Shown here: in pieces, positions 1 through 64,000 of the stretch
Layout of the letters: each line of letters starts with the position of its first letter
Position numbering within the stretch: position 1 is the first letter of the stretch
NCBI GenBank assembly: GCA_024704765.1
Contig: JAKMXF010000300.1
Coordinates: 434,001-498,000 of the forward strand
Direction: 5' to 3'
DNA from: Oopsacas minuta
Lineage: Eukaryota > Animalia > Porifera
DNA: 64,000 nucleotides
Made by a program: the position numbers and the translations under genes
The notes under the pieces: model-generated
What the model saw: the letters and a program-made list of their open reading frames with translations, nothing else
The model's database searches: none
Told to the model about the DNA's origin: nothing

Positions 1-102
1 TCTCTAGCAATAGTTATTATACCTTATTGAAATGTTAGGGTAGTAATTAGTTGTATACAATGTAAATAGAGTTAGTAGAGCTATACAAGGTAGACAATAA
101 GA

Positions 103-1741
103 TTAATCGTCAGTTTCATAACCGAAATCTCTGCAGTTTCCAAGGATCAAAGGTGCGAAAAGTGTCCACAAGTAGAGGGCGTGACAGAGGTATGAGCTGA
201 TCACTTTGACACCTACAGATGCCCAGGTATTCTGGAACCCATCAGTGTTAGCCATATCCGGTTGTACCCAGTTAGTCAGCTGCATCATAATGTATAGAGC
301 AGCTAGTACAGACATGAAATGATAGAAAGAGTATGAATAAACTACTCTCTCTTTTTCATCATCAACTGCATTAGTAGCACATTTGCTGTCAGAATCTTCT
401 TTCTCATGTTCATCATCCTCAGTAGGAATACAACCAAACAACTCATTAAGCTTGCTCTCTGTCTCTGGGCTAGCGCCACATACCTTCCGGAATTGAGTTA
501 TATTAGAGGTACGGAATGAACTGAACACGACTGTACCAAAGAGGAACAATATACCTATACATATATGTATGGAGTTAATATATTATTACTGAAATTATTA
601 AAAGTTTATTTGTAACTAACCAACAGCTGATGATAGACGAGAATTAGCCACAAAATCTAATCTAGGAGTAGTAGTAGTAAGATTACAGGTTAGTGGATCA
701 TAAGGCTCGTTAGATACAGCACTCCAGATTAGATAGGTAGTGTAGGCACACACCACAGATGATTGAAGTAAACCTAGAGAGAGTAAATATAATAGATTAA
801 TCAGTAACTCATATTATTATAGTATAAGCTCTTGTACCTGAGGATGGTAGCTTGCTCTGTATCCAGGGTAGAACTGATATAACTCCTCCAATTACACAAA
901 GGATAAGGTTAAATGAAATAAAGAATTTGTTGAGGTGACAGCCTTCTGGTTCTGTGAAGAAAATATACATCGATACATAACCTGCTATAGAGCAGATGTA
1001 TAAAAACAAGGAGCAAACCAGGAGACCACCGTATGCTACCCAGGGGGTCCATGCTATGTCCTCATCTATCCAGCTGAGCCATTTCTCAGCCCAGGAGTGA
1101 GCGAAATCAACCAAGAACAACACCTAAGAGAATATTATACAAACAATATTCAATATTATTTGATAATAGCACAAACCTGCAGAAATATGAACAGTCCAGC
1201 TCCAAACATTCCAATGACAAGACAAATATATGAAAACACAAAATAGTTAGTTATGGGAATGAAGAAGAATGCGATAATTAAACCAATGAATATTATCCAT
1301 TTGAATAGCCAGAATCCGTTCTGTACATAAGATCTGGGATCTCTACTGGAGCACACACAGAACATAACTAGCATTAATACAAAGAAGAATACTGCCATAG
1401 CTAGACAGATTCTGTAAACAGCTGATACTCCTATAAATAGATGTATATAAGACATATTGTAAGTGTATTAACAGTAATAACTCACCAAGGAAGGAAGCAC
1501 AGTTTATATCAGGATTTATGTCGAAAACAACCACTCGGAAATTGTTACAGATAAATGAACCTTCCAGCAAACCAGTCACTCCGCGACTCGCGAAAATAAC
1601 TGAGATAATAGCTCCGAATAGGAGCATTACACCATAGGAGATTCTTGTACTGATTGAGGCTCGGAGACCTGGTAAGCCTGAAAAGCAACCACAGGGTCCC
1701 CCACAGCAGAGACAGGAGAGAGGTCCGAGCAAGCAAGCCAT
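103..1741 (-). CDS. SERINC: Serine incorporator (SERINC/TMS family) multi-pass membrane protein, multi-exon
   Basis: Five ORF pieces join into one protein. It has a Cys-rich N-terminus (MACLLGPLSCLCCGGPCGC), RDPRSYVQNGFW.FK, GCHLNKFFISFNL, YSYSFYHF..VLAALYIMMQLTNW and a C-terminal YLWTLFAPL..CRDF. Short GT-AG introns lie between the pieces. Confidence 0.95.
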
Positions 1742-1967
1742 TTCTTATAGCTAGTGTAAATTATAAGCACTTAGGCATATGGTATATAAATATATAGAAT
1801 TATACGACTTATCAGGAAAATAGGTTACATTGCTTAGCTAGCAGAAACTAATAGATTAAATAGAAATTCTAAGAAGGCAAATAAAAATATAAATAATTAA
1901 CGAATCAAATAAAAAGTTAATTTACAAAGAATATAATTATATAAAGAGTTACATACCGATATAGAGT

Positions 1968-3050
1968 TCAATTCCAAATCTTGAGCTGCATATCATAGGA
2001 CCCAGAACAGAGAGCTAGCCCGTTGGGAGGTACCCCTAAACATGAGACCCTCTTCTGGTGACCGGTTAACAATCCTACACGTACACTCTTCAACACATCC
2101 CAGATAATTATGATACCATCGTTATAACCCGTGAAGAGTAGACGGCCGCTGAGAGAGAATGCTATAGATTGAGCACTGTGTACACCTCCCTGTCCTGTGG
2201 CATAGTTTGCTACCTTGTGCTCAGATCTGATATCAAATAGACTACAAGATCCATCTTCACTGGATACTCCAAACCAAGTTCCAGTCGGTCCGAAACAGAC
2301 TTTGGTGATGTCATCCTCCACCCCGAAGAAAGTATGTACACATTCTCTAGTACGGACATCCCATAGCTTACAGAGACGATCACTACTCCCACTCACTACT
2401 GTATTACCGTCTAAGGCTAGAGAGAATGAGGCTACGTCTTGTAAGTGACCCTTAAAAGTAGCTGTAGACTTCCCAGACTCAACATTCCATACTTGCAATG
2501 TAGCATCCCCAGAGGATGTGATGAGCTCTTCATCACTAAGAAATCTACAACAAGAGAGATAGGACTCGTGTCCCTCTAGTACTCGAGTCACCTGTCGCAC
2601 ACCCACAGGATCTGCTTCTCTAGAGCCTATATTGTAGATGGAACAAGCATTATCTAGTCCACCAGTAGCGACCAGTGATCCGTTAGGGGATAGAGCACAG
2701 GTTAAGGTTCCTCCTTTGGTCATAGAGATAACTGAATGCTGTTTGTTACCACTGAATCCATCCCAAAGGAATAGCACACCATCTTGAGATGCAGACAGTA
2801 TGTGTTGAGAATCGCGAGACCAATCTAGATCGAATATTCTGTCGAAATGACCCTTCAAATGTTGTCTAAGCTGAGGATGAACTTTTTTTGGAAGAGAGGG
2901 TACATCCTCTGCAGCAGCTGATAAGTTTGTGTCAGCGTATTCATTTCTAGCAGCAATCAGCTGTCCCTTAACCTTCTCAACCTCTGCAGTGAGACGTACA
3001 CCTTCCTTACTGTCTGCTGCTCCAGAGATAGCTCGTATATCAGCACTCAT
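1968..3050 (-). CDS. Divergent heterotrimeric G-protein beta subunit (WD40 x7), intronless
   Basis: N-terminal helix, then LKGH..RI, SASQDG.L.LWD, VATGGLDNACSIY, GHESYLSCCRF, TSSGD.T..VW, GH..DV.S.SL, GRLLFTGY.D and GHQKRVSCLGV..NG.ALCSGSYD..LKIWN. The likely ATG is at 3050 (MSADIR); the upstream ORF extension is AT-rich and not coding-like. Confidence 0.9.
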   Translation of the reverse strand: MSADIRAISGAADSKEGVRLTAEVEKVKGQLIAARNEYADTNLSAAAEDVPSLPKKVHPQLRQHLKGHFDRIFDLDWSRDSQHILSASQDGVLFLWDGFSGNKQHSVISMTKGGTLTCALSPNGSLVATGGLDNACSIYNIGSREADPVGVRQVTRVLEGHESYLSCCRFLSDEELITSSGDATLQVWNVESGKSTATFKGHLQDVASFSLALDGNTVVSGSSDRLCKLWDVRTRECVHTFFGVEDDITKVCFGPTGTWFGVSSEDGSCSLFDIRSEHKVANYATGQGGVHSAQSIAFSLSGRLLFTGYNDGIIIIWDVLKSVRVGLLTGHQKRVSCLGVPPNGLALCSGSYDMQLKIWN

Positions 3051-3235
3051 TCTAACTAACTTATAGAAGATGTATGGTAGATATGATTGAATAGTTAAAT
3101 GGTACAAGTAATACCTGTCCAAATTGAAAGTTAATATTTGTATCTTATTATAGGCACTGTAAGCCAATACCATACTTATGTCTAGGGGATAGGCTATAGT
3201 ACAAATGCATGAGACGTGAATTCAGGATAGGAGAT

Positions 3236-5592
3236 ATGGCAAAAATAGTTATTTTCCTACTTTCATTAATCGTAATAGGGATACTGTCTGAGAGTGTGAC
3301 AGCCACTGAATGGAATTCTTTTGGACTAAATTTTGAATCAATAATACATTCCTTCAATGTGGGAGGACTGGCGATAGCAGTGGTGCAGAATCAGAGCTAC
3401 TATAAGGCACAAGGCTTCGGGGATAAAGACCAGCTAGGGAGTCTCATGACGAACAACACTGGGTTCTTTATTGGCTCTCTTACCAAAGCATTTACAGCTA
3501 CACTAGCAGTATTACTAGCCAAAAAGGTATATATTCGGTAAAACTTAGTAATTATAAATTATAAGAACTGCCTTGTTTAGCATGGAATAGAAATGGAAGA
3601 TAGTGTGAATCGATTCTACGGACTGAATATAGCTACACCCGAACAAGAGAATACCAATTTGATAGATTTACTAGCACACAGAGTCGGAGCAGGGAGCTAT
3701 GAATTTTTCTGGTTAACTCGTGGTACACAGGAAGGCACAAACGTGCTAGAGAACCCACTGACTAACAAGATAGAGGTTGTACACCAAGGATTCAGGAGTG
3801 AGTTCATATACAGTAGCCTAATGTACTGGGTAGTGGGTGAGGCTCTGGAAGCTATTGCCAGTAACAAAACAGCTGAAGATGAATCAAACGACGAGGCTGG
3901 GGGATCTTGGTGTGATTTGGTGACAGAGTTAGTGATCAATGAGTTGGAGATGAATGAGACTACTTGTAGATGGAGAGATTCAGGGAGAGATGGGATAGGA
4001 GGACTGATGGCTGCTCAGCTGTTTTGGAATGGAACAAACTTAGTGTCTATACCCACAGGCATAGCTGAGTTAGTTTAAATACGATACAAATAGGTTATTA
4101 TTCAGTTTAGCTATACGATTGTCTCTTTAGTCAATGGCAGAATGTACTAGCAGCTTCAGGGTTGATCTCATCTGCTAATGATATGGTAAATTGGCTGCGT
4201 TTCAATTTGAAACTTGGAGAATTTGGATATCTCGAAGAGACTTTAGGACTAACTCACAAAATGTACATGGGTATAGACAATAACTACAGGATGAAGCTAT
4301 CACAGTTTGGTATATCATTCCATACGTATGGATATGGTCTAGGATGGTATATTGGCAACTACAGGGGTAAGTTGGAATGCAAAGCATCTGAACGAATAGC
4401 TTATAAACTGTCTTTAGGTTTCAAAGTGCTGTATCATGACGGACGACTGCTTGGCCATCAGAATCTGGTGTGGCTGATCCCTGACATAGAGTTTGGTGTG
4501 TATTTAGCAGGAACAGGCGGAACCAATGATACAATACAACAAATGATGCTATTAGCGATGTATCTTACTGATGAATTCAGTGGCAATCTCACTAAGCCGT
4601 GGCTAAATGAATACATATTAGTCAACTGGAAGAATCTGTACCCAGAACAGCTGTACTATCCTCCTACACAGCCTCATGCAATAGAGCCTTTAACAACATG
4701 TAATTGTCTGGTTAATGGAACAAGAGTACGATACTGTCAGGAAGAATATTTATACTTTGAGCTGAGTAATAATTACACGAAAAATCAAGCTATAAAAAAT
4801 TATAATTATACCAATGAGGTCTATGGGATTATGCAAATAGATTATTGTAGCAAGTATATACCAGGCTATGTGGCTTCTAAACCATCAACTGAGTATTGTA
4901 TGAAGATAAATAAGTTTATCGGAGAGATACAACCAACTAATCTGACAAATATTTATAACCTTAAGCCTCATGGACAATTCATTTACATACAAAATACAGT
5001 ATTCCAACGTCCGCTGCTGGTGAAAATAAGTGAAACCAAGAGTACAACGGCCTTGTCAGATAATGTGGAAGTTAGTGTTTGTGGACTTACGTTGGATCCA
5101 AGGGTTCCTCCTCATTTCACTAAGTACAGCAGCAGCGGAAACGAAGCTATAGTGACATTGCCTGTCGTTTTCGTAATTCTGGCAATTTTCCTAATAGGAA
5201 TTACTTTAAACAGCCACAAGACTATAAAGAGGAAAATTGATAAATACATATTGTCCAGAATGCCTTACAGAATGACTATTAACAAAAAAGGGATAAAAAT
5301 TGAAAAGCAAGAGAAGATTAGTCTTCTGCTACAAGATCATGGGAATCTTACTGAACACCAGAAGTTAGTGGCAGATATCTGCAAACCAAAACCTAAGAAA
5401 GAGGCTAGTATCAACAAAGAGGATGAAGAAAATATTTTCAAAGGTGTGAAAAGCGCAAAGAAGAAATATGTGCAGATGGTTGATGAAGAGTTTGTGTTGG
5501 TTGAGGGAGAAAAAATATCAGCTGTTGTACAGACAAGAGACGCTACTATTATTGCGAATAAAGGGTCAGAAGAGAGGGATGGAGCTGTATAA
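3236..5592 (+). CDS. Beta-lactamase/PBP-fold serine hydrolase with signal peptide, one TM helix and cytoplasmic tail (4 exons)
   Basis: Signal peptide MAKIVIFLLSLIVIGILSES, then GGLAIAVV, F.IGSLTKAFTA (SxxK), DLLAHRVG, FIYSS, SGLISSANDM..WL, YGYGLGW and YHDG..LGH. TM segment IVTLPVVFVILAIFLIGITL. Introns 3527-3580, 4069-4130 and 4367-4417 restore the frame. Confidence 0.85.
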
Positions 5593-5801
5593 ATATTACT
5601 GAATATATGGTATAAGGTAGAATTAGTGTCGTATGATTGCTCTTTCATGTTTATTACATAAGTAATTAAAGGAAAATATAGTACAATTATTGGAAAAGAT
5701 GGGCGAATTGAAATAAAGGAATACAAATGATTGCAATATTGAAACATAATAAATTCATATATTGTTAATAAATAAGTGATTATAAAAATAAACTTACTCT
5801 G

Positions 5802-8800
5802 TTAAGGATTTCTCTCAAAGAGGAGATGAACTAGAGCAGAATAGCCAAATTTATATTGCTCCTTAGTTTGAATTAAGTTCATTCTACTGGAATTAAGAGT
5901 CACAACCAATTGAAATACATCTGCTTTCACGCGGTTTTTAACAAGTTTGGAGAGTATATCGACTAAACAATATGATCCAGTTCTTCCTATACCAACATTA
6001 CAATGTACAAGTATCTCTTTAGCCCCTACCCTCTGTCTTATGTAATCAATAAAAGTACAGAAATCAACCACTGATTTCGGTATTCCAGTACCTGACCATT
6101 GTCTGTAATGGAATTGTAGAATATTTCTGCCCTCTCCGTTAGTCTTATTAGTCACAAATATTCCTCTCATACTCATCTTCTCCTGACAATTCTCTTCTAT
6201 CATCTTGACAGAGAAGTTTCCAAAATCCATTTTATCTTCCTCCTTGAGTTCCGCATTTTGAGTTTCATCCCAGTAAGGAGGTGTCCGTCTTATCCCAAAT
6301 TCCTTCTGATCCACTAATATGATAATTACATATAATTCCTGCTCCCATATCATCTGCCAGAACTTGCCTACTTCTGAGGATAGAGGTGCTTGTGTACACA
6401 CATATTTAAACTCTAATTCATTCACTTTAATCTGCACAAGACTAGAATTAGTGTAGTTATCTTGAGGGTCTGTAGAATTAAGTACAACTCTGTTTTTGTC
6501 GTAAGGAATTGCTCGTAATGATCTGTTCTTCTTTACGTTTTGAACTGCTTTAGCAATAGAAGAAGAAATATCTGGTTTTCTAGCTGTCACCTCTTTAAAA
6601 TCATTCTCCACAGATTCAGGATCCATCTCAGCGTGTATTCGTTTAATCTCTGTCTGTAGATCTTCGATTGGATAGATTCCGTAATTCAATTGAGTGTATG
6701 GTCCCTCTATACGTACTGTACTCTCTTGTATCGCTTTATACATGAGGAAGGGGTTGTGGGAGCTATCATTGTTAGGATAGAGATCATTAGTGGTGAGAGA
6801 AGGCTGGAGGAGATCTCGTGAGAAAGGGTCTACTGGCTCAAGGATAGGTTGATTTATAGATTGTGTGATAACTATCGTATCAGTGTTTGTAGCTAAGCTA
6901 GGGATCTGGTCCAGATTTATAAGCATATCGAGAGGCTGGGTGGGTAGGGGTATTGGAGGAGGGGCAGATTCAGGGGGAGGAGGAACCTCATGTTCATCTA
7001 CAACCTCTGTACCTATGTTATAAGGTGTGTATCTAGCTACCAAGAACTTTATCTCTCTTGGGGATTGCTTCAGAGCTTCTAAGGCATCTTCTTTGCTCAG
7101 ATTTCTTAGATTTACTCCATTCGCCTCCAGCAAAATATCATCTACACTTAATCTTCCATCCGAACTAGCAACAGAGTTATCCGTCAAATGCTTAACGAAT
7201 ATTCCTGTAGGGAAATGATCAGGTGGGAGACAGCCTATTTGTATTCCTAATTTCTCATTTGATTCTCGGGACAATTTCATTTCAAATACATGCTCAATAC
7301 AGTGATGATCTGATAGAGGTCTAGAATAGCTGTTGGTGGATAGCTGAGTGAATAGGAGACTAGCAGGTAGATATTCTGGATGATATGAATCCTCTCTGTC
7401 CTCTGCTGGCTGTGTGTCTGTAGATTCTAGTCTAATATATCTCTTTATATCAAGTACTATGGTGGTGTTAGGTTCCCCCTTAATTAATGGGAGTACTTCC
7501 CCTCTTTTCATGCTCTGTATGTTAACCCCATTAATAGCAGTAATCTCATCTCCTCGTAATAATTGTCCGTTGCTCATAGCAGGATCTCCTAGAATAGACT
7601 TCACCAACAGTCCTGTTTGATCAATTTGTTTGGAAATAACTTTCAATCCTAGACCTTGCTCTCCTCTCTCCATAGTGATGGTAAAGTGCTCTTCTCTGAC
7701 GTCAGGGGAGTCTAGTACTGCCATCAGCTCCTGTGTACTGATAGATCGACCTGGCAATGACTCATGACTTAGTGTAGATTTGGTATCAACGTGTTTGAGG
7801 GGTTGGTAAGGAAATTCTGAGAGAGATAACTCGCTAGCTGCCATCAGAGGATCAGGAATAATATCTAACAGGATGGGGTTAACAGCTTTCTTTAAGATAC
7901 TGACAGCCTTTTGTCTGTCTACACCTGTTAATGACTGATTGTTTATTGACATTATTTTAGCACCTGGGTGTAGCTCAGCTGACTGAGAAGCTGGACTACC
8001 CTTGAGGATCTCTTTAATATAAATACCAGTAGTTTGATCCGCCTCCTTCACTGCATGCAGACGTATACCCAGATTACCTGCTGTATCTTTCATAATCATT
8101 ACAGTAATGGTTTGTTCTATAGATAGACTAGCAGGTCTAGGAGATAGCATAAGTTCTGGTGTTGATTCTATTTCAACTGGACTTTGTTCTAACACAACTA
8201 GTGGTAGATCCTGTGATTGTCTTCTGAGCTTAATCAAGAGAGATTTATCATCAGGTAGAGCTCCTAAGAAATCAACCAATTCATCTACTCCCATACCAGT
8301 TAACTCATTAGAATCAATAGATACAATTTGATCTCCATGCTGTACATCTCCTGTCTTCTCAGCTGATGATCCAGCTACTACCTCTGATACATACACAGGT
8401 ACACCTGACTGTCTGGTTAGGATATTAACGTTAAGACCTAGCGAGCCGTGTAGCTTCATTAGCTCAGTCTCTATCTCCACATATTCAGGCTCCATGAACT
8501 TCTCTGGGGTAGCAGGGGGGACAACAGGGGGAGAGGGAGGTAACTGATGAGAGGAAGGGGATTCTGTCTTATTAAGAATTACGTCAGTATAATTAACATT
8601 TTCATTAATGAGCCGGGGTGTGAATTTCTCTGCCATTACTTCTAGTTCTTCTCCCTGAGATAATCGTTTTTCACAACTGACCTTGTCTCTGTGTAATCTT
8701 ATGTGTATATCTGTAAAAGCCTCCATCAAGGTGACAATTTCCGAAGATTTAAGCGAGACTAATCGCACACTATTGACCTCTAATATACGGTCTCCTGACA

Positions 8801-11800
8801 TTAACATACCAGCTATATCACGATTAGTTATCTCACGAACTATAACACATAACTCCCCATTTTCATTGTAATTATCCTCTACAGTAAAACCAAAATCGCC
8901 CTTCAGATCCCTCTTGAGAGTTATTTCAAATTCTTCTTCTGATTCATCAAATGCTCTCTTTATAATTACAGGAGTTTCCATTCTAAATATATTACCTTCT
9001 TCCTGACAAGTTGTCTTAACTATTATTTCAATTTCTTGACTAGTTTGTAGTAAACTCAATACATCTTTATATGTATTGCCTGTTATTGGCTTGCTGTTCA
9101 CAGACATAATCTGGTCAAATAACTTTAATCTCCCATCTAAGTGTGCTGGTCCTCTCACAGCTATGTTTTGTATGTATAAACCTAGAAAAGTAGTAATAAA
9201 TACTTGTACAAGCCGATTATTGTTGTTTCTGGAAGATTGATACCTGGTGTTCTCTCTGGAGGGTTCAGAATGACAGTCAGCCCGAATCCAAATCCAGGTG
9301 CTTGTCTAAGACTTATGCTCATCAGCTTGAGACCTGGCTCTTCCGGTATATCTATCCCAGCTGGTAGAGGCATAAGGTCAGTCTCTGTGTCTACAGGGGG
9401 TATATAAGGATCACTCTTCTCAGAATGTAGAGTACTGAGGGAGCCTTTAGATGAGTAGAATGATACAGAGTCTGTTAGATTCAATGAGCTAGACTCATCA
9501 AATACTCCTTTAAATACTCCCATTGCTACTTTAATACGAGACAGGATCTGATAAGAATGAAATTGCTACAAAATAGATATGATAATATACGCTTATATTT
9601 TATTGCTATATTCATCAGATCAAACCTTGCTTAGTTTGAGTAGATATTTGCTCTGTTTGTAGCTGTTAGTCAGCAGTACTAGCTCAGCTGATTGCAATAT
9701 GGGTGTGGCTGTTTCTTGAGGCTCAATCACAAACCTCTTGTTACGATGCCACATTAGTTTTATAAGTTTCCAAGAGAAGGATAGGACAGGAACCTTTTCA
9801 CGATCTACTATCTTACTCAAGACAAAGCCTCTCGTCGAAACTCCAGCCCATACCTCCTCAGTGCCGAGCTTCTTCTGCCACAACACTCTAATAACGTATA
9901 ACTATAACAACCTGTATTTATGTATTATTATTAAACTTACTTATGATAGACTAATCCGTATTCTGGTAACTTCTGAGCTTGTTTAAGATAAGCTAGTTCT
10001 GCTTCTGTTCTGCTTAACCCCTGGTGTGACTGATGCATCTGTCTGAGTGTATCAGAGATGGTATCAGCTGGTAGAGACTCCAGTACTCTGTAATGTAGAT
10101 AATCTCTTGCTTGATAATAACACTCAACTTCTGTATCTCTTCTATAATCGCCTAGCTCAATCTATAAACATAAAATCAAAGATATACGTATACACTTATT
10201 TCTATCATGATTATGGTTACCTGGAGCGAGAGGCCAGCTAGAGCTAAAGCAGGCTCCTCTTCACAAGATACCCTCCCCTCCAGTAGACCCTTCTTTAGCT
10301 GTAGATAGTATAAATGTCTTGTCTGTCTTGATTTTAACAGACGGACATTCTCTACAAAGAATTTAACTCTGAAGTATACAGAAAATCTCTTATCTCTTCC
10401 TCTTCTCTTATTTCGCTGATGTTTATAAGAGTCTGTTGGTTTGTCTATCCAGCCTTTGGGGGCGTATTTGAATATAGAGACCTCTGGGTCTAGAAATACC
10501 TCCTCTCCCTGCTGAATGATAGCTAGACTAAAGTTCTCTGGTTCCTGGAGAGAGAGGAAGGCTACGACTTGTTGGAAGAGATCCAGTACTAACGAATTCT
10601 CATCTACGTTGGCTATAAATGTTTTTGAGTTCAGTAGAATTACCTACAATACAGAGAGCATTAACTAGTAATTTACATAGAGACTACACTGACTACCTAC
10701 TTCTACATCTCTCCTGTCTACAAGAGTTGTAGCAGTGAAGAGAAGGGGGGAGGTGTCTGTTGGCTTATTGAGAGGATGAGTACCAGTCAATTTCTGGAAA
10801 TCTGGTCCCAAAATCTTTCTGAGTTTAATCATACTCTCCTCTCTGTTCTCCAGGTTCTGCCACTCCTCATCATATGTAGGTTCAAACACATACACTTCAT
10901 GGTCTGAAAGTTTCCTTCTTGTACCTGTAGTAATTGTATCAATTAGATGACTAAGGAACAGCTGATTAACTAATCTTACCGCGCTTCTTTCTAACAACTG
11001 TTGGTGTCAATTCGTCTCCAGACTCTGTACCAGAATGACCCTCAACTGGTAGCTCCACCCCAGCTTCTAGAGCCTGTGACAGAGTGAGTAGATCAGTACC
11101 AGACCTCCTGCCTCTAGCCCTATCTTCTCTCATAGAAGGACTGTCTACAGTGCGACTAGGTGAAGAGCTGAGCTGTGAGAATCTATTGATTGGAGCTAGA
11201 GGGAGAGCTCGTTCTCTTGGAGATTCCTGCTCATTCACTCCGGGATAAATAGGGTAGTTCTTTGGATCATCTAATCCGTTAGAAATAGAAGGAGGAGGAT
11301 CATCTTGTGTAATACTCCTGGGTATTAGAGAAGAATCTTCCTTGTCATTTGTATCAGCTGCAACAGCAGGAAGGAATGAAGTATTTCCTCTATCATTGGT
11401 ATCAGGATCTAACTCTTGTTGAGTAAACTTGATTAGAGTATCAATCTCATGAATATATTGCTGTTGATATTCGGTCTCTGATAAAGTACTAGAGTCACTC
11501 TCTATCAGCTGTTCTTGTACTACCCCTGAGCTACCACTACTACTCCCTGTATACTCCTACAACCTCAATATTAATATATATTCCATAATACATACATAAC
11601 AATTATCACACTACCATAGCAGAAGATAGGTGCTTTGGTATCCCAGTAGAATCAGTTGACATAGGACGCTCAGATCTTCTTACACCCAGCAATATAGATG
11701 TATCTGTATCTAAGTCTACTGTAGGGATTTTAGAGAGTAGGGAAGAATGACTGACGTCATCAAATGAGGAGGATATGTGTCTGCTATACATTCCACTCAG

Positions 11801-12674
11801 TCTAGCTTTCTTCTGTTGATGAATAGGCTCAGGTACAGACATGTGTCTGTATATGCTGTCTAGACTGTTGACTCTCTGTAGAGCTGCAGTGGGAGGATGT
11901 GTAGTAGGAGGAGGGGGAGGGGGAGGGAGAGAAGAGGGGAGAGCAGGTTCCATTTCAGCTTCATCCAATTCTCTAAATAATATATATTCATATTGTATGC
12001 TAGTAAATTGTATTATATAAGTACCTTGCTAGAGAATGAGAATTCTCTTTCCCTGTAATATCCTGTATCGTAGTGACGTCAGATGATAGTAACGTGTTTA
12101 GCTCTACTTCTTCTCCTCCTGATGCATCTTTGTAGTCCAAATACTCATCTATAATCTCCTGTAGAGTGACGTCACGCGCAGAGGGATCCTCCTCTCCCAT
12201 TCTCATCAGCAGGTCTCTGAGACTGTTATCATCCATCTTCATCTACACACAGGATAGAATTACAATTATCATCACGTCACTATTTATATAAATTACCAGG
12301 AGACCATCTTCTTGTGGGAGCATAGCACTAGCTGTTATACACATTCCTAGTGAGAACATATATATAAGCTCTACGTCAGATTTCTCTAGACCTCCTCCCT
12401 GATAGGTCATCAGTTCTGGAGCCATGAACAGGCTCTGCTCCTCTAACTTAGAGTTGTAGACCCCAGGACAGAATTGTACGCCAAGTGGACCAATTAAGAA
12501 GGTATCGGGAGTGATGAGGAGAGAGGGACCGCCCACCCAGGAACTAGGATCTGTTTCTAGAGTGTGTAGAAGTGAGAGAGCTGCTTCTGATAAGATACAC
12601 CATACTTCATCTTCATTCAGACAGCCTGACTTCTGGGCTACCAGTTCTTTCAGTGTTACTCTTTCAGCTGCCAT
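5802..12674 (-). CDS. PTPN13: PTPN13-like protein: KIND - FERM - six PDZ - PTP domain, multi-exon
   Basis: KIND-like start (VTLKELV..KSGCLNEDEVWCILSE..., FMAPE) and FERM C-lobe (EEVWAGVSTRGFVL..., FSWKLIKLMWHRNKRFVI). Six GLGF-type PDZ loops: GFGFGL, GDFGF, GSLGL, GNLGI, QGLGL, EKLGI. PTP domain with YVCTQAPL...FWQMIWEQ, HCNVGIGRTG and LIQTKEQY. Confidence 0.9.
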
Positions 12675-12743
12675 ATAAACTACTAGCACATGTAAATAAG
12701 GAATAGATATAACAAATGTGAAAAATAATCAATGATACATAGG

Positions 12744-13238
12744 TCAGCGTAGGAATTGAAATAAATTTGTTTGCATCATTATAGTGATGAATTCTTGTAA
12801 GTTTACCAGACCATCTCCGTTTCTATCAGCTATATCCATCATTTCTCTGACCTGTTGCAGACTCAATGAAACACCTAACTCTCTACACTTCCTTACAAGT
12901 GTATCCTGATCAATATCCTCTTTACCCTCAGATAGCCTGTCGAATACATGTTTCAGCTCTGAATATGGGTCGTAAGTGTCACCCTGTTTGACAACCAGAC
13001 ACTGTAAAAAGTCTTCAAAACTGAGCTTCTTATGGTTTAAGTCTAAATCCTTGACAATAGCTAGAGTGGGTTTATGACTTGCTTGGTATCCTAAAAGACA
13101 AAACATTGCCCTGAGCGTGTTGAGATCAATATATTGTTTGCTTGTTAGATCGCAAGCATCAAAGAGCTCACTTAAATCTCTTAATTCTGATTGAGAGAAC
13201 TCTTTCTCAAGTGAATGGCTAATACTCGAAGAGGCCAT
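12744..13238 (-). CDS. Centrin/calmodulin-like EF-hand protein
   Basis: 164-aa single ORF with a four-EF-hand layout. Only the last loop (DRNGDGLVNLQE) is clearly canonical. Confidence 0.85.
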   Translation of the reverse strand: MASSSISHSLEKEFSQSELRDLSELFDACDLTSKQYIDLNTLRAMFCLLGYQASHKPTLAIVKDLDLNHKKLSFEDFLQCLVVKQGDTYDPYSELKHVFDRLSEGKEDIDQDTLVRKCRELGVSLSLQQVREMMDIADRNGDGLVNLQEFITIMMQTNLFQFLR

Positions 13239-13290
13239 TAGCTAATGAAGTAGGCATAAAAATAAGAGAAATGATTATATATAAGTATAA

Positions 13291-13362
13291 TCCCAGGTGG
13301 TCTAGTGGCTAGGATTCGTGGCTTTCACCCACGCGGCCCGGGTTCAATTCCCGGTCTGGGAG
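13291..13362 (+). tRNA. trnE-TTC: tRNA-Glu (anticodon TTC)
   Basis: Acceptor stem TCCCAGG/TCTGGGA, D-arm GGTCTAGTGGCTAGGATT, anticodon stem CGTGG/CCACG with loop CT-TTC-AC, and T-arm CCGGG-TTCAATT-CCCGG. Confidence 0.97.
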
Positions 13363-13369
13363 TAAATTC

Positions 13370-13374
13370 TTTTT
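13370..13374 (+). terminator. RNA polymerase III oligo-T terminator of tRNA-Glu
   Basis: TTTTT run starting 8 nt after the tRNA 3' end. Confidence 0.75.
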
Positions 13375-13617
13375 GTAGTTTTCCAAATTTGTTGTGAAAA
13401 TAGTTTGTAGAAAGAGGGTTCGAACCCCAAATATGGTGTTCATATTTTGCTATCGAAGCATAAGGCGATATTTGAAGGCGGGAGGGTAAGGATCAAATGA
13501 GTCAGTATGTACTCTCCAATAAATACAATATTCCAAAACCAGAGATCACAAATAAGGACTCGCAAACAGAAATTTCCAAATATACAAAATTAAATGAGGG
13601 GGAATACAATACACAAA

Positions 13618-14352
13618 TTAATCTTCCCTGACCTTATTACTGAAGTTTATGATCAAGATAAAGGATAGCAGAGATCCCATCAAATTAAACATTGATACAA
13701 TTAAGCACACTCCAGAGGCGATAACTAGTTGTCTGTGTTCATAGGAAATGAGTGATGAGAGACATCCATCTTCAAATATTTCCACTTCAGAGCTCCGCAC
13801 TAGTCCGCAGTTTCTAATTCCCTCTATCTTACAACAGCTACTGGGTACATACCCAAGGGAGGAGGACAGTTGACTCCAATCTTCAGGTCCATAGATACCG
13901 CAGCAGTTGAACTCTCTATGTATCAGATCCCATGAAGTTCTGGTGTTCGAACAGTTAGTATACTGAGAGAGGGAGGAGGTAGCTCTGCTACGAACTCCTA
14001 AGTCCTCTCCAATTAGCAGACTTATCCCAAATGCACCAGCTGCTAGCAAGATACCAGAAACTATCAGAGTAACAAGGCAGAACGCGGCTAAGAACAGTCT
14101 GCTATGTCTCATTATACCACAAATAGCTAGCAGTCCTAAACACAGCATAGAGAAGCCACTAGCTAACACAAATATAGCTGGTAACAGGAAGAAGAAGCGT
14201 GTAATACCAGAGAATTCATTCTGTTCTAAGAACAAGTAGAGACCAACAGCTACAAGACCCAATCCCATAAACCAGAATAGCATGTTGTATATGAACAGAG
14301 TAGTCTTTAGACAATCGTCTGTACGCTCATAGGGACGACAAAACTTCCTCAT
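13618..14352 (-). CDS. Tetraspanin, intronless
   Basis: Four hydrophobic helices. The large extracellular loop carries CCG (FNCCGIYGPEDW), PSSCC and GC. Confidence 0.93.
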   Translation of the reverse strand: MRKFCRPYERTDDCLKTTLFIYNMLFWFMGLGLVAVGLYLFLEQNEFSGITRFFFLLPAIFVLASGFSMLCLGLLAICGIMRHSRLFLAAFCLVTLIVSGILLAAGAFGISLLIGEDLGVRSRATSSLSQYTNCSNTRTSWDLIHREFNCCGIYGPEDWSQLSSSLGYVPSSCCKIEGIRNCGLVRSSEVEIFEDGCLSSLISYEHRQLVIASGVCLIVSMFNLMGSLLSFILIINFSNKVRED

Positions 14353-14453
14353 TAGTGCTACAAGCTATTCGGTGGAAATATACAATGACAATAGGTATTC
14401 GAGTAATACAAGATGCATAAGCATAAATATATAAATAGCTGCTTCTTTGAATT

Positions 14454-14485
14454 AATATCCAAATATCCAAATATCCAAATATCCA
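14454..14485. repeat. Tandem 8-bp repeat (AATATCCA)x4
   Basis: Four perfect copies between the tetraspanin start and the kelch-gene stop. Confidence 0.9.
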
Positions 14486-14515
14486 AAACAGGTCGGAACT
14501 ATAGACAATTCATTC

Positions 14516-16004
14516 TTATGGTTTGTGTTCTAAATGCGATAGAAGGGGAAAACATTTAAAAGGAGAGAACCTGCTCAATACGGTGAATAGAGCTTGTTTA
14601 GAGTCTCTGGCTATATGTAATTCTCTCAAATTGTCTCTTAACACGGTAGGTAAAGTATCTATAACAGGTTCTAATGCCTTAAAGTTGTTAATAATAGCAA
14701 AACAAGCAAGTCTCTTGAGAGAACTTATTCCCATCTCCAAGACAAGAGTATCTGCTAGCTCTAGAATATCTTGGTCCAAGAGAGAGCCTTGTACACCTCC
14801 GAACAGACACAACTCAAAACAACTGGTCCATATGTTGAGAGTAGCTCCCATACAGAACCAAGTCCTGCAAGGGATCTGGAGTGTATTATCTTGGAACTTT
14901 TGTTGTTTCCATTGCAGATTAGTTAAGTCAAACAGCCATACATCGTTATAAGCCGAATCATCTGGTGCTAGACCTCCAAACATAACTAGATGAGGAGTTT
15001 GAGCTCCACCTATCAGACACAGAAGTTAATGTATTAACAACATACATATTGTAACATTACCTGTTAAATAGATGGGAGATACTGCATGACTTGACCTTGG
15101 TCCTGGCCAGGGTACAGGAGGTGCGAGAGCTACAGGGTTAGAGTAATGCTCCCACACCATGGTGATCAGGTCTAATACATAGACATCGTCTACTCTGTCT
15201 GGAGGATTCCTACCTATAGAAATAATAATAATAATAATATCAGTAACAGTAGTTACTAGTTAGTTGTTACTAATAAACTCACCAGCTACAAGATATGCCT
15301 TATCACCAGCTCGAGTTAATGTAGAGGCTGCTGTAGGAGGAGGAAAATGTCCCTTAAGCTCTTGATTAGTCCACTCAGCTGTTAGTAAATCATACCGGTA
15401 GAATTCATTGTTCCATCCCAATGTCTTGTAAGACTTGTGACACACAAAATTTGCTCCTTTCTGTACCGTATTTTGATATCTAGACCAACCCCCGAATAGA
15501 TAGAGAGCGTCTTTGTAGTAGAAGAGAGCTGTCTTATCTCTACTCCCAGGAATCTGTCCTTTATGCTTTAGACGTGATATCTTTAACGTCTCCAAATCAA
15601 CTTGGTATATAATGTTACAGAATGGATCTGCTCCATACCTATATATACCTCATTATGTCATGTATAATAATATATACAAAATTGTAACTATACCATCCAG
15701 TCATACAGTGTCCTCCAAATGTATACACATATTTGTAATTCTGTGTACAGGAGCCACAGGATAGTGCGTACATGTCTTCTGAATTGTATCCTCCTCCATT
15801 CTCTAACTTTAGATCGTCCCATTTTAGGCTAAGCAAATCTAGACGGAATATACTAAAGGCGTCATCATCACAACCGTACTCGTGATAATCTGATGTCTTC
15901 CAACCCCCGTGCCATACGTAGAGCCCTCCTTCATAAACAGCTGACCAGCTACCTCTCCGGGGGTGTGGCTCTCCAGGAACACCGTCTATTACAACTTTAA
16001 TCAT
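14516..16004 (-). CDS. Kelch-domain protein with C-terminal BC/cullin-box-like helix (KLHDC1/2-like), multi-exon
   Basis: Kelch repeats YVWHGG, VYTFGG, LYLFGG, AYLVAG, MFGG and LCLFGG. The C-terminus SSLKRLACFAII...LPTVLR resembles the KLHDC BC-box. Confidence 0.8.
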
Positions 16005-16187
16005 ATTGCTATTTACAGAATTAGTTATGATGTAAATCCAATAAATATATCAAATAGGCGTAGATAGACACAAATAGCAGAGAAGTAGCTTAGAAAACAA
16101 ACACGGTTGAATCAATATTATAATATCTACAACACACTTAATGTTACAACTAAGTTAAAAATCAGTTTTTGTGCGTGAGGAAGACAG

Positions 16188-19100
16188 TTAAATGCTAAGT
16201 CCATGTGATTCCTTGCTGAGACGTGGTAACATGGATCCTACTTCATTCAGCCAGAAGTTAGCACAAGTATTGTGATAGTTATACCCACCAAATCCTATCC
16301 TTATATCCCCCTTAATGATTACATCCAGACACACCCCACAATTATACGGAGATTCCTCTGATTCAGACTGTACTATTACGTCACTGAATTCTAACTCCCC
16401 ATGATTCAGATATGCCTTAATGTTAGCCCAGTCTCCCGTTATCTCCTCATATAGGGAGTTAGAATCCTCCCAATTAGGAGGGAGTTGTTTTTTGATTCTT
16501 GATACAATCTTCATAACTTCAAACACAGATTGGAAGTATTGATTACTGATATCATGAGAACATAATTCCTTCAGGACTTGTACTGAACTAGCACTCTTTA
16601 TCTTGACGTAACATAAATTTATAACTCTAGCAGATGCTGTGAGGGTATTATACCAAGCTTCTCTGATCTCTTTACTAGAGTCCTCACTCAGTTTGTAGCT
16701 AGGAGTACGAGTCACAGGCTTTGTATGTGTCGCTCCAATGAACTCACTGAACTCCAGATCTCTGCTATCTGAGGGGAGAGGAGATCTCCGTTTAGAGAAA
16801 GATTCCTCTTTCTGGTTCTGTGTGTTTTGTCCCTGTATCGTTTGGAACTTCTGATTCTTATAATTGTCAATTGGAACTGAGTTCAGATCCTGTAGCGCAG
16901 TAGCTAGTGTATCGAATAGGGTCCATTTTGGCTGTTGTGGTAGTTTCGAGGGTTGTCCTTTCATCAGCTGGTCTGTATTGAGAGAGGAGAGGAGAGAGAG
17001 GTCTTGGAAGGGGTCAAAATCACACTTTAAGTTCTGCTCACTGTCCTCAGGTAGTTCTCCAGGTACAGAATCAGTATTAAGGGTATCGCTAGCGTTTTGA
17101 AAGGAAGAGAACTGAGAAAATTCCTGATTTTGATTTTGAGAGTTAAAGTTAGAAGATAGAGCAAAATCATTTTCCCCTTTCGACTGAGAATAATTTAAGG
17201 TTAATTCCTCAGCTTTTTGATACTGAGAGAAGATATGGAAGCTATTATCCTGCTCACTCACTCTGTTACCCTGTAACGTAAGAGTGACGTCAGCTAGAGG
17301 GGTCTTCTCACCCATGTCTGAATCCAAAACATCTGGAGGGTCAGTGAGAGGAGCAGGCAGGAGAGAGGACTGAGTAGCTAAAGGTGTGCTGAATATGCCG
17401 GTCTCGTCACTACTGATATCATTAACTTGTTCTTGGATAGCAGAATGTAATGTTGATGAAATGCTCTGAGGATTTGGTTCTGATAATTTTGTATCCAATT
17501 TATGTTCTTGTTTAGCAGGTTTATGTTCTGACAGCTCATAGCTGTCATTTGTCAGATACGAATTAAATCCTGAAAAGTTGAAGTCTTCATTAGAATCATC
17601 ATTCGGTATATCATCATCTAGAGGAGGAGGTTCATTGTAGTTTGACTCTTCATAGCTAGTTCTATTTATAGCAGCAATTTTTGAAACAGCTGATACTCCT
17701 GTATCTTTTTCTGAGTTAGGAATAGTATCTGTTTCAGGAGGACAGCTGATTACAGAATTATGTGTTGTGATTGTGTCTACAAAACTCTTGTTATTCATAT
17801 CAGGTATTGGTTCAGATGGGTTGGTGTTTGTGGGAGGGTCAGCAGATTGGAATATAGAATAATCTGTAGAGAGTAACTCTGTTGTATCAGGCATAAGATC
17901 TCTAGTACTAGAGCTATTAGATATTGGTAGAGGAGGTATAGAGTCTTGCTGCATTTGTGAGAATACAGAATATTTGTCAGTCTCAGGAGCTGTCACATTG
18001 TTAGGTGTTGTAAATGCACTCCAATTTGTGGTTTGTGTATCTGTTACAGGAATAGATTGCTCGTTAGAAGGAATAATAGAATCGTTATTGGTAATAGTCG
18101 ATTGAATTTGAGAATATACAGAATACTTGTCAGTCTCAGCCTCAGGAGCTGTCACATTATTACTTTGTATAGTAGGAGTTGTAGAGGCATTCAATTCTGT
18201 CTCTGTTGTTTTTGTATCTATCACAGGAATAGATTGCTCTTTAGAAGTTATAACAGAATCATTCTGAGTATTTGATTGAATTTGAGAGAATACAGAATAC
18301 TTGTCAGTCTCAGGAGCTGTCACATTATTGCTCTGTATATTATGTGTTGTAAATTCACTCCAATCTGTTGTTACATTGGGCGTGTCTACGCCAGGGATAT
18401 TAGACTGAGTATCAGCTGATTTAAACACTGAGAAATCTGAGAAATCAGTGAATTCAGTACCTACAACATTACTATCTAGTATTAGCGTAGCTGTATTAAC
18501 TACAGGGGTTTGATCACTAGTCAGAACAGGTACTGGATCTGATAGCGTGTTGTTAGTAACAGCTGGTTGTGTGACAGGGATATCAGCTGATCTGAAGGCT
18601 AATGTTCCTTTATTATCAGCTGGTTGTGAGGGCTGAAGATTAGGTATAGGAGGAAGGGCATCTGTCTGCTCATTGGTTACATCTAGAGCTCTAAGGAATG
18701 CGTATTTATCTTTACTAGCTTCATCAGTTAGTGTAGTGTTCTTATCTGTATCAATAGAAGAGAAGGCGCTTACGTCACTAACGTCTTTGAAACAGCTGTA
18801 TTTATCAGAGCTATCTGTGTTAGTTAATTCTGAGGTATCTATTTGAAGTGATGCACTCTGTAGTTCTCCGAATTCTTGAGTTTTCTCCTTGACAACAGGG
18901 GCTGTTGGAACAGCTGATTGAAATTTTCCAAACTCTAATGAAGCTACTACTTTGTCTCCTAAGGGCGTGATAGTATTCGCACTCTTAAAAGCTCCAAAAG
19001 ATTCAGTAGCAGAAACAGAATTATTGTTAGTAGATGCAAGAGTAGAAGTAATAGGTACTGAGGGTTGAGGATTAGGTTGCTGATAGAGAACAGAAGTATC

Positions 19101-19658
19101 AATTCTTGGAATAGGAATGAAAGATAGATTGACTAACTTATCTATACTAATCTCATGGCTCTGTTGTACTAATGCTACTAGTCCTAGTACAGTGTAGCAC
19201 TCAGTGAGTGTGATAAATCCAGGAGCTGTCCTGGAACAAATATCCCAGATAGATTTAAGTTGCATTTTATCCAGACCGCTAGAAATAAGCAGAGGCTGTA
19301 TCTTGTCGGTAAGCAGATAGTAAGCTTGTCTAGGGTCAGCACATAGGGTGGTAACTTGTTGATAGAGAGGAGGGATAGATCCTTTACCTTGTAGCCAGGC
19401 AGGGAGAGGGAGATATACTCCTTGTTGAGGTTGTGGGTATCTGTAGTGAGCAGTTTGATTGACATTAACAGGAGGGCCATTAGTCAGCTGATTAACTGGT
19501 CTAACAGTGCTGATAGGTTTTGTGAGATTTAGATTAGTAATAGAGCTCTGTAACATCTCAGTTAGGTCTGTCTGTTTGCTGTCAACTGTCCATCTGTTAG
19601 TTTGCAGTGGAGGAGTTGATCTGTTTCCTACCCACTGTGTTTGGTTGTTAGGGATCAT
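16188..19658 (-). CDS. SYNRG: Synergin gamma (AP-1 gamma-ear binding), single long ORF
   Basis: EH-like domain (LLISSGLDK.QLKSIWDICSRT.PG..T.TECYTVLGLVAL.QQ), many FxxF/WxxF and DKYS.F motifs, and a C-terminal CGVCL...YHNTCANFWLN. Confidence 0.85.
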   Translation of the reverse strand: MIPNNQTQWVGNRSTPPLQTNRWTVDSKQTDLTEMLQSSITNLNLTKPISTVRPVNQLTNGPPVNVNQTAHYRYPQPQQGVYLPLPAWLQGKGSIPPLYQQVTTLCADPRQAYYLLTDKIQPLLISSGLDKMQLKSIWDICSRTAPGFITLTECYTVLGLVALVQQSHEISIDKLVNLSFIPIPRIDTSVLYQQPNPQPSVPITSTLASTNNNSVSATESFGAFKSANTITPLGDKVVASLEFGKFQSAVPTAPVVKEKTQEFGELQSASLQIDTSELTNTDSSDKYSCFKDVSDVSAFSSIDTDKNTTLTDEASKDKYAFLRALDVTNEQTDALPPIPNLQPSQPADNKGTLAFRSADIPVTQPAVTNNTLSDPVPVLTSDQTPVVNTATLILDSNVVGTEFTDFSDFSVFKSADTQSNIPGVDTPNVTTDWSEFTTHNIQSNNVTAPETDKYSVFSQIQSNTQNDSVITSKEQSIPVIDTKTTETELNASTTPTIQSNNVTAPEAETDKYSVYSQIQSTITNNDSIIPSNEQSIPVTDTQTTNWSAFTTPNNVTAPETDKYSVFSQMQQDSIPPLPISNSSSTRDLMPDTTELLSTDYSIFQSADPPTNTNPSEPIPDMNNKSFVDTITTHNSVISCPPETDTIPNSEKDTGVSAVSKIAAINRTSYEESNYNEPPPLDDDIPNDDSNEDFNFSGFNSYLTNDSYELSEHKPAKQEHKLDTKLSEPNPQSISSTLHSAIQEQVNDISSDETGIFSTPLATQSSLLPAPLTDPPDVLDSDMGEKTPLADVTLTLQGNRVSEQDNSFHIFSQYQKAEELTLNYSQSKGENDFALSSNFNSQNQNQEFSQFSSFQNASDTLNTDSVPGELPEDSEQNLKCDFDPFQDLSLLSSLNTDQLMKGQPSKLPQQPKWTLFDTLATALQDLNSVPIDNYKNQKFQTIQGQNTQNQKEESFSKRRSPLPSDSRDLEFSEFIGATHTKPVTRTPSYKLSEDSSKEIREAWYNTLTASARVINLCYVKIKSASSVQVLKELCSHDISNQYFQSVFEVMKIVSRIKKQLPPNWEDSNSLYEEITGDWANIKAYLNHGELEFSDVIVQSESEESPYNCGVCLDVIIKGDIRIGFGGYNYHNTCANFWLNEVGSMLPRLSKESHGLSI
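17955..18365 (-). repeat. Internal coding tandem repeat in SYNRG (about 3 copies)
   Basis: GAGAATACAGAATA(T/C)TTGTCAGTCTCAGGAGCTGTCACATT-like unit near 17959, 18112 and 18286. It encodes NNVTAP(EA)ETDKYSV(F/Y)SQ. Confidence 0.85.
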
Positions 19659-19781
19659 TTATAGCAGCTAAGTGAGCTAACATTCAGCAAAATATACAAA
19701 TCAAATGCACATTAGTAAAACTACAAAGAACTCATAAAAGCTCAGTGAATAACTAATATATTCAAAGATAATTAAGTTATA

Positions 19782-20837
19782 TTATTGATCGTACTTCTTA
19801 AATTCCATACTATCAGGTGGTTTCATCTCTACCTTATCTTTAGCAACTTCATCCCAATTAGTACTGAGTACTGTACCTCCAGATTCCTGGAAACTCTTCA
19901 TCATAGCTTTCTTCTGTTCATCAGAGCCCTTTCCGTATATCTGCTGGAAGAATTTGTTTAGAGCTTCGTCTCCCTCCGGCTTCTCTTCTGCTTCTTCCTT
20001 GGCTACATCAGCTGCTAGCTTGTCCCAGTCTTTAAATGTTTTAGAAGAGGTAGGGAACTTCTGGGGATCCTGCTGGCGGATAAAGGGATCATCAGGACAA
20101 AAGCTCTGGATGTTGGAAGTCGTATCAGAACTTTTGTCTCTCTCAAGTTTCCCCCAGGGACCAGGAGTAGCCTTCTTAAGACGGACCTCTATTTTAGTTG
20201 GGAGTATCGTGACTCGAGATTCTGTGAATAGTATTTTACCGAATAACTCCATGTTAAGAACAAAACTCTGATTATCTGGTAACTTAATGTCTACGAGGAG
20301 ATGTCTCTCTTTGAATTGATAGGTCAAATCCTCCTTATCTACTTTCTTGATTAAGATAGAGATTACTATAATAGCATCATTCTGGTACCATTCGTGACGA
20401 AATGACTTCTTCTGAGTGACGTCAGCAACGGGAGCAGTTTCTCCAGATAATCCTAGCTTAGCATTACATTTGTTAATCAGCTGATAGAGACTAGGCTCAC
20501 TACGTTGTGTAAATGCTGTCTTAACAGTCTGTTTACAACTCTCATATTCTTCCAAAGAGTACAAACATTCAGCTTTCATTACTAGGCAATCGAATCTGAG
20601 AGTGACAGAGATTTTAGACTTCTCAAGCTCAAGGATGGCTCTAAGATCGGTTAAACTCTCTGTATGATCTTCTGTTTCATAGTTTCCCTTAGCTCTATAG
20701 AAGCGATATTTAGGGTCTGCCATATCTTCTCCAATAGCTAGCAGAGCTTCGTTACATTTGTCTATCACTTGTTCCCATTTCTTCTGTTCTACTAATCTCT
20801 TAACTGTGTCAATTGAATAATCAGAGCAGTCTGCCAT
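19782..20837 (-). CDS. SUGT1: SGT1 co-chaperone (TPR-CS-SGS)
   Basis: TPR N-terminus, CS domain (RHEWYQND..I.I.IL.K, KIEVRLKKA) and SGS domain (DWDKL, GDEALNKFFQQIY, KAMMKSFQESGGTVLSTNWDEV). Confidence 0.97.
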   Translation of the reverse strand: MADCSDYSIDTVKRLVEQKKWEQVIDKCNEALLAIGEDMADPKYRFYRAKGNYETEDHTESLTDLRAILELEKSKISVTLRFDCLVMKAECLYSLEEYESCKQTVKTAFTQRSEPSLYQLINKCNAKLGLSGETAPVADVTQKKSFRHEWYQNDAIIVISILIKKVDKEDLTYQFKERHLLVDIKLPDNQSFVLNMELFGKILFTESRVTILPTKIEVRLKKATPGPWGKLERDKSSDTTSNIQSFCPDDPFIRQQDPQKFPTSSKTFKDWDKLAADVAKEEAEEKPEGDEALNKFFQQIYGKGSDEQKKAMMKSFQESGGTVLSTNWDEVAKDKVEMKPPDSMEFKKYDQ

Positions 20838-20932
20838 AGCAGAGATATTAGCTAATCACCCGAGTATAATGATTCATATAGTATCACTATATATGTGACA
20901 ATAACATGTGACACTTACGGTAAAAGGTCCAG

Positions 20933-20940
20933 TGACGTAA
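20933..20940. promoter_or_regulatory. CRE/ATF-like site (TGACGTAA) in the divergent SUGT1/p101 promoter
   Basis: The motif sits in the 315-bp head-to-head gap. Function is inferred from consensus only. Confidence 0.35.
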
Positions 20941-21152
20941 TTTCTAGTGTTCAGATGGACAATTGACAAGAATCCCCAAGTAGATCAACAGTTAATAAAC
21001 ATAAAAGATTCACTATCTACAAGCAAGAATCCACACAGTTACAACTAGTGCATTACTCAGAACGAGGAGGTTAATGGCAGGCTTCGATATAAAACACAAA
21101 AATTACTAGAGAATCCAGTATGTTTATGTGAATCAGGTTCCAGCTGCAGGGA

Positions 21153-24100
21153 ATGGAGTGTGATATTTCGTACTTTTGTGGATTGCTTGAAGCGTATTTT
21201 GATCTTACAAATGTAAAACAAGAAAACTACAAAGAGATCAGTAAGTTCTGGGATTACTTTACGGATAGAAATAGAATTGTGAGTTTTATCTTAACTCTAA
21301 TTTCCAAATTAATTGCATTGGACAGTGGGAACGCATTCAGGCCGCTAGAATTGGTATACAAAGATCTCATATTCAAATGTGATAGAAAAGAGGATTTTAT
21401 GCAATGGGAACAGGTGGGAGGGAAGCTACCAATCTTTTATCAAGAGAAGGCAAGAGCTATACAACACGCTATTATAAATAATCTATATTTCATTCAGTCT
21501 TTCTACGACTGCACGAATTCAGGGCATCTACAAAAGATGTATCAGAGATGGAAGGTAGCTAGAATAGGGACAGGGAGAGCTAATAACTTTGAAGTTGGTA
21601 TCATGTCATCATTCGGGATGTTAGAAGTAAATCCAAGACAATCTCCTTTGAGAAAGGTGCTTGGGAAGGATGCGAAATTCGCGAGAGGGCTAGACGAGAT
21701 AATAATAGATTTGATTGATATTTGTCTATCTTCCGTGGGTAGAGGGAGTCTAGGACAACAACCAAGTATACAATGTCCACTCCTTGCATTAGAAAAGGTA
21801 AGTACATAGCAGATTCTACAATTTTATACTAATACGTTATTCTCTAGGTATCAGAGAGTTTGATATATCAGAAATTAATGTTCAAGCTACAACAAGCTCC
21901 TCTCCTAATGACAGTAGCTATAAGGAGTGTTCTCAGTAATCTCATTAACCTGAGACACAAGGAATCTACTGCTGCTATAAAACTATCAGATGGAATAGAA
22001 GAAGAGTCTCTTATCCCTCTTCTTAATCTATACACAGAGCTGGTAACAAGAGCCCCTGTTATTAACAAGGAAGTACTGCATGATGCTTATGAGATAATCA
22101 AACCGTTCTATTTATGGCCGTATCCACATTGTGAGATTGCTAGACTTGCCCTAGACTTCACACAGGCAGAGATCATAGCACCAGGTATTCACTACACCAG
22201 GAGAATAATAGCTGAGCATTCTCTATTAGAAATGTCTACAGCAATAAAACCTCATAGACACTATGTACTGGTGGATGGATTAGCTCCTAATGCACCAGCA
22301 TTTATACAGGCATTCACAGGGAGAGATGAAGCAGACAAGCTAGAGATGAAGAAGCATTTATTAAAGCATGTATATGTGTGTGGACACGGAGGGAACTTTG
22401 ACCTTGTGAATTTCGGAAGATGTCTAGATCATCTAGATGTATATGCAGGCCATTACTTTGAAGAGGTTATACAAGCAATAGAAGGAGCATTCAGTGAGGA
22501 GAGTGGAGAGCTGAAAGCAGAGCTACCTCAGAAACTGGAAGAGATCTATGAGAAGATTATGCAACATGGAAAGGATAAGGGAATAGAGAGAAGATTGTTC
22601 TCTGATAATGAATCAAAGATTAAGCTAGATACTTTTATACACACAATACCACCATATCCTAAAGTGAGGATACACGAGCTGAATAGCATGACAATACCAA
22701 AGTCTATAGAAGCAATACTTAGAGATATTCTAACGAGAGAGCATCTGCTTACTACATCTACTAATGTAGATTATTCTGAGTCTTACCAAGAAATAGAGAA
22801 GTCTATTGATATAGTAGAAGTATCCAATATGACTCAAGGAAGGTATGTGATGTTATGTTGTATGTAGACGATAGTTATATCACAATTTGTAGGTTCACTG
22901 TTATGAGAAATAACTTCAGAGAGAGTGCATTCAATGCTAGCATGGATGCAATGAGTAACTCAGTGAATGCAGCTCGTAGAAGTAGTAGACAGCTGTATAG
23001 AGATACATCAGGGAAGAGAGAGTCTAATCAAGAGACTGGTGGGTGTTACCAGAGGATTACTAATGACTTTCCTACAGGACATGGACGTGTTGTAGAGAAT
23101 CAGAATTACGAAGAACAGATTAGAAGCAAATCCCTCAATTCCTTCTCTAGACCCTCTAAGACATCTCTACCTACTCGATCCAGTAGATCAGAGGATTATG
23201 TAGATAACAAAGCAGTGCTGGAGAGAGCTGAGAAGATAGTTAAGATTATAGTTATAGGAACAGACAAGACAATAGGACAAGTAACTAAGGCTTTTATAAA
23301 ACTCAAACATGAGAGTCCTAGCATATTCAGCAGGTAAGCAGAGCAGGGGATATTTGTATTGATATATAACTTTATGTATTAATAGGCAATACCCACAGAT
23401 ATTCTATGTACCAGCTTCCAGCGTAGTAGGAATGCAGCTACCGTTTGAAAAGGATATTCCGGTACCTGAGCTGATCACACAGAAACATGACTTAGATCCA
23501 AAGATATACAGAGAGTGTGATAGCTCTAGAGGAGGAGATATATGGTTCGGACGGTTCATCTCTCATCTAGACGGATGGTATAAACGTAATCTCCTTCTGT
23601 CTATACAAGCTGCTATACATCTGTTCCCACAGGTCAGATACATACCGGAAGAGAGAGCTCCACAGCTGCTCAGCTTCAGATTCACTAATCCAGACAGTTC
23701 ATTCTACAATGAAGATCAGTCAATGCAAGCTAGATACAGCCCATCAAAGTTAATCAGAGATATTCTATTCTCATTCGTAAGAGAAGCAAGATGTGTATTC
23801 AACCTAAGAGTATATCATGTAGAGATGCTAGATACTTGTGGAGAAGCAAAGTACACGATATTCTCACAACGAGTAGAGCTATTCCACAGACAGCAATCTT
23901 CAGTACTGGGGGCAGTAAAGCAGAGAAGTGATCATAAAAATGTAGCTAAACCCCCCTGTGTGTCAGTAAGGATATGGGAAGTAGCATTCGATGGTACTCC
24001 ACTAAACTCAGTATGGTATCCGCTACAGAGATACTTTGCTATAAGAGCCCTGAATATACCAAGACCTGGAGATGGTTATATTCCTAATCCTGAGAGAGCA

Positions 24101-24400
24101 GGATTTGAAATTAGTGTAACTACATGCATTAAGCTATCTGGTATAGCTAATAGTGTTAGACAAAGATATGGATCTAGTGGAGAGAAGTTCCATCATCACT
24201 CATATCAGTTTGAAATCAGAGCTAAGGATAGAGAGAATCATTTCTCAGTAGCAGTAGATGGAGAAGCTCCTTTCCAGCATCTGGTGAGATTAGTAGTACG
24301 TCCTATGGAGAGTGTGCTATCAAGAGTATCCGACAAGAAACACAGGAAGAGAAGCAAATTGTCAGTTCCTATTATGACCTTTTGGCCAGTAGATTTGTGA
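21153..24400 (+). CDS. PIK3R5: PI3K class IB regulatory subunit p101/p84-like, multi-exon
   Basis: PFYLWPYPHCEIARLALDFTQAEIIAPGIHYTRRIIAEH matches the p101 WPVPYC..C..LL.FI.AEL.APGISYQRLVRAE motif. KIIVIGTDKTIGQVTKAF matches the RVVVFGSDR..GKVARAY motif, and the C-terminal VPIMTF matches LPIMTF. Motifs compared from memory. Confidence 0.75.
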
Positions 24401-24483
24401 ATATATTCAGCATATATTTATATTGTGAATTGAACAGTGAAATATTATTTTAATAATTAATTGCTATAATAGTAAGCAATAAC

Positions 24484-25958
24484 TTACTTGTCTATCATCT
24501 CAATGAATATTCCTTGTCCTATAGTCTTTCTACCTTCTCTTAGAGTAAATCTAACTCCTGTATCAACAGGATATTTGTAATTAAAATCAAACATAACCTC
24601 TCCAGATTCTCCAGGCATCATCATCTTATCCCCACTCAGCTTTGCGTTATAACTCATCTCTACAATACGAGCTGGTATAGTCATCATCTCTACATACATT
24701 ATAGGCTCAAAACCTTGAAATATAGCAGTTTTCCTGCCACCCTCTGCTCCGCTACGGAGATGTATCTTAGCTTTAGCTCTCTGATAGGATTTGAGTTCAT
24801 GCTTCTCAGGACACATAACCATGCCTCTCTGAATTAAATCTGACGTCACTCCTTTAATATTCAGGCCCAATCTATCACCGGCTTCTGCTTGCAATAATGG
24901 CTTCTTGTATTTCTCAATAGAAGCTACAGTTACTTTCTTCCCACCCTTCTTACCATGTAACATAGCCTTGATGCCTTTCCCTAAGAACCCTTCAGCTAAA
25001 TAACCCATAACTATCAAGCCGTGACCTCTGACACTCATATGCTTATCTACATAGAATCTAAATGGCTTATCCATTTCCCTAACAGGTAGAGGTATGTAGC
25101 TATCCATGGTGTCGAGTAGTGTCAAGACTGAGTTCTCTCCTATTTCACTGTTTCTACAAATAAACAATCACACAGTATTTACACCAGAGAATTCAAGTTA
25201 AATAGATGCTACCTTGATTCTAATGCACATATAGCAGAGCCTTTAATGATAGGAACCTCATCACCAGGATACCCATGGTCATTCAATAGATCCCTCACCT
25301 CCAATTCTACCAGCTCTATGATCTCACTGTCTGTAACTAAATCTACTTTATTAAGATACACAACAATATGTCCTACTCCTACTTGTTTAGCTAGCAGCAG
25401 GTGTTCTCTGGTCTGAGGCATACACCCGTCTGTAGCTGATACTACCAGAATACTGCTATTCATTTGTACAGTACCTTGAATAAATATGAATTATATATAT
25501 AAGGAGGTATACACGTATACATAGGAAGTGTTCTTACCAGAAATCATATTCTTAACATAGTCAGCATGACCTGGACAATCTATATGTGAATAACTCCGCT
25601 TAGCAGTCTCGTAGCATAGCATAGCTGTGTTAATTGTAATTCCACGTTTCTGTTCTGCTGGTAGTCCATCTATTTGATTGTAACGCTTGTATTCTGCCAT
25701 CCCTCTCTCTGACAATACTCGAGTTATAGCTGAAGATAGTGTTGTCTTACCATGATCTACATGCCCAATAGTGCCCACATTAATCCATGGTTTAATCTGA
25801 GTACTTTCCAAATGAGTATTAGAGAATACACGGATTTGTGAGAGCAGAGATTTGAAAAGTTTGTTCTTAAAACAAGAATAAGAGCTCCATACAGATATCA
25901 TCACAGAGCTAAGAATTGTAAGATAAATATCCATGATTAAATGAGAAGCTAAGAACAT
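24484..25958 (-). CDS. TUFM: Mitochondrial-type elongation factor Tu, divergent domain II (3 exons; start codon uncertain, 25958-26003)
   Basis: [72 protein letters not shown] and [14 protein letters not shown]. There is an N-terminal presequence-like extension and no domain IV. Confidence 0.9.
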
Positions 25959-26037
25959 TAAAATGAGTATGCAAGAAATATTACAAATTAAATAACTGTA
26001 CAAAGTGTGAGCACAATACTCAAGTTAAAATACCGAT

Positions 26038-28431
26038 TCATGGATCTTGCTTTTTATCCAATTTGTCTAACAAAGCCTCTCCCAATATCTTAGCAGTTAC
26101 TTCATGTCCTTCTTCTATCATATTCTTGACTAACCTACCCTCTTTAGATCCGATATAAACCGCAGGAATAATCAAACTATCCTTAGATATCTCAGGGTCT
26201 GCACTCATGGTAATCAGCTTACTATTATTCTCTTTAGAATCATCATATATAATAGCTCCAATTGCTCCAGCATTCTGTGCATTAATAGCTTTCTCCTGGA
26301 ACAGACAACCTCCCCTCTCAATTAATGCGATCCTTCCTGACAAATCCACAGCTGTTACGTCACAACCTTTCAATGGGCTATACACAGCTAGAGGACCTCC
26401 TACAAAGCTTCCTACTGCAAGAGCCCTCCCGAACATAGCGGCACCCGCCAGACTAACAATCTCTGTATCAGTCCCCTCATTGAATACAACAGACCTGAAG
26501 TTAACATTAGAGTTAATTAATACTCCATTCCCGTCTCTAGCTGTTTCAGCTAGCTTTATTAACTCCTGCATCAGCTGGGTACCTGCAGCACTCAGCTGTT
26601 GCGAGTGAGCACCAGCTGGATTATATACTAACTGTAAATTCCCATTTTGTTGCTGTTGAATAGAGATACCCATCTGAGTAAGTAATTGCCTATGAGATTC
26701 AGATGCTAGGTCCAATTCATGAGCTGATAGTTGTGGACTACCTGCTTTATCAGTACAAAGATCTTGAGGCTTCTCATCCATGGTTACAGGTAGATCTCTA
26801 ATCAGATTCCTGTATAATTCGAGGGAGCGTAGCTCATCTAAACACTTCTCTTCTGTTAACCCTAATCCCTTACTACTCCCTTCTTTGGTAGATAGAGACA
26901 GAGGGAGGAGATGAGCCTCCGTAGTGAATATAAACTCATCTATGTTGATAGGAAGATCACCCTCCTCACTGAACAACAAGTATAAATACTTGAGTGTCTC
27001 TGCAAGAACAAAACTATCCATCCTATCTGCTAGTTTCTTACTCTTAACATCTTCAAAAGCAGCAAGACCACATTCTACTTTAGCATATTTCTCTAAAACC
27101 TCCAAAGTCTTCCTCCCAATCTCTAGATACATAGAGCTCCTGGTAGCTTGGTATAAGAATAAGGTCGATTCTATGAACTCAGGTCTGAGATGGTGTTGAC
27201 CCCAGTGAACTCCTAAATCAAAGTTATATGCTTCAGGTAACACCTCCCATTTATCCACAACCTGCAGGAACCCTTGATATACCCTCCTAGCTCCCCATAC
27301 ATCCCCTGCTAACACCTGTAGCCCTGGCCAGAATGCAGCTAGAGAATCAGCATATGATCTAATAGGACGTGATGGATTATCCATACTAACCTGTACCATA
27401 TGCATACCTCTACGTACATACTTTTCTATGCTGATATAGTGCTCATTGAACATATCCCAGTAATCGCGGTCTCCAAATAGAATATAGCCTTTCAGAAGGT
27501 ACTCAAAGTACGAGTCTAGTCCAGCTCCCACCCCGCTGTCTGTCCGTAGCCATTTACCATTCTCCACGTCTATAACAGATCCTACTAGGTGAGTCTTAGC
27601 GTCTCTCCTTAACCATATGGAGTGTAACACTTCTTTAGCCTTTCTCTCCCATAAAGGGTTACCTGTGAGGCGAGATAGAGCTCCAAACTCTAGAAGTAGA
27701 GTACCAGCACAAGCTGTACATGTACTACGGGTAACAGTACCTCTCCCATCTGTACCAACTACTCGTCCTGTCTTGAGGTTAATCAGAGGGTAGGGGATAC
27801 CTGTCTCACTGTAGAATGCAGGGATCAATCTGTGAGCTACCTCTGTACTCATCTCTAACAGTTCCCCTCGGTACCAAGCTACCTCTCCGTGTCCTCTAGC
27901 CTTGAGGTGCTCTGCTAGCACGTGACCAGATAACAACCCTCCTAACACCCGGATATTAGTCTCAAACACAGAGACAGAGAGATTAGCATTGAAGGTTACT
28001 TGTCTAATCACTCTCCTGATTGCATAGCTAAACTCCTGGATCTGTCCCATGAGAGCTAGTGTGTCCAGGGTGTCGATGAGTGTAAGAGAGAAGTTACCAA
28101 GAGCCTCATCTACATCTCCTCTAGAAGGAGTAACACCTCTATTTCTACCAGAACAAGAGAGAGGCATTAATTCATCATAAGGATAAGCATGTAGCATGTA
28201 CGCGGTGTATGTATGGTTGAATAGAGCTTGTACTCTATCACGTAGATCTTCCTTATAACTAGAAGTTAGTGTGACATCTGTATGTGATGTGTTAAGAGAT
28301 GAGAGGTCGTTAACTATCTTATTTATATGAGGTAAGTCTGCTTTATGATGTAATCTAGATCCTGTATCTGAGCTGGAGACAGGGTGCAAGAGGATCAGTA
28401 GGATCAGGACCATCAGATAGGGGAGATGCAT
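26038..28431 (-). CDS. EDEM3: EDEM3-like GH47 alpha-1,2-mannosidase with PA domain, intronless
   Basis: Signal peptide, YMLHAYPYDELMPLSC, GNFSLTLIDTLDTL, SVFETNIRVLGGLLSGH, CTACAGTLLLEF, DSYFEYLLK, LRPEFIES, DRMDSFVLAETLKYLYLLF and a PA domain (IALIERGGCLFQEKA.NAQ.AGA.GAIIYD). Confidence 0.95.
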   Translation of the reverse strand: MHLPYLMVLILLILLHPVSSSDTGSRLHHKADLPHINKIVNDLSSLNTSHTDVTLTSSYKEDLRDRVQALFNHTYTAYMLHAYPYDELMPLSCSGRNRGVTPSRGDVDEALGNFSLTLIDTLDTLALMGQIQEFSYAIRRVIRQVTFNANLSVSVFETNIRVLGGLLSGHVLAEHLKARGHGEVAWYRGELLEMSTEVAHRLIPAFYSETGIPYPLINLKTGRVVGTDGRGTVTRSTCTACAGTLLLEFGALSRLTGNPLWERKAKEVLHSIWLRRDAKTHLVGSVIDVENGKWLRTDSGVGAGLDSYFEYLLKGYILFGDRDYWDMFNEHYISIEKYVRRGMHMVQVSMDNPSRPIRSYADSLAAFWPGLQVLAGDVWGARRVYQGFLQVVDKWEVLPEAYNFDLGVHWGQHHLRPEFIESTLFLYQATRSSMYLEIGRKTLEVLEKYAKVECGLAAFEDVKSKKLADRMDSFVLAETLKYLYLLFSEEGDLPINIDEFIFTTEAHLLPLSLSTKEGSSKGLGLTEEKCLDELRSLELYRNLIRDLPVTMDEKPQDLCTDKAGSPQLSAHELDLASESHRQLLTQMGISIQQQQNGNLQLVYNPAGAHSQQLSAAGTQLMQELIKLAETARDGNGVLINSNVNFRSVVFNEGTDTEIVSLAGAAMFGRALAVGSFVGGPLAVYSPLKGCDVTAVDLSGRIALIERGGCLFQEKAINAQNAGAIGAIIYDDSKENNSKLITMSADPEISKDSLIIPAVYIGSKEGRLVKNMIEEGHEVTAKILGEALLDKLDKKQDP

Positions 28432-28841
28432 AACTGTATATCGAATCTTAAACTGTATCTACTACAATCTAGGTACACATTCTAATTTGACAAGTATTAT
28501 AAATTTATAATATAAAATATAAGAATGTGCATATATAGGTAAGTGGTTGGTTGTTACGGAGAATACGAATAAACAATAGCGGAATAATATCTCCTTTGTA
28601 TTGTAAAAGTACTAGGAACATCCATGATTGACAAACTTCATTAGAATATCAAAAAACATACCATATTGTAACAACAAACAACATAAGTTACATTACAGAA
28701 GTGAAAAGGATCTCTATACAGGTGTATACACATATAAATCAATTTCATCAATTTACAGTAGCACACATTTTAGAAGTGAATATCTTGGTTATATGGTCAA
28801 TACCTTAAGTGTTGCGGTCGTGTAGTGTAGTAGATGTGTTA

Positions 28842-31800
28842 TTAAACAAGAGTCTGAGACTCTCTCTGCCCCTTCTTAACAGTTTTGTAAAGCTCTAAGC
28901 CTTCTGAATTGATCTTATCAACTGCTTCTGTGATATTTGGTAGTGATGTGTTCTTATGTAGCTCTATGCTGTGCATACGTACGTGACGTGCATGCTGAGG
29001 GAAGTTTGTAGCGAGAGAAGAGGAACGAACTCTTGGTGAAGCTAATTCATCAGAAGCCTGTGAAGAAGCTGAAGAGGAAGAACGAGGGTTGATAGAATCC
29101 ATCTCCTCTACTCCACTATCAAATGTAGGTGTTTCTGTTCTCATAATGCTTGGGGGTCTGTAAGACATCTTGAGCTGATGATGTAGATAGGGATTGATGG
29201 GAGTAACAGATCTGGTCCTGTACTGAGATAATCTATGTTGTACAGGGGGGTTACGTCTAACATGACGGAGAGGAGAGGGGAGACTTGAGTGAGCATGATC
29301 CCGAGTAAAGTAGAGGTGATTAGGATGGAGATGTAGTCTGTGTGTTGTGTAGACAGGAGGCAGTCGTTGAGCTGTCTCAGAGATAGGAGGCATGTCAGAG
29401 GAGTAAGTATGATTATCATTAAAGTTAGTGAAACTAGTCGAGTAGCTCTCTCCGCTCCCATCGAAGGCGAGAGGGTTAGAGTACATGATAGGAAACTCAC
29501 CCTGAGAGGGAGGGGTCGAAGCTGGTCTGGAGAGGAGCTCCTGTGGAGACATCGGTTGGTACAGTCTGTTGGTAGCTGATTTGAAGGTCTGAGGCACTAG
29601 AGATGGAGATAACCTCACAATTGAAGAGGTCAGCTGATCAACTATATGATCTGTATGTTCTGTTAGTACATCTTTCCCTCTATTACCAGACTGTACTGCA
29701 TAGTCATCTCTAGTTTTATCCTTAGTTACATAAGAGTAACATAGGTGTGTGAAGATGCATATGAATACGAGTATCAACATGAACACTAGCATAGGTAGAG
29801 CTCCAAATAGAAATACCTTAGCCCAGATAGGCAGATCTGTGTTAGATAATGCAGTAGGTGTAGTTATGTTATATTCAGTAGTAGTGGAAGTGGGAGTAAG
29901 GGAGCAGTGGGTCCCGTTATACTCTGATTTAACAGAGGTTATATTAAGATCATGCCCCTCAATTGTTATATACTGTCTGAGTATAGATGCTGTAAGCAAG
30001 TGTTGATATGTGACGTCAGTTGATGCTCCGCATAGTGTAAGTATAGCAGCAGGATGATTACTGATATAATCTGTATGACAGTAATGCTCTGTTAAGTTTA
30101 GTTTTGTCTCTGATATATTACATGAGCAATTAGTACGTATCAGCTGTAGGAGAGAATCTTTTATTGGCGTTAGAAGATCTGAGGGTAGCAGAGTACAGTT
30201 GTCTATAAATAAGAGGATAGATAGGTGTGAAGTGGAGGGAAGTGGAGGAGGAGAGTAGGTTATGTCACTGTCAAACGTCACATGAATACATTGTGTAGCT
30301 GTGCGATATAGATCTATTGTGTATACACAACAGAACTGAGACGTGAATAAAGATCCCTGGTTCTGATAGAATATAGATTGTAGATCTATAGAAATATACT
30401 CGCTAGTGATAGTAATAGCATATGTAAGAGATGTGTTATATATCCATACTGTATCTGATACAAGGAGGTAGTCTGTAGAGAATATAGAGTTATTGAGAGA
30501 GCAGGAGAGAAGGAGAGATTGAGTAGAAATATTAGTGGCTGTTAACAATAGATTATCAGCTTGTGTGTATAGAGATAGAGAAGAGAGTTTGAATAACAGC
30601 GAGATAATATCATCAGTAAATGCCATAACATGTACACTCAAACTTGTCTGTTTACTACCAGCCTCATTACCAGCTATACACGTGTAGTTACCAGATACGC
30701 TAGTAGTTATGTTATAGAGAGAAAGTGTGTTGTTATCAGAACAGACCTCTGAGGGACAGCTAGATACTCTTACCCACTCAGGAGATATAGTTACAGGGAT
30801 ACTATCATTCTTCAGTAAGCAGTCCACCTGTAGCCATGACCCCTCCCATAGGAACAAGATATTTTGATGAGATAGCTCTAAGTCTGGAGTAGATAGTGTC
30901 ATAACAAATAGCATAGAAGTAGCTGTCTGTCCCTCTGTCATATATTCTACTATAATACTACCAGAGTGTATATCTTGTAAATCAATGAGAGAGATAGAAT
31001 AATACTCATTCTCTTCATTGATACTCCAACCTTTCTCTGTTATATCCTGCTGTGTACTGTTAATAGTATAACTCCAGGATATTGTGTAGGAGCTCTGTGG
31101 AGGACTGATATAAGTACTAATAGTGATATTACTACCACTAATATAGTACAGAACACCAGATGGTATAGTTATAACCGTAGGGTATATGGTAGTTAAATAT
31201 ATCCAAGTTTCTAGAGAAGATACATCAGATCTGCAATAGAAGAAATCAGGTTGTGGAGTTATGGCTAGAGTTAAGGTAACAAATCCACTAGAAATAGCCT
31301 GACTGATATCAGCATTAGTTTCTTCAGATATTAGAGTATCGCCCTGATACCATTTAACCTTATCTCCTATACACAAGTATACGTAGAGAGGAGAGCCTTG
31401 TAGAATAGTTACAGAGTTACCTGGAGTAAGCTCTATATCGTTGCTACCTGCTTTAAATCTCTGTATACAGAGCTGGGGAGTAACCTGTACCTGAGTACTG
31501 CTAGTAACAGAATCTGTATTACCATATACAGAGAATGTACAGGAGTATCTACCTCCTGTATTTCCATCCACTTGTTTAATCATTAGAGATGTATATGTAT
31601 AGTATGTATAATCAGCTGAGTTGTAGCTCGTATTCCTTGTGATAATATAATCTAATCCTGTAGACAGGGTAGTCTGTGAACCTGATGATTTATAACTCCA
31701 TTCCACTGGTACATAAGGATCTCCTGTTACAGCACATGACAGAGTAGCACTCTTGCATTCTATCACATCAGTAGTGTTAGACAGAGGAGTTACTAACTGC

Positions 31801-32444
31801 GGGGTTACATGTACTATTACTGTCAGTATTTCATTGGTTGATGAACCCTGTGACGTCGCTTCAAATGAATAGTTAGTGATAGAATATTGGTCACTAACTG
31901 GTACTTCACACCCAAAACAACCTATTTTTCCCTGTGATGAGCATAACGTCATATCTACACCTTCGGTACTCCAGCTCAATGCTAAACTACTCTGTAGAGA
32001 CGGATAAGCAGACACACAAGCAGATAGTAAGACAGTAGTATCTCCTAACACATTATATCTCTGTGGATTTGGTACAATAGCTATATCGTCAGCTGTAACA
32101 TATATAACCTGTTCCTCTCCGTTTGAGGAGCATGTGTAGTAAGCTGAATTAGCAGATGAGAAAGGATTTATAAGTGCTGTTGCTCCTGCAGGGTGTGAGT
32201 CTATGAGAGGATACTTGGTAGAGCTTGTACCCCACTCTACGTCAGGGGAACTGGTACAATTCAGCAGAAGTCTAGCCCCGGGGGGAACACAAAGTATATT
32301 CTCTACCAATGATATTGTGAGAATATCATTATAAGTAATTTCTGATGTAATTGTAACTGAAGGGCTAGTTGGGATTATTTGCGTGATTAAAGTGAGGAGG
32401 AGGGGGATGGAGAGGGCGATCTTCTGAGGAGTAGGAAATTTCAT
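28842..32444 (-). CDS. Type I membrane Ig-superfamily receptor/adhesion protein (1200 aa), intronless
   Basis: Signal peptide and several Ig C...W...Y.C units (LNC..VEW..YYTC; LSCAVTG..VEWSY..GRYSC; VDC..PEW..GNYTCIAGN). TM segment IWAKVFLFGALPMLVFMLILVFICIF, then a Ser/Pro-rich tail ending ESQTLV. Confidence 0.85.
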   Translation of the reverse strand: MKFPTPQKIALSIPLLLTLITQIIPTSPSVTITSEITYNDILTISLVENILCVPPGARLLLNCTSSPDVEWGTSSTKYPLIDSHPAGATALINPFSSANSAYYTCSSNGEEQVIYVTADDIAIVPNPQRYNVLGDTTVLLSACVSAYPSLQSSLALSWSTEGVDMTLCSSQGKIGCFGCEVPVSDQYSITNYSFEATSQGSSTNEILTVIVHVTPQLVTPLSNTTDVIECKSATLSCAVTGDPYVPVEWSYKSSGSQTTLSTGLDYIITRNTSYNSADYTYYTYTSLMIKQVDGNTGGRYSCTFSVYGNTDSVTSSTQVQVTPQLCIQRFKAGSNDIELTPGNSVTILQGSPLYVYLCIGDKVKWYQGDTLISEETNADISQAISSGFVTLTLAITPQPDFFYCRSDVSSLETWIYLTTIYPTVITIPSGVLYYISGSNITISTYISPPQSSYTISWSYTINSTQQDITEKGWSINEENEYYSISLIDLQDIHSGSIIVEYMTEGQTATSMLFVMTLSTPDLELSHQNILFLWEGSWLQVDCLLKNDSIPVTISPEWVRVSSCPSEVCSDNNTLSLYNITTSVSGNYTCIAGNEAGSKQTSLSVHVMAFTDDIISLLFKLSSLSLYTQADNLLLTATNISTQSLLLSCSLNNSIFSTDYLLVSDTVWIYNTSLTYAITITSEYISIDLQSIFYQNQGSLFTSQFCCVYTIDLYRTATQCIHVTFDSDITYSPPPLPSTSHLSILLFIDNCTLLPSDLLTPIKDSLLQLIRTNCSCNISETKLNLTEHYCHTDYISNHPAAILTLCGASTDVTYQHLLTASILRQYITIEGHDLNITSVKSEYNGTHCSLTPTSTTTEYNITTPTALSNTDLPIWAKVFLFGALPMLVFMLILVFICIFTHLCYSYVTKDKTRDDYAVQSGNRGKDVLTEHTDHIVDQLTSSIVRLSPSLVPQTFKSATNRLYQPMSPQELLSRPASTPPSQGEFPIMYSNPLAFDGSGESYSTSFTNFNDNHTYSSDMPPISETAQRLPPVYTTHRLHLHPNHLYFTRDHAHSSLPSPLRHVRRNPPVQHRLSQYRTRSVTPINPYLHHQLKMSYRPPSIMRTETPTFDSGVEEMDSINPRSSSSASSQASDELASPRVRSSSLATNFPQHARHVRMHSIELHKNTSLPNITEAVDKINSEGLELYKTVKKGQRESQTLV

Positions 32445-32518
32445 TGGAATATCTTAATTTCTAGCTAGCTAATAAAAGCATTTATATATAAGAACTGAGA
32501 TGCTCGTTAGTTCCTACA

Positions 32519-32526
32519 TGACGTAA
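32519..32526. promoter_or_regulatory. CRE/ATF-like site (TGACGTAA) about 75 bp upstream of the Ig-receptor ATG
   Basis: Consensus match and position only. Confidence 0.3.
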
Positions 32527-33297
32527 CTATAATTAGATGAAAGAATACATTTGGGAGATGATAAATAATGAGAAGTCGTGCCTCACGCTGTTATCAGTAA
32601 GGTGCATAACATATATTATTAGGGAAATGCATCATCGACTAATTTATAGTCGTGTTGGTTGAAATTTTGCGAAACCAACTAAAATTCGAAGGATAATGCT
32701 TCAAGGATCATTGGCACATATGACATTGAGTCTGCACAAAGGTTCTCATACATTCCGCACATAACTTAATCTATAATTGGTTTCAGCACAAAAGAAGAAA
32801 GAGGAATGAAATCAACTGCTGGCGCTGCTGCCGAGATGTTTATAGGCAATTTTAAGAAACCTACAAAGCCTGATATTCTCCGTACAAAAGAAATTTAATT
32901 AGCAAACAGATGCGATCAATCCCTCTAGTTAGAAGATAAACTGAACTCTGCTATCTCCACAGATGATAGAAAGTTGATGCAATAGATGTAGAGTTTCTTA
33001 AAAAAAATTAATTTCTAAGCTAAATTACAATATCATTCACAAAAGTGGTCACTCAATTAAAAGTTTCATAATCATTACATGACAAAGCCTTATTTGCGGA
33101 ATATAACATAAACCCTGTTAAAATATACTAATGCAATAATTAAAAGGTATATTCTCTTGGTATATAGCAATGAATCATTAAAATTTAAATATTAACAGAG
33201 AAAGTCATTCAAAATATTTACATAAAATATGTTATACAAAAGTTACAAAAGAAGTAAAGTATTCTAGCATTATTGAAATGCTGGGAATATTAATAAG

Positions 33298-36200
33298 TTA
33301 TTTGTCAGATGTGTGTTTTTGCTCTCTATGATTCTTAACAGTCTCTTTTAAAATATTAGATAGTTTATGATCAATCTTATCATATTGTGTAGGGGGGTTT
33401 GTAGAGTGTATTTGATTCACAATAACAGTATCGTCCTTATTTTGCAAGTCAAGTTCTGCATAATAAATGTTGTCTGAAGAAGAAGCTCGAGTGAATGCGA
33501 ATGACTTTGCTACATTTTCTAAGACAGGTTTTGGTTTGTTAATTGTGTGAGGAGTGCTTTCTCGTCTCAGTATTGGCTTAGTTGTTAGCGGAGGTGGTTT
33601 CTTCATCGGATGAATGTTTTGGTATCGTTTACTGGAAGGATAATCATTAGCAGATTTCTGGTGATTTTTCTCAGTTACTACTGCCATTGTTTCGTAAACT
33701 TGATTATCTAACGGTTTGACATCCTCTTCATTCATTTGGCTGCTAATCTTTTGAATTCCTATCAGGGTTTCTGGTGAGTTGATGTTTCGACTTTTATCTC
33801 CCAGATCTATTCCAACTTTCTCCTCTACAGGTTCAGGAACACAAATATTATCAATACACTCGTTACATGAACCTTGACCCTTTTCTTCATTATCATTAGC
33901 TATTTCTCCCTCAAATATACCCATTACTTGGGAATCCAATTGTTGGCTATCGTGATTGATATCTTGAGCTGAGAATGCAAAGGTTACGTCATCAACATTC
34001 TGCTCTGGAGTACCAACTTTCCTACTAACCATCTTTTCATAGAGCGGAGATGCGTTAAGACTTGTTCTAGGATCTTCTGTATTAATCTTGTGATTAACTT
34101 CTTGAGATAAACGATCATAATGTCTAGTGACGTCAGGAATTGGTATTGGATTTTCAGTGTCTAATGAACTATGAATAAATACAATTTATATAAAGTTTAA
34201 TACGTAAATTCCTAACCTGTATTCTGGTTGTGGGGGAAGATTACTTCTTCATTATTAAATGGATGCTGATAGTCTAGATTAAGCGGGTTGTTGTTAGGCG
34301 TATTGTACATAGTCCTATCTCCTACCATAAGGTTATCGGGTAGAGATCCTGTAGAGGAGATTACAGGGCGAGGTTTAGGATCTACCAGTTTATAATGTTC
34401 ATCTACTGGAATATCCTGAGGAGTCGAATACAGGACTAATGGAGTCTGGGGGTAAGTCTGTTGTAGTGAAGGAGATAGCTGAGTGCCTTTAGAATAGACA
34501 GTAAATTATCGTATAAATTATACTCAATGAATTTACATACCAGAGTTATCCAAACTGTTGGCCTGCTTTAGGGAGAGTTGCCTCATTCTCTCTTTACGTA
34601 CTTCTAATGGGATCTGTGACTCAAGATCTGTAAACTTAGCGTAAGGGACAATTGTAGAATTATCAATCGGAAGAGAACTCTTGTAGAAAGTAGATCTTCC
34701 TATCTTTTCTTTAGAATCAGTGTTACTCAGCCTTACTACTGATATGGTGTTTATCTTGCTAGAGTCTATGAAGAGTATAAAGTGCAACAGCTGTATAGAT
34801 AAGAATAATTATGTGAATAGTTACATTACCGTTCTTCAGTGAATGCTTCTTTTTAGATTGAGTAGGAGTACTTTTAACTCCAGTCAACTTAGAAACAAGA
34901 TCATTCACATCGTAGTAGGAATGTTCAGACAGTTTAGAGCCTGATTTAATAGTATTGCCTCTCCCATCAGTATTCGCAAAGTTAATTTTGGTTGTAACTT
35001 GTCCGTTTTTAGAGACATGTAGATCCTGTGTATCGCCTGGTACTAGCATATCATAGCGTGTTTTTAAAGGAGGAACTCCTGTGAATGTCTACGATAAGGA
35101 ACGAATGAATTAGAATCTCTTCTATAACTAAATAAATATCCTATTTAGTCCATTAAACATGCAACTATATTAGGACTCACTTCTGCTCGGTAGCTGAAGC
35201 TCCTTTCTTTGTCAGATGCGTACTGTTCCCGTCCTGGGAGTGAAGCCCTTCTCTTCATGCTGTTATTATCTAATGGAGTTGGAGGAAGAATCATGTCATC
35301 ATATCTTGAGGGAGATGTCTTTCTCTTGCTCTTCTGAGATTGCTGATTAAGGGGGAGCATGGGGTGATTTGGAGGGAGAGGTGGGTAAGTTGAACCGGCA
35401 TCTGCTTGATCACATTCAAATGGTTGTATTTCATATATTTCATTATCTGCTACAGGTCCTTTATGAATTAATGTCTAAAAAAAAAAAATCAAATACAATA
35501 ATGGTAGTCAGTGGCCATTAACCATTATAGATTAATACTTACGTCATCAATGATTGTATCCATACAACCTGGCGGTAGCTCTTCTCTGAATTTATCCCAG
35601 CACAGAAATCTCTGTGTTACCAACAGATTATGAGTACTACCCATTATACTACAGACAAATATGGATGATAGAAGATAGCATTAACTTAATTACATTGTTA
35701 TTCTTACTTTGAGAGAGTTGAGTAGAAGTTCTTAGCTAGAACCTTAGAATGTACATACAGCCATAGATATCCAGGTCCTGTGTCAGTCCGTCTGCCTGAT
35801 TCTATGAACACAAGTTTCTGCCAGTGTCCACATCTCCTCAAGTTGTGAATCTAAAATGATGTATAACTACAGTACTCAGATAACGGATTAATGAAGGCTT
35901 AATGAAGGAGATAATTACATTGTATGTGAGTGCATGTAGACCTGAATGAGGGTCCAGGAAAGACAGACTTGTTCGTGTGAGTACGAGGATAAAGAAATGG
36001 TTATTAAACTGCCATTTAAGTCCTAATTCTATTTGCAGTGTCTCTACAGGACAGGCGTCTTCTACAAATGAATAGAAAGATTAATCATATAATAAATCAT
36101 TGGTTAGGTGTTATGTACCGAATTCTATATCTCCAAATATAGCCTTGTTAATACTAGTCTGTTGTGTGAGAGGCAGTTCTCTCTTAGGAATAAAAGAGAG

Positions 36201-36593
36201 AGGAATTACAAGCTCAGGAAGACGGATTAGAAATTCCAGATCTGTCAACCAATCTTCAAACATATCTCTATTATCAATTCCCAGATAAAGTTCTTCCACT
36301 CCTGCTCTATCAGACTGTATATCTAGTCTTATGAAGTTACCTCCGTCTCTGAGAGTAGCCCCTGACAGTATTGGAGCTTCTATACGTTTAATCCCTGCTA
36401 CTGACTTCATAGATACTACTGAATTTGGTGTAGACATCTTCTTAACTTGTTTAGCATCATCGTGAACTTCTAGCTGAGCTGTCCTACTCATCTCTGATGC
36501 ACATCGTAAGACAAGGTATTTCTTCTTCATTGCCTTTCCAAGAACCTTTCCTTTCTTAACGTATCCTTCTCTTATGACTGTATCCATACTCAT
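33298..36593 (-). CDS. PH + IRS-type PTB docking/adaptor protein (IRS/DOK/FRS2 family), about 9 exons
   Basis: N-terminal PH domain (IREGYVKKGK..KAMKKKYLVLR...AQLEVHDD). The PTB exon at about 35710-35850 reads LRRCGHWQKLVFIESGRRTDTGPGYLWLY, like IRS1 [27 protein letters not shown]. A long Tyr-motif tail follows. Confidence 0.85.
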
Positions 36594-36687
36594 ATTAGCT
36601 AATTAACAAAATTCAAGATAAGTTAGCTAAGTTATTCGGATTGTATGTGATACAAGTAAGTTGAAATACTACACATAACTAGACATA

Positions 36688-39367
36688 TTAAGAGTGGTCT
36701 ATGAGTGCTATCAGAGCAGGGGTAAGCTTTGTAGCAGACGGGTTACGACATAGCAAGAAGGGAGGAAGTCTAGTTTTGCTCTGTGTATGAATCAGGTTGA
36801 GCATAGAGCTGAGAGATACACAAGCTATTCCAACGGAATATCCTCTACAGAAGGAATAATCTCCTGATGTTACATAACCACAACATTCCCTACTATTAGC
36901 TGGGAGAGCTAGCATACCTAAGTTATCTAGAGATGACGTAGAAGGTTCATAGAGACAGGAAGAGAGTGGAGCTTCATGGAGTGTATCTTTAGGTAGCTTG
37001 TTAAGATTCTTCCTACTTCTCTTCAAACTTTTCCTCGCGGTTTTTAACACTCCCTCAGAATGCACTGATATGCCATGGATTAACTGTCTATCACTAGTTA
37101 TCTTCGTAACACCCATACGATTAGTCCCTACAATAGAGAATAAATTGAGATCTCTTTCTACACAATCCTTACTGTAACTAGAAAGTATTATCTGTATATC
37201 CTCAACAGTAGGTAGAAATAGCTTAGCTCTATCCTCTACACAGCCTCTTAGTAACATATGTACTGATATCAATAAGAGAGAGTTTGAATATCTATCAGAG
37301 ATATCTGATAGAGATATAGGCTCAGAAAGAGAGGGTAACTTCCTACAAGGATATCTCTGTTTATATATTCTGGGCATATATTTGTAAGGCATATGTTTCT
37401 TGAATAAAACATGCTGTAAGGATAGAATAGCTTTTCTGTCTCTCAAAATATAGTAAGGTAGTTTAAACTGAATAGAGTCATCATCCATCTGTTCATCCTC
37501 TCTCTCTCTACCCATAAGAGATCCCCAGGGAGAATGGAACGGAGTAGACACACCCATCTTCCCATACTCCAGCCTCTTATCAGGAGGCTTTGATAGATAA
37601 TGCTTCTCTAATTCGTTCCTCTTATTATAAGCCTCTATTACATAGCCATAGCAGTCTATACAATCTCTAGGATAACACATACTCTGTCTCTCTAAGCATA
37701 CTCTATCAAATTCCTTCTTTCCTACAGCTTTAGCTCCCCAATAAGTTAATGCCATCAGTGACGTCATTATCCATTCTCTAGGCAGTAGCAGTATTATACC
37801 AGCTCCATACTGACTAGTGGATCCGATAGGACCATGTTCCCCTGATGTGGTGAGTAACCAGAGTGGGACTCGGTCTTTACGGAAGGACGGGTCTGCAGGT
37901 ATAAGTCCGTATAAGCATTTACCACGGTGTATGTTAATGACGTCATCAGTATGCTTATCAGCTACAGACTGATGTCTACAATCAGCTGTATACACCTGAG
38001 AAGATACTAGAGATTGTCTATGTGATTTGTATATAGCTAGTATATCTGTTGTTGTTGTATTAGAATCTGTTACTAGTTCAGTATTGGTAGGAATATTGTC
38101 TGTCTCACCCTCTAGCTTATTCCGTAGGTTTAAGAGAAGAGACATTAACTCATCAGGTTCAGGTTCCTCTACAGGGACAGTTAACTTCCTTTTAGGTAGA
38201 GATAGTCTAGGGTCTAGAGCTGTGTATCCGAGAAGAGAGTTGTCTGGAAGATAAGAGTTAGAGGATTGAGATATCTTCTCTAAGATAGCAGATAGTTCAG
38301 AAGATTTGTAGTTAAAACCGTCATACCACATACCAGTAACCTCGGTATCAAGCTCTTTGTTTAAATCAGGAGGCAGAGCTTTGAGGAGGGTGGAGAGTGA
38401 AGATGGACCTACCAGCTGTAAAATTCCTATCTCAGCTGTTAGATCAGTACATACAATATGTTCAGAGAAGTTATCTATAACTTTAACAAACTCTGATACC
38501 ATAGCAGGATGTACTAGTAGCCATAATGAACACGGAGATATAGGGAAAAAGGTGCCAGGACCTATAGCTCCATAAGGGTAAGTATCTGGATAGAATAATG
38601 TAGTAGTTATTGGAGAGAGAGATTGTAGAGAAGGACAGAGGGATAAAGAAGGTATTATGAGAGAATTAAGAGTTTGAATTAAGAGAGGAGTATTGTCAGA
38701 AGATATCTGGAATACTGACTGGTAAGAGGTGTCAATAACCGCACATTTCTTAGCTATAGAATGGTAGGAGTGACGTGTACATTTCTGTGTAAGAGTATAG
38801 GGTATTTTCCAGCTATACTTATCTATCATATGAAATCTCTTAGCATGCCATAAGTGAGAAGGTAACCATTTAGATTTATTAACCACTGATTTATCTATCT
38901 TCTCAGAGAATTGAGCCAGCATTCTCTGAAAACGTAGACTACGTAGATATCTAAAGGATACATTAGTAAATATATATTTGATATACATTTACATTCAATG
39001 TTATACCTTCTCTTCCTACGAGTTTCCTTCCTGCACCATTTAGGTTTTATTTTATTTCCCAGCTGTTTGGGATGTGATTGTGCATGAGCACGTAGTCTCA
39101 CACGTACAGGCAATCTCCTCAAATTATGACTAGAAGCTCTTCTCCTCATGTGTCTACACGAATTGTTATATAATATACAGAATTATATAATTAGTAACAC
39201 CTTACTTACCTAGGTAGAGATTGTGTAACTCTTCCCTTCCTCTTCAGAGCACCTGTATTCAACTCCTCGGCCATGTTAGTAATCTCCTGCACTCTGTCAC
39301 AACAGAACTCCCACACAGGAATGCCACTCAAATAATCCTTCTCCATCTTATCAGCTGATTTAGCCAT
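36688..39367 (-). CDS. POP1: RNase P/MRP protein subunit POP1 (3 exons)
   Basis: First exon from ATG 39367 (MAKSADK...QSLPR) splices to HMRRRASSHNLRRLP. Also WLPSHLWHAKRFHM, IDTSY, LWLLVHP, G..LLLPREW and CGYVTSGDYSFCRG.SVG. Confidence 0.95.
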
Positions 39368-39394
39368 AACTGCCTAACTAAATGCTTACATCTG

Positions 39395-39402
39395 TGACGT
39401 CA
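39395..39402. promoter_or_regulatory. Perfect CRE (TGACGTCA) 28 bp upstream of the POP1 ATG
   Basis: Exact palindromic consensus in a promoter/5'UTR position. The same word is also frequent in exons (see findings). Confidence 0.4.
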
Positions 39403-39544
39403 TTATTATAAGAACAACTTAATTATAATATGTATTTCAGTATTAATAAAAAGGCAATATATTAGTTGATAGTGTGAGATGTGTTACATTCATATATACA
39501 TACAATTCAGTTGCATAAGGTGTTGATAATATGCTATACACCTG

Positions 39545-42500
39545 CTAGTTGGGGCGTGTTCTCTTGGAGGGAGAAGGAGTCCTCCTGGGAGACAAGGGAG
39601 TTTGGGTGTGGACTAGAGTCTTTGTAAAAGTGTCTGAGCATATAGGAAAAGATACGGATTTTCCTTTGGTAGGAGAAAGAGAATTATAAACAGGCTTAGA
39701 AGAAGACTTAGCTATTTCATTTTGTTCCTCTGTTCCATTTAATCTAACTTGTTCCAAGGTTTGAGCAGGAGAGCCTATTGATGTGTTACGACCTGATTGC
39801 ATAAGTTTAGATATATGGGCTGGTACAGGGCTGTGTGGAGTGTAGCCAGATACTACTGCTACTGAGTGTCTCCCCCCAACCTCTCCTGACATAGATTTAA
39901 CTCTGTCTATCTGTGAGTAGTGATATGACATATTAATACTATTGAGTCTTGTGTTGGCCTGATACTGAGTAGTAGAATCTGATCTGGTCCTGCTACGCTG
40001 CATGATAACAGCTGATTGCTCGGTGGAACGTTCTGATGGCATCTCTGCTATGTTATGTACTGCATTAGATATCCTCTTCTCTCTCAGAGATAAGGGGACG
40101 TGTTTAGGCTGTCCTGAAGAGAAGGAGCCATCCTGTGGAGCAGCTGATAAGGATGAGAGATTACCTATACTAACTCTAGAACTGATAGGAGACTTCTCTT
40201 TAGAGAGAGTAGCAGTGGGAGATGTGGTAGGGATATAAGAGGGTGAGGAGGTGTGTTTGGAGAGGGGTAAGAGACAGTGAGAATGCTCCTTAGGTATCTC
40301 TATACACATCTTCTTTATATCACGATCAAGCTCTGTTGTAAGAGTAGCTCTGTAATTGTCTATATGGTTTTGGAGATCAGATGATACCTCAGGGAAGGTT
40401 ACAGAGGTGGTGGAGCTAGGGATGTTAGGAGATACAGCTGTGGAGATATCAGGAGGTGATACAGAGACCAGCTTCTGAGGAGACTCCTTCAGGGTGGTGT
40501 TTGGGAGTATATCAGCTGGAGATTTGACAAGTTTTGAAGATGGTATAGGTCCCTGTTTAGACAGGAATAAAGAGTCTATATCTCTTCTTATATCTTCCAA
40601 CTTCCTCAAATCTCTCTGAGGTTCTGATTTAATAGGAATGTTAGACTTATCAGCTGAGTGTCTAGCAGATAAGCGAGTAGATTTAGGTTTGCTATTGGGG
40701 GGTCTAGGTTTCATAGAGTCTGTATTACTACCTTTATTACTGGCTAAACTACTAGCAGTATTATTAATAGGAGGAGGACTGTCCTTCTTGTCAGTGAATG
40801 TCTGTTCTGATACAAAACTCGTGAATAAAACACTCTTAGGATTATCAGGAGAAATTCTTTTAGAAGTGGGCCATAGAACCTAAACAAAAGTATAAGTATA
40901 TGTAGCAGTATTATCATTCTTATAACTAGAAATACCTGTGATATCTCTACAGGATTGTGTAGAGTAGCCTCGTTAGACTGAGACATACTGTTGCCCTTCT
41001 GATTATTAACATACTGATTGAGGTAACTGTTAGTGAATCCAGTGTGAAGAGTTGTAGGAACCTGTAGTTAGTATTAAATACATTTCTAACAATAAGATAG
41101 ACTAACCTTAGAAATATACAGAGGTGATGGATTCCGCACTAGACTGGCATTAGATTCACAATCAGACTGATACCCGTCTTCTGACACCTTAGAGACAGAA
41201 TTGAATCTCTCCATCCTACCCACATTGTTTCCCCTAGGACCAGCTGCAAACTTATCAGCTGCTCTCTCCTGAGACTCACGAGACAGGACAGGTAGATTTT
41301 TAAGGAACTCGTGAGTAAAACTCTCAGCACTTCCTTCCCAGTCTATCTTGGGTATATCAGGCATGGAGTAGTGTATACCGGAGAGGGGTGCGGTCAGGTC
41401 TCTAGTTTTCCTAGCTTCAACACGTTCTCTAGAAAATACAGGTATTCCTCCGTTCCTGTTCTTATACTTAACCGTGGGGTACTGCTGTGTACTGATTCTA
41501 CCAAGCTCATTGAGAGCAGATCCGTAGCTGGAATACTCCTTCGCAGACCGTAGCTCAGGGAGTCCTTCCTTACCTCTGGCACTAGCTGGGGGGCGTGATG
41601 TTAGGGAGAGGACCTGAGGATCATGGGTCTTACTTTCACCTAGCAACACACAAGGATATAAGATATGGATTTAACCCTATTAAATCAGTTACATACTTGT
41701 AGTTACGATATTAAGATGAGCTCCTCTAGATTTTATTCGTCTCTTTCTATCTTTATTCTTATTCCTACTTCTCTTAGATTTCCTCTTCTTCTTCAATCTC
41801 TTAGCTTTATTCTGTACCAAGCACTGAGCAGGAGTTCCATCAGACACAGAGCTATCTGATCCTCCATCACTCTCAGAATCAATAGACAGTTCATCCAGCA
41901 TATCTAATACTTCTAACGGGTCTCTATCAGCAGGTGGAGGAGGCTTACCCTGCTTGACAAGTGTTTGAATAACCTAATAGAAGTATACAGTAATACTATA
42001 GTGATATACAAGTAAAGAGAAATAATATACTTGTTGTCTGAGGAGATTATATATCTCTTCTAAAGTTTTCTGTCTCTTGTAAGGATCAGGATCAAAGTAG
42101 TCTAGAAATGTGTCACACAGCTGGTGTCCCATTTCCTCCAGGTCACAGGGTCTGAAGAAGCAGGAGGCTAGCTTACCTAGATTGCTACCACAGAAGCTAG
42201 CCTCCATAGTGAAGCTGTTCATTACGTTAAACTCCTTCCATATAGCTATACGGCCACAACCCTCTTTATATTTCTGTACTTTGAACCGAGAGTATCTACA
42301 GTATTAAGCGTAACTACACAACTGGTGAAAAGGAATGTAGGTATATCATACCTGTAAGAGAACAGATGTGGAGCATTCTTACTCAACATAAAAGGTAATA
42401 TTCTAGTCTGTATGTGATCTAGGTAATTAGTAGTTCCTGGCTGCCGTCTAGCTCTATCATCACAACCATACATGAATATATTCTGCTTACGGGAATGTCC

Positions 42501-44230
42501 ATGTAAATCACAGTACACAGTAACTTCTCTCTCCTGACAGAGCTTCCTCATCATTTGACGGAGATGGAATATAACAGGGAAATACTCCTTCATTACTGAG
42601 AACTTATTGTATTGTCTGTTTAGATCACATCCAGACAGAGAGCATCTGTAATTACCGGTTATAACACCGTCAGGATTTAACATTGGGATTATCTTAAACA
42701 CGAATATACTACGGAGCATGTTAGCGTCCTGACTCTCTGGATCTGTCAAGAAGTCTATTACTCCTTTCATCATAAAACTAGAATTAGTCTCTCCTACAAA
42801 TAAGTACTGATTAATTACAAATGTATAGAGAAGAGAATACAAGTACATACCTGGATGTACTCTAGCAGATATAACGATGGCTCTCTTAGCCCTGGTCTCA
42901 GCTGGAGATGAAGATGGATTAGTTATAGTCAGTAGGTGTACCATGTTACCAGCTAGAGAGGTACATAGTAGCTTCTGTCTGCATATCTTAGAACGGAGAG
43001 GACATTTGTGTAATCTCTCCAGATAGATTTGTAGGTCAGAATACGTGTATGGATAACAATGAGAGAAGTAACAGGTATCATCTGCATGAAGAAAGTCACA
43101 GGTCCAGCTAAGACTGTAATAACTTCTCTCCTTGGTGGATTTATCAGATACACGATATTTGTTATGATTCTTGTAATAGAACACGTTCTCTCCGTGTGGT
43201 AGCCAGCCTATATAATGTGACGTCATAATAATAGTATAGATAATTTAGAGGTATATTACCTGTCTTATGGCTAGCTGCTTGTTTCTGAGAGTAGAAGAGA
43301 GGTCTCATACCTTCACTGTATAGAGAAGCTGGTTTTATTAAATTCATTATAACAAACCTGTACTTAACTCCAGGAGTCATGTTACGGACTTGAAAGAAGA
43401 ACCATTGAGCATACTTTCCTGTGTACAGATCGTGCTGCAAATACAACTCATAATCATATTCTCCTACTTGATTAGCTTTACGGAGATTTCCACTCTCGAA
43501 TCGAGCCTCAAATTTGAGAGAGTTTTCTTTAAACTCATACACACGACTAGGAATATCTTCTGTAGAGTGACTAGATCCTATTCTAGATTTAGTAAAACAC
43601 TTCTCTTTTGTTGTACAATTGTTGTAACGATACACACAGTGTACATCTGATTCCAGGGGGATAGGAGGCGGATCTGGAGGGGGGTCAGATGTTTGTATTT
43701 TAATCGGAAGAGGTTGAGATGAAATAATAAACTTCACAGGTATGTCAATTGATTCTACTTCTCTAGGCCATCTAGGGAGAGAGGGGTGATCAGCCTCCTT
43801 CTTATGCGAGGTGTGGGAAGAGAAGGGAGCTCTCAAACTAGGTATAAGTCTACCCTCTATCTCTTGATATACTACCTGTATACAATAGATGATTTATACG
43901 TATAATTTGTTGATAAGCTATGTATTATATATTTACCTGAGTAGTCCGTAGCTGATTCCAAGTGAACATTCCAGCTCTGTCGTTAGTAAATTCATCCCTC
44001 AGCTGATTCCCTGACCTCTTACCCGTAGCAATAGTATTAATACCAGTAGGACTAATAGCTTTATTAGCTTGTGTGTGTAATATACCATAAGCATACAGCT
44101 GTCTTCTTATATAATCCTGCGATAAGTCCCTGTCTATCTCTTTAGAGAAACTCTTAAACTTTGAAGGAGTGATCGGGTTAGGCTCCAGTAGATGGTTCCT
44201 GGAAGAGGAAGGGATATCTCCGCTCAGCAT
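39545..44230 (-). CDS. Cytosolic carboxypeptidase (AGBL2/3, CCP2/3-like tubulin deglutamylase), multi-exon
   Basis: LKFEARFESGNLRKA..VGEYDYEL, QWFFF.V.NM, CYFSHCYPYTYSDL, ISARVHPG/E, KIIPMLNPDGV..GNYRCSLSG.DLNR, DLHGHSRKQN.FMYGC and NSFTMEASFCG. A long basic low-complexity tail follows. Confidence 0.93.
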
Positions 44231-44462
44231 CACACCATGAACTTGTCAGCTAATTGTATTAATGTAAATTATAATATAAAAGAGAATAAGTGAATAGCAG
44301 CGGAGTTTATAGAATCATAAACGAAATATGAGATATACAAAATGATTCGACAGAGTTATGAATGAATCGGACAGCTGACAGGTATATTGACATCTGTCAG
44401 TGTCAGATTATATAGAAGAGAGAGGTTGCATTAGATAAGGCTAATCACAGCCTTGAATACAG

Positions 44463-46044
44463 TTATGTAGACTTTTGTGTGCGTAATGAGTCATCTAGTA
44501 GTTGGTAAGCAGAGGATATAGCTACGTCAGATTGTACCTACGAATACTAATAATAATAATAAATAAGTAATATAACAACAATCTACGTATGTAAGTATAC
44601 CTCATAAGGCTTGTCTGAAAATATAGAGTTAGCGTCAGTACTCTCTAGAGGAGAGAGAAGAGAAGCTCCGTCTAGAAGGAGATTGTTATTAGAGAAGTTA
44701 AAGTTATTCGGTAGAATAAACCCTCTATGCTGTCCATCAGAGGAGGTAGCAGTGTATGCGCCCGTAGAGGTTGTAGGTAACAAGTTATCCTCTGAATCTA
44801 AGGGTATGTCTTGTCTATCTATCTCTCCTAACTGAATAAATACCAAAAATAATAGTTAGCAAATTAATGGTTAGTTGGAAGCTAACTTGTTCTAATAACT
44901 TCTGAGGATCTGTGACATCATCAGAAGGGACAGGATCTAAATACTCCTCTCCTTGAGGAGGGTACGCCATGAGACCAGATCTGGCTGCTCCCATGAGCTG
45001 AGATATCTGAGCTTGTAACTCCTGAGAACTAGGAGGATACTCTCCGTCCTTAGCTTCTAAAATATTCTCTAAGTATTGCAGTAATACTTGATGCTGTAGG
45101 AGCTGTTGTTGTATTAATAACTGTACCTCTACTTCTGGTCTAATGTCCTCCTCTAATATATAAATTATATGTTAAGCTATTTTGTTACAGAATAACTAAT
45201 ATTCAGTAATCTATTTATTACCATTCTTCCAAGACTCCTCCAGCTTCTCTTCTTGTGTAATTTGCTTCCTCAACAGCTCCATACATGCCTTTATCTGATC
45301 TTCTGAGAGGAATAGGTTCTGATTTCTTCCTATATCCTCTCCTACCAATAATTCAGTAATTAATACAATCACATTACTTTATTATGTAAATAACTAGTAT
45401 ACCTGTATTTGTAGGTCTAGAAGAAGTCCGATTCTTAGAAGGGTTAGACTCCTCTCTGGGTACTATGTCAATAAGAAAGTCATACATCTCATCCTCACTC
45501 AGAGCCTTAGCTATATCATTTTTCTGTGGAATATATCACTAACTAATCAATAATATACCAGAGAATTTAACAAACCTGTAGAGTCTTACGCTTTGCTTCC
45601 TCAGTGTGTAGCCATGCTCTGAGTGTTAGTTCCTCTATAAACATGGTAGCAGCCTTAGAGAATATGAGAGGAACTTCACTAGAAATCATTTTAACATTAT
45701 CATCTAGTTTCATTATCTTCTTGATACGAGCTAGAGGGAGATCTGGAGTAGCTCTAAGATCATCTTCTGTCATATTAGCTATTTTTTGGTTCTGTTTATC
45801 CCAGTATGTACTGTAATACAAATCTGTTACAAAGTTTTAAATCTATTCAGTGTATCTCTACCAACCTTAATAACTCCTCTACCATTTCTCTGGTGTCTAG
45901 CTCCTCTCCAGAGCTCTGTTTTTCCTCTCCCTCCCTTTCTAGAAGATGTTCATCTATTTCATTATCCCTCTCTACATCTGAGCTAGCAGCTACAGGCTGT
46001 GATGCTGGAAGTTTGCTTGGTTTGTTAGTTTGACGGGTAGCCAT
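44463..46044 (-). CDS. NFYC: Nuclear factor Y subunit C (histone fold), multi-exon
   Basis: [56 protein letters not shown], spliced to a [20 protein letters not shown] exon and a Gln-rich middle. Terminal exons are inferred from GT-AG sites. Confidence 0.9.
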
Positions 46045-46189
46045 CACATAGCTAGTAATTATACAAATAACAAATCAATTACAAACCAGATAGAGACAAA
46101 GATAATTTGAATATTCCTAATTACTCAATTTCCTACCAATGTCACATAATTGTATAATTAGCTAAGAAAGAGCAGTCAATAATATAGGA

Positions 46190-46708
46190 CTAGAGCTCTT
46201 CATGTTTAGGCAGCAGCTCTTTAACTCTTTTAACGTAATCACTCTTCTCTGCACAGCCCAGACAATTCTCTCCCCATTCACTAAGTATCTTCTTCAATTC
46301 TCTAACACGTAGTTTACTTATATCTGTGTTCTTAAAATCTATCTTCTTATCATATTTCAACTCACAGATCTGTTCGTCCATCTTCTTCAATTTTTCACAA
46401 ATCTTTACAGCAGGTACTGTAGATGCCATAGGCTTTACTACTTCATTAACAATACCAGTAGCTGCATCCTCAGTAGCTCCTATGTAGTAACAGAAACGAC
46501 CTTCTTTCCCTATAGCAGTGCTACACTTGTCTCTCAGATATGTTTCCAAATTATTCTCTCCTATTATAGCTTGATCAGATGACTCCTGTTCAATCGCTTC
46601 TAAGAACTTTATACAAACTTCACAGTCTCCCTCTTTCAGCTTACAGAGACATACTGAACAGCTGATCAGTAGAAGTGATAACAAGGAAAATCTGGCTAGT
46701 AACATCAC
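46190..46708 (-). CDS. MANF: MANF/CDNF (ARMET) family ER stress protein
   Basis: Signal peptide, CEVCIKFL, RFCYYIGATEDAATGIVNEV.KP, KICEKLKK.D.QICELKYDK, KLRVRELKKIL..WGE.C.GCAEKSDY and a C-terminal HEEL. Confidence 0.96.
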   Translation of the reverse strand: MMLLARFSLLSLLLISCSVCLCKLKEGDCEVCIKFLEAIEQESSDQAIIGENNLETYLRDKCSTAIGKEGRFCYYIGATEDAATGIVNEVVKPMASTVPAVKICEKLKKMDEQICELKYDKKIDFKNTDISKLRVRELKKILSEWGENCLGCAEKSDYVKRVKELLPKHEEL

Positions 46709-46782
46709 GCTAATATATAGAAGAGATATAATAATGAATTAATACATACGGTATAATGTAATGTATTGAGTGATTAAATATT

Positions 46783-48190
46783 TCAGTCAATAGACACCAT
46801 TGTGTTTCTCCACAGACTAGTCTTAGTAGACCGGACTACTACAGAGCCACAGGACACCACCTCACTCATAGAGAGAGGGATTGGCTCTGATACAGACGGG
46901 CTCTTATCTGGGGCAGAGGAATTGACACATCTCTCCATCTCTTGAGGATGTGAGATGGGAGGTAGTCTCATATGTTTCCTGATAGGAAGTATACGTGGCA
47001 GTTGTTTAGGGAGATCTTTTATAAGAATATTATCTAGCTGTGTGTCTAATTGACTACAGAACTCTGAGAATACAAAGGAGAAGTCTATAAAGTCTGATTT
47101 TTCCATAAACAACTGAGCAGTGTACTCATTCCTCTTAGAATGTGCTGTCATTCTATGTATCTTGTCTCTAGCTCTTCTAACCTCTACAATTGCTGCTTTT
47201 GACTCCTCTGAGATCTCAGAGAGGAGGGAGGGAGTAGACGTGATTAGATCAGATAAAGAGTGCATCTTTGGAGGCTTGTTAGCGTCGACTGCTAGTTTAA
47301 TCTCAGCTAAAAACTTATCTGTTGATCGAACATGGGATGAATCAGCTGGTATATTTGTCTCATGCATTCCTGTTATAGCCCAGGTGTTAGTTAGATCATC
47401 TGGCTCCTCTTCTATGGTAGAGGATACGGGGTGGGGAGGAGAGGGACGTTTGAACTTATCCTGAGATAGCATGGTATTCCAGAACAGCTCATGATCTACT
47501 CTACTTCTCAATAAGCCTTTTTTCTTCATTTTATACTCAGCCTCTACAATCTTATAGAATATAGAAGTTTGTAATTTTTGTAAGAATAGAGTATCATTCT
47601 TAAACTCTGATTTTAGAGCTCTTGGCTTTAGAGCTAGTCTAGCTCTCCTCTCTCTAGCTGCTCTGTTACGACACTTTAATTTCCATTTATTATCCATCTC
47701 CTTCTGTCTGTGTAGCTGTTCTTGTACATGTTCCTGTAACACCTCTAGATGTGCGTATTTATAATAGTTATGTAAAGGTTTCCAGTCTGATAACTGAGCT
47801 GATAGTGGTTTACATTTAGTGTGTGTTGAGCTATAAAAATATATAATAAATACATTACATTATTCACATAAACACTTACCTACTGCTGGCATCTGTGAGG
47901 GTACTGACAGAAGAACTCCTCCCTCCTGCTCTACTTCTCTTAGACAGATGAGTAGTAGCAGAACTGAAATGAGACTCAGTCTCTCTTTTAGAAGCACTAG
48001 TGTTAGTGACAAGAGATACTGAGGGGGTAAGAAGCTGGAGAGGACAGATTTCCAGGGTTGGTATATCAACTTGAGATTGGAAATGCTCAGTGAGAGAAAC
48101 TAATCGAGTCCTTATAGTCTCTAAATGCATCTGTAAAGCCTCTAGTATAAGGCCACATTCTGGATCTTGTGATGTAGCCTGTGTATCCAT
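46783..48190 (-). CDS. Uncharacterised protein with basic coiled-coil region (probably 2 exons)
   Basis: Two coding-like ORFs on the same strand (47876-48190 and 46783-47742) separated by about 130 bp. I do not recognise the family. Confidence 0.55.
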
Positions 48191-48323
48191 AGTATAAGCT
48201 AGCTATAACATTATGGATCTGTCAGATATCAAATTTAATTATGAATAAATGTAATAAAGGAATTTATAAGACAACTCATGCGATAATTTAGCGCCAACCA
48301 GATAGTTAATGAATTCATAAAAG

Positions 48324-50474
48324 TTACTTCCTCCTCTTAGTCAGTGTACTTGGTTCTGTAACGGAACCAGTTTCCAGAGAATGCTGCCCTCCAGATAGGA
48401 TCAAGTAAGGAATGCCAGAAGTCTCCATCTTTCTAGTTGCCATAGCAACCGTGTTGAGGGGTGTGTCGAAAGAATTCATTTTCATCATTGACAATTCGTC
48501 CTCTGACTTTTTGAGTCGACGCTCAGCTTTTAACTTTCCAGAACCTTTTCCATGGAATATGTGAGACATACGTCTGAATGCTTCTTTCTGCGAAAGTTCT
48601 CGCCCCAGATCATCCACATACTCCAGCTTTATTTCAGGAATATAATCCTTCTTTTCTGGGAAAGAATCTCTATCTCTGTCTCTGTAATCATCTCTGCTAT
48701 CCCTGGTCCTTTCTCTCTGGTCACCACCACGTGTCTGTTTGTCAAGCAGAGAATAGTTCCTAGCTGAGATATCGTTCTTGTGTTTAGACTCCTCAACAGT
48801 CTCAGTGTATCCCCCCTTAGTTCTAGATTGTTCTATGAACCCCTTCCTCTCTGCTAGCAGTAGAGTAGAAGTGATAGAGTGAGATACTATAGGTTCTGCT
48901 TCAAAGTAATCTTCTCTATCTTCACTCTTTATATGAGGTTTAAAGTCTGATCCGTTCTTCAATTCCTTCCAGCCGTCTCTCTCTTCTTCCCCCTCAGAAC
49001 CCAGCTCCATAGCTTCATGATTATCTGTTCTCATTTCAGACAGATTATCGTGTAGTCTGTTACGAGATAGAGACGACTGAGTATTGAGAGATCTCACAAA
49101 CTCCTGGGTACTATCAAATATCATAGCAGATGGCTTGACATCAGCTGTTGATATATCAGCTGATTTTATTCGTGTAGTCTGACGAGCAATAGCAGCAGCT
49201 CTGTCTATAGGATCCATACCTCTATTCGAGAAGGCGGTCTCTCTTAATTTACGAATCCTATCTATGGCATTAGCTAGGTTATCCTCCTCATCAGCTGATG
49301 GGATTATTGACAGAGGAGTATCCATGGTAGCTTCACTGGGACCTATTACGTCATCAGAATTAATCTTTCTACTTTGAAAGGTAGTAACAGAGGGAGGAGG
49401 GGAGCTAGTCTCTGGTGCTCTATCTCTAGATCCCAGGTCTGTAGGAGGGAGGAGAGGAGAGGACTGTTGGAGGAGATCTTCTGCTCGGAGAGGAACAACT
49501 TTTCTTCGTTTCTTAATCCTCCTAAACTTCTCAGCTATCTCCTCTGACGTCATTACTTGACTAGCATACTTATGCTCGAAATTAAGATCTACCTCCCTCT
49601 TGCCCAGCTGTGAGAGAATAGATTCTCTCTTCTTACTCTCTTGTAGTACAGAGCTGTCTGTGTCTAGCTGTCCGTTATCTGACAAGTAAAATGATTGAGT
49701 TTTCTCGCCAGATATTTCATCATCATATTTAGCAAGGACGTTGCCTACCTGTCTCTCTCCTCTCAGAGCACTCTCAATACCCTCTAATGCTGTCTCTGAA
49801 TCAGCTAAAGGATCATATATTCCTGTGCGTAGTCCTTTTGTCTCTCTATTCTTACTAGCTCTGTCAATATCTATCATGGTAGGATTCTGTAAGGTCTCTT
49901 CTGTCTCTTCGTCTAGAATATCTCTATCCTTGAGTGTCAGGATGTTCTCTTCTCCTTCCAAGAACCCTCCTACATCGTGTCCTATCTTCATGCCCTTCAA
50001 ATCACTGCTCCGATACTTGTTATCCTTCTTGTCCTTAGTAGGTTTATCTTCCTGATATTTCTTATCAAACTCAAGCTGACGACTGCGTTCTACCCAATTT
50101 CTGACTTCATTCACATCCAGAGCATCAGCAGATTGGGTAGGACTTTGGTTTCGCTGACGTTTCAACTTCCTTTCATCTAATTTCTGTCTAAGAAGGAGAG
50201 TACGATCTGTAACGGTATTACTGTCAGATAAGTGATGAGTGACGTCATTAGTAACGGAATCAGAGGATGGACTTTGCTTTTCTCTGTTGCGATTAGAACT
50301 TTTATGCTTTGATGGAGACGGTGATCTTCTTAAACGTTTATGAGAGGTAGTGTGTCTAGGAGATACTGACCTCTCTCTCCCCTTTTTGCTATCAGATCTG
50401 TGTTTCTTCCTAGCCTCATGTCCAGGACTGTACACGTGTCTATGTCTGTTAGTGTGTAACTCTTTAGAACTCAT
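48324..50474 (-). CDS. SART1: U4/U6.U5 tri-snRNP-associated protein 1 (Snu66)
   Basis: RS-like N-terminus, DL.GMKIGHD, ILTLKD..ILDE, VLAKYDDEI and IKLEYVDDLGRELSQKEAFRRMSH.FHGKGSGKLK.ERRLKK. Confidence 0.95.
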   Translation of the reverse strand: MSSKELHTNRHRHVYSPGHEARKKHRSDSKKGRERSVSPRHTTSHKRLRRSPSPSKHKSSNRNREKQSPSSDSVTNDVTHHLSDSNTVTDRTLLLRQKLDERKLKRQRNQSPTQSADALDVNEVRNWVERSRQLEFDKKYQEDKPTKDKKDNKYRSSDLKGMKIGHDVGGFLEGEENILTLKDRDILDEETEETLQNPTMIDIDRASKNRETKGLRTGIYDPLADSETALEGIESALRGERQVGNVLAKYDDEISGEKTQSFYLSDNGQLDTDSSVLQESKKRESILSQLGKREVDLNFEHKYASQVMTSEEIAEKFRRIKKRRKVVPLRAEDLLQQSSPLLPPTDLGSRDRAPETSSPPPSVTTFQSRKINSDDVIGPSEATMDTPLSIIPSADEEDNLANAIDRIRKLRETAFSNRGMDPIDRAAAIARQTTRIKSADISTADVKPSAMIFDSTQEFVRSLNTQSSLSRNRLHDNLSEMRTDNHEAMELGSEGEEERDGWKELKNGSDFKPHIKSEDREDYFEAEPIVSHSITSTLLLAERKGFIEQSRTKGGYTETVEESKHKNDISARNYSLLDKQTRGGDQRERTRDSRDDYRDRDRDSFPEKKDYIPEIKLEYVDDLGRELSQKEAFRRMSHIFHGKGSGKLKAERRLKKSEDELSMMKMNSFDTPLNTVAMATRKMETSGIPYLILSGGQHSLETGSVTEPSTLTKRRK

Positions 50475-51741
50475 TCAATCAATCTAGTTATGAATACAAT
50501 TACCAATAAATAAGAGCAATATAATGGTAATGTTATTTATTGGAACTACAGGTGTCAAGTGCAGGCAAATTACATAAATTTGAAGGGGGAAAGGTATTAT
50601 TGTCCCGATTAGCAAGGTTGTAAACACAGTCTTTGCATATTTACGATCTTGTTTATGTTTGTTATACCATTGTATCTAACATGATAAGTTACAGTCAATA
50701 CTAATTGATAACCGATTTACTTGTAAAAATTATAATAATAAGCGGGTAAAGGTGACTTGTTAATTGGCTACGTGTATGTTTGATTAGATACGTAGAGCAA
50801 AGAAATCTTCCAATCTTTGTACACACATTTTTTGAATAAACTGAATGACTTTCTAAATAAGTGTCAATGCAGATGGTTGCTTTATTCAAGTCATAGGGAT
50901 ACTAATTTTGTACAAGTTTATTTCTTATCTGTAGCATCATAAATGAGAATCTCATCGAGTATTTTACGGGTCACTTTTAAACTGTCAGTTAGGGGATTCG
51001 GTTCAATGACAGATTATAGCTGATGGCTTATTGACAGATTATTGATGGGTTATGTTGTTACTTGTAAGTAAGTAACAAATTAACTTGATTGAAAACTAAT
51101 CCACAGCTTAAGAAATGGCTTCATATAGTTGTTGCAAGAATGGTGGTGCTAATTGGCTCATAGGGAGCACTTATAGATTTCAAAACAATGATTTTGTATA
51201 GAATGTAATGTATGGACCATATATGGGCAGTTGGGCACAATGATATATGTCTCCTTTGCAACTCTCTATGGTACATTTACACATAATTAATAATCTTCAC
51301 AGAGTTCTATGACATTATATATCAACAATATTATCCCCTATTGAATTGGAACGTTACAGACAGGGGCGTGTATATATTTCGGCCTTAGAGGGAGGGGGGA
51401 TATTAATGGATGTCTCTGTGAATATTCGAGATAATACAAGAATAAATGGAAATCAGAAAACAGTGGATGACCTTAAAAGGTGTGTATACACAAAAATTGA
51501 GTTATGTGCGGGTAGAATGGTACAGGTAGATTAGATTAGAAATCACGAATTTCAAATGGGTTAAACAGCTGGCAATTTGCATTTAAGAGAAGTAACAACT
51601 GCTCTCGAGGCTAAATACAAAATCATTTTCAACATAGAAGAAGCCAATAGTAAACAGAGAGTAACATAATCAGCTGGCAACTACTGAGTCTTGTGAAAAG
51701 AGTTGACGACAGATTAGTTAAGAACATATCAGTTCAATCAG

Positions 51742-51749
51742 TATAAATA
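51742..51749 (+). promoter_or_regulatory. TATA box (TATAAATA) upstream of ankyrin gene copy A
   Basis: Sits about 70 bp before ATG 51816. The same CAGTATAAATA word is kept upstream of copy B. Confidence 0.55.
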
Positions 51750-51815
51750 GGCTACTCATTAGCATTGGGAATATAACGTACCAAAATTTATCACATAACA
51801 ACAAGCCAATACAAT

Positions 51816-52547
51816 ATGAAAGTAACATTCAGGATATTAGATGAGTTAATTGACTCAATAAAACAACACGATTTGTTAGAGTTAAAGAAGTTGATCCCGC
51901 TATTGAGCAGAAATGAAATCAATGAGAGATCTGCTACAGGATTAGCTCCAATACATTATGCTTGTTTGGAAGGTCAAATCAAAATAGTTGAATGCCTTTT
52001 GAGAAACAAAGCCAATCCTTCTCTACAAGATGTAGAAGGTTGGACACCTTTACACATAGCTGCTACAAGAAATATCTATGATTTAGCTGTCTGTTTGATG
52101 GGGTTTGGAGCTGATCTATCAATTTCTAACAGTGATCAGGAAACTCCCTTACAGTTAGCAGAAGATAATAAACTAATCCGTCTGTTAGAAAGAAAGGGGA
52201 GCTCAGAATCTGACGCAGAAGAGAGAGAAGAACAAGAAGAGCAAGCTCTCCTCTCAGCTCTCAGGAAAGCTAAGAGGATGAACTGTGTAGATAAGTGGGA
52301 GGAGAGTTTAGGGATCAGTGAAGAAGGCAGCATTCTACATCTAGCTGCAGCATATGGTTACTGTCATCTAGTAGAATACATCTGTGAAGAGAAGCTAGTG
52401 AATGTGAATGGGAAAGACAGAGATGAATGGACTCCTCTACATGTAGCTAGTTACTGGCAATACAGTGATATCATGGAGGTGTTGTTAACACACGGAGCTA
52501 ACCCTTGTTTGGTTACTAAAGTGTACAACAGACCGAGTGACTTGTAG
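51816..52547 (+). CDS. Ankyrin-repeat PP1 regulatory subunit-like (PPP1R12/16/27-type), copy A
   Basis: N-terminal KVTF (RVxF-like), LAPIHYACLEG, DVEGWTPLHIAA, ILHLAAAYGY and DEWTPLHVASYW. Confidence 0.8.
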   Translation: MKVTFRILDELIDSIKQHDLLELKKLIPLLSRNEINERSATGLAPIHYACLEGQIKIVECLLRNKANPSLQDVEGWTPLHIAATRNIYDLAVCLMGFGADLSISNSDQETPLQLAEDNKLIRLLERKGSSESDAEEREEQEEQALLSALRKAKRMNCVDKWEESLGISEEGSILHLAAAYGYCHLVEYICEEKLVNVNGKDRDEWTPLHVASYWQYSDIMEVLLTHGANPCLVTKVYNRPSDL

Positions 52548-54059
52548 CAATTGGATCATTGAGTTGTAGCGGAATTTAATTTTATTTGCTTCTCGCTTTC
52601 ACGATCGATTTATATTTTGTATTTTGAATTAATTAAATCAAAGAACGAATTATTTAGACTTTTATTCTCAAAATAGATTATTTAGATAGGAAACATGGAA
52701 GCAACAAAATGTTGTCTAAGATAAATATAACAAAACTTAGAGCTAAAATATTTTTCTAGCTTCCTCGTTGATAAGGGAACTTTTGAATAAAAGTTTAAAA
52801 TAAATTTAAAAGGAAGCCTGCCTCTGTAAGGCTAGAAGTCCTCTGTCTGTGAATAAATTTAATATTTTATAGCTTCATGTCATTCAAGCTGATATGAACA
52901 AATGACCTAGGGTTCATTCAGTGAGGAAGGGCATATGGTTGGTACTGCTTACTCTACAACAAATATATATCTGAAACAGAAATTATAGAATTAGTAATTT
53001 CAACTTCTAAATAAGGAGAATAAAGATGTTTCAATACAAATAAAAATAGAAATATATTTGTTTGAAAAACACTAATTATATTATTGAATTACGTAATCAA
53101 TTAATTAATGAATTGTTTAGTAGACAATATTTGCTGATGGCAGTAGTATTCTCAGAGAAAACCTAATATGTAAGCATTTTAAGAGAGAACACATATTAAT
53201 AATATTTGTGTAACAAATTACATTTTTAAAAATAAAGTGGGCGAATTCAATCCCCAACTACATTGCCCAGTGTAATGATGTGTATTAGTTTTATATTACA
53301 AGAATATTTTCAGTGAAAATAGAAAATGTATAACCAAATAGAATAAAATATTCTCTCTTTCAAAGAGAGATATTAAATATGCAAATGCAAATTCGTGTAA
53401 TATTTGTTAGATGTACTGGATTACAAGTCACTCGGTCTGTTGTACACTTTAGTAACCAAACAAGGGTTAGCTCCGTGTGTTAACAACACCTCCATGATAT
53501 CACTGTATTGCCAGTAACTAGCTACATGTAGAGGAGTCCATTCATCTCTGTCTTTCCCATTCACATTCACTAGCTTCTCTTCACAGATGTATTCTACTAG
53601 ATGACAGTAACCATATGCTGCAGCTAGATGTAGAATGCTGCCTTCTTCACTGATCCCTAAACTCTCCTCCCACTTATCTACACAGTTCATCCTCTTAGCT
53701 TTCCTGAGAGCTGAGAGGAGAGCTTGCTCTTCTTGTTCTTCTCTCTCTTCTGCGTCAGATTCTGAGCTCCCCTTTCTTTCTAACAGACGGATTAGTTCAT
53801 CCGCTTCTGCTACTTCAAACGGAGTTTCTTGATCACCGTTACTGACAGAAAGATCAGCTCCAAACCCCATTAAACAGACAGCTAAATCATAGTTATTAGT
53901 TGTAGCAGCTATGTGTAAAGGTGTCCAACCTTCTACATCTTGTAGAGAAGGATTAGCTTTGTTTCTCAAAAGACATTCTACCATTTTGATTTGACCTTCC
54001 AAACAAGCATAATGTATTGGAGCTAATCCTGTAGCAGATCTCTCATTGATTTCATTTCT
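51909..54059. repeat. Inverted duplication; arms about 51909-52546 and 53422-54059
   Basis: 52171-52546 is the exact reverse complement of 53422-53797 (376 bp, compared by eye). The 5' parts are similar but carry substitutions. Confidence 0.95.
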
Positions 54060-54152
54060 CTCCAAGAACGGGATAATAAGCTCGAATTCCCTCATAGAAT
54101 GTTGTTTAATTGTATCAATTAATTCATCAATAATATTAAATGTTACAGACAT
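53421..54152 (-). CDS. Ankyrin-repeat PP1 regulatory subunit-like, copy B (inverted paralog)
   Basis: 243 aa. The C-terminal half is identical to copy A. It starts MSVTF instead of MKVTF. Confidence 0.8.
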   Translation of the reverse strand: MSVTFNIIDELIDTIKQHSMREFELIIPFLERNEINERSATGLAPIHYACLEGQIKMVECLLRNKANPSLQDVEGWTPLHIAATTNNYDLAVCLMGFGADLSVSNGDQETPFEVAEADELIRLLERKGSSESDAEEREEQEEQALLSALRKAKRMNCVDKWEESLGISEEGSILHLAAAYGYCHLVEYICEEKLVNVNGKDRDEWTPLHVASYWQYSDIMEVLLTHGANPCLVTKVYNRPSDL

Positions 54153-54201
54153 GTTGAAATCTTATTTGTATTACCAGTTTAGCATTTGATAGCTTACTTG
54201 T

Positions 54202-54209
54202 TATTTATA
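54202..54209 (-). promoter_or_regulatory. TATA box (TATAAATA) upstream of ankyrin gene copy B
   Basis: CAGTATAAATA on the minus strand about 50 bp before ATG 54152, mirroring copy A. Confidence 0.55.
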
Positions 54210-55185
54210 CTGTATTGCTGTACTCGGATTTACAATTGAAAGTAATCAAAGATCTCAAAATCTTATCTGTGCTACGTGTACAGTTCAGACGTGTAAAAAT
54301 TGTACTCACACTATTTTGCAACTATCCAGAGGATAGGAAGAGGGCAATACCTGAATATATGTTATTACGAATGTGCATTTATGAGGGAAATAGGAAATAC
54401 TTTTATCAATCTGAATGTTTACATGAATTCTAAGATTACAACACTATGACCTATTTTATGATAAAAGAAATTGCTATTTATTCCCAAATCATTAATAACA
54501 AAAAGACAAGCCATTAATTCTAATACGTAGACTGTCAATCTGGCAGGTAGCATGGTTCATGAATACGTTTCTATAGTATAATGTCGATTTAACAACTGAT
54601 AGTAAATCCAAGTACTGCTGATGATTTTTTATAGATACGAATGGTAGTGTAGATTATTTGGTAGAGAAAGTTCAGCATTGTAAGAAGATAAATTTGGTGA
54701 GGAATTCAGACTAGTACGCAATTCCTACCAATTACATGAATCGTGCCTTATTCAAAATTAAGTCAATAAGAAGCTCAAAGATCAAAGTAATACGGGTATG
54801 ATTCAAACACATAAAGCAGCTCCCAGAAACTCTAAGATTTATAATCATTTCAAACATTCAAATATTTGGAGTTTAGACCAAATAAGTTAAACTTCCAATA
54901 ATTATTGCAGCAAGACAATTACTAAAAGTTGAGTCTACAAATCACATATATTAGGTAGTCACAATAATATTGTCGCATCTATTAGCACACGGATGTCAAA
55001 TTACAAGTTGTTTACTCGAAAATTGATTTCAATGAGGTCAATTAACTTATGTGAAGTTTAAACGTATTTAGACTGAGGCGGAGAAAGAAATACAATTATT
55101 ATTATTATTGCAACTATTTAATTAGCAAAGTGAATACCAAATAAGCTATTAGAAATACTGAATTACTATTTACATGATAATTCAA

Positions 55186-56016
55186 TCAATCCTGATCATC
55201 TGCACCATCCATAGCTTTAGTGTTAACATCCAAATCTTCTCCGTACTGTATAGTCATATCAATTTGTAGCAGAACATTATCCTTAGATCCCTCGTCTGAT
55301 ATATCCAAGGGGAGGAATTGAACAAAACTGTAGTCGTTTATGAGACTGCTGATTGCTTTGTTCAGCTTCTGATACTTAGGATCAACATGAGCACTGACTT
55401 CATCCAACAGGTCATGAGGGTCTGGATCCAAATACTTGTCCAATGACTTCTTAGCCTTTGAGGACAATAGGTCTATCTTAGATAGAATGTTAATGTGAGG
55501 GAGTTCTAACAAAATCATGGAGCTGAGGGCAGTCATTATACCAGAGAACATCTTGGTAGCATCAACAATAAAATGGCAATCTAACAGGAAAACCGAGCAA
55601 ATATTAAAATTCCAACTTTTCAGCACATCAGCGAACTGTCTCATAGCTGGAATGTGTGTGTATAATTCTATTTGTCCAGGACAGTCAAATAGAATATAAT
55701 CATCTTCTGAATCACCTAATTTCTCTTCTAACCATTCTATATTCTGTAGAAAGAATTCCATACAGAATACCAACCCCCCATTCGGTCCAAAGTTCAATTC
55801 CTCATCCTCCATCACGTCAGTAACTTGTACTAGCTCCCTGATATCAGCTATCACGGGGTAGTCAAAGTGCTCTGCTGCTGGATCCATATTCACAACATAC
55901 ACAGTTCTATGTATTGTTTCACAATGCTGCTGTATCATATGACAGTATGTCGATTTACCACTACCGGCAGGTCCTATCACCAATTGTCCGTAGCGCATTC
56001 TATCGTATCGTATCAA
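55186..56016 (-). CDS. GPN3: GPN-loop GTPase 3
   Basis: [64 protein letters not shown] and [10 protein letters not shown]. Confidence 0.97.
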
Positions 56017-56890
56017 TTACTAATTACTCTCAAAAGAGAATGTAATACATTAGCATTAGTAGTAACTAGCTGGTCAGATAGATTCTGAGTATAGTTATGA
56101 TCATTAAAATATCTCTAGATTTTATCGAGAGGAAGATAACTCAGTGGTTTCACTATCTACCTTTCTCCTAATAAGGACAAATAGATTTAATGGAATGCAG
56201 TGTACGACACATTATAAATAATCTTATAAGGATCATTCTTAATAATCAATATTTATTTAAATTATTTAATGCTAAACATGGACAACATCAAAAAATCTAT
56301 AATTTTATAAATCTGTGAGGACAACAAATACATAGCTAGCAACATCTTACAATCATCCTTGAGCAATATGGCAAACTGCAACACAAGTAACAAAACTACC
56401 CAAATTTAGAATAACAAGCAGAGCTAGAATGCTCAATTCAAAGTCTGATAAAGTTAATACTGAGGAAGAAGCTATACTGTATTACCCCATAAAGGTTTCA
56501 ACTTAGAAATCTCATTAGAATTAGAAAATTTTGGGAATCTTATGGAGCAAAATAGAAACCAATAAAAGAACATGATTTCCAAATGATGTGTAAACAGTGC
56601 GGTGCCGTCAACTGATAGATTTGAATTAGAGGGTATCTTAATTCAAACATCACAGATTGCACTATTTGAATTAGTTATAATTAACTGATTAATTACAGGA
56701 GCTAATGACTTGTGTCATTAGTAAATATTTCAATTGTTTACTGTAGCATTTCGGTAATTAGCATTGATTACGAAGTTCACCGAATACTTTCAGTAACTAC
56801 GTAAGCTAGTTTGTTAATATTGATTGGAATTAATAATATCTTATATTTAATAAAGTAGTAATTTGTTCTAAATAACATACGAAAATTGTT

Positions 56891-57550
56891 TCAATTAAAT
56901 TTAAGATTAGCAAGTTTCTTAGAATATTCTCCCCGATAAAAGAGTAATATTTTATCAGCTTCTCCTAATGCTAATTGCAGACACTGTTGGTAGTGTTGAG
57001 GTGAGAAATTACCCCAGGCATGACAGAATAATTCTCGTTTGGTTGGCATTTCAATAACAAACACAAACACACTCTCTGCTTCAAATTCTTGTTCCTTATT
57101 TGGGCTAATTATTGGGTCTTTGTTGCTACTGATTTCATTTGGAATAGCAATGGTTAGAGCTACAAAAGAATGTAACATTGCAATGCCAGCATCCAAGAGG
57201 GCAAGAAAGCAAGCATTGAATATAGTTGATAGGAAACAGCTCCCTGCTACTCCCTCATGTATTGCAATACAAATTATTGCCCTGGGAAATAGGGACCTGG
57301 CTATTACAGATTCTAATATTTTCTTAATGCTAGCAACACATACGTTTTCGGTAGGGGAAGAGGGCTGCACTTTTCTGGGGCAGAAATGTACTGAAAGTAT
57401 TGCTTCATTTGCAAGATCAATTTGCTGGCGAGACTCAGCTGGGCCTTGTACTGATACGGTAACAAGAGAGCTCCGGAAGTAGAGGCGGGAAGATCCATCT
57501 GATTTGGATAATAACCCTAAATCAACTTCTTTTAGCTCTTCGCGTATCAT
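56891..57550 (-). CDS. EXOSC5: Exosome complex component Rrp46 (RNase PH fold)
   Basis: LLSKSDGSS, V..SVQGPAE, LFPRA.I.I.I, N.AC.LALLDAGI.M and G.FS..HY..CL.LA. Confidence 0.88.
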   Translation of the reverse strand: MIREELKEVDLGLLSKSDGSSRLYFRSSLVTVSVQGPAESRQQIDLANEAILSVHFCPRKVQPSSPTENVCVASIKKILESVIARSLFPRAIICIAIHEGVAGSCFLSTIFNACFLALLDAGIAMLHSFVALTIAIPNEISSNKDPIISPNKEQEFEAESVFVFVIEMPTKRELFCHAWGNFSPQHYQQCLQLALGEADKILLFYRGEYSKKLANLKFN

Positions 57551-57689
57551 TATGCAAAATATTGTATTCTAACCTCAAACAATGAATAGATATTATAAAC
57601 TGACAGATCTATAAACTACTATAAATAATTCTAACACACAGGTAGCAACAAATTTCATCCACAGTTAATGGACTTAAGTGATAAGCAAT

Positions 57690-59831
57690 TCAGAAAGCTA
57701 TAGCCTCAAGTAGGAAGCTGACTCCATTCACAAATCCGTCTGCTTCTACAGGAGTTTCTCTCAATGAATGATTAGACTTTGGATAAGTCAGAAGCTTCAC
57801 ATCTTTCCCTAAAGACCTCAGGAGTTTGTAGTAGGCCAGACCTTGACTATTAGGCACACGGCAATCTCTCTGACCAAGGTAAATCAATACGGAAGCCTGA
57901 ACCTCTTTAGCATAGATTATCGGAGATTTGCTGAGCATAGAATCCAGCACTTCACCCGTGATAATGGTGCTCTGAGTATACTCGTGTCCACAATTGAAAT
58001 AACACCAATCAGGTATGTCAGTTACTCCTACCATACTAGCTAGATTAGTAACAGGATTACGTATGACAGCTGCTCGGTATACTTTAGGGAATTGACCGAG
58101 TAGATGAGCAGCAATAAATCCGCCATGAGAGCCTCCAATACACACAACTTTATCAGGATCACATAATCCCTCTGATAGGATCTGCCCTACTGTCTTATGT
58201 ACGTCATCTACATCCTGACGACCTATCTTACCTGCAAGAGTTCTGATGGAAGCTCGGCTGTAACCTAGAGTCCCTCTAAAGTTGGGAACAACACAGAGCA
58301 TACCTAACCGAGCAATGGAAGATATCCACAGAGAGAACTGGGAGGTGCAGGGACTATAAGGACCACCATGTAGATACACTGCTAGAGGTGGTTTCTTATC
58401 TTTAGCCTGATCAAGTGGATGTACTAATATAGCGTCAATATGTTCAGAGGATTCAGAGACTATAAATTGCCTTATTTCCCATCTCAGGTCCTGAAACCTA
58501 CAAGAACTGTCAGATTTCGATACTTGGACCCACTGGCTTATGACACCATCATGAAATAATCCTACCATTAGTCGTGGACGGTTACTGGGAGTTGAAAAGG
58601 AGGCGAGGAGCAAATTCTGGAAGACATCGAACAGTTCCCAAGTACCAGGCTCTTTCGTCATCTGAGTGATCTTATGTTCTTGCAAACTTAGGGAATATAC
58701 ATCCTCAAAGGAGTTGTTAGAAGAGGATAGAAACATATGTGAGCAGTCAGCTGAGAAGCAATTTCTTGGTAATTTATAGCAGAATAATCCTCTGAATTCT
58801 GTTGCAGAAGAGTCAGGAGATTCAATGACAATATTCAACTGCTTAGTTTTCCAGTCTATTATCATTACCCTACACTCAGACAAATGAGGCCCGTCAGATG
58901 CCTGATCAAGATAAACCAAGAATTCTCTGTTAGGAGAGAACCTAGGAGAAAATGCTAGACGTCCGTCCTCACCTAACTTATCACAGAAACTACCATCAAT
59001 AGCTAAATGGAACAGATAACCAGTTCGGTTGTAGCAGGTTCTTAGCCCAAGCCTAAATGATTCAGTCTTAACTCCTACACAAACTATACTGTTATCGTCT
59101 GCAAGTATTGGTTGTCCGAGGCTATACTCTTCAGGGAGATTGCTAAGGACATGTACTTCCTCTTTGCTCCTATCTAGCACGAATATTTGAGGAGAACTAC
59201 ACTCCATCATTTGTTCCCCCCAATAATCTACAAAGTCATACTCGTGTCCTGGTGTAGTGTCCTCTTTGTAATCTGAGAAGTAGGGTCGGGATTTATTTCT
59301 CTTCTTTTCAGCTGTATAAACTATTTTGTCTTCTTCTAGTGACCAACAAATCCCGGAAAAGAAATCTCCAATACTAACATTACCGTGATACTTTAGGAAA
59401 TCAAAAGATTGAATACAACACTGCTGACTGTAAATTTGCAATATTTGTTTCTTATCTTTACCCTCTACTTCGTTTGGAGGTAGAATAACTGCTTGAAGTT
59501 TACCTGACGGAGATGGACACTCTAACACAGCCTGAGTCAGGGTTGGTAAGACAGAATTCTCTAAAGGTTCAATGCTAGTATGATTTAGTTCAAATTGCAA
59601 ACAAGTTTTGAATTTATCTTCTTCTAGAGTTATCAAGTTCTTTTGTCCCCAAGTAGCATTTACATTAAATAAACGCTGCGATTCATGAGCTGAATTGAGA
59701 GCGGATTTCTCTTTAGAGGGAGGGTCTGATTGAGAAAGGTACCCAGCTAGTATAGAAGGATGAGATACATACTCTTTGTAGATGTCCTTTGCTCTAGAAA
59801 CATAATCTTTATGGAGTACATCACTAGACAT
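57690..59831 (-). CDS. APEH: Acylamino-acid-releasing enzyme (S9C peptidase), intronless
   Basis: YTAEKKR.K, DYWGEQ, beta-propeller region, PLAVYLHGGP, NFRGTLGY, GGSHGG nucleophile, RNPVTNLASM.GVTDIPDW, G..DCRVP..QG and YPKSNHSL. Confidence 0.95.
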   Translation of the reverse strand: MSSDVLHKDYVSRAKDIYKEYVSHPSILAGYLSQSDPPSKEKSALNSAHESQRLFNVNATWGQKNLITLEEDKFKTCLQFELNHTSIEPLENSVLPTLTQAVLECPSPSGKLQAVILPPNEVEGKDKKQILQIYSQQCCIQSFDFLKYHGNVSIGDFFSGICWSLEEDKIVYTAEKKRNKSRPYFSDYKEDTTPGHEYDFVDYWGEQMMECSSPQIFVLDRSKEEVHVLSNLPEEYSLGQPILADDNSIVCVGVKTESFRLGLRTCYNRTGYLFHLAIDGSFCDKLGEDGRLAFSPRFSPNREFLVYLDQASDGPHLSECRVMIIDWKTKQLNIVIESPDSSATEFRGLFCYKLPRNCFSADCSHMFLSSSNNSFEDVYSLSLQEHKITQMTKEPGTWELFDVFQNLLLASFSTPSNRPRLMVGLFHDGVISQWVQVSKSDSSCRFQDLRWEIRQFIVSESSEHIDAILVHPLDQAKDKKPPLAVYLHGGPYSPCTSQFSLWISSIARLGMLCVVPNFRGTLGYSRASIRTLAGKIGRQDVDDVHKTVGQILSEGLCDPDKVVCIGGSHGGFIAAHLLGQFPKVYRAAVIRNPVTNLASMVGVTDIPDWCYFNCGHEYTQSTIITGEVLDSMLSKSPIIYAKEVQASVLIYLGQRDCRVPNSQGLAYYKLLRSLGKDVKLLTYPKSNHSLRETPVEADGFVNGVSFLLEAIAF

Positions 59832-60069
59832 TATAAATCTACAAGAAACAGATTCTCATGTTTTTAACACTAGATAGCATTACATTATGTACAAATTATA
59901 AAATTCTATGTAGCTTTATCTCTAAGGGCTCAGGATTAGAACAACTACTTAGGCCATTGGGTAACAGGATAACTATAGGATAGTGAAACTCAAAAAGTGG
60001 ATTATATAAAAACAACTTATACAAATTCTATATAGGAACGAGTGGAAGCAATTATTCATTGAGTTTGAA

Positions 60070-61323
60070 ATGGCAACAAATCAGAGTTACTCATCTGTTT
60101 CTGAAACTGAATTTCTTTTTGTTCAAATCCGTAGGAAGATTGAAGAGACATTTGACTCTCTTATTCATCTGATTAACCAGCGTAGAAACGGATTGCTTAC
60201 AGAACTAGACTCAATACAAAGGGAATATGAAGATAATTCTCATCAAATACAGAGCTCACTTAAGAAGCTAGCTAAAGACCATGAGGACATGAAGAGATTG
60301 TCCATATCTCTAGAAGCTGATATCGCTAAGGAGGGAATGAAGAAAACAATTGAAGGAATAAATTATAAGATTGAAGAAGAAGAGAACAAACTATACTCTC
60401 CAGACATTTCATTTAATTGTGAGACTAATGATCTAGAATGGAGAATTACTCATCTAGGGAACCTGGCTAGAGTCTCTGTACAGAAGTCACTGGTTAGAAG
60501 ATATACAGAGATTAAAAAGCCTTTGAAGAAGTTTGGTAGACGGGCGAGAGAGGATGGACAGAAAACTGGCAATAGTCCAAGAGGAGTTTGTATAGACTAT
60601 GTCAATGAGAGAATTGTGATTTCTGAAATATCAAACTCTGAGATTGAGATTTGGAGCTACGAAGGAGAGCTGATACAATCGTTTGGGAAAGAAGAGCTGG
60701 AAAGTCCTTGGGAATTGTGTCTAATCGATAACTCTTTGTTTGTAACGGATATTCATCTTGGTGCTATTCTAAAATTTAACATAATAAAGTGCTCATTTGA
60801 AGGAAGGACAAAAGTTAAGTATGGTAGGTATGGTAGTGAGCCGGGAGAACTGGCCTCTCCAGCTGGAATTGATAGTGAAGAGGATGAATTGTTTGTTATG
60901 GAATGTGAAAATAAGAGAATTTCCGTGTTTGACTTGAACCTTAAATTCAAGAGGGTAATAGGGTGCGGAATGATAGACAAGGGTCATGCCCTGAGGGTCA
61001 AACAATCAACAATTTTCTTGCTAGAAGATTCTGGCATCTTCAAATTATTCTCTGTTCTTACAGGTGATCTAGTCAAAATTACAAAGAAGAATAATCTATT
61101 CTCTAATTATGTGTATCATTTCTGTTTCGATCTGAATGGCAATTTCCTATTATCAGATCGAGACAAGAACAGTCTCTTCATTCTATCAGCTGAGGGTAAC
61201 TTACTGCACTCAATCAACACAGCTGAGTGGGAGTGCGAGTCTCCTTTCGGAATAGCAGTTTTGAAGGATGGACGTATCGTCATGAGTTTCCTGAATAGTG
61301 ACTTTAGTATTGTTATAATTTAA
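60070..61323 (+). CDS. Coiled-coil + NHL-repeat protein (TRIM-NHL-like, lacking RING/B-box), intronless
   Basis: BBC-like coiled coil (IRRKIEETFDSLIHLINQRRNGLLTEL), followed by NHL repeats SPRGVCID, ESPWELC, GELASPAGID and ESPFGIAV. Confidence 0.8.
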   Translation: MATNQSYSSVSETEFLFVQIRRKIEETFDSLIHLINQRRNGLLTELDSIQREYEDNSHQIQSSLKKLAKDHEDMKRLSISLEADIAKEGMKKTIEGINYKIEEEENKLYSPDISFNCETNDLEWRITHLGNLARVSVQKSLVRRYTEIKKPLKKFGRRAREDGQKTGNSPRGVCIDYVNERIVISEISNSEIEIWSYEGELIQSFGKEELESPWELCLIDNSLFVTDIHLGAILKFNIIKCSFEGRTKVKYGRYGSEPGELASPAGIDSEEDELFVMECENKRISVFDLNLKFKRVIGCGMIDKGHALRVKQSTIFLLEDSGIFKLFSVLTGDLVKITKKNNLFSNYVYHFCFDLNGNFLLSDRDKNSLFILSAEGNLLHSINTAEWECESPFGIAVLKDGRIVMSFLNSDFSIVII

Positions 61324-61412
61324 TGTTATTTGAATTGGACTAGATATATCTATATATGCGGAACTATTTATCAAATATTATTTCTAACAAATTTGTTGCT
61401 TATTAGAGACTC

Positions 61413-62924
61413 ATGGATCTCATACTTCATATCATACTCCTATCTTTCCGTCTCTCTAATGCTATTCTCTGTAAGACATCATTTGACCCAGACGAGTACT
61501 GGCAGGCTCTAGAGGTAGCACACAGACGGACATATGGCTACGGTTATCTAACATGGGAGTGGCATACTCAGCTACGATCCTACTTATTTCCTTATGTATT
61601 CGAGTGTTTATACCGTGTTATATCTTTCTTTGGTGAATTTGAATATTCGCGATTATTATTGATTCTGTGTCCCAGACTTCTGATGGCTGTATTAGCTTAT
61701 ATGACAGATGTTTATACATTCAAGATATGTCATATCTTATTCGGTAGAATGACAGCTGTCATATGTCTCTACTTACAAATCACTTCTTGGTTTATCTTTT
61801 ATGCCATTACACGTACTTTCATAAATAGTTTCGAAACCTTCCTGGTAGTGATAATCTTCTATCTCTTCTGTCAGCTGATGGTTGGGAATTACAGCATCAG
61901 AGATACAGGTCTAAGATTAGCTATGTTGCTAACATTAATAGGTTTGGTATGCTATTTGCGTCCTACTGCTGTTCCTTGTATTAGTCTGTATTTTATAGTT
62001 TTATACTTCTCCTCCTTATCAGTTTCTTATAAACTTATCCTGTCAATTGTAGTAACATTGATTCTCAGCTCAATTCTAATTTCTACTGAATCTCTTCTCT
62101 ACGGGAAACTAGCAATACCATTCTATAATTTTCTAAATGTAAACGTAGTCAGTGGTATAGCCAGTCTGTACGGTACACACTCTCTCCATTGGTATCTGAC
62201 ACAATGCTTACCTGTATTTCTGATAACTAATATCCCAGCATTTATTATAGGGATTATATTTGTGATAAAGGGTAGTCATCCTGTAGGAAATGAACATATA
62301 ATCATTAAATTGGCTCTTCTTGGTCTTATCTTGCTAAATCTGGTATTATTAAGTCCTGTACCTCACAAAGAATTCAGATTCTTATTACCTATGCTTCCAT
62401 TCTGTCACATTCTTACAGCTAAAGGAATATATGTTATTGACAATAATACCAGGAAGCACAGATTGATATCTTTATTCAAGAAATTACTACTTTTCCTCTC
62501 TCTATTACAGATCCCAATGTCTTTCTATTTCGGCTTTATCCACCAGAGAGGGGTTATCCGAGTTATGGACTACCTATACGGACATATCAGTGTTGAGGAT
62601 CAAGTTCTATTCTTGATGCCTTGCCACTCCACCCCGCTGTATTCACACATACACAAGAACGCTACACTACAATTTTTAGAATGTTCTCCACCACTTTACG
62701 AGCCTGTTGATAGGGCCAAACTGTTCTACAATAACGTGAACTCACAAACTGATAGTTTGCTTAGTAATGGCTACAGTTATGTTACTTGTTTCTCTACGCT
62801 CTCTGAGGAAATAAACGGGTTGTTGGCTAAGAAGGGATTCCAGAAAAAAGCTGAAATATTCCACACTCATCTTCCTGAAGGAAGAATAGGCTCATATGTA
62901 CATGTTTATAAGAAAATAGGATAA
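61413..62924 (+). CDS. PIGB: GPI mannosyltransferase 3
   Basis: TSFDPDEYWQALEVAH..TYGYGYLTWEW..QLRSY..P, TRTFINSFE, GTHSLHWY, SPVPHKEFRFLLP, HQRGV, FLMPCHSTPLYSHIH and LECSP. Confidence 0.97.
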   Translation: MDLILHIILLSFRLSNAILCKTSFDPDEYWQALEVAHRRTYGYGYLTWEWHTQLRSYLFPYVFECLYRVISFFGEFEYSRLLLILCPRLLMAVLAYMTDVYTFKICHILFGRMTAVICLYLQITSWFIFYAITRTFINSFETFLVVIIFYLFCQLMVGNYSIRDTGLRLAMLLTLIGLVCYLRPTAVPCISLYFIVLYFSSLSVSYKLILSIVVTLILSSILISTESLLYGKLAIPFYNFLNVNVVSGIASLYGTHSLHWYLTQCLPVFLITNIPAFIIGIIFVIKGSHPVGNEHIIIKLALLGLILLNLVLLSPVPHKEFRFLLPMLPFCHILTAKGIYVIDNNTRKHRLISLFKKLLLFLSLLQIPMSFYFGFIHQRGVIRVMDYLYGHISVEDQVLFLMPCHSTPLYSHIHKNATLQFLECSPPLYEPVDRAKLFYNNVNSQTDSLLSNGYSYVTCFSTLSEEINGLLAKKGFQKKAEIFHTHLPEGRIGSYVHVYKKIG

Positions 62925-63015
62925 TTGAGAAGATTAATATTTACGTACATATCTGTATAGTAATTCTATAAATTGTGTTTCATAACATTTGAACAGTCTT
63001 TAGCTATATATCTTA

Positions 63016-64000
63016 ATGGCGGCAAGATTCCCCTGGAGACAAGCAGCTACGCTAATTCTAGCAAAGAATAGCGAGGGTGTTTCCAGAGATATAACGGAAT
63101 TCAAAGAGAGACAATTGAAAGTTCTATACATAAAGAGAGCCACAAAAGCTAGCGATGTGTTTTCTAGCCTTCACACATTTCCAGGGGGTACATTGGACTC
63201 AGCTGATATATCAGATAAATGGTGGCGTATATACGAGAGGTTAAGTTCTAAGCTGGGACTAGCATCTGTTCACAAGTTATTTGGTTCTACTTTAAGATTT
63301 GACAATGAATTATTGCTGTATAAGCAAGCCGGTGAGCATGAAGGAAGGATGCCTGCTCATATTGCATTTAGGATATGTGCTATTAGAGAGTTATTCGAAG
63401 AGACTGGTTTATTGCTCTGTCTTGGGATGGAGAAATTAAATTGGTTGGAATTCTCTATATCGTGTAAGGAAGGTTCAACTCATTTCAATCAAGTTAGTAA
63501 CTTGTCAGAATGGAGAGAGTTAGTACACAATAATGCTAACAGGTTTATAGATCTATGTTCTGAGTACAATTGTGTGCCTAATGTGTGGAGTCTGGTAGAA
63601 TGGTCTAACTGGTTGACGCCAGCCTTCCTATCCAAGAGATGGGATACTGTATTCTACTATGCTACCATGAAATATGGCTATTCTCCCTCAGCAGACAATG
63701 TAAGTGAATTATGTAATATAATATTAACTATCTTTGACAGCAATCAACTTATAGATGGAAGTGAGCAGTGTAGACTGGTTAGAACCTATAGAAGTTCTAC
63801 AGAGAGCAAGCAAGGGGGAACTAAGCATAGCAATACCTACTGCTTATGAATCCAGTCGTATCAACAGATTCTATGGCGTAGAAATGCTAGACAGGTTTGC
63901 TCGTTGGAGAGTAGAGAATTATTCTTGTAGCAGACTATCACCTGTGATTATTGTGGCTAGTAGTGAGATGTTTGTTACAACATTTCCAAAAGACAATTTT
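63016..64000 (+). CDS. NUDT19: NUDT19-like acyl-CoA diphosphatase (Nudix), 3' end beyond window
   Basis: WRQAATLILA, HTFPGG.LDSAD, FRICAIRELFEETGLLL, W..LV..N..RFIDLC, LVEWSNWLTP and RWDTVFY. Intron 63700-63754 leads into MEVSSVDWLEP. Confidence 0.9.

Follow-up and report, generated by a model that had tools for sequence, protein, structure and literature searches.

A candidate specialised second mitochondrial EF-Tu with a SelB-like aminoacyl pocket in the glass sponge Oopsacas minuta

Why would a glass sponge carry two mitochondrial-type EF-Tu genes, one of them encoding an aminoacyl pocket whose charges resemble those of SelB? The question is raised by a gene, here called EF-Tu B, in a 64,000-nucleotide stretch of the Oopsacas minuta genome (the window; positions 434,001 to 498,000 of contig JAKMXF010000300.1, assembly GCA_024704765.1), within which all coordinates below are counted. 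A preliminary description, made from the letters of the window alone, proposed a paralog specialised for anionic aminoacyl-tRNAs or for truncated mitochondrial tRNAs. To our knowledge, duplicated mitochondrial EF-Tus with a specialised pocket were previously known only from nematodes and arthropods, where the duplicates are a textbook case of tRNA-protein co-evolution; our literature search found no paper connecting EF-Tu with glass sponges. Our analyses suggest, with a probability of roughly 0.6, that EF-Tu B is a second mitochondrial elongation factor specialised for aminoacyl-tRNAs that are small or anionic, the D-arm-less Ser-tRNA(UCU) being the most plausible of them.

Structure, expression and conservation of EF-Tu B

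The gene had been described as spanning positions 24484-25958. All motifs quoted for that span are present in the spliced translation, but two introns lie inside it and the start is likely the ATG at 25901 rather than 25958 (Table 1). Our spliced model is identical to the 431-amino-acid NCBI gene model on JAKMXF010000300.1, and the start at 25901 agrees both with that model and with the starts of orthologues. Further upstream, ATG occurs twice more in frame (25934 and 25958), and the depth of RNA-like contigs drops upstream of ~25946. Ahead of KPWINVG are 36 residues that resemble a mitochondrial presequence: four are basic, the stretch is rich in Ser and in hydroxylated residues as a whole, and the first acidic residue does not appear before position 32. 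The N termini of the orthologues are alike. We infer that the protein is located in mitochondria and binds tRNA.

Table 1. Features of EF-Tu B and its upstream neighbour (window positions)
Feature	Position	Strand	Details
Upstream neighbour, GH47 + PA-domain protein (EDEM-like)	26038..28431	(-)	intron-less; same strand as EF-Tu B
Exon 1	25538..25901	(-)	presequence and first half of G domain; ATG 25901 (MISVW...) likeliest start
Putative mitochondrial presequence	25794..25901	(-)	direct sequence reading
Met at H66 position	25620..25622	(-)	alignment to E. coli tufB
Intron 1	25475..25537	(-)	63 nt, GT..AG, phase 1, within Gly codon of NMISG
Exon 2	25213..25474	(-)	second half of G domain (TVQMNSS...NKVD...GSAICALES); PF00009
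Intron 2	25154..25212	(-)	59 nt, GT..AG; joint 25153/25213 in run X4 contig
Exon 3	24484..25153	(-)	end of domain I, domain II, domain III; PF03144, PF03143
Domain II	about 25071-24787	(-)	within exon 3
Pocket strand: D (E215), K (D216), M (F218), H (R223), M (T228)	25006..25047	(-)	alignment; conserved in orthologues
Arg at N273 position (SelB R236 equivalent)	24871..24873	(-)	alignment; invariant in B family
Domain III	about 24786-24487	(-)	within exon 3
Lengthened acidic/polar loop, domain III	24607..24660	(-)	6-10 residues longer than canonical EF-Tu (alignment)
Stop codon TAA	24486-24484	(-)	no C-terminal extension

EF-Tu B is transcribed and spliced, as seen from spliced contigs and from drops in depth across the introns in run X4. 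A contig of this run contains the intron 1 joint (25471/25535, cut +3), and depth within intron 2 is 46 versus ~1400 in the flanking exons. The stop codon of the EDEM-like neighbour lies 137 nt before the likely start ATG, an arrangement that is conserved in other glass sponges (L001, L002, L008 and L009). In at least five species the open reading frame is intact and synteny is conserved. Values of dN/dS are about 0.1-0.2 (0.08-0.18), indicating purifying selection; synonymous sites are saturated in most species pairs. A relative that is ~96% identical differs at 19 synonymous and 15 nonsynonymous sites, none of them at pocket codons. Together, dN/dS, synteny, splicing and expression rule out a pseudogene or relaxed copy.

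The gene had been described as encoding a mitochondrial-type EF-Tu of three domains without domain IV, and this holds: PF00009, PF03144 and PF03143 all score above cutoff and the protein ends 6 residues past the last strand of domain III. Database searches and fold prediction used the separate exon pieces, and full-length analyses used the protein as spliced by script. GTPase motifs G1-G5 are intact, with K24, T61, D80, the catalytic H84, N135 and D138 conserved, and so are the residues that hold the acceptor end (K89, N90, E259 and R288). Most of the change has fallen on domains II and III, which are 27-36% identical to canonical EF-Tu. An AF2 model of these two domains has a pLDDT of 92.3, confidently predicting the two-barrel fold, and its top 50 Foldseek matches are all EF-Tu; pLDDT falls to 76-87 at the lengthened domain III loop (model blocks 161-180). 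The T-stem contacts of domain III are altered, with canonical GGRHTP becoming GGR(K/T/A)(T/S)A and GYRPQ becoming GFEPI.

Could such a protein have left elongation altogether, as an EF-Tu-derived GTPase for chaperone, assembly or quality-control work, or as a decaying gene? The low identity of domains II/III to canonical EF-Tu (27-36%) would fit this, as would the summed score of the exon pieces, ~401 bits versus the NCBIfam TIGR00485 equivalog cutoff of 522.4, although the pieces were scanned separately and the cutoff was set for bacterial proteins. We nevertheless consider a role outside elongation very improbable, given the intact and syntenic reading frames, the low dN/dS, transcription and splicing, the retention of all G motifs, His84 and acceptor-end contacts, and the confidently predicted two-barrel fold.

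A remodelled pocket that converges on SelB

When EF-Tu B is aligned to E. coli tufB, all six canonical pocket residues prove to be replaced (H66M, E215D, D216K, F218M, T228M and N273R), and R223 has become His. The reference residues given in the preliminary description are those of K-12 tufB (H66, E215, D216, F218, R223, T228 and N273), and its codon positions for the three charged residues are exact (D at 25047-25045, K at 25044-25042 and R at 24873-24871). What it stated for SelB was likewise accurate: K-12 selB contains FRLAIDRAFTVKGAGLVVTG...AGQRIALNIAG, with D180, R181 and R236 in the E215, D216 and N273 columns. The lining of the B pocket now comprises three Met, one Asp, one Lys and one Arg, making it positively charged and ~15% bulkier. 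Summed residue volumes are 823 cubic angstroms for the canonical pocket, 792 for paralog A (described below), 942 for EF-Tu B and 958 for SelB, and the likeness to SelB that had been proposed for charge (D/K/R versus D180/R181/R236) thus extends to bulk.

D215, K/R216 and R273 are retained in all six full-length B sequences, and seven B exon-3 fragments match them at whichever of the three sites they include. When 1.84 billion representatives were searched exhaustively with HMMER, only eight of the 150 best matches had Arg at the N273 position, and these are the members of the B family. Judged from these comparisons, the D/K/R pattern is not due to chance. Asp followed by Lys or Arg at 215/216 is also found in P0093, a probable arthropod EF-Tu2, so this pair is not unique to B; among the 150 best matches, R273 is the only one of the three residues that sets the B family apart. 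As K216 also occurs in paralog A, part of the charge reversal is older than the A/B duplication. In species that diverged anciently, the residues lining the B pocket hardly vary although their neighbours do, which indicates constraint and not drift.

The preliminary description suggested examining each domain separately to distinguish convergence from chimerism, and the local likeness of domain II to the two SelB strings might indeed suggest that this domain was taken from a SelB or eEFSec gene. However, the best matches of domain II alone in a phmmer search of the PDB are human and bovine mitochondrial EF-Tu (E 7e-12), and SelB is absent from the 60 best PDB matches of EF-Tu B even when domain II is used alone. 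The identity of B domain II to SelB, 29%, is no higher than that of any EF-Tu to SelB (26-29%), and a domain II tree contains no grouping of B with SelB. NCBIfam models for EF-Tu score 137, 128 and 137 bits on the three exon pieces and those for selB 54, 52 and 55, such that EF-Tu models reach ~2.5 times the selB score on every piece (128-133 versus 52 bits for exon 2) and the 242-bit cutoff of TIGR00475 selB is missed. With the fold search also returning only EF-Tu in its top 50, the HMM, PDB, identity, tree and fold comparisons rule out a chimera, an origin to which we give almost no credence. Every domain groups with EF-Tu, and on this evidence the D/K/R match is convergence, not chimerism.

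Paralog A and the origin of the pair

Is EF-Tu B simply the only, fast-evolving, mitochondrial EF-Tu of its host? This is ruled out by the presence of paralog A in the same assemblies. A search for a second, canonical TUFM had been proposed, and a more conservative copy does exist in O. minuta (P0296/KAI6647953.1, annotated "Elongation factor Tu, mitochondrial") and in three other glass-sponge genomes, but it is not fully canonical, having Lys at 216. Pairs of A and B are present in O. minuta, ERZ25071281 (A L014, B L001), ERZ25072740 (L018, L008) and ERZ20067936 (L017, L009), and run SRR2064712 contains a B-like gene, L010, together with an A-like gene, L013.

The pocket of paralog A is also unusual (S66, K216, I218, V228 and S273). 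In contrast to B, it has small residues at 66, 228 and 273, keeps R223 and E215 (Asp in 2/5 glass-sponge A sequences), and is accompanied by a mostly canonical domain III (GGRHTP in 4/5). The A gene lacks intron 2 and has evolved more slowly: dN for the same species pair is 0.09 in A versus 0.17 in B, and the stem branch in domain II is 0.17 substitutions per site in A versus 1.23 in B. In the full-length tree, the stem branches of both paralogs are long (0.40 and 0.39).

Support values of 100/99 separate eukaryotic mitochondrial from bacterial EF-Tus, and A and B fall on the eukaryotic side, among mitochondrial EF-Tus. They form one clade (99/98) that leaves out the putative arthropod EF-Tu2-like rows, and within it B is monophyletic (100/99). 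In the domain I tree, domain I of L010 groups weakly with A; this may stem from the splice model for intron 1 of L010, which probably misplaces the junction by a few codons. A and B have in common KPW, ISGTVQM, K216 and the phase-1 intron in NMISG, which occupies the same position and phase in splicing models of the A genes L014 and L016, and neither has a C-terminal extension. The shared derived motifs and intron position favour a duplication separate from that of ecdysozoan EF-Tu1/EF-Tu2. An AU test in which B was grouped with the putative arthropod EF-Tu2-like clade, which stood for ecdysozoan EF-Tu2 in the tree, gave a borderline p of 0.051, just short of rejection. On these sequence comparisons, a separate duplication is most likely.

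Possible clients and relation to known systems

What might the second copy carry? We envision that an ancestral sponge mitochondrial EF-Tu gene, already encoding Lys216, was duplicated at the DNA level. Copy A would have stayed conservative, with a roomy pocket and canonical domain III T-stem contacts, and presumably carries most aminoacyl-tRNAs; because its own pocket is unusual, its part as the generalist is likewise presumptive. Copy B would have retained GTPase function along with the residues gripping the acceptor end, while domains II and III went through a burst of change and stayed constant thereafter, leaving a bulkier, positively charged pocket much like that of SelB and an altered T-stem contact surface. 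With GTP, B would form ternary complexes with a subset of mitochondrial aminoacyl-tRNAs whose side chains are small and polar or anionic; like the EF-Tu2 of worms and insects, it probably serves only some tRNAs.

The likeliest single client, which we infer by analogy, would be Ser-tRNA-Ser(UCU), the reader of the reassigned AGR codons, whose D-arm has been lost. Glass-sponge mitochondria decode AGR as Ser, and a loop replaces the D-arm of their trnS(ucu) (PMC2267718; PMC5633667). Specialised mitochondrial paralogs had been cited as a precedent, and aptly so: nematode EF-Tu2 is specific for D-arm-less Ser-tRNA, and Drosophila too has two mitochondrial EF-Tus (PMC1636415; PMC4013460; PMC12221289). 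EF-Tu B would then parallel the EF-Tu2 of nematodes and arthropods in function, most likely after evolving separately. A D-arm-less tRNA-Ser does not by itself demand a second factor, since in most bilaterians a single EF-Tu copes with it.

A possible though doubtful alternative is that B is specialised for anionic aminoacyl groups, namely Asp- or Glu-tRNA, with a thiolate or selenolate also conceivable. Lys216 and Arg273, together with nearby Lys260 and His223, would form with a negative side chain the pairing that R181 and R236 form with selenocysteine in SelB, making up for the weakened affinity of EF-Tu for tRNA bodies that are degenerate or imported. The identical charge pattern and the similar bulk of the SelB pocket (942 versus 958) speak for this, as does the acidic pocket of canonical EF-Tu, which binds Asp and Glu weakly (thermodynamic compensation). 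However, we know of no mitochondrial Sec or Sep system, UGA encodes Trp in glass-sponge mitochondria and Lys216, being present in paralog A, is not specific to B. When SelB was selected for Ser incorporation, R236 was replaced by Ser, and this Arg favours Sec over Ser (bioRxiv 10.1101/2025.02.04.636165); by that measure, Arg273 of B points to an anionic side chain rather than to Ser. In Aphrocallistes vastus, trnD, trnE and trnT are missing from the mitochondrial genome (PMC2267718), which would also fit an anionic client, but O. minuta has B although 22 tRNA genes are reported from its mitochondrial genome, with only trnW absent (PMC4520895), and loss of trnD and trnE is thus not general. That B is dedicated to carrying an anionic or otherwise non-standard aminoacyl group seems to us rather unlikely. 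Candidates would be Asp or Glu attached to tRNAs that are degenerate or imported and, in the most extreme case, a residue bearing a thiolate, selenolate or phosphate. If true, an animal organelle would divide labour in the manner of SelB, something so far unknown in organellar decoding.

It is also conceivable, if quite improbable, that A and B split the tRNA pool by body shape rather than amino acid, or that B is the generalist and A the specialist, with the pocket changes of B tolerated drift. The D and T arms of mitochondrial tRNAs in glass sponges are polymorphic (PMC2267718), nematode EF-Tu1 and EF-Tu2 share out their clients by arm loss (PMC1636415), both T-stem motifs of B are non-canonical and both paralogs have long stem branches. 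Drift is at odds with the near invariance of the pocket residues amid variable neighbours, and the bulkier charged pocket is hard to square with Trp, Phe, Lys or Arg. A generalist B would also leave the slower evolution and canonical domain III of A to the specialist. A link between EF-Tu B and the +1 translational frameshifting of glass-sponge mitochondria is unlikely, as O. minuta has B yet its mitochondrial genome has no reported frameshift sites (PMC4520895).

Glass sponges had already converged on bilaterian-like mitochondria in reading AGR as Ser and in having a tRNA-Ser without a D-arm and degenerate tRNAs. A second EF-Tu, most likely from a separate duplication and with a pocket convergent on SelB, would extend this convergence to the nuclear-encoded translation machinery. 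EF-Tu B may be regarded as a natural experiment in rebuilding the amino-acid specificity of EF-Tu, with relevance to engineering EF-Tu for non-standard amino acids, and it is a concrete, testable candidate in the question of who reads what in glass-sponge mitochondria.

Among known systems, the preferred reading of B as a specialised second factor finds a close counterpart in the EF-Tu2 of nematodes and arthropods (C. elegans tufm-2, Trichinella, Romanomermis and Drosophila): an additional mitochondrial EF-Tu, encoded in the nucleus, that accompanies one of broader use and has a remodelled pocket, in a lineage whose mitochondrial tRNA-Ser for AGN lacks the D-arm. The probable arthropod member P0093 even has Asp-Arg at 215/216. 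EF-Tu B differs in having Arg273, a non-bilaterian host and most likely a separate duplication (AU p 0.051, borderline), and no B sequence has the C-terminal extension of ~15 residues on which tRNA binding by nematode EF-Tu2 depends. With domains I-III of bacterial SelB (E. coli b3590), it shares the charge pattern at three pocket positions, Leu225 and similar pocket bulk, but it lacks the domain IV/winged-helix extension that binds SECIS and every domain is EF-Tu by descent; the D/K/R likeness may reflect how B works and is not evidence of membership. Canonical metazoan TUFM (human 7A5G chain Z; bovine 1D2E and 1XB2) provides the best sequence and fold matches and has the same three domains and G motifs, with a presequence like the putative one of EF-Tu B. 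From it, EF-Tu B is set apart by replacement of 6/6 pocket residues, domains II/III that are about 28-38% identical, a longer domain III loop and the presence of paralog A alongside.

Structure, expression and neighborhood of EF-Tu B

EF-Tu B is a compact three-exon gene, already annotated in GenBank: the NCBI record for JAKMXF010000300.1 (GCA_024704765.1) carries the identical 431-amino-acid model. All runs compared with the window were Logan contigs of unrecorded library type. Run X4 comes from the sample that also gave the genome reads; its contigs connect 25153 with 25213 and ~25474 with 25538, and depth collapses within both introns. Because of these spliced contigs and the intron-to-exon depth contrast, we term X4 RNA-like; EF-Tu B is therefore transcribed and spliced as modeled.

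The upstream neighbor, an intron-less gene encoding a 797-amino-acid EDEM-like protein (GH47+PA), ends 80 nt upstream of the earliest in-frame EF-Tu B ATG and 137 nt upstream of the likely start. These genes adjoin in all glass sponges examined, and since RNA-like contigs fall in the gap between them, co-transcription is possible. The convergent 322-amino-acid ORF has no Pfam match; as ORFs of 322–345 amino acids, likewise without Pfam matches, occupy the equivalent place in other glass-sponge B loci, it looks like a conserved lineage-specific gene.

Features of the EF-Tu B locus (window coordinates)
Feature	Coordinates	Strand	Remarks
EDEM-like gene	26038-28431	-	same strand as EF-Tu B
RNA-like contigs	25981-26074		in the gap between the EDEM-like gene and EF-Tu B
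EF-Tu B, span	24484-25958	-	
Exon 1	25901-25538	-	likely start ATG 25901; alternative upstream ATGs 25934, 25958
Exon 2	25474-25213	-	
Exon 3	25153-24484	-	terminates in TAA
Introns (2)		-	63 and 59 nt; both GT..AG
Convergent ORF	23432-24400	+	322 amino acids

Two mitochondrial EF-Tu genes in glass sponges

A word search with exon 3 recovered seven B orthologues, 63–77% identical, from glass-sponge ENA and Logan assemblies. The four B loci that were fetched have a common gene order: Ig protein, GH47+PA EDEM-like, EF-Tu, PI3K p101-like and SGT1-like. Exhaustive HMMER searching of 1.84 billion cluster representatives yielded only two B-type clusters, P0002 (the glass-sponge orthologues) and P0012 (from run SRR2064712). 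Among the 150 best HMMER matches, Arg at the N273 position occurred only in the 8 B-family members.

Run SRR2064712 also contains P0053, a fragment of a more ordinary mitochondrial EF-Tu. As a query, P0053 retrieved four 299-amino-acid exon ORFs on long ENA contigs (P0177-P0180), and P0177 retrieved P0296 (KAI6647953.1, "Elongation factor Tu, mitochondrial [Oopsacas minuta]"), encoded on another contig (282,663 nt) of the O. minuta genome. P0177 lies in the same assembly as B orthologue L001 (ERZ25071281), P0180 with L008 (ERZ25072740) and P0297 with L009 (ERZ20067936); therefore, each of four glass-sponge genomes has two mitochondrial EF-Tu genes, the conservative A and B. In ERZ25071281, A is on two contigs (L014, ctg49531_240x; L015, ctg49387_249x) with about half the coverage of the B contig (ctg49537_502x), probably two haplotypes assembled apart rather than a further duplication.

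The preliminary description suggested searching the genome for a second, canonical TUFM; a more conservative paralog was found, but its pocket is itself non-canonical. The A pocket is slightly roomier than the canonical one, and position 215 is Asp in two of five A sequences from glass sponges. GGRHTP is altered in one of the five, the domain-III residues being otherwise canonical (EEGGRHTPF, GYKP). At position 259, three of the five A sequences carry Gln in place of Glu. Judged by this residue and the A pocket, glass sponges seem to lack any fully canonical mitochondrial EF-Tu.

A 39-sequence maximum-likelihood tree (LG+C20+F+G4) covered, among others, mitochondrial EF-Tus of vertebrates, insects, molluscs and nematodes, unnamed eukaryotic matches and bacteria; it contained neither a named EF-Tu2 from C. 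elegans or Drosophila nor a demosponge TUFM. It placed A and B in a single clade (99/98), within which B was monophyletic (100/99). Lys216, ISGTVQM and KPW (KPH elsewhere) are common to A and B, as is a phase-1 intron within the Gly codon of NMISG. The clade, motifs and intron suggest that the gene was duplicated at the DNA level in the sponge lineage, independently of the ecdysozoan EF-Tu1/EF-Tu2 split. Constraining B to group with putative arthropod EF-Tu2-like sequences cost 16.3 log-likelihood units (p-AU 0.051), so that this grouping is almost, though not formally, rejected. Logan contigs of SRR2064712, whose source organism is AT-rich and has longer introns (~240–330 nt), hold both a B-like (L010) and an A-like (L013) locus; the duplication is older than the split of this organism from the sampled glass sponges. 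Domain I of L010 shows a weak grouping with A (87/82); splice-model error or gene conversion may account for this.

A SelB-like pocket in a protein of EF-Tu descent

The preliminary description proposed a SelB-like aminoacyl pocket in EF-Tu B. Every motif it quoted is present and its pocket codon coordinates are exact; against the E. coli K-12 tufB and selB sequences, the match of D/K/R to SelB held. The resemblance at functional positions is real. Every B orthologue retains D215, K/R216 and R273 wherever sequence covers them, and position 228 is Met or Leu. With standard residue volumes, the six lining residues sum to 823 (E. coli EF-Tu), 942 (B) and 958 (SelB) cubic angstroms; the B pocket is bulkier and cationic.

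Aminoacyl pocket residues (E. coli EF-Tu numbering; A and B from O. minuta)
Position	EF-Tu	A	B	SelB
66	H	S	M	Y
215	E	E	D	D180
216	D	K	K	R181
218	F	I	M	F
223	R	R	H	A
228	T	V	M	T
273	N	S	R	R236

Such a pocket could have arrived with a domain II taken from SelB, but searches and folding with exon pieces of B, together with sequence comparisons, rule out this chimera. Pfam found GTP_EFTU, D2 and D3, and on three pieces NCBIfam EF-Tu models scored 137, 128 and 137 bits versus 54, 52 and 55 for selB. In phmmer searches of the PDB, domains II and III matched bacterial and mammalian mitochondrial EF-Tu (~1e-34); domain II alone matched human and bovine mitochondrial EF-Tu first (7e-12), with SelB absent from its top 60 matches. 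Domain II of B is 29% identical to SelB, within the 26–29% range of any EF-Tu, and the domain-II tree did not group B with SelB. For the AlphaFold model of domains II-III (pLDDT 92.3), the Foldseek top 50 were exclusively EF-Tu structures. By these comparisons all three domains of B are EF-Tu, and the pocket likeness is thus convergence.

Change in B is concentrated in domains II and III, which are 27–38% identical to other EF-Tus (domain I, 58–63%); the domain-II tree gives B a stem branch of 1.23 substitutions per site and A one of 0.17. B has been constrained since, with dN/dS of 0.08–0.18 where dS is unsaturated; in matched species pairs, dN of B is 1.2 to 1.9 times the A value. A ~96% identical relative in run X5 shows 19 synonymous and 15 nonsynonymous differences, none in pocket codons.

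Candidate client and relation to known EF-Tu paralogs

Since B keeps GTPase residues K24, T61, D80, H84, N135 and D138 and acceptor-end contacts K89, N90, E259 and R288, it should still hydrolyze GTP in a ribosome-dependent manner and bind aminoacyl-tRNA at the 3′ end. Its domain-III T-stem contacts are altered (GGRHTP to GGR(K/T/A)(T/S)A; GYRPQ to GFEPI), and one domain-III loop is longer by 6–10 residues. Most simply, the two factors would divide the work, A carrying most aminoacyl-tRNAs and B a subset whose side chains are small and polar or anionic; we infer the client, mitochondrial import and tRNA binding of B.

In glass-sponge mitochondria, AGR is reassigned to Ser and a loop replaces the D-arm of trnS(ucu), as in bilaterians (PMC2267718, PMC5633667). 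The EF-Tu2 of nematodes serves D-arm-less Ser-tRNA exclusively, and two factors are present in Drosophila as well (PMC1636415, PMC4013460, PMC12221289). In the ESM-Atlas, the cluster closest to P0093 is an arthropod "mitochondrial elongation factor Tu 2," and P0093 has Asp-Arg at 215/216, as B has D-K/R. By analogy, this suggests Ser-tRNA-Ser(UCU) as the client. On chemical grounds, the SelB-like Lys/Arg pair favors a side chain that is anionic: the SelB Arg equivalent to R273 disfavors Ser, and R236S moved SelB toward Ser (10.1101/2025.02.04.636165). Our leading candidate is Ser-tRNA-Ser(UCU), followed by Asp/Glu. Because the O. minuta mitochondrial genome is reported to have no frameshift sites (PMC4520895), B is unlikely to be linked to +1 frameshifting.

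Several other animals encode divergent mitochondrial EF-Tu-like proteins whose pockets are altered and which bear C-terminal extensions (P0111, Patella vulgata XP_050401713.1; P0130, Aphidius gifuensis XP_044002781.1; P0093/P0103), and the Aphidius protein has lost both catalytic His84 and Thr61. Mitochondrial EF-Tu duplication and remodeling may be more widespread than the nematode and Drosophila cases. Our literature search found no paper connecting EF-Tu with glass sponges. Although specialized mitochondrial EF-Tu paralogs as such are already known, B is most likely of separate origin, and it differs from them in occurring in a non-bilaterian animal, in having no C-terminal extension and in its distinct SelB-like pocket.
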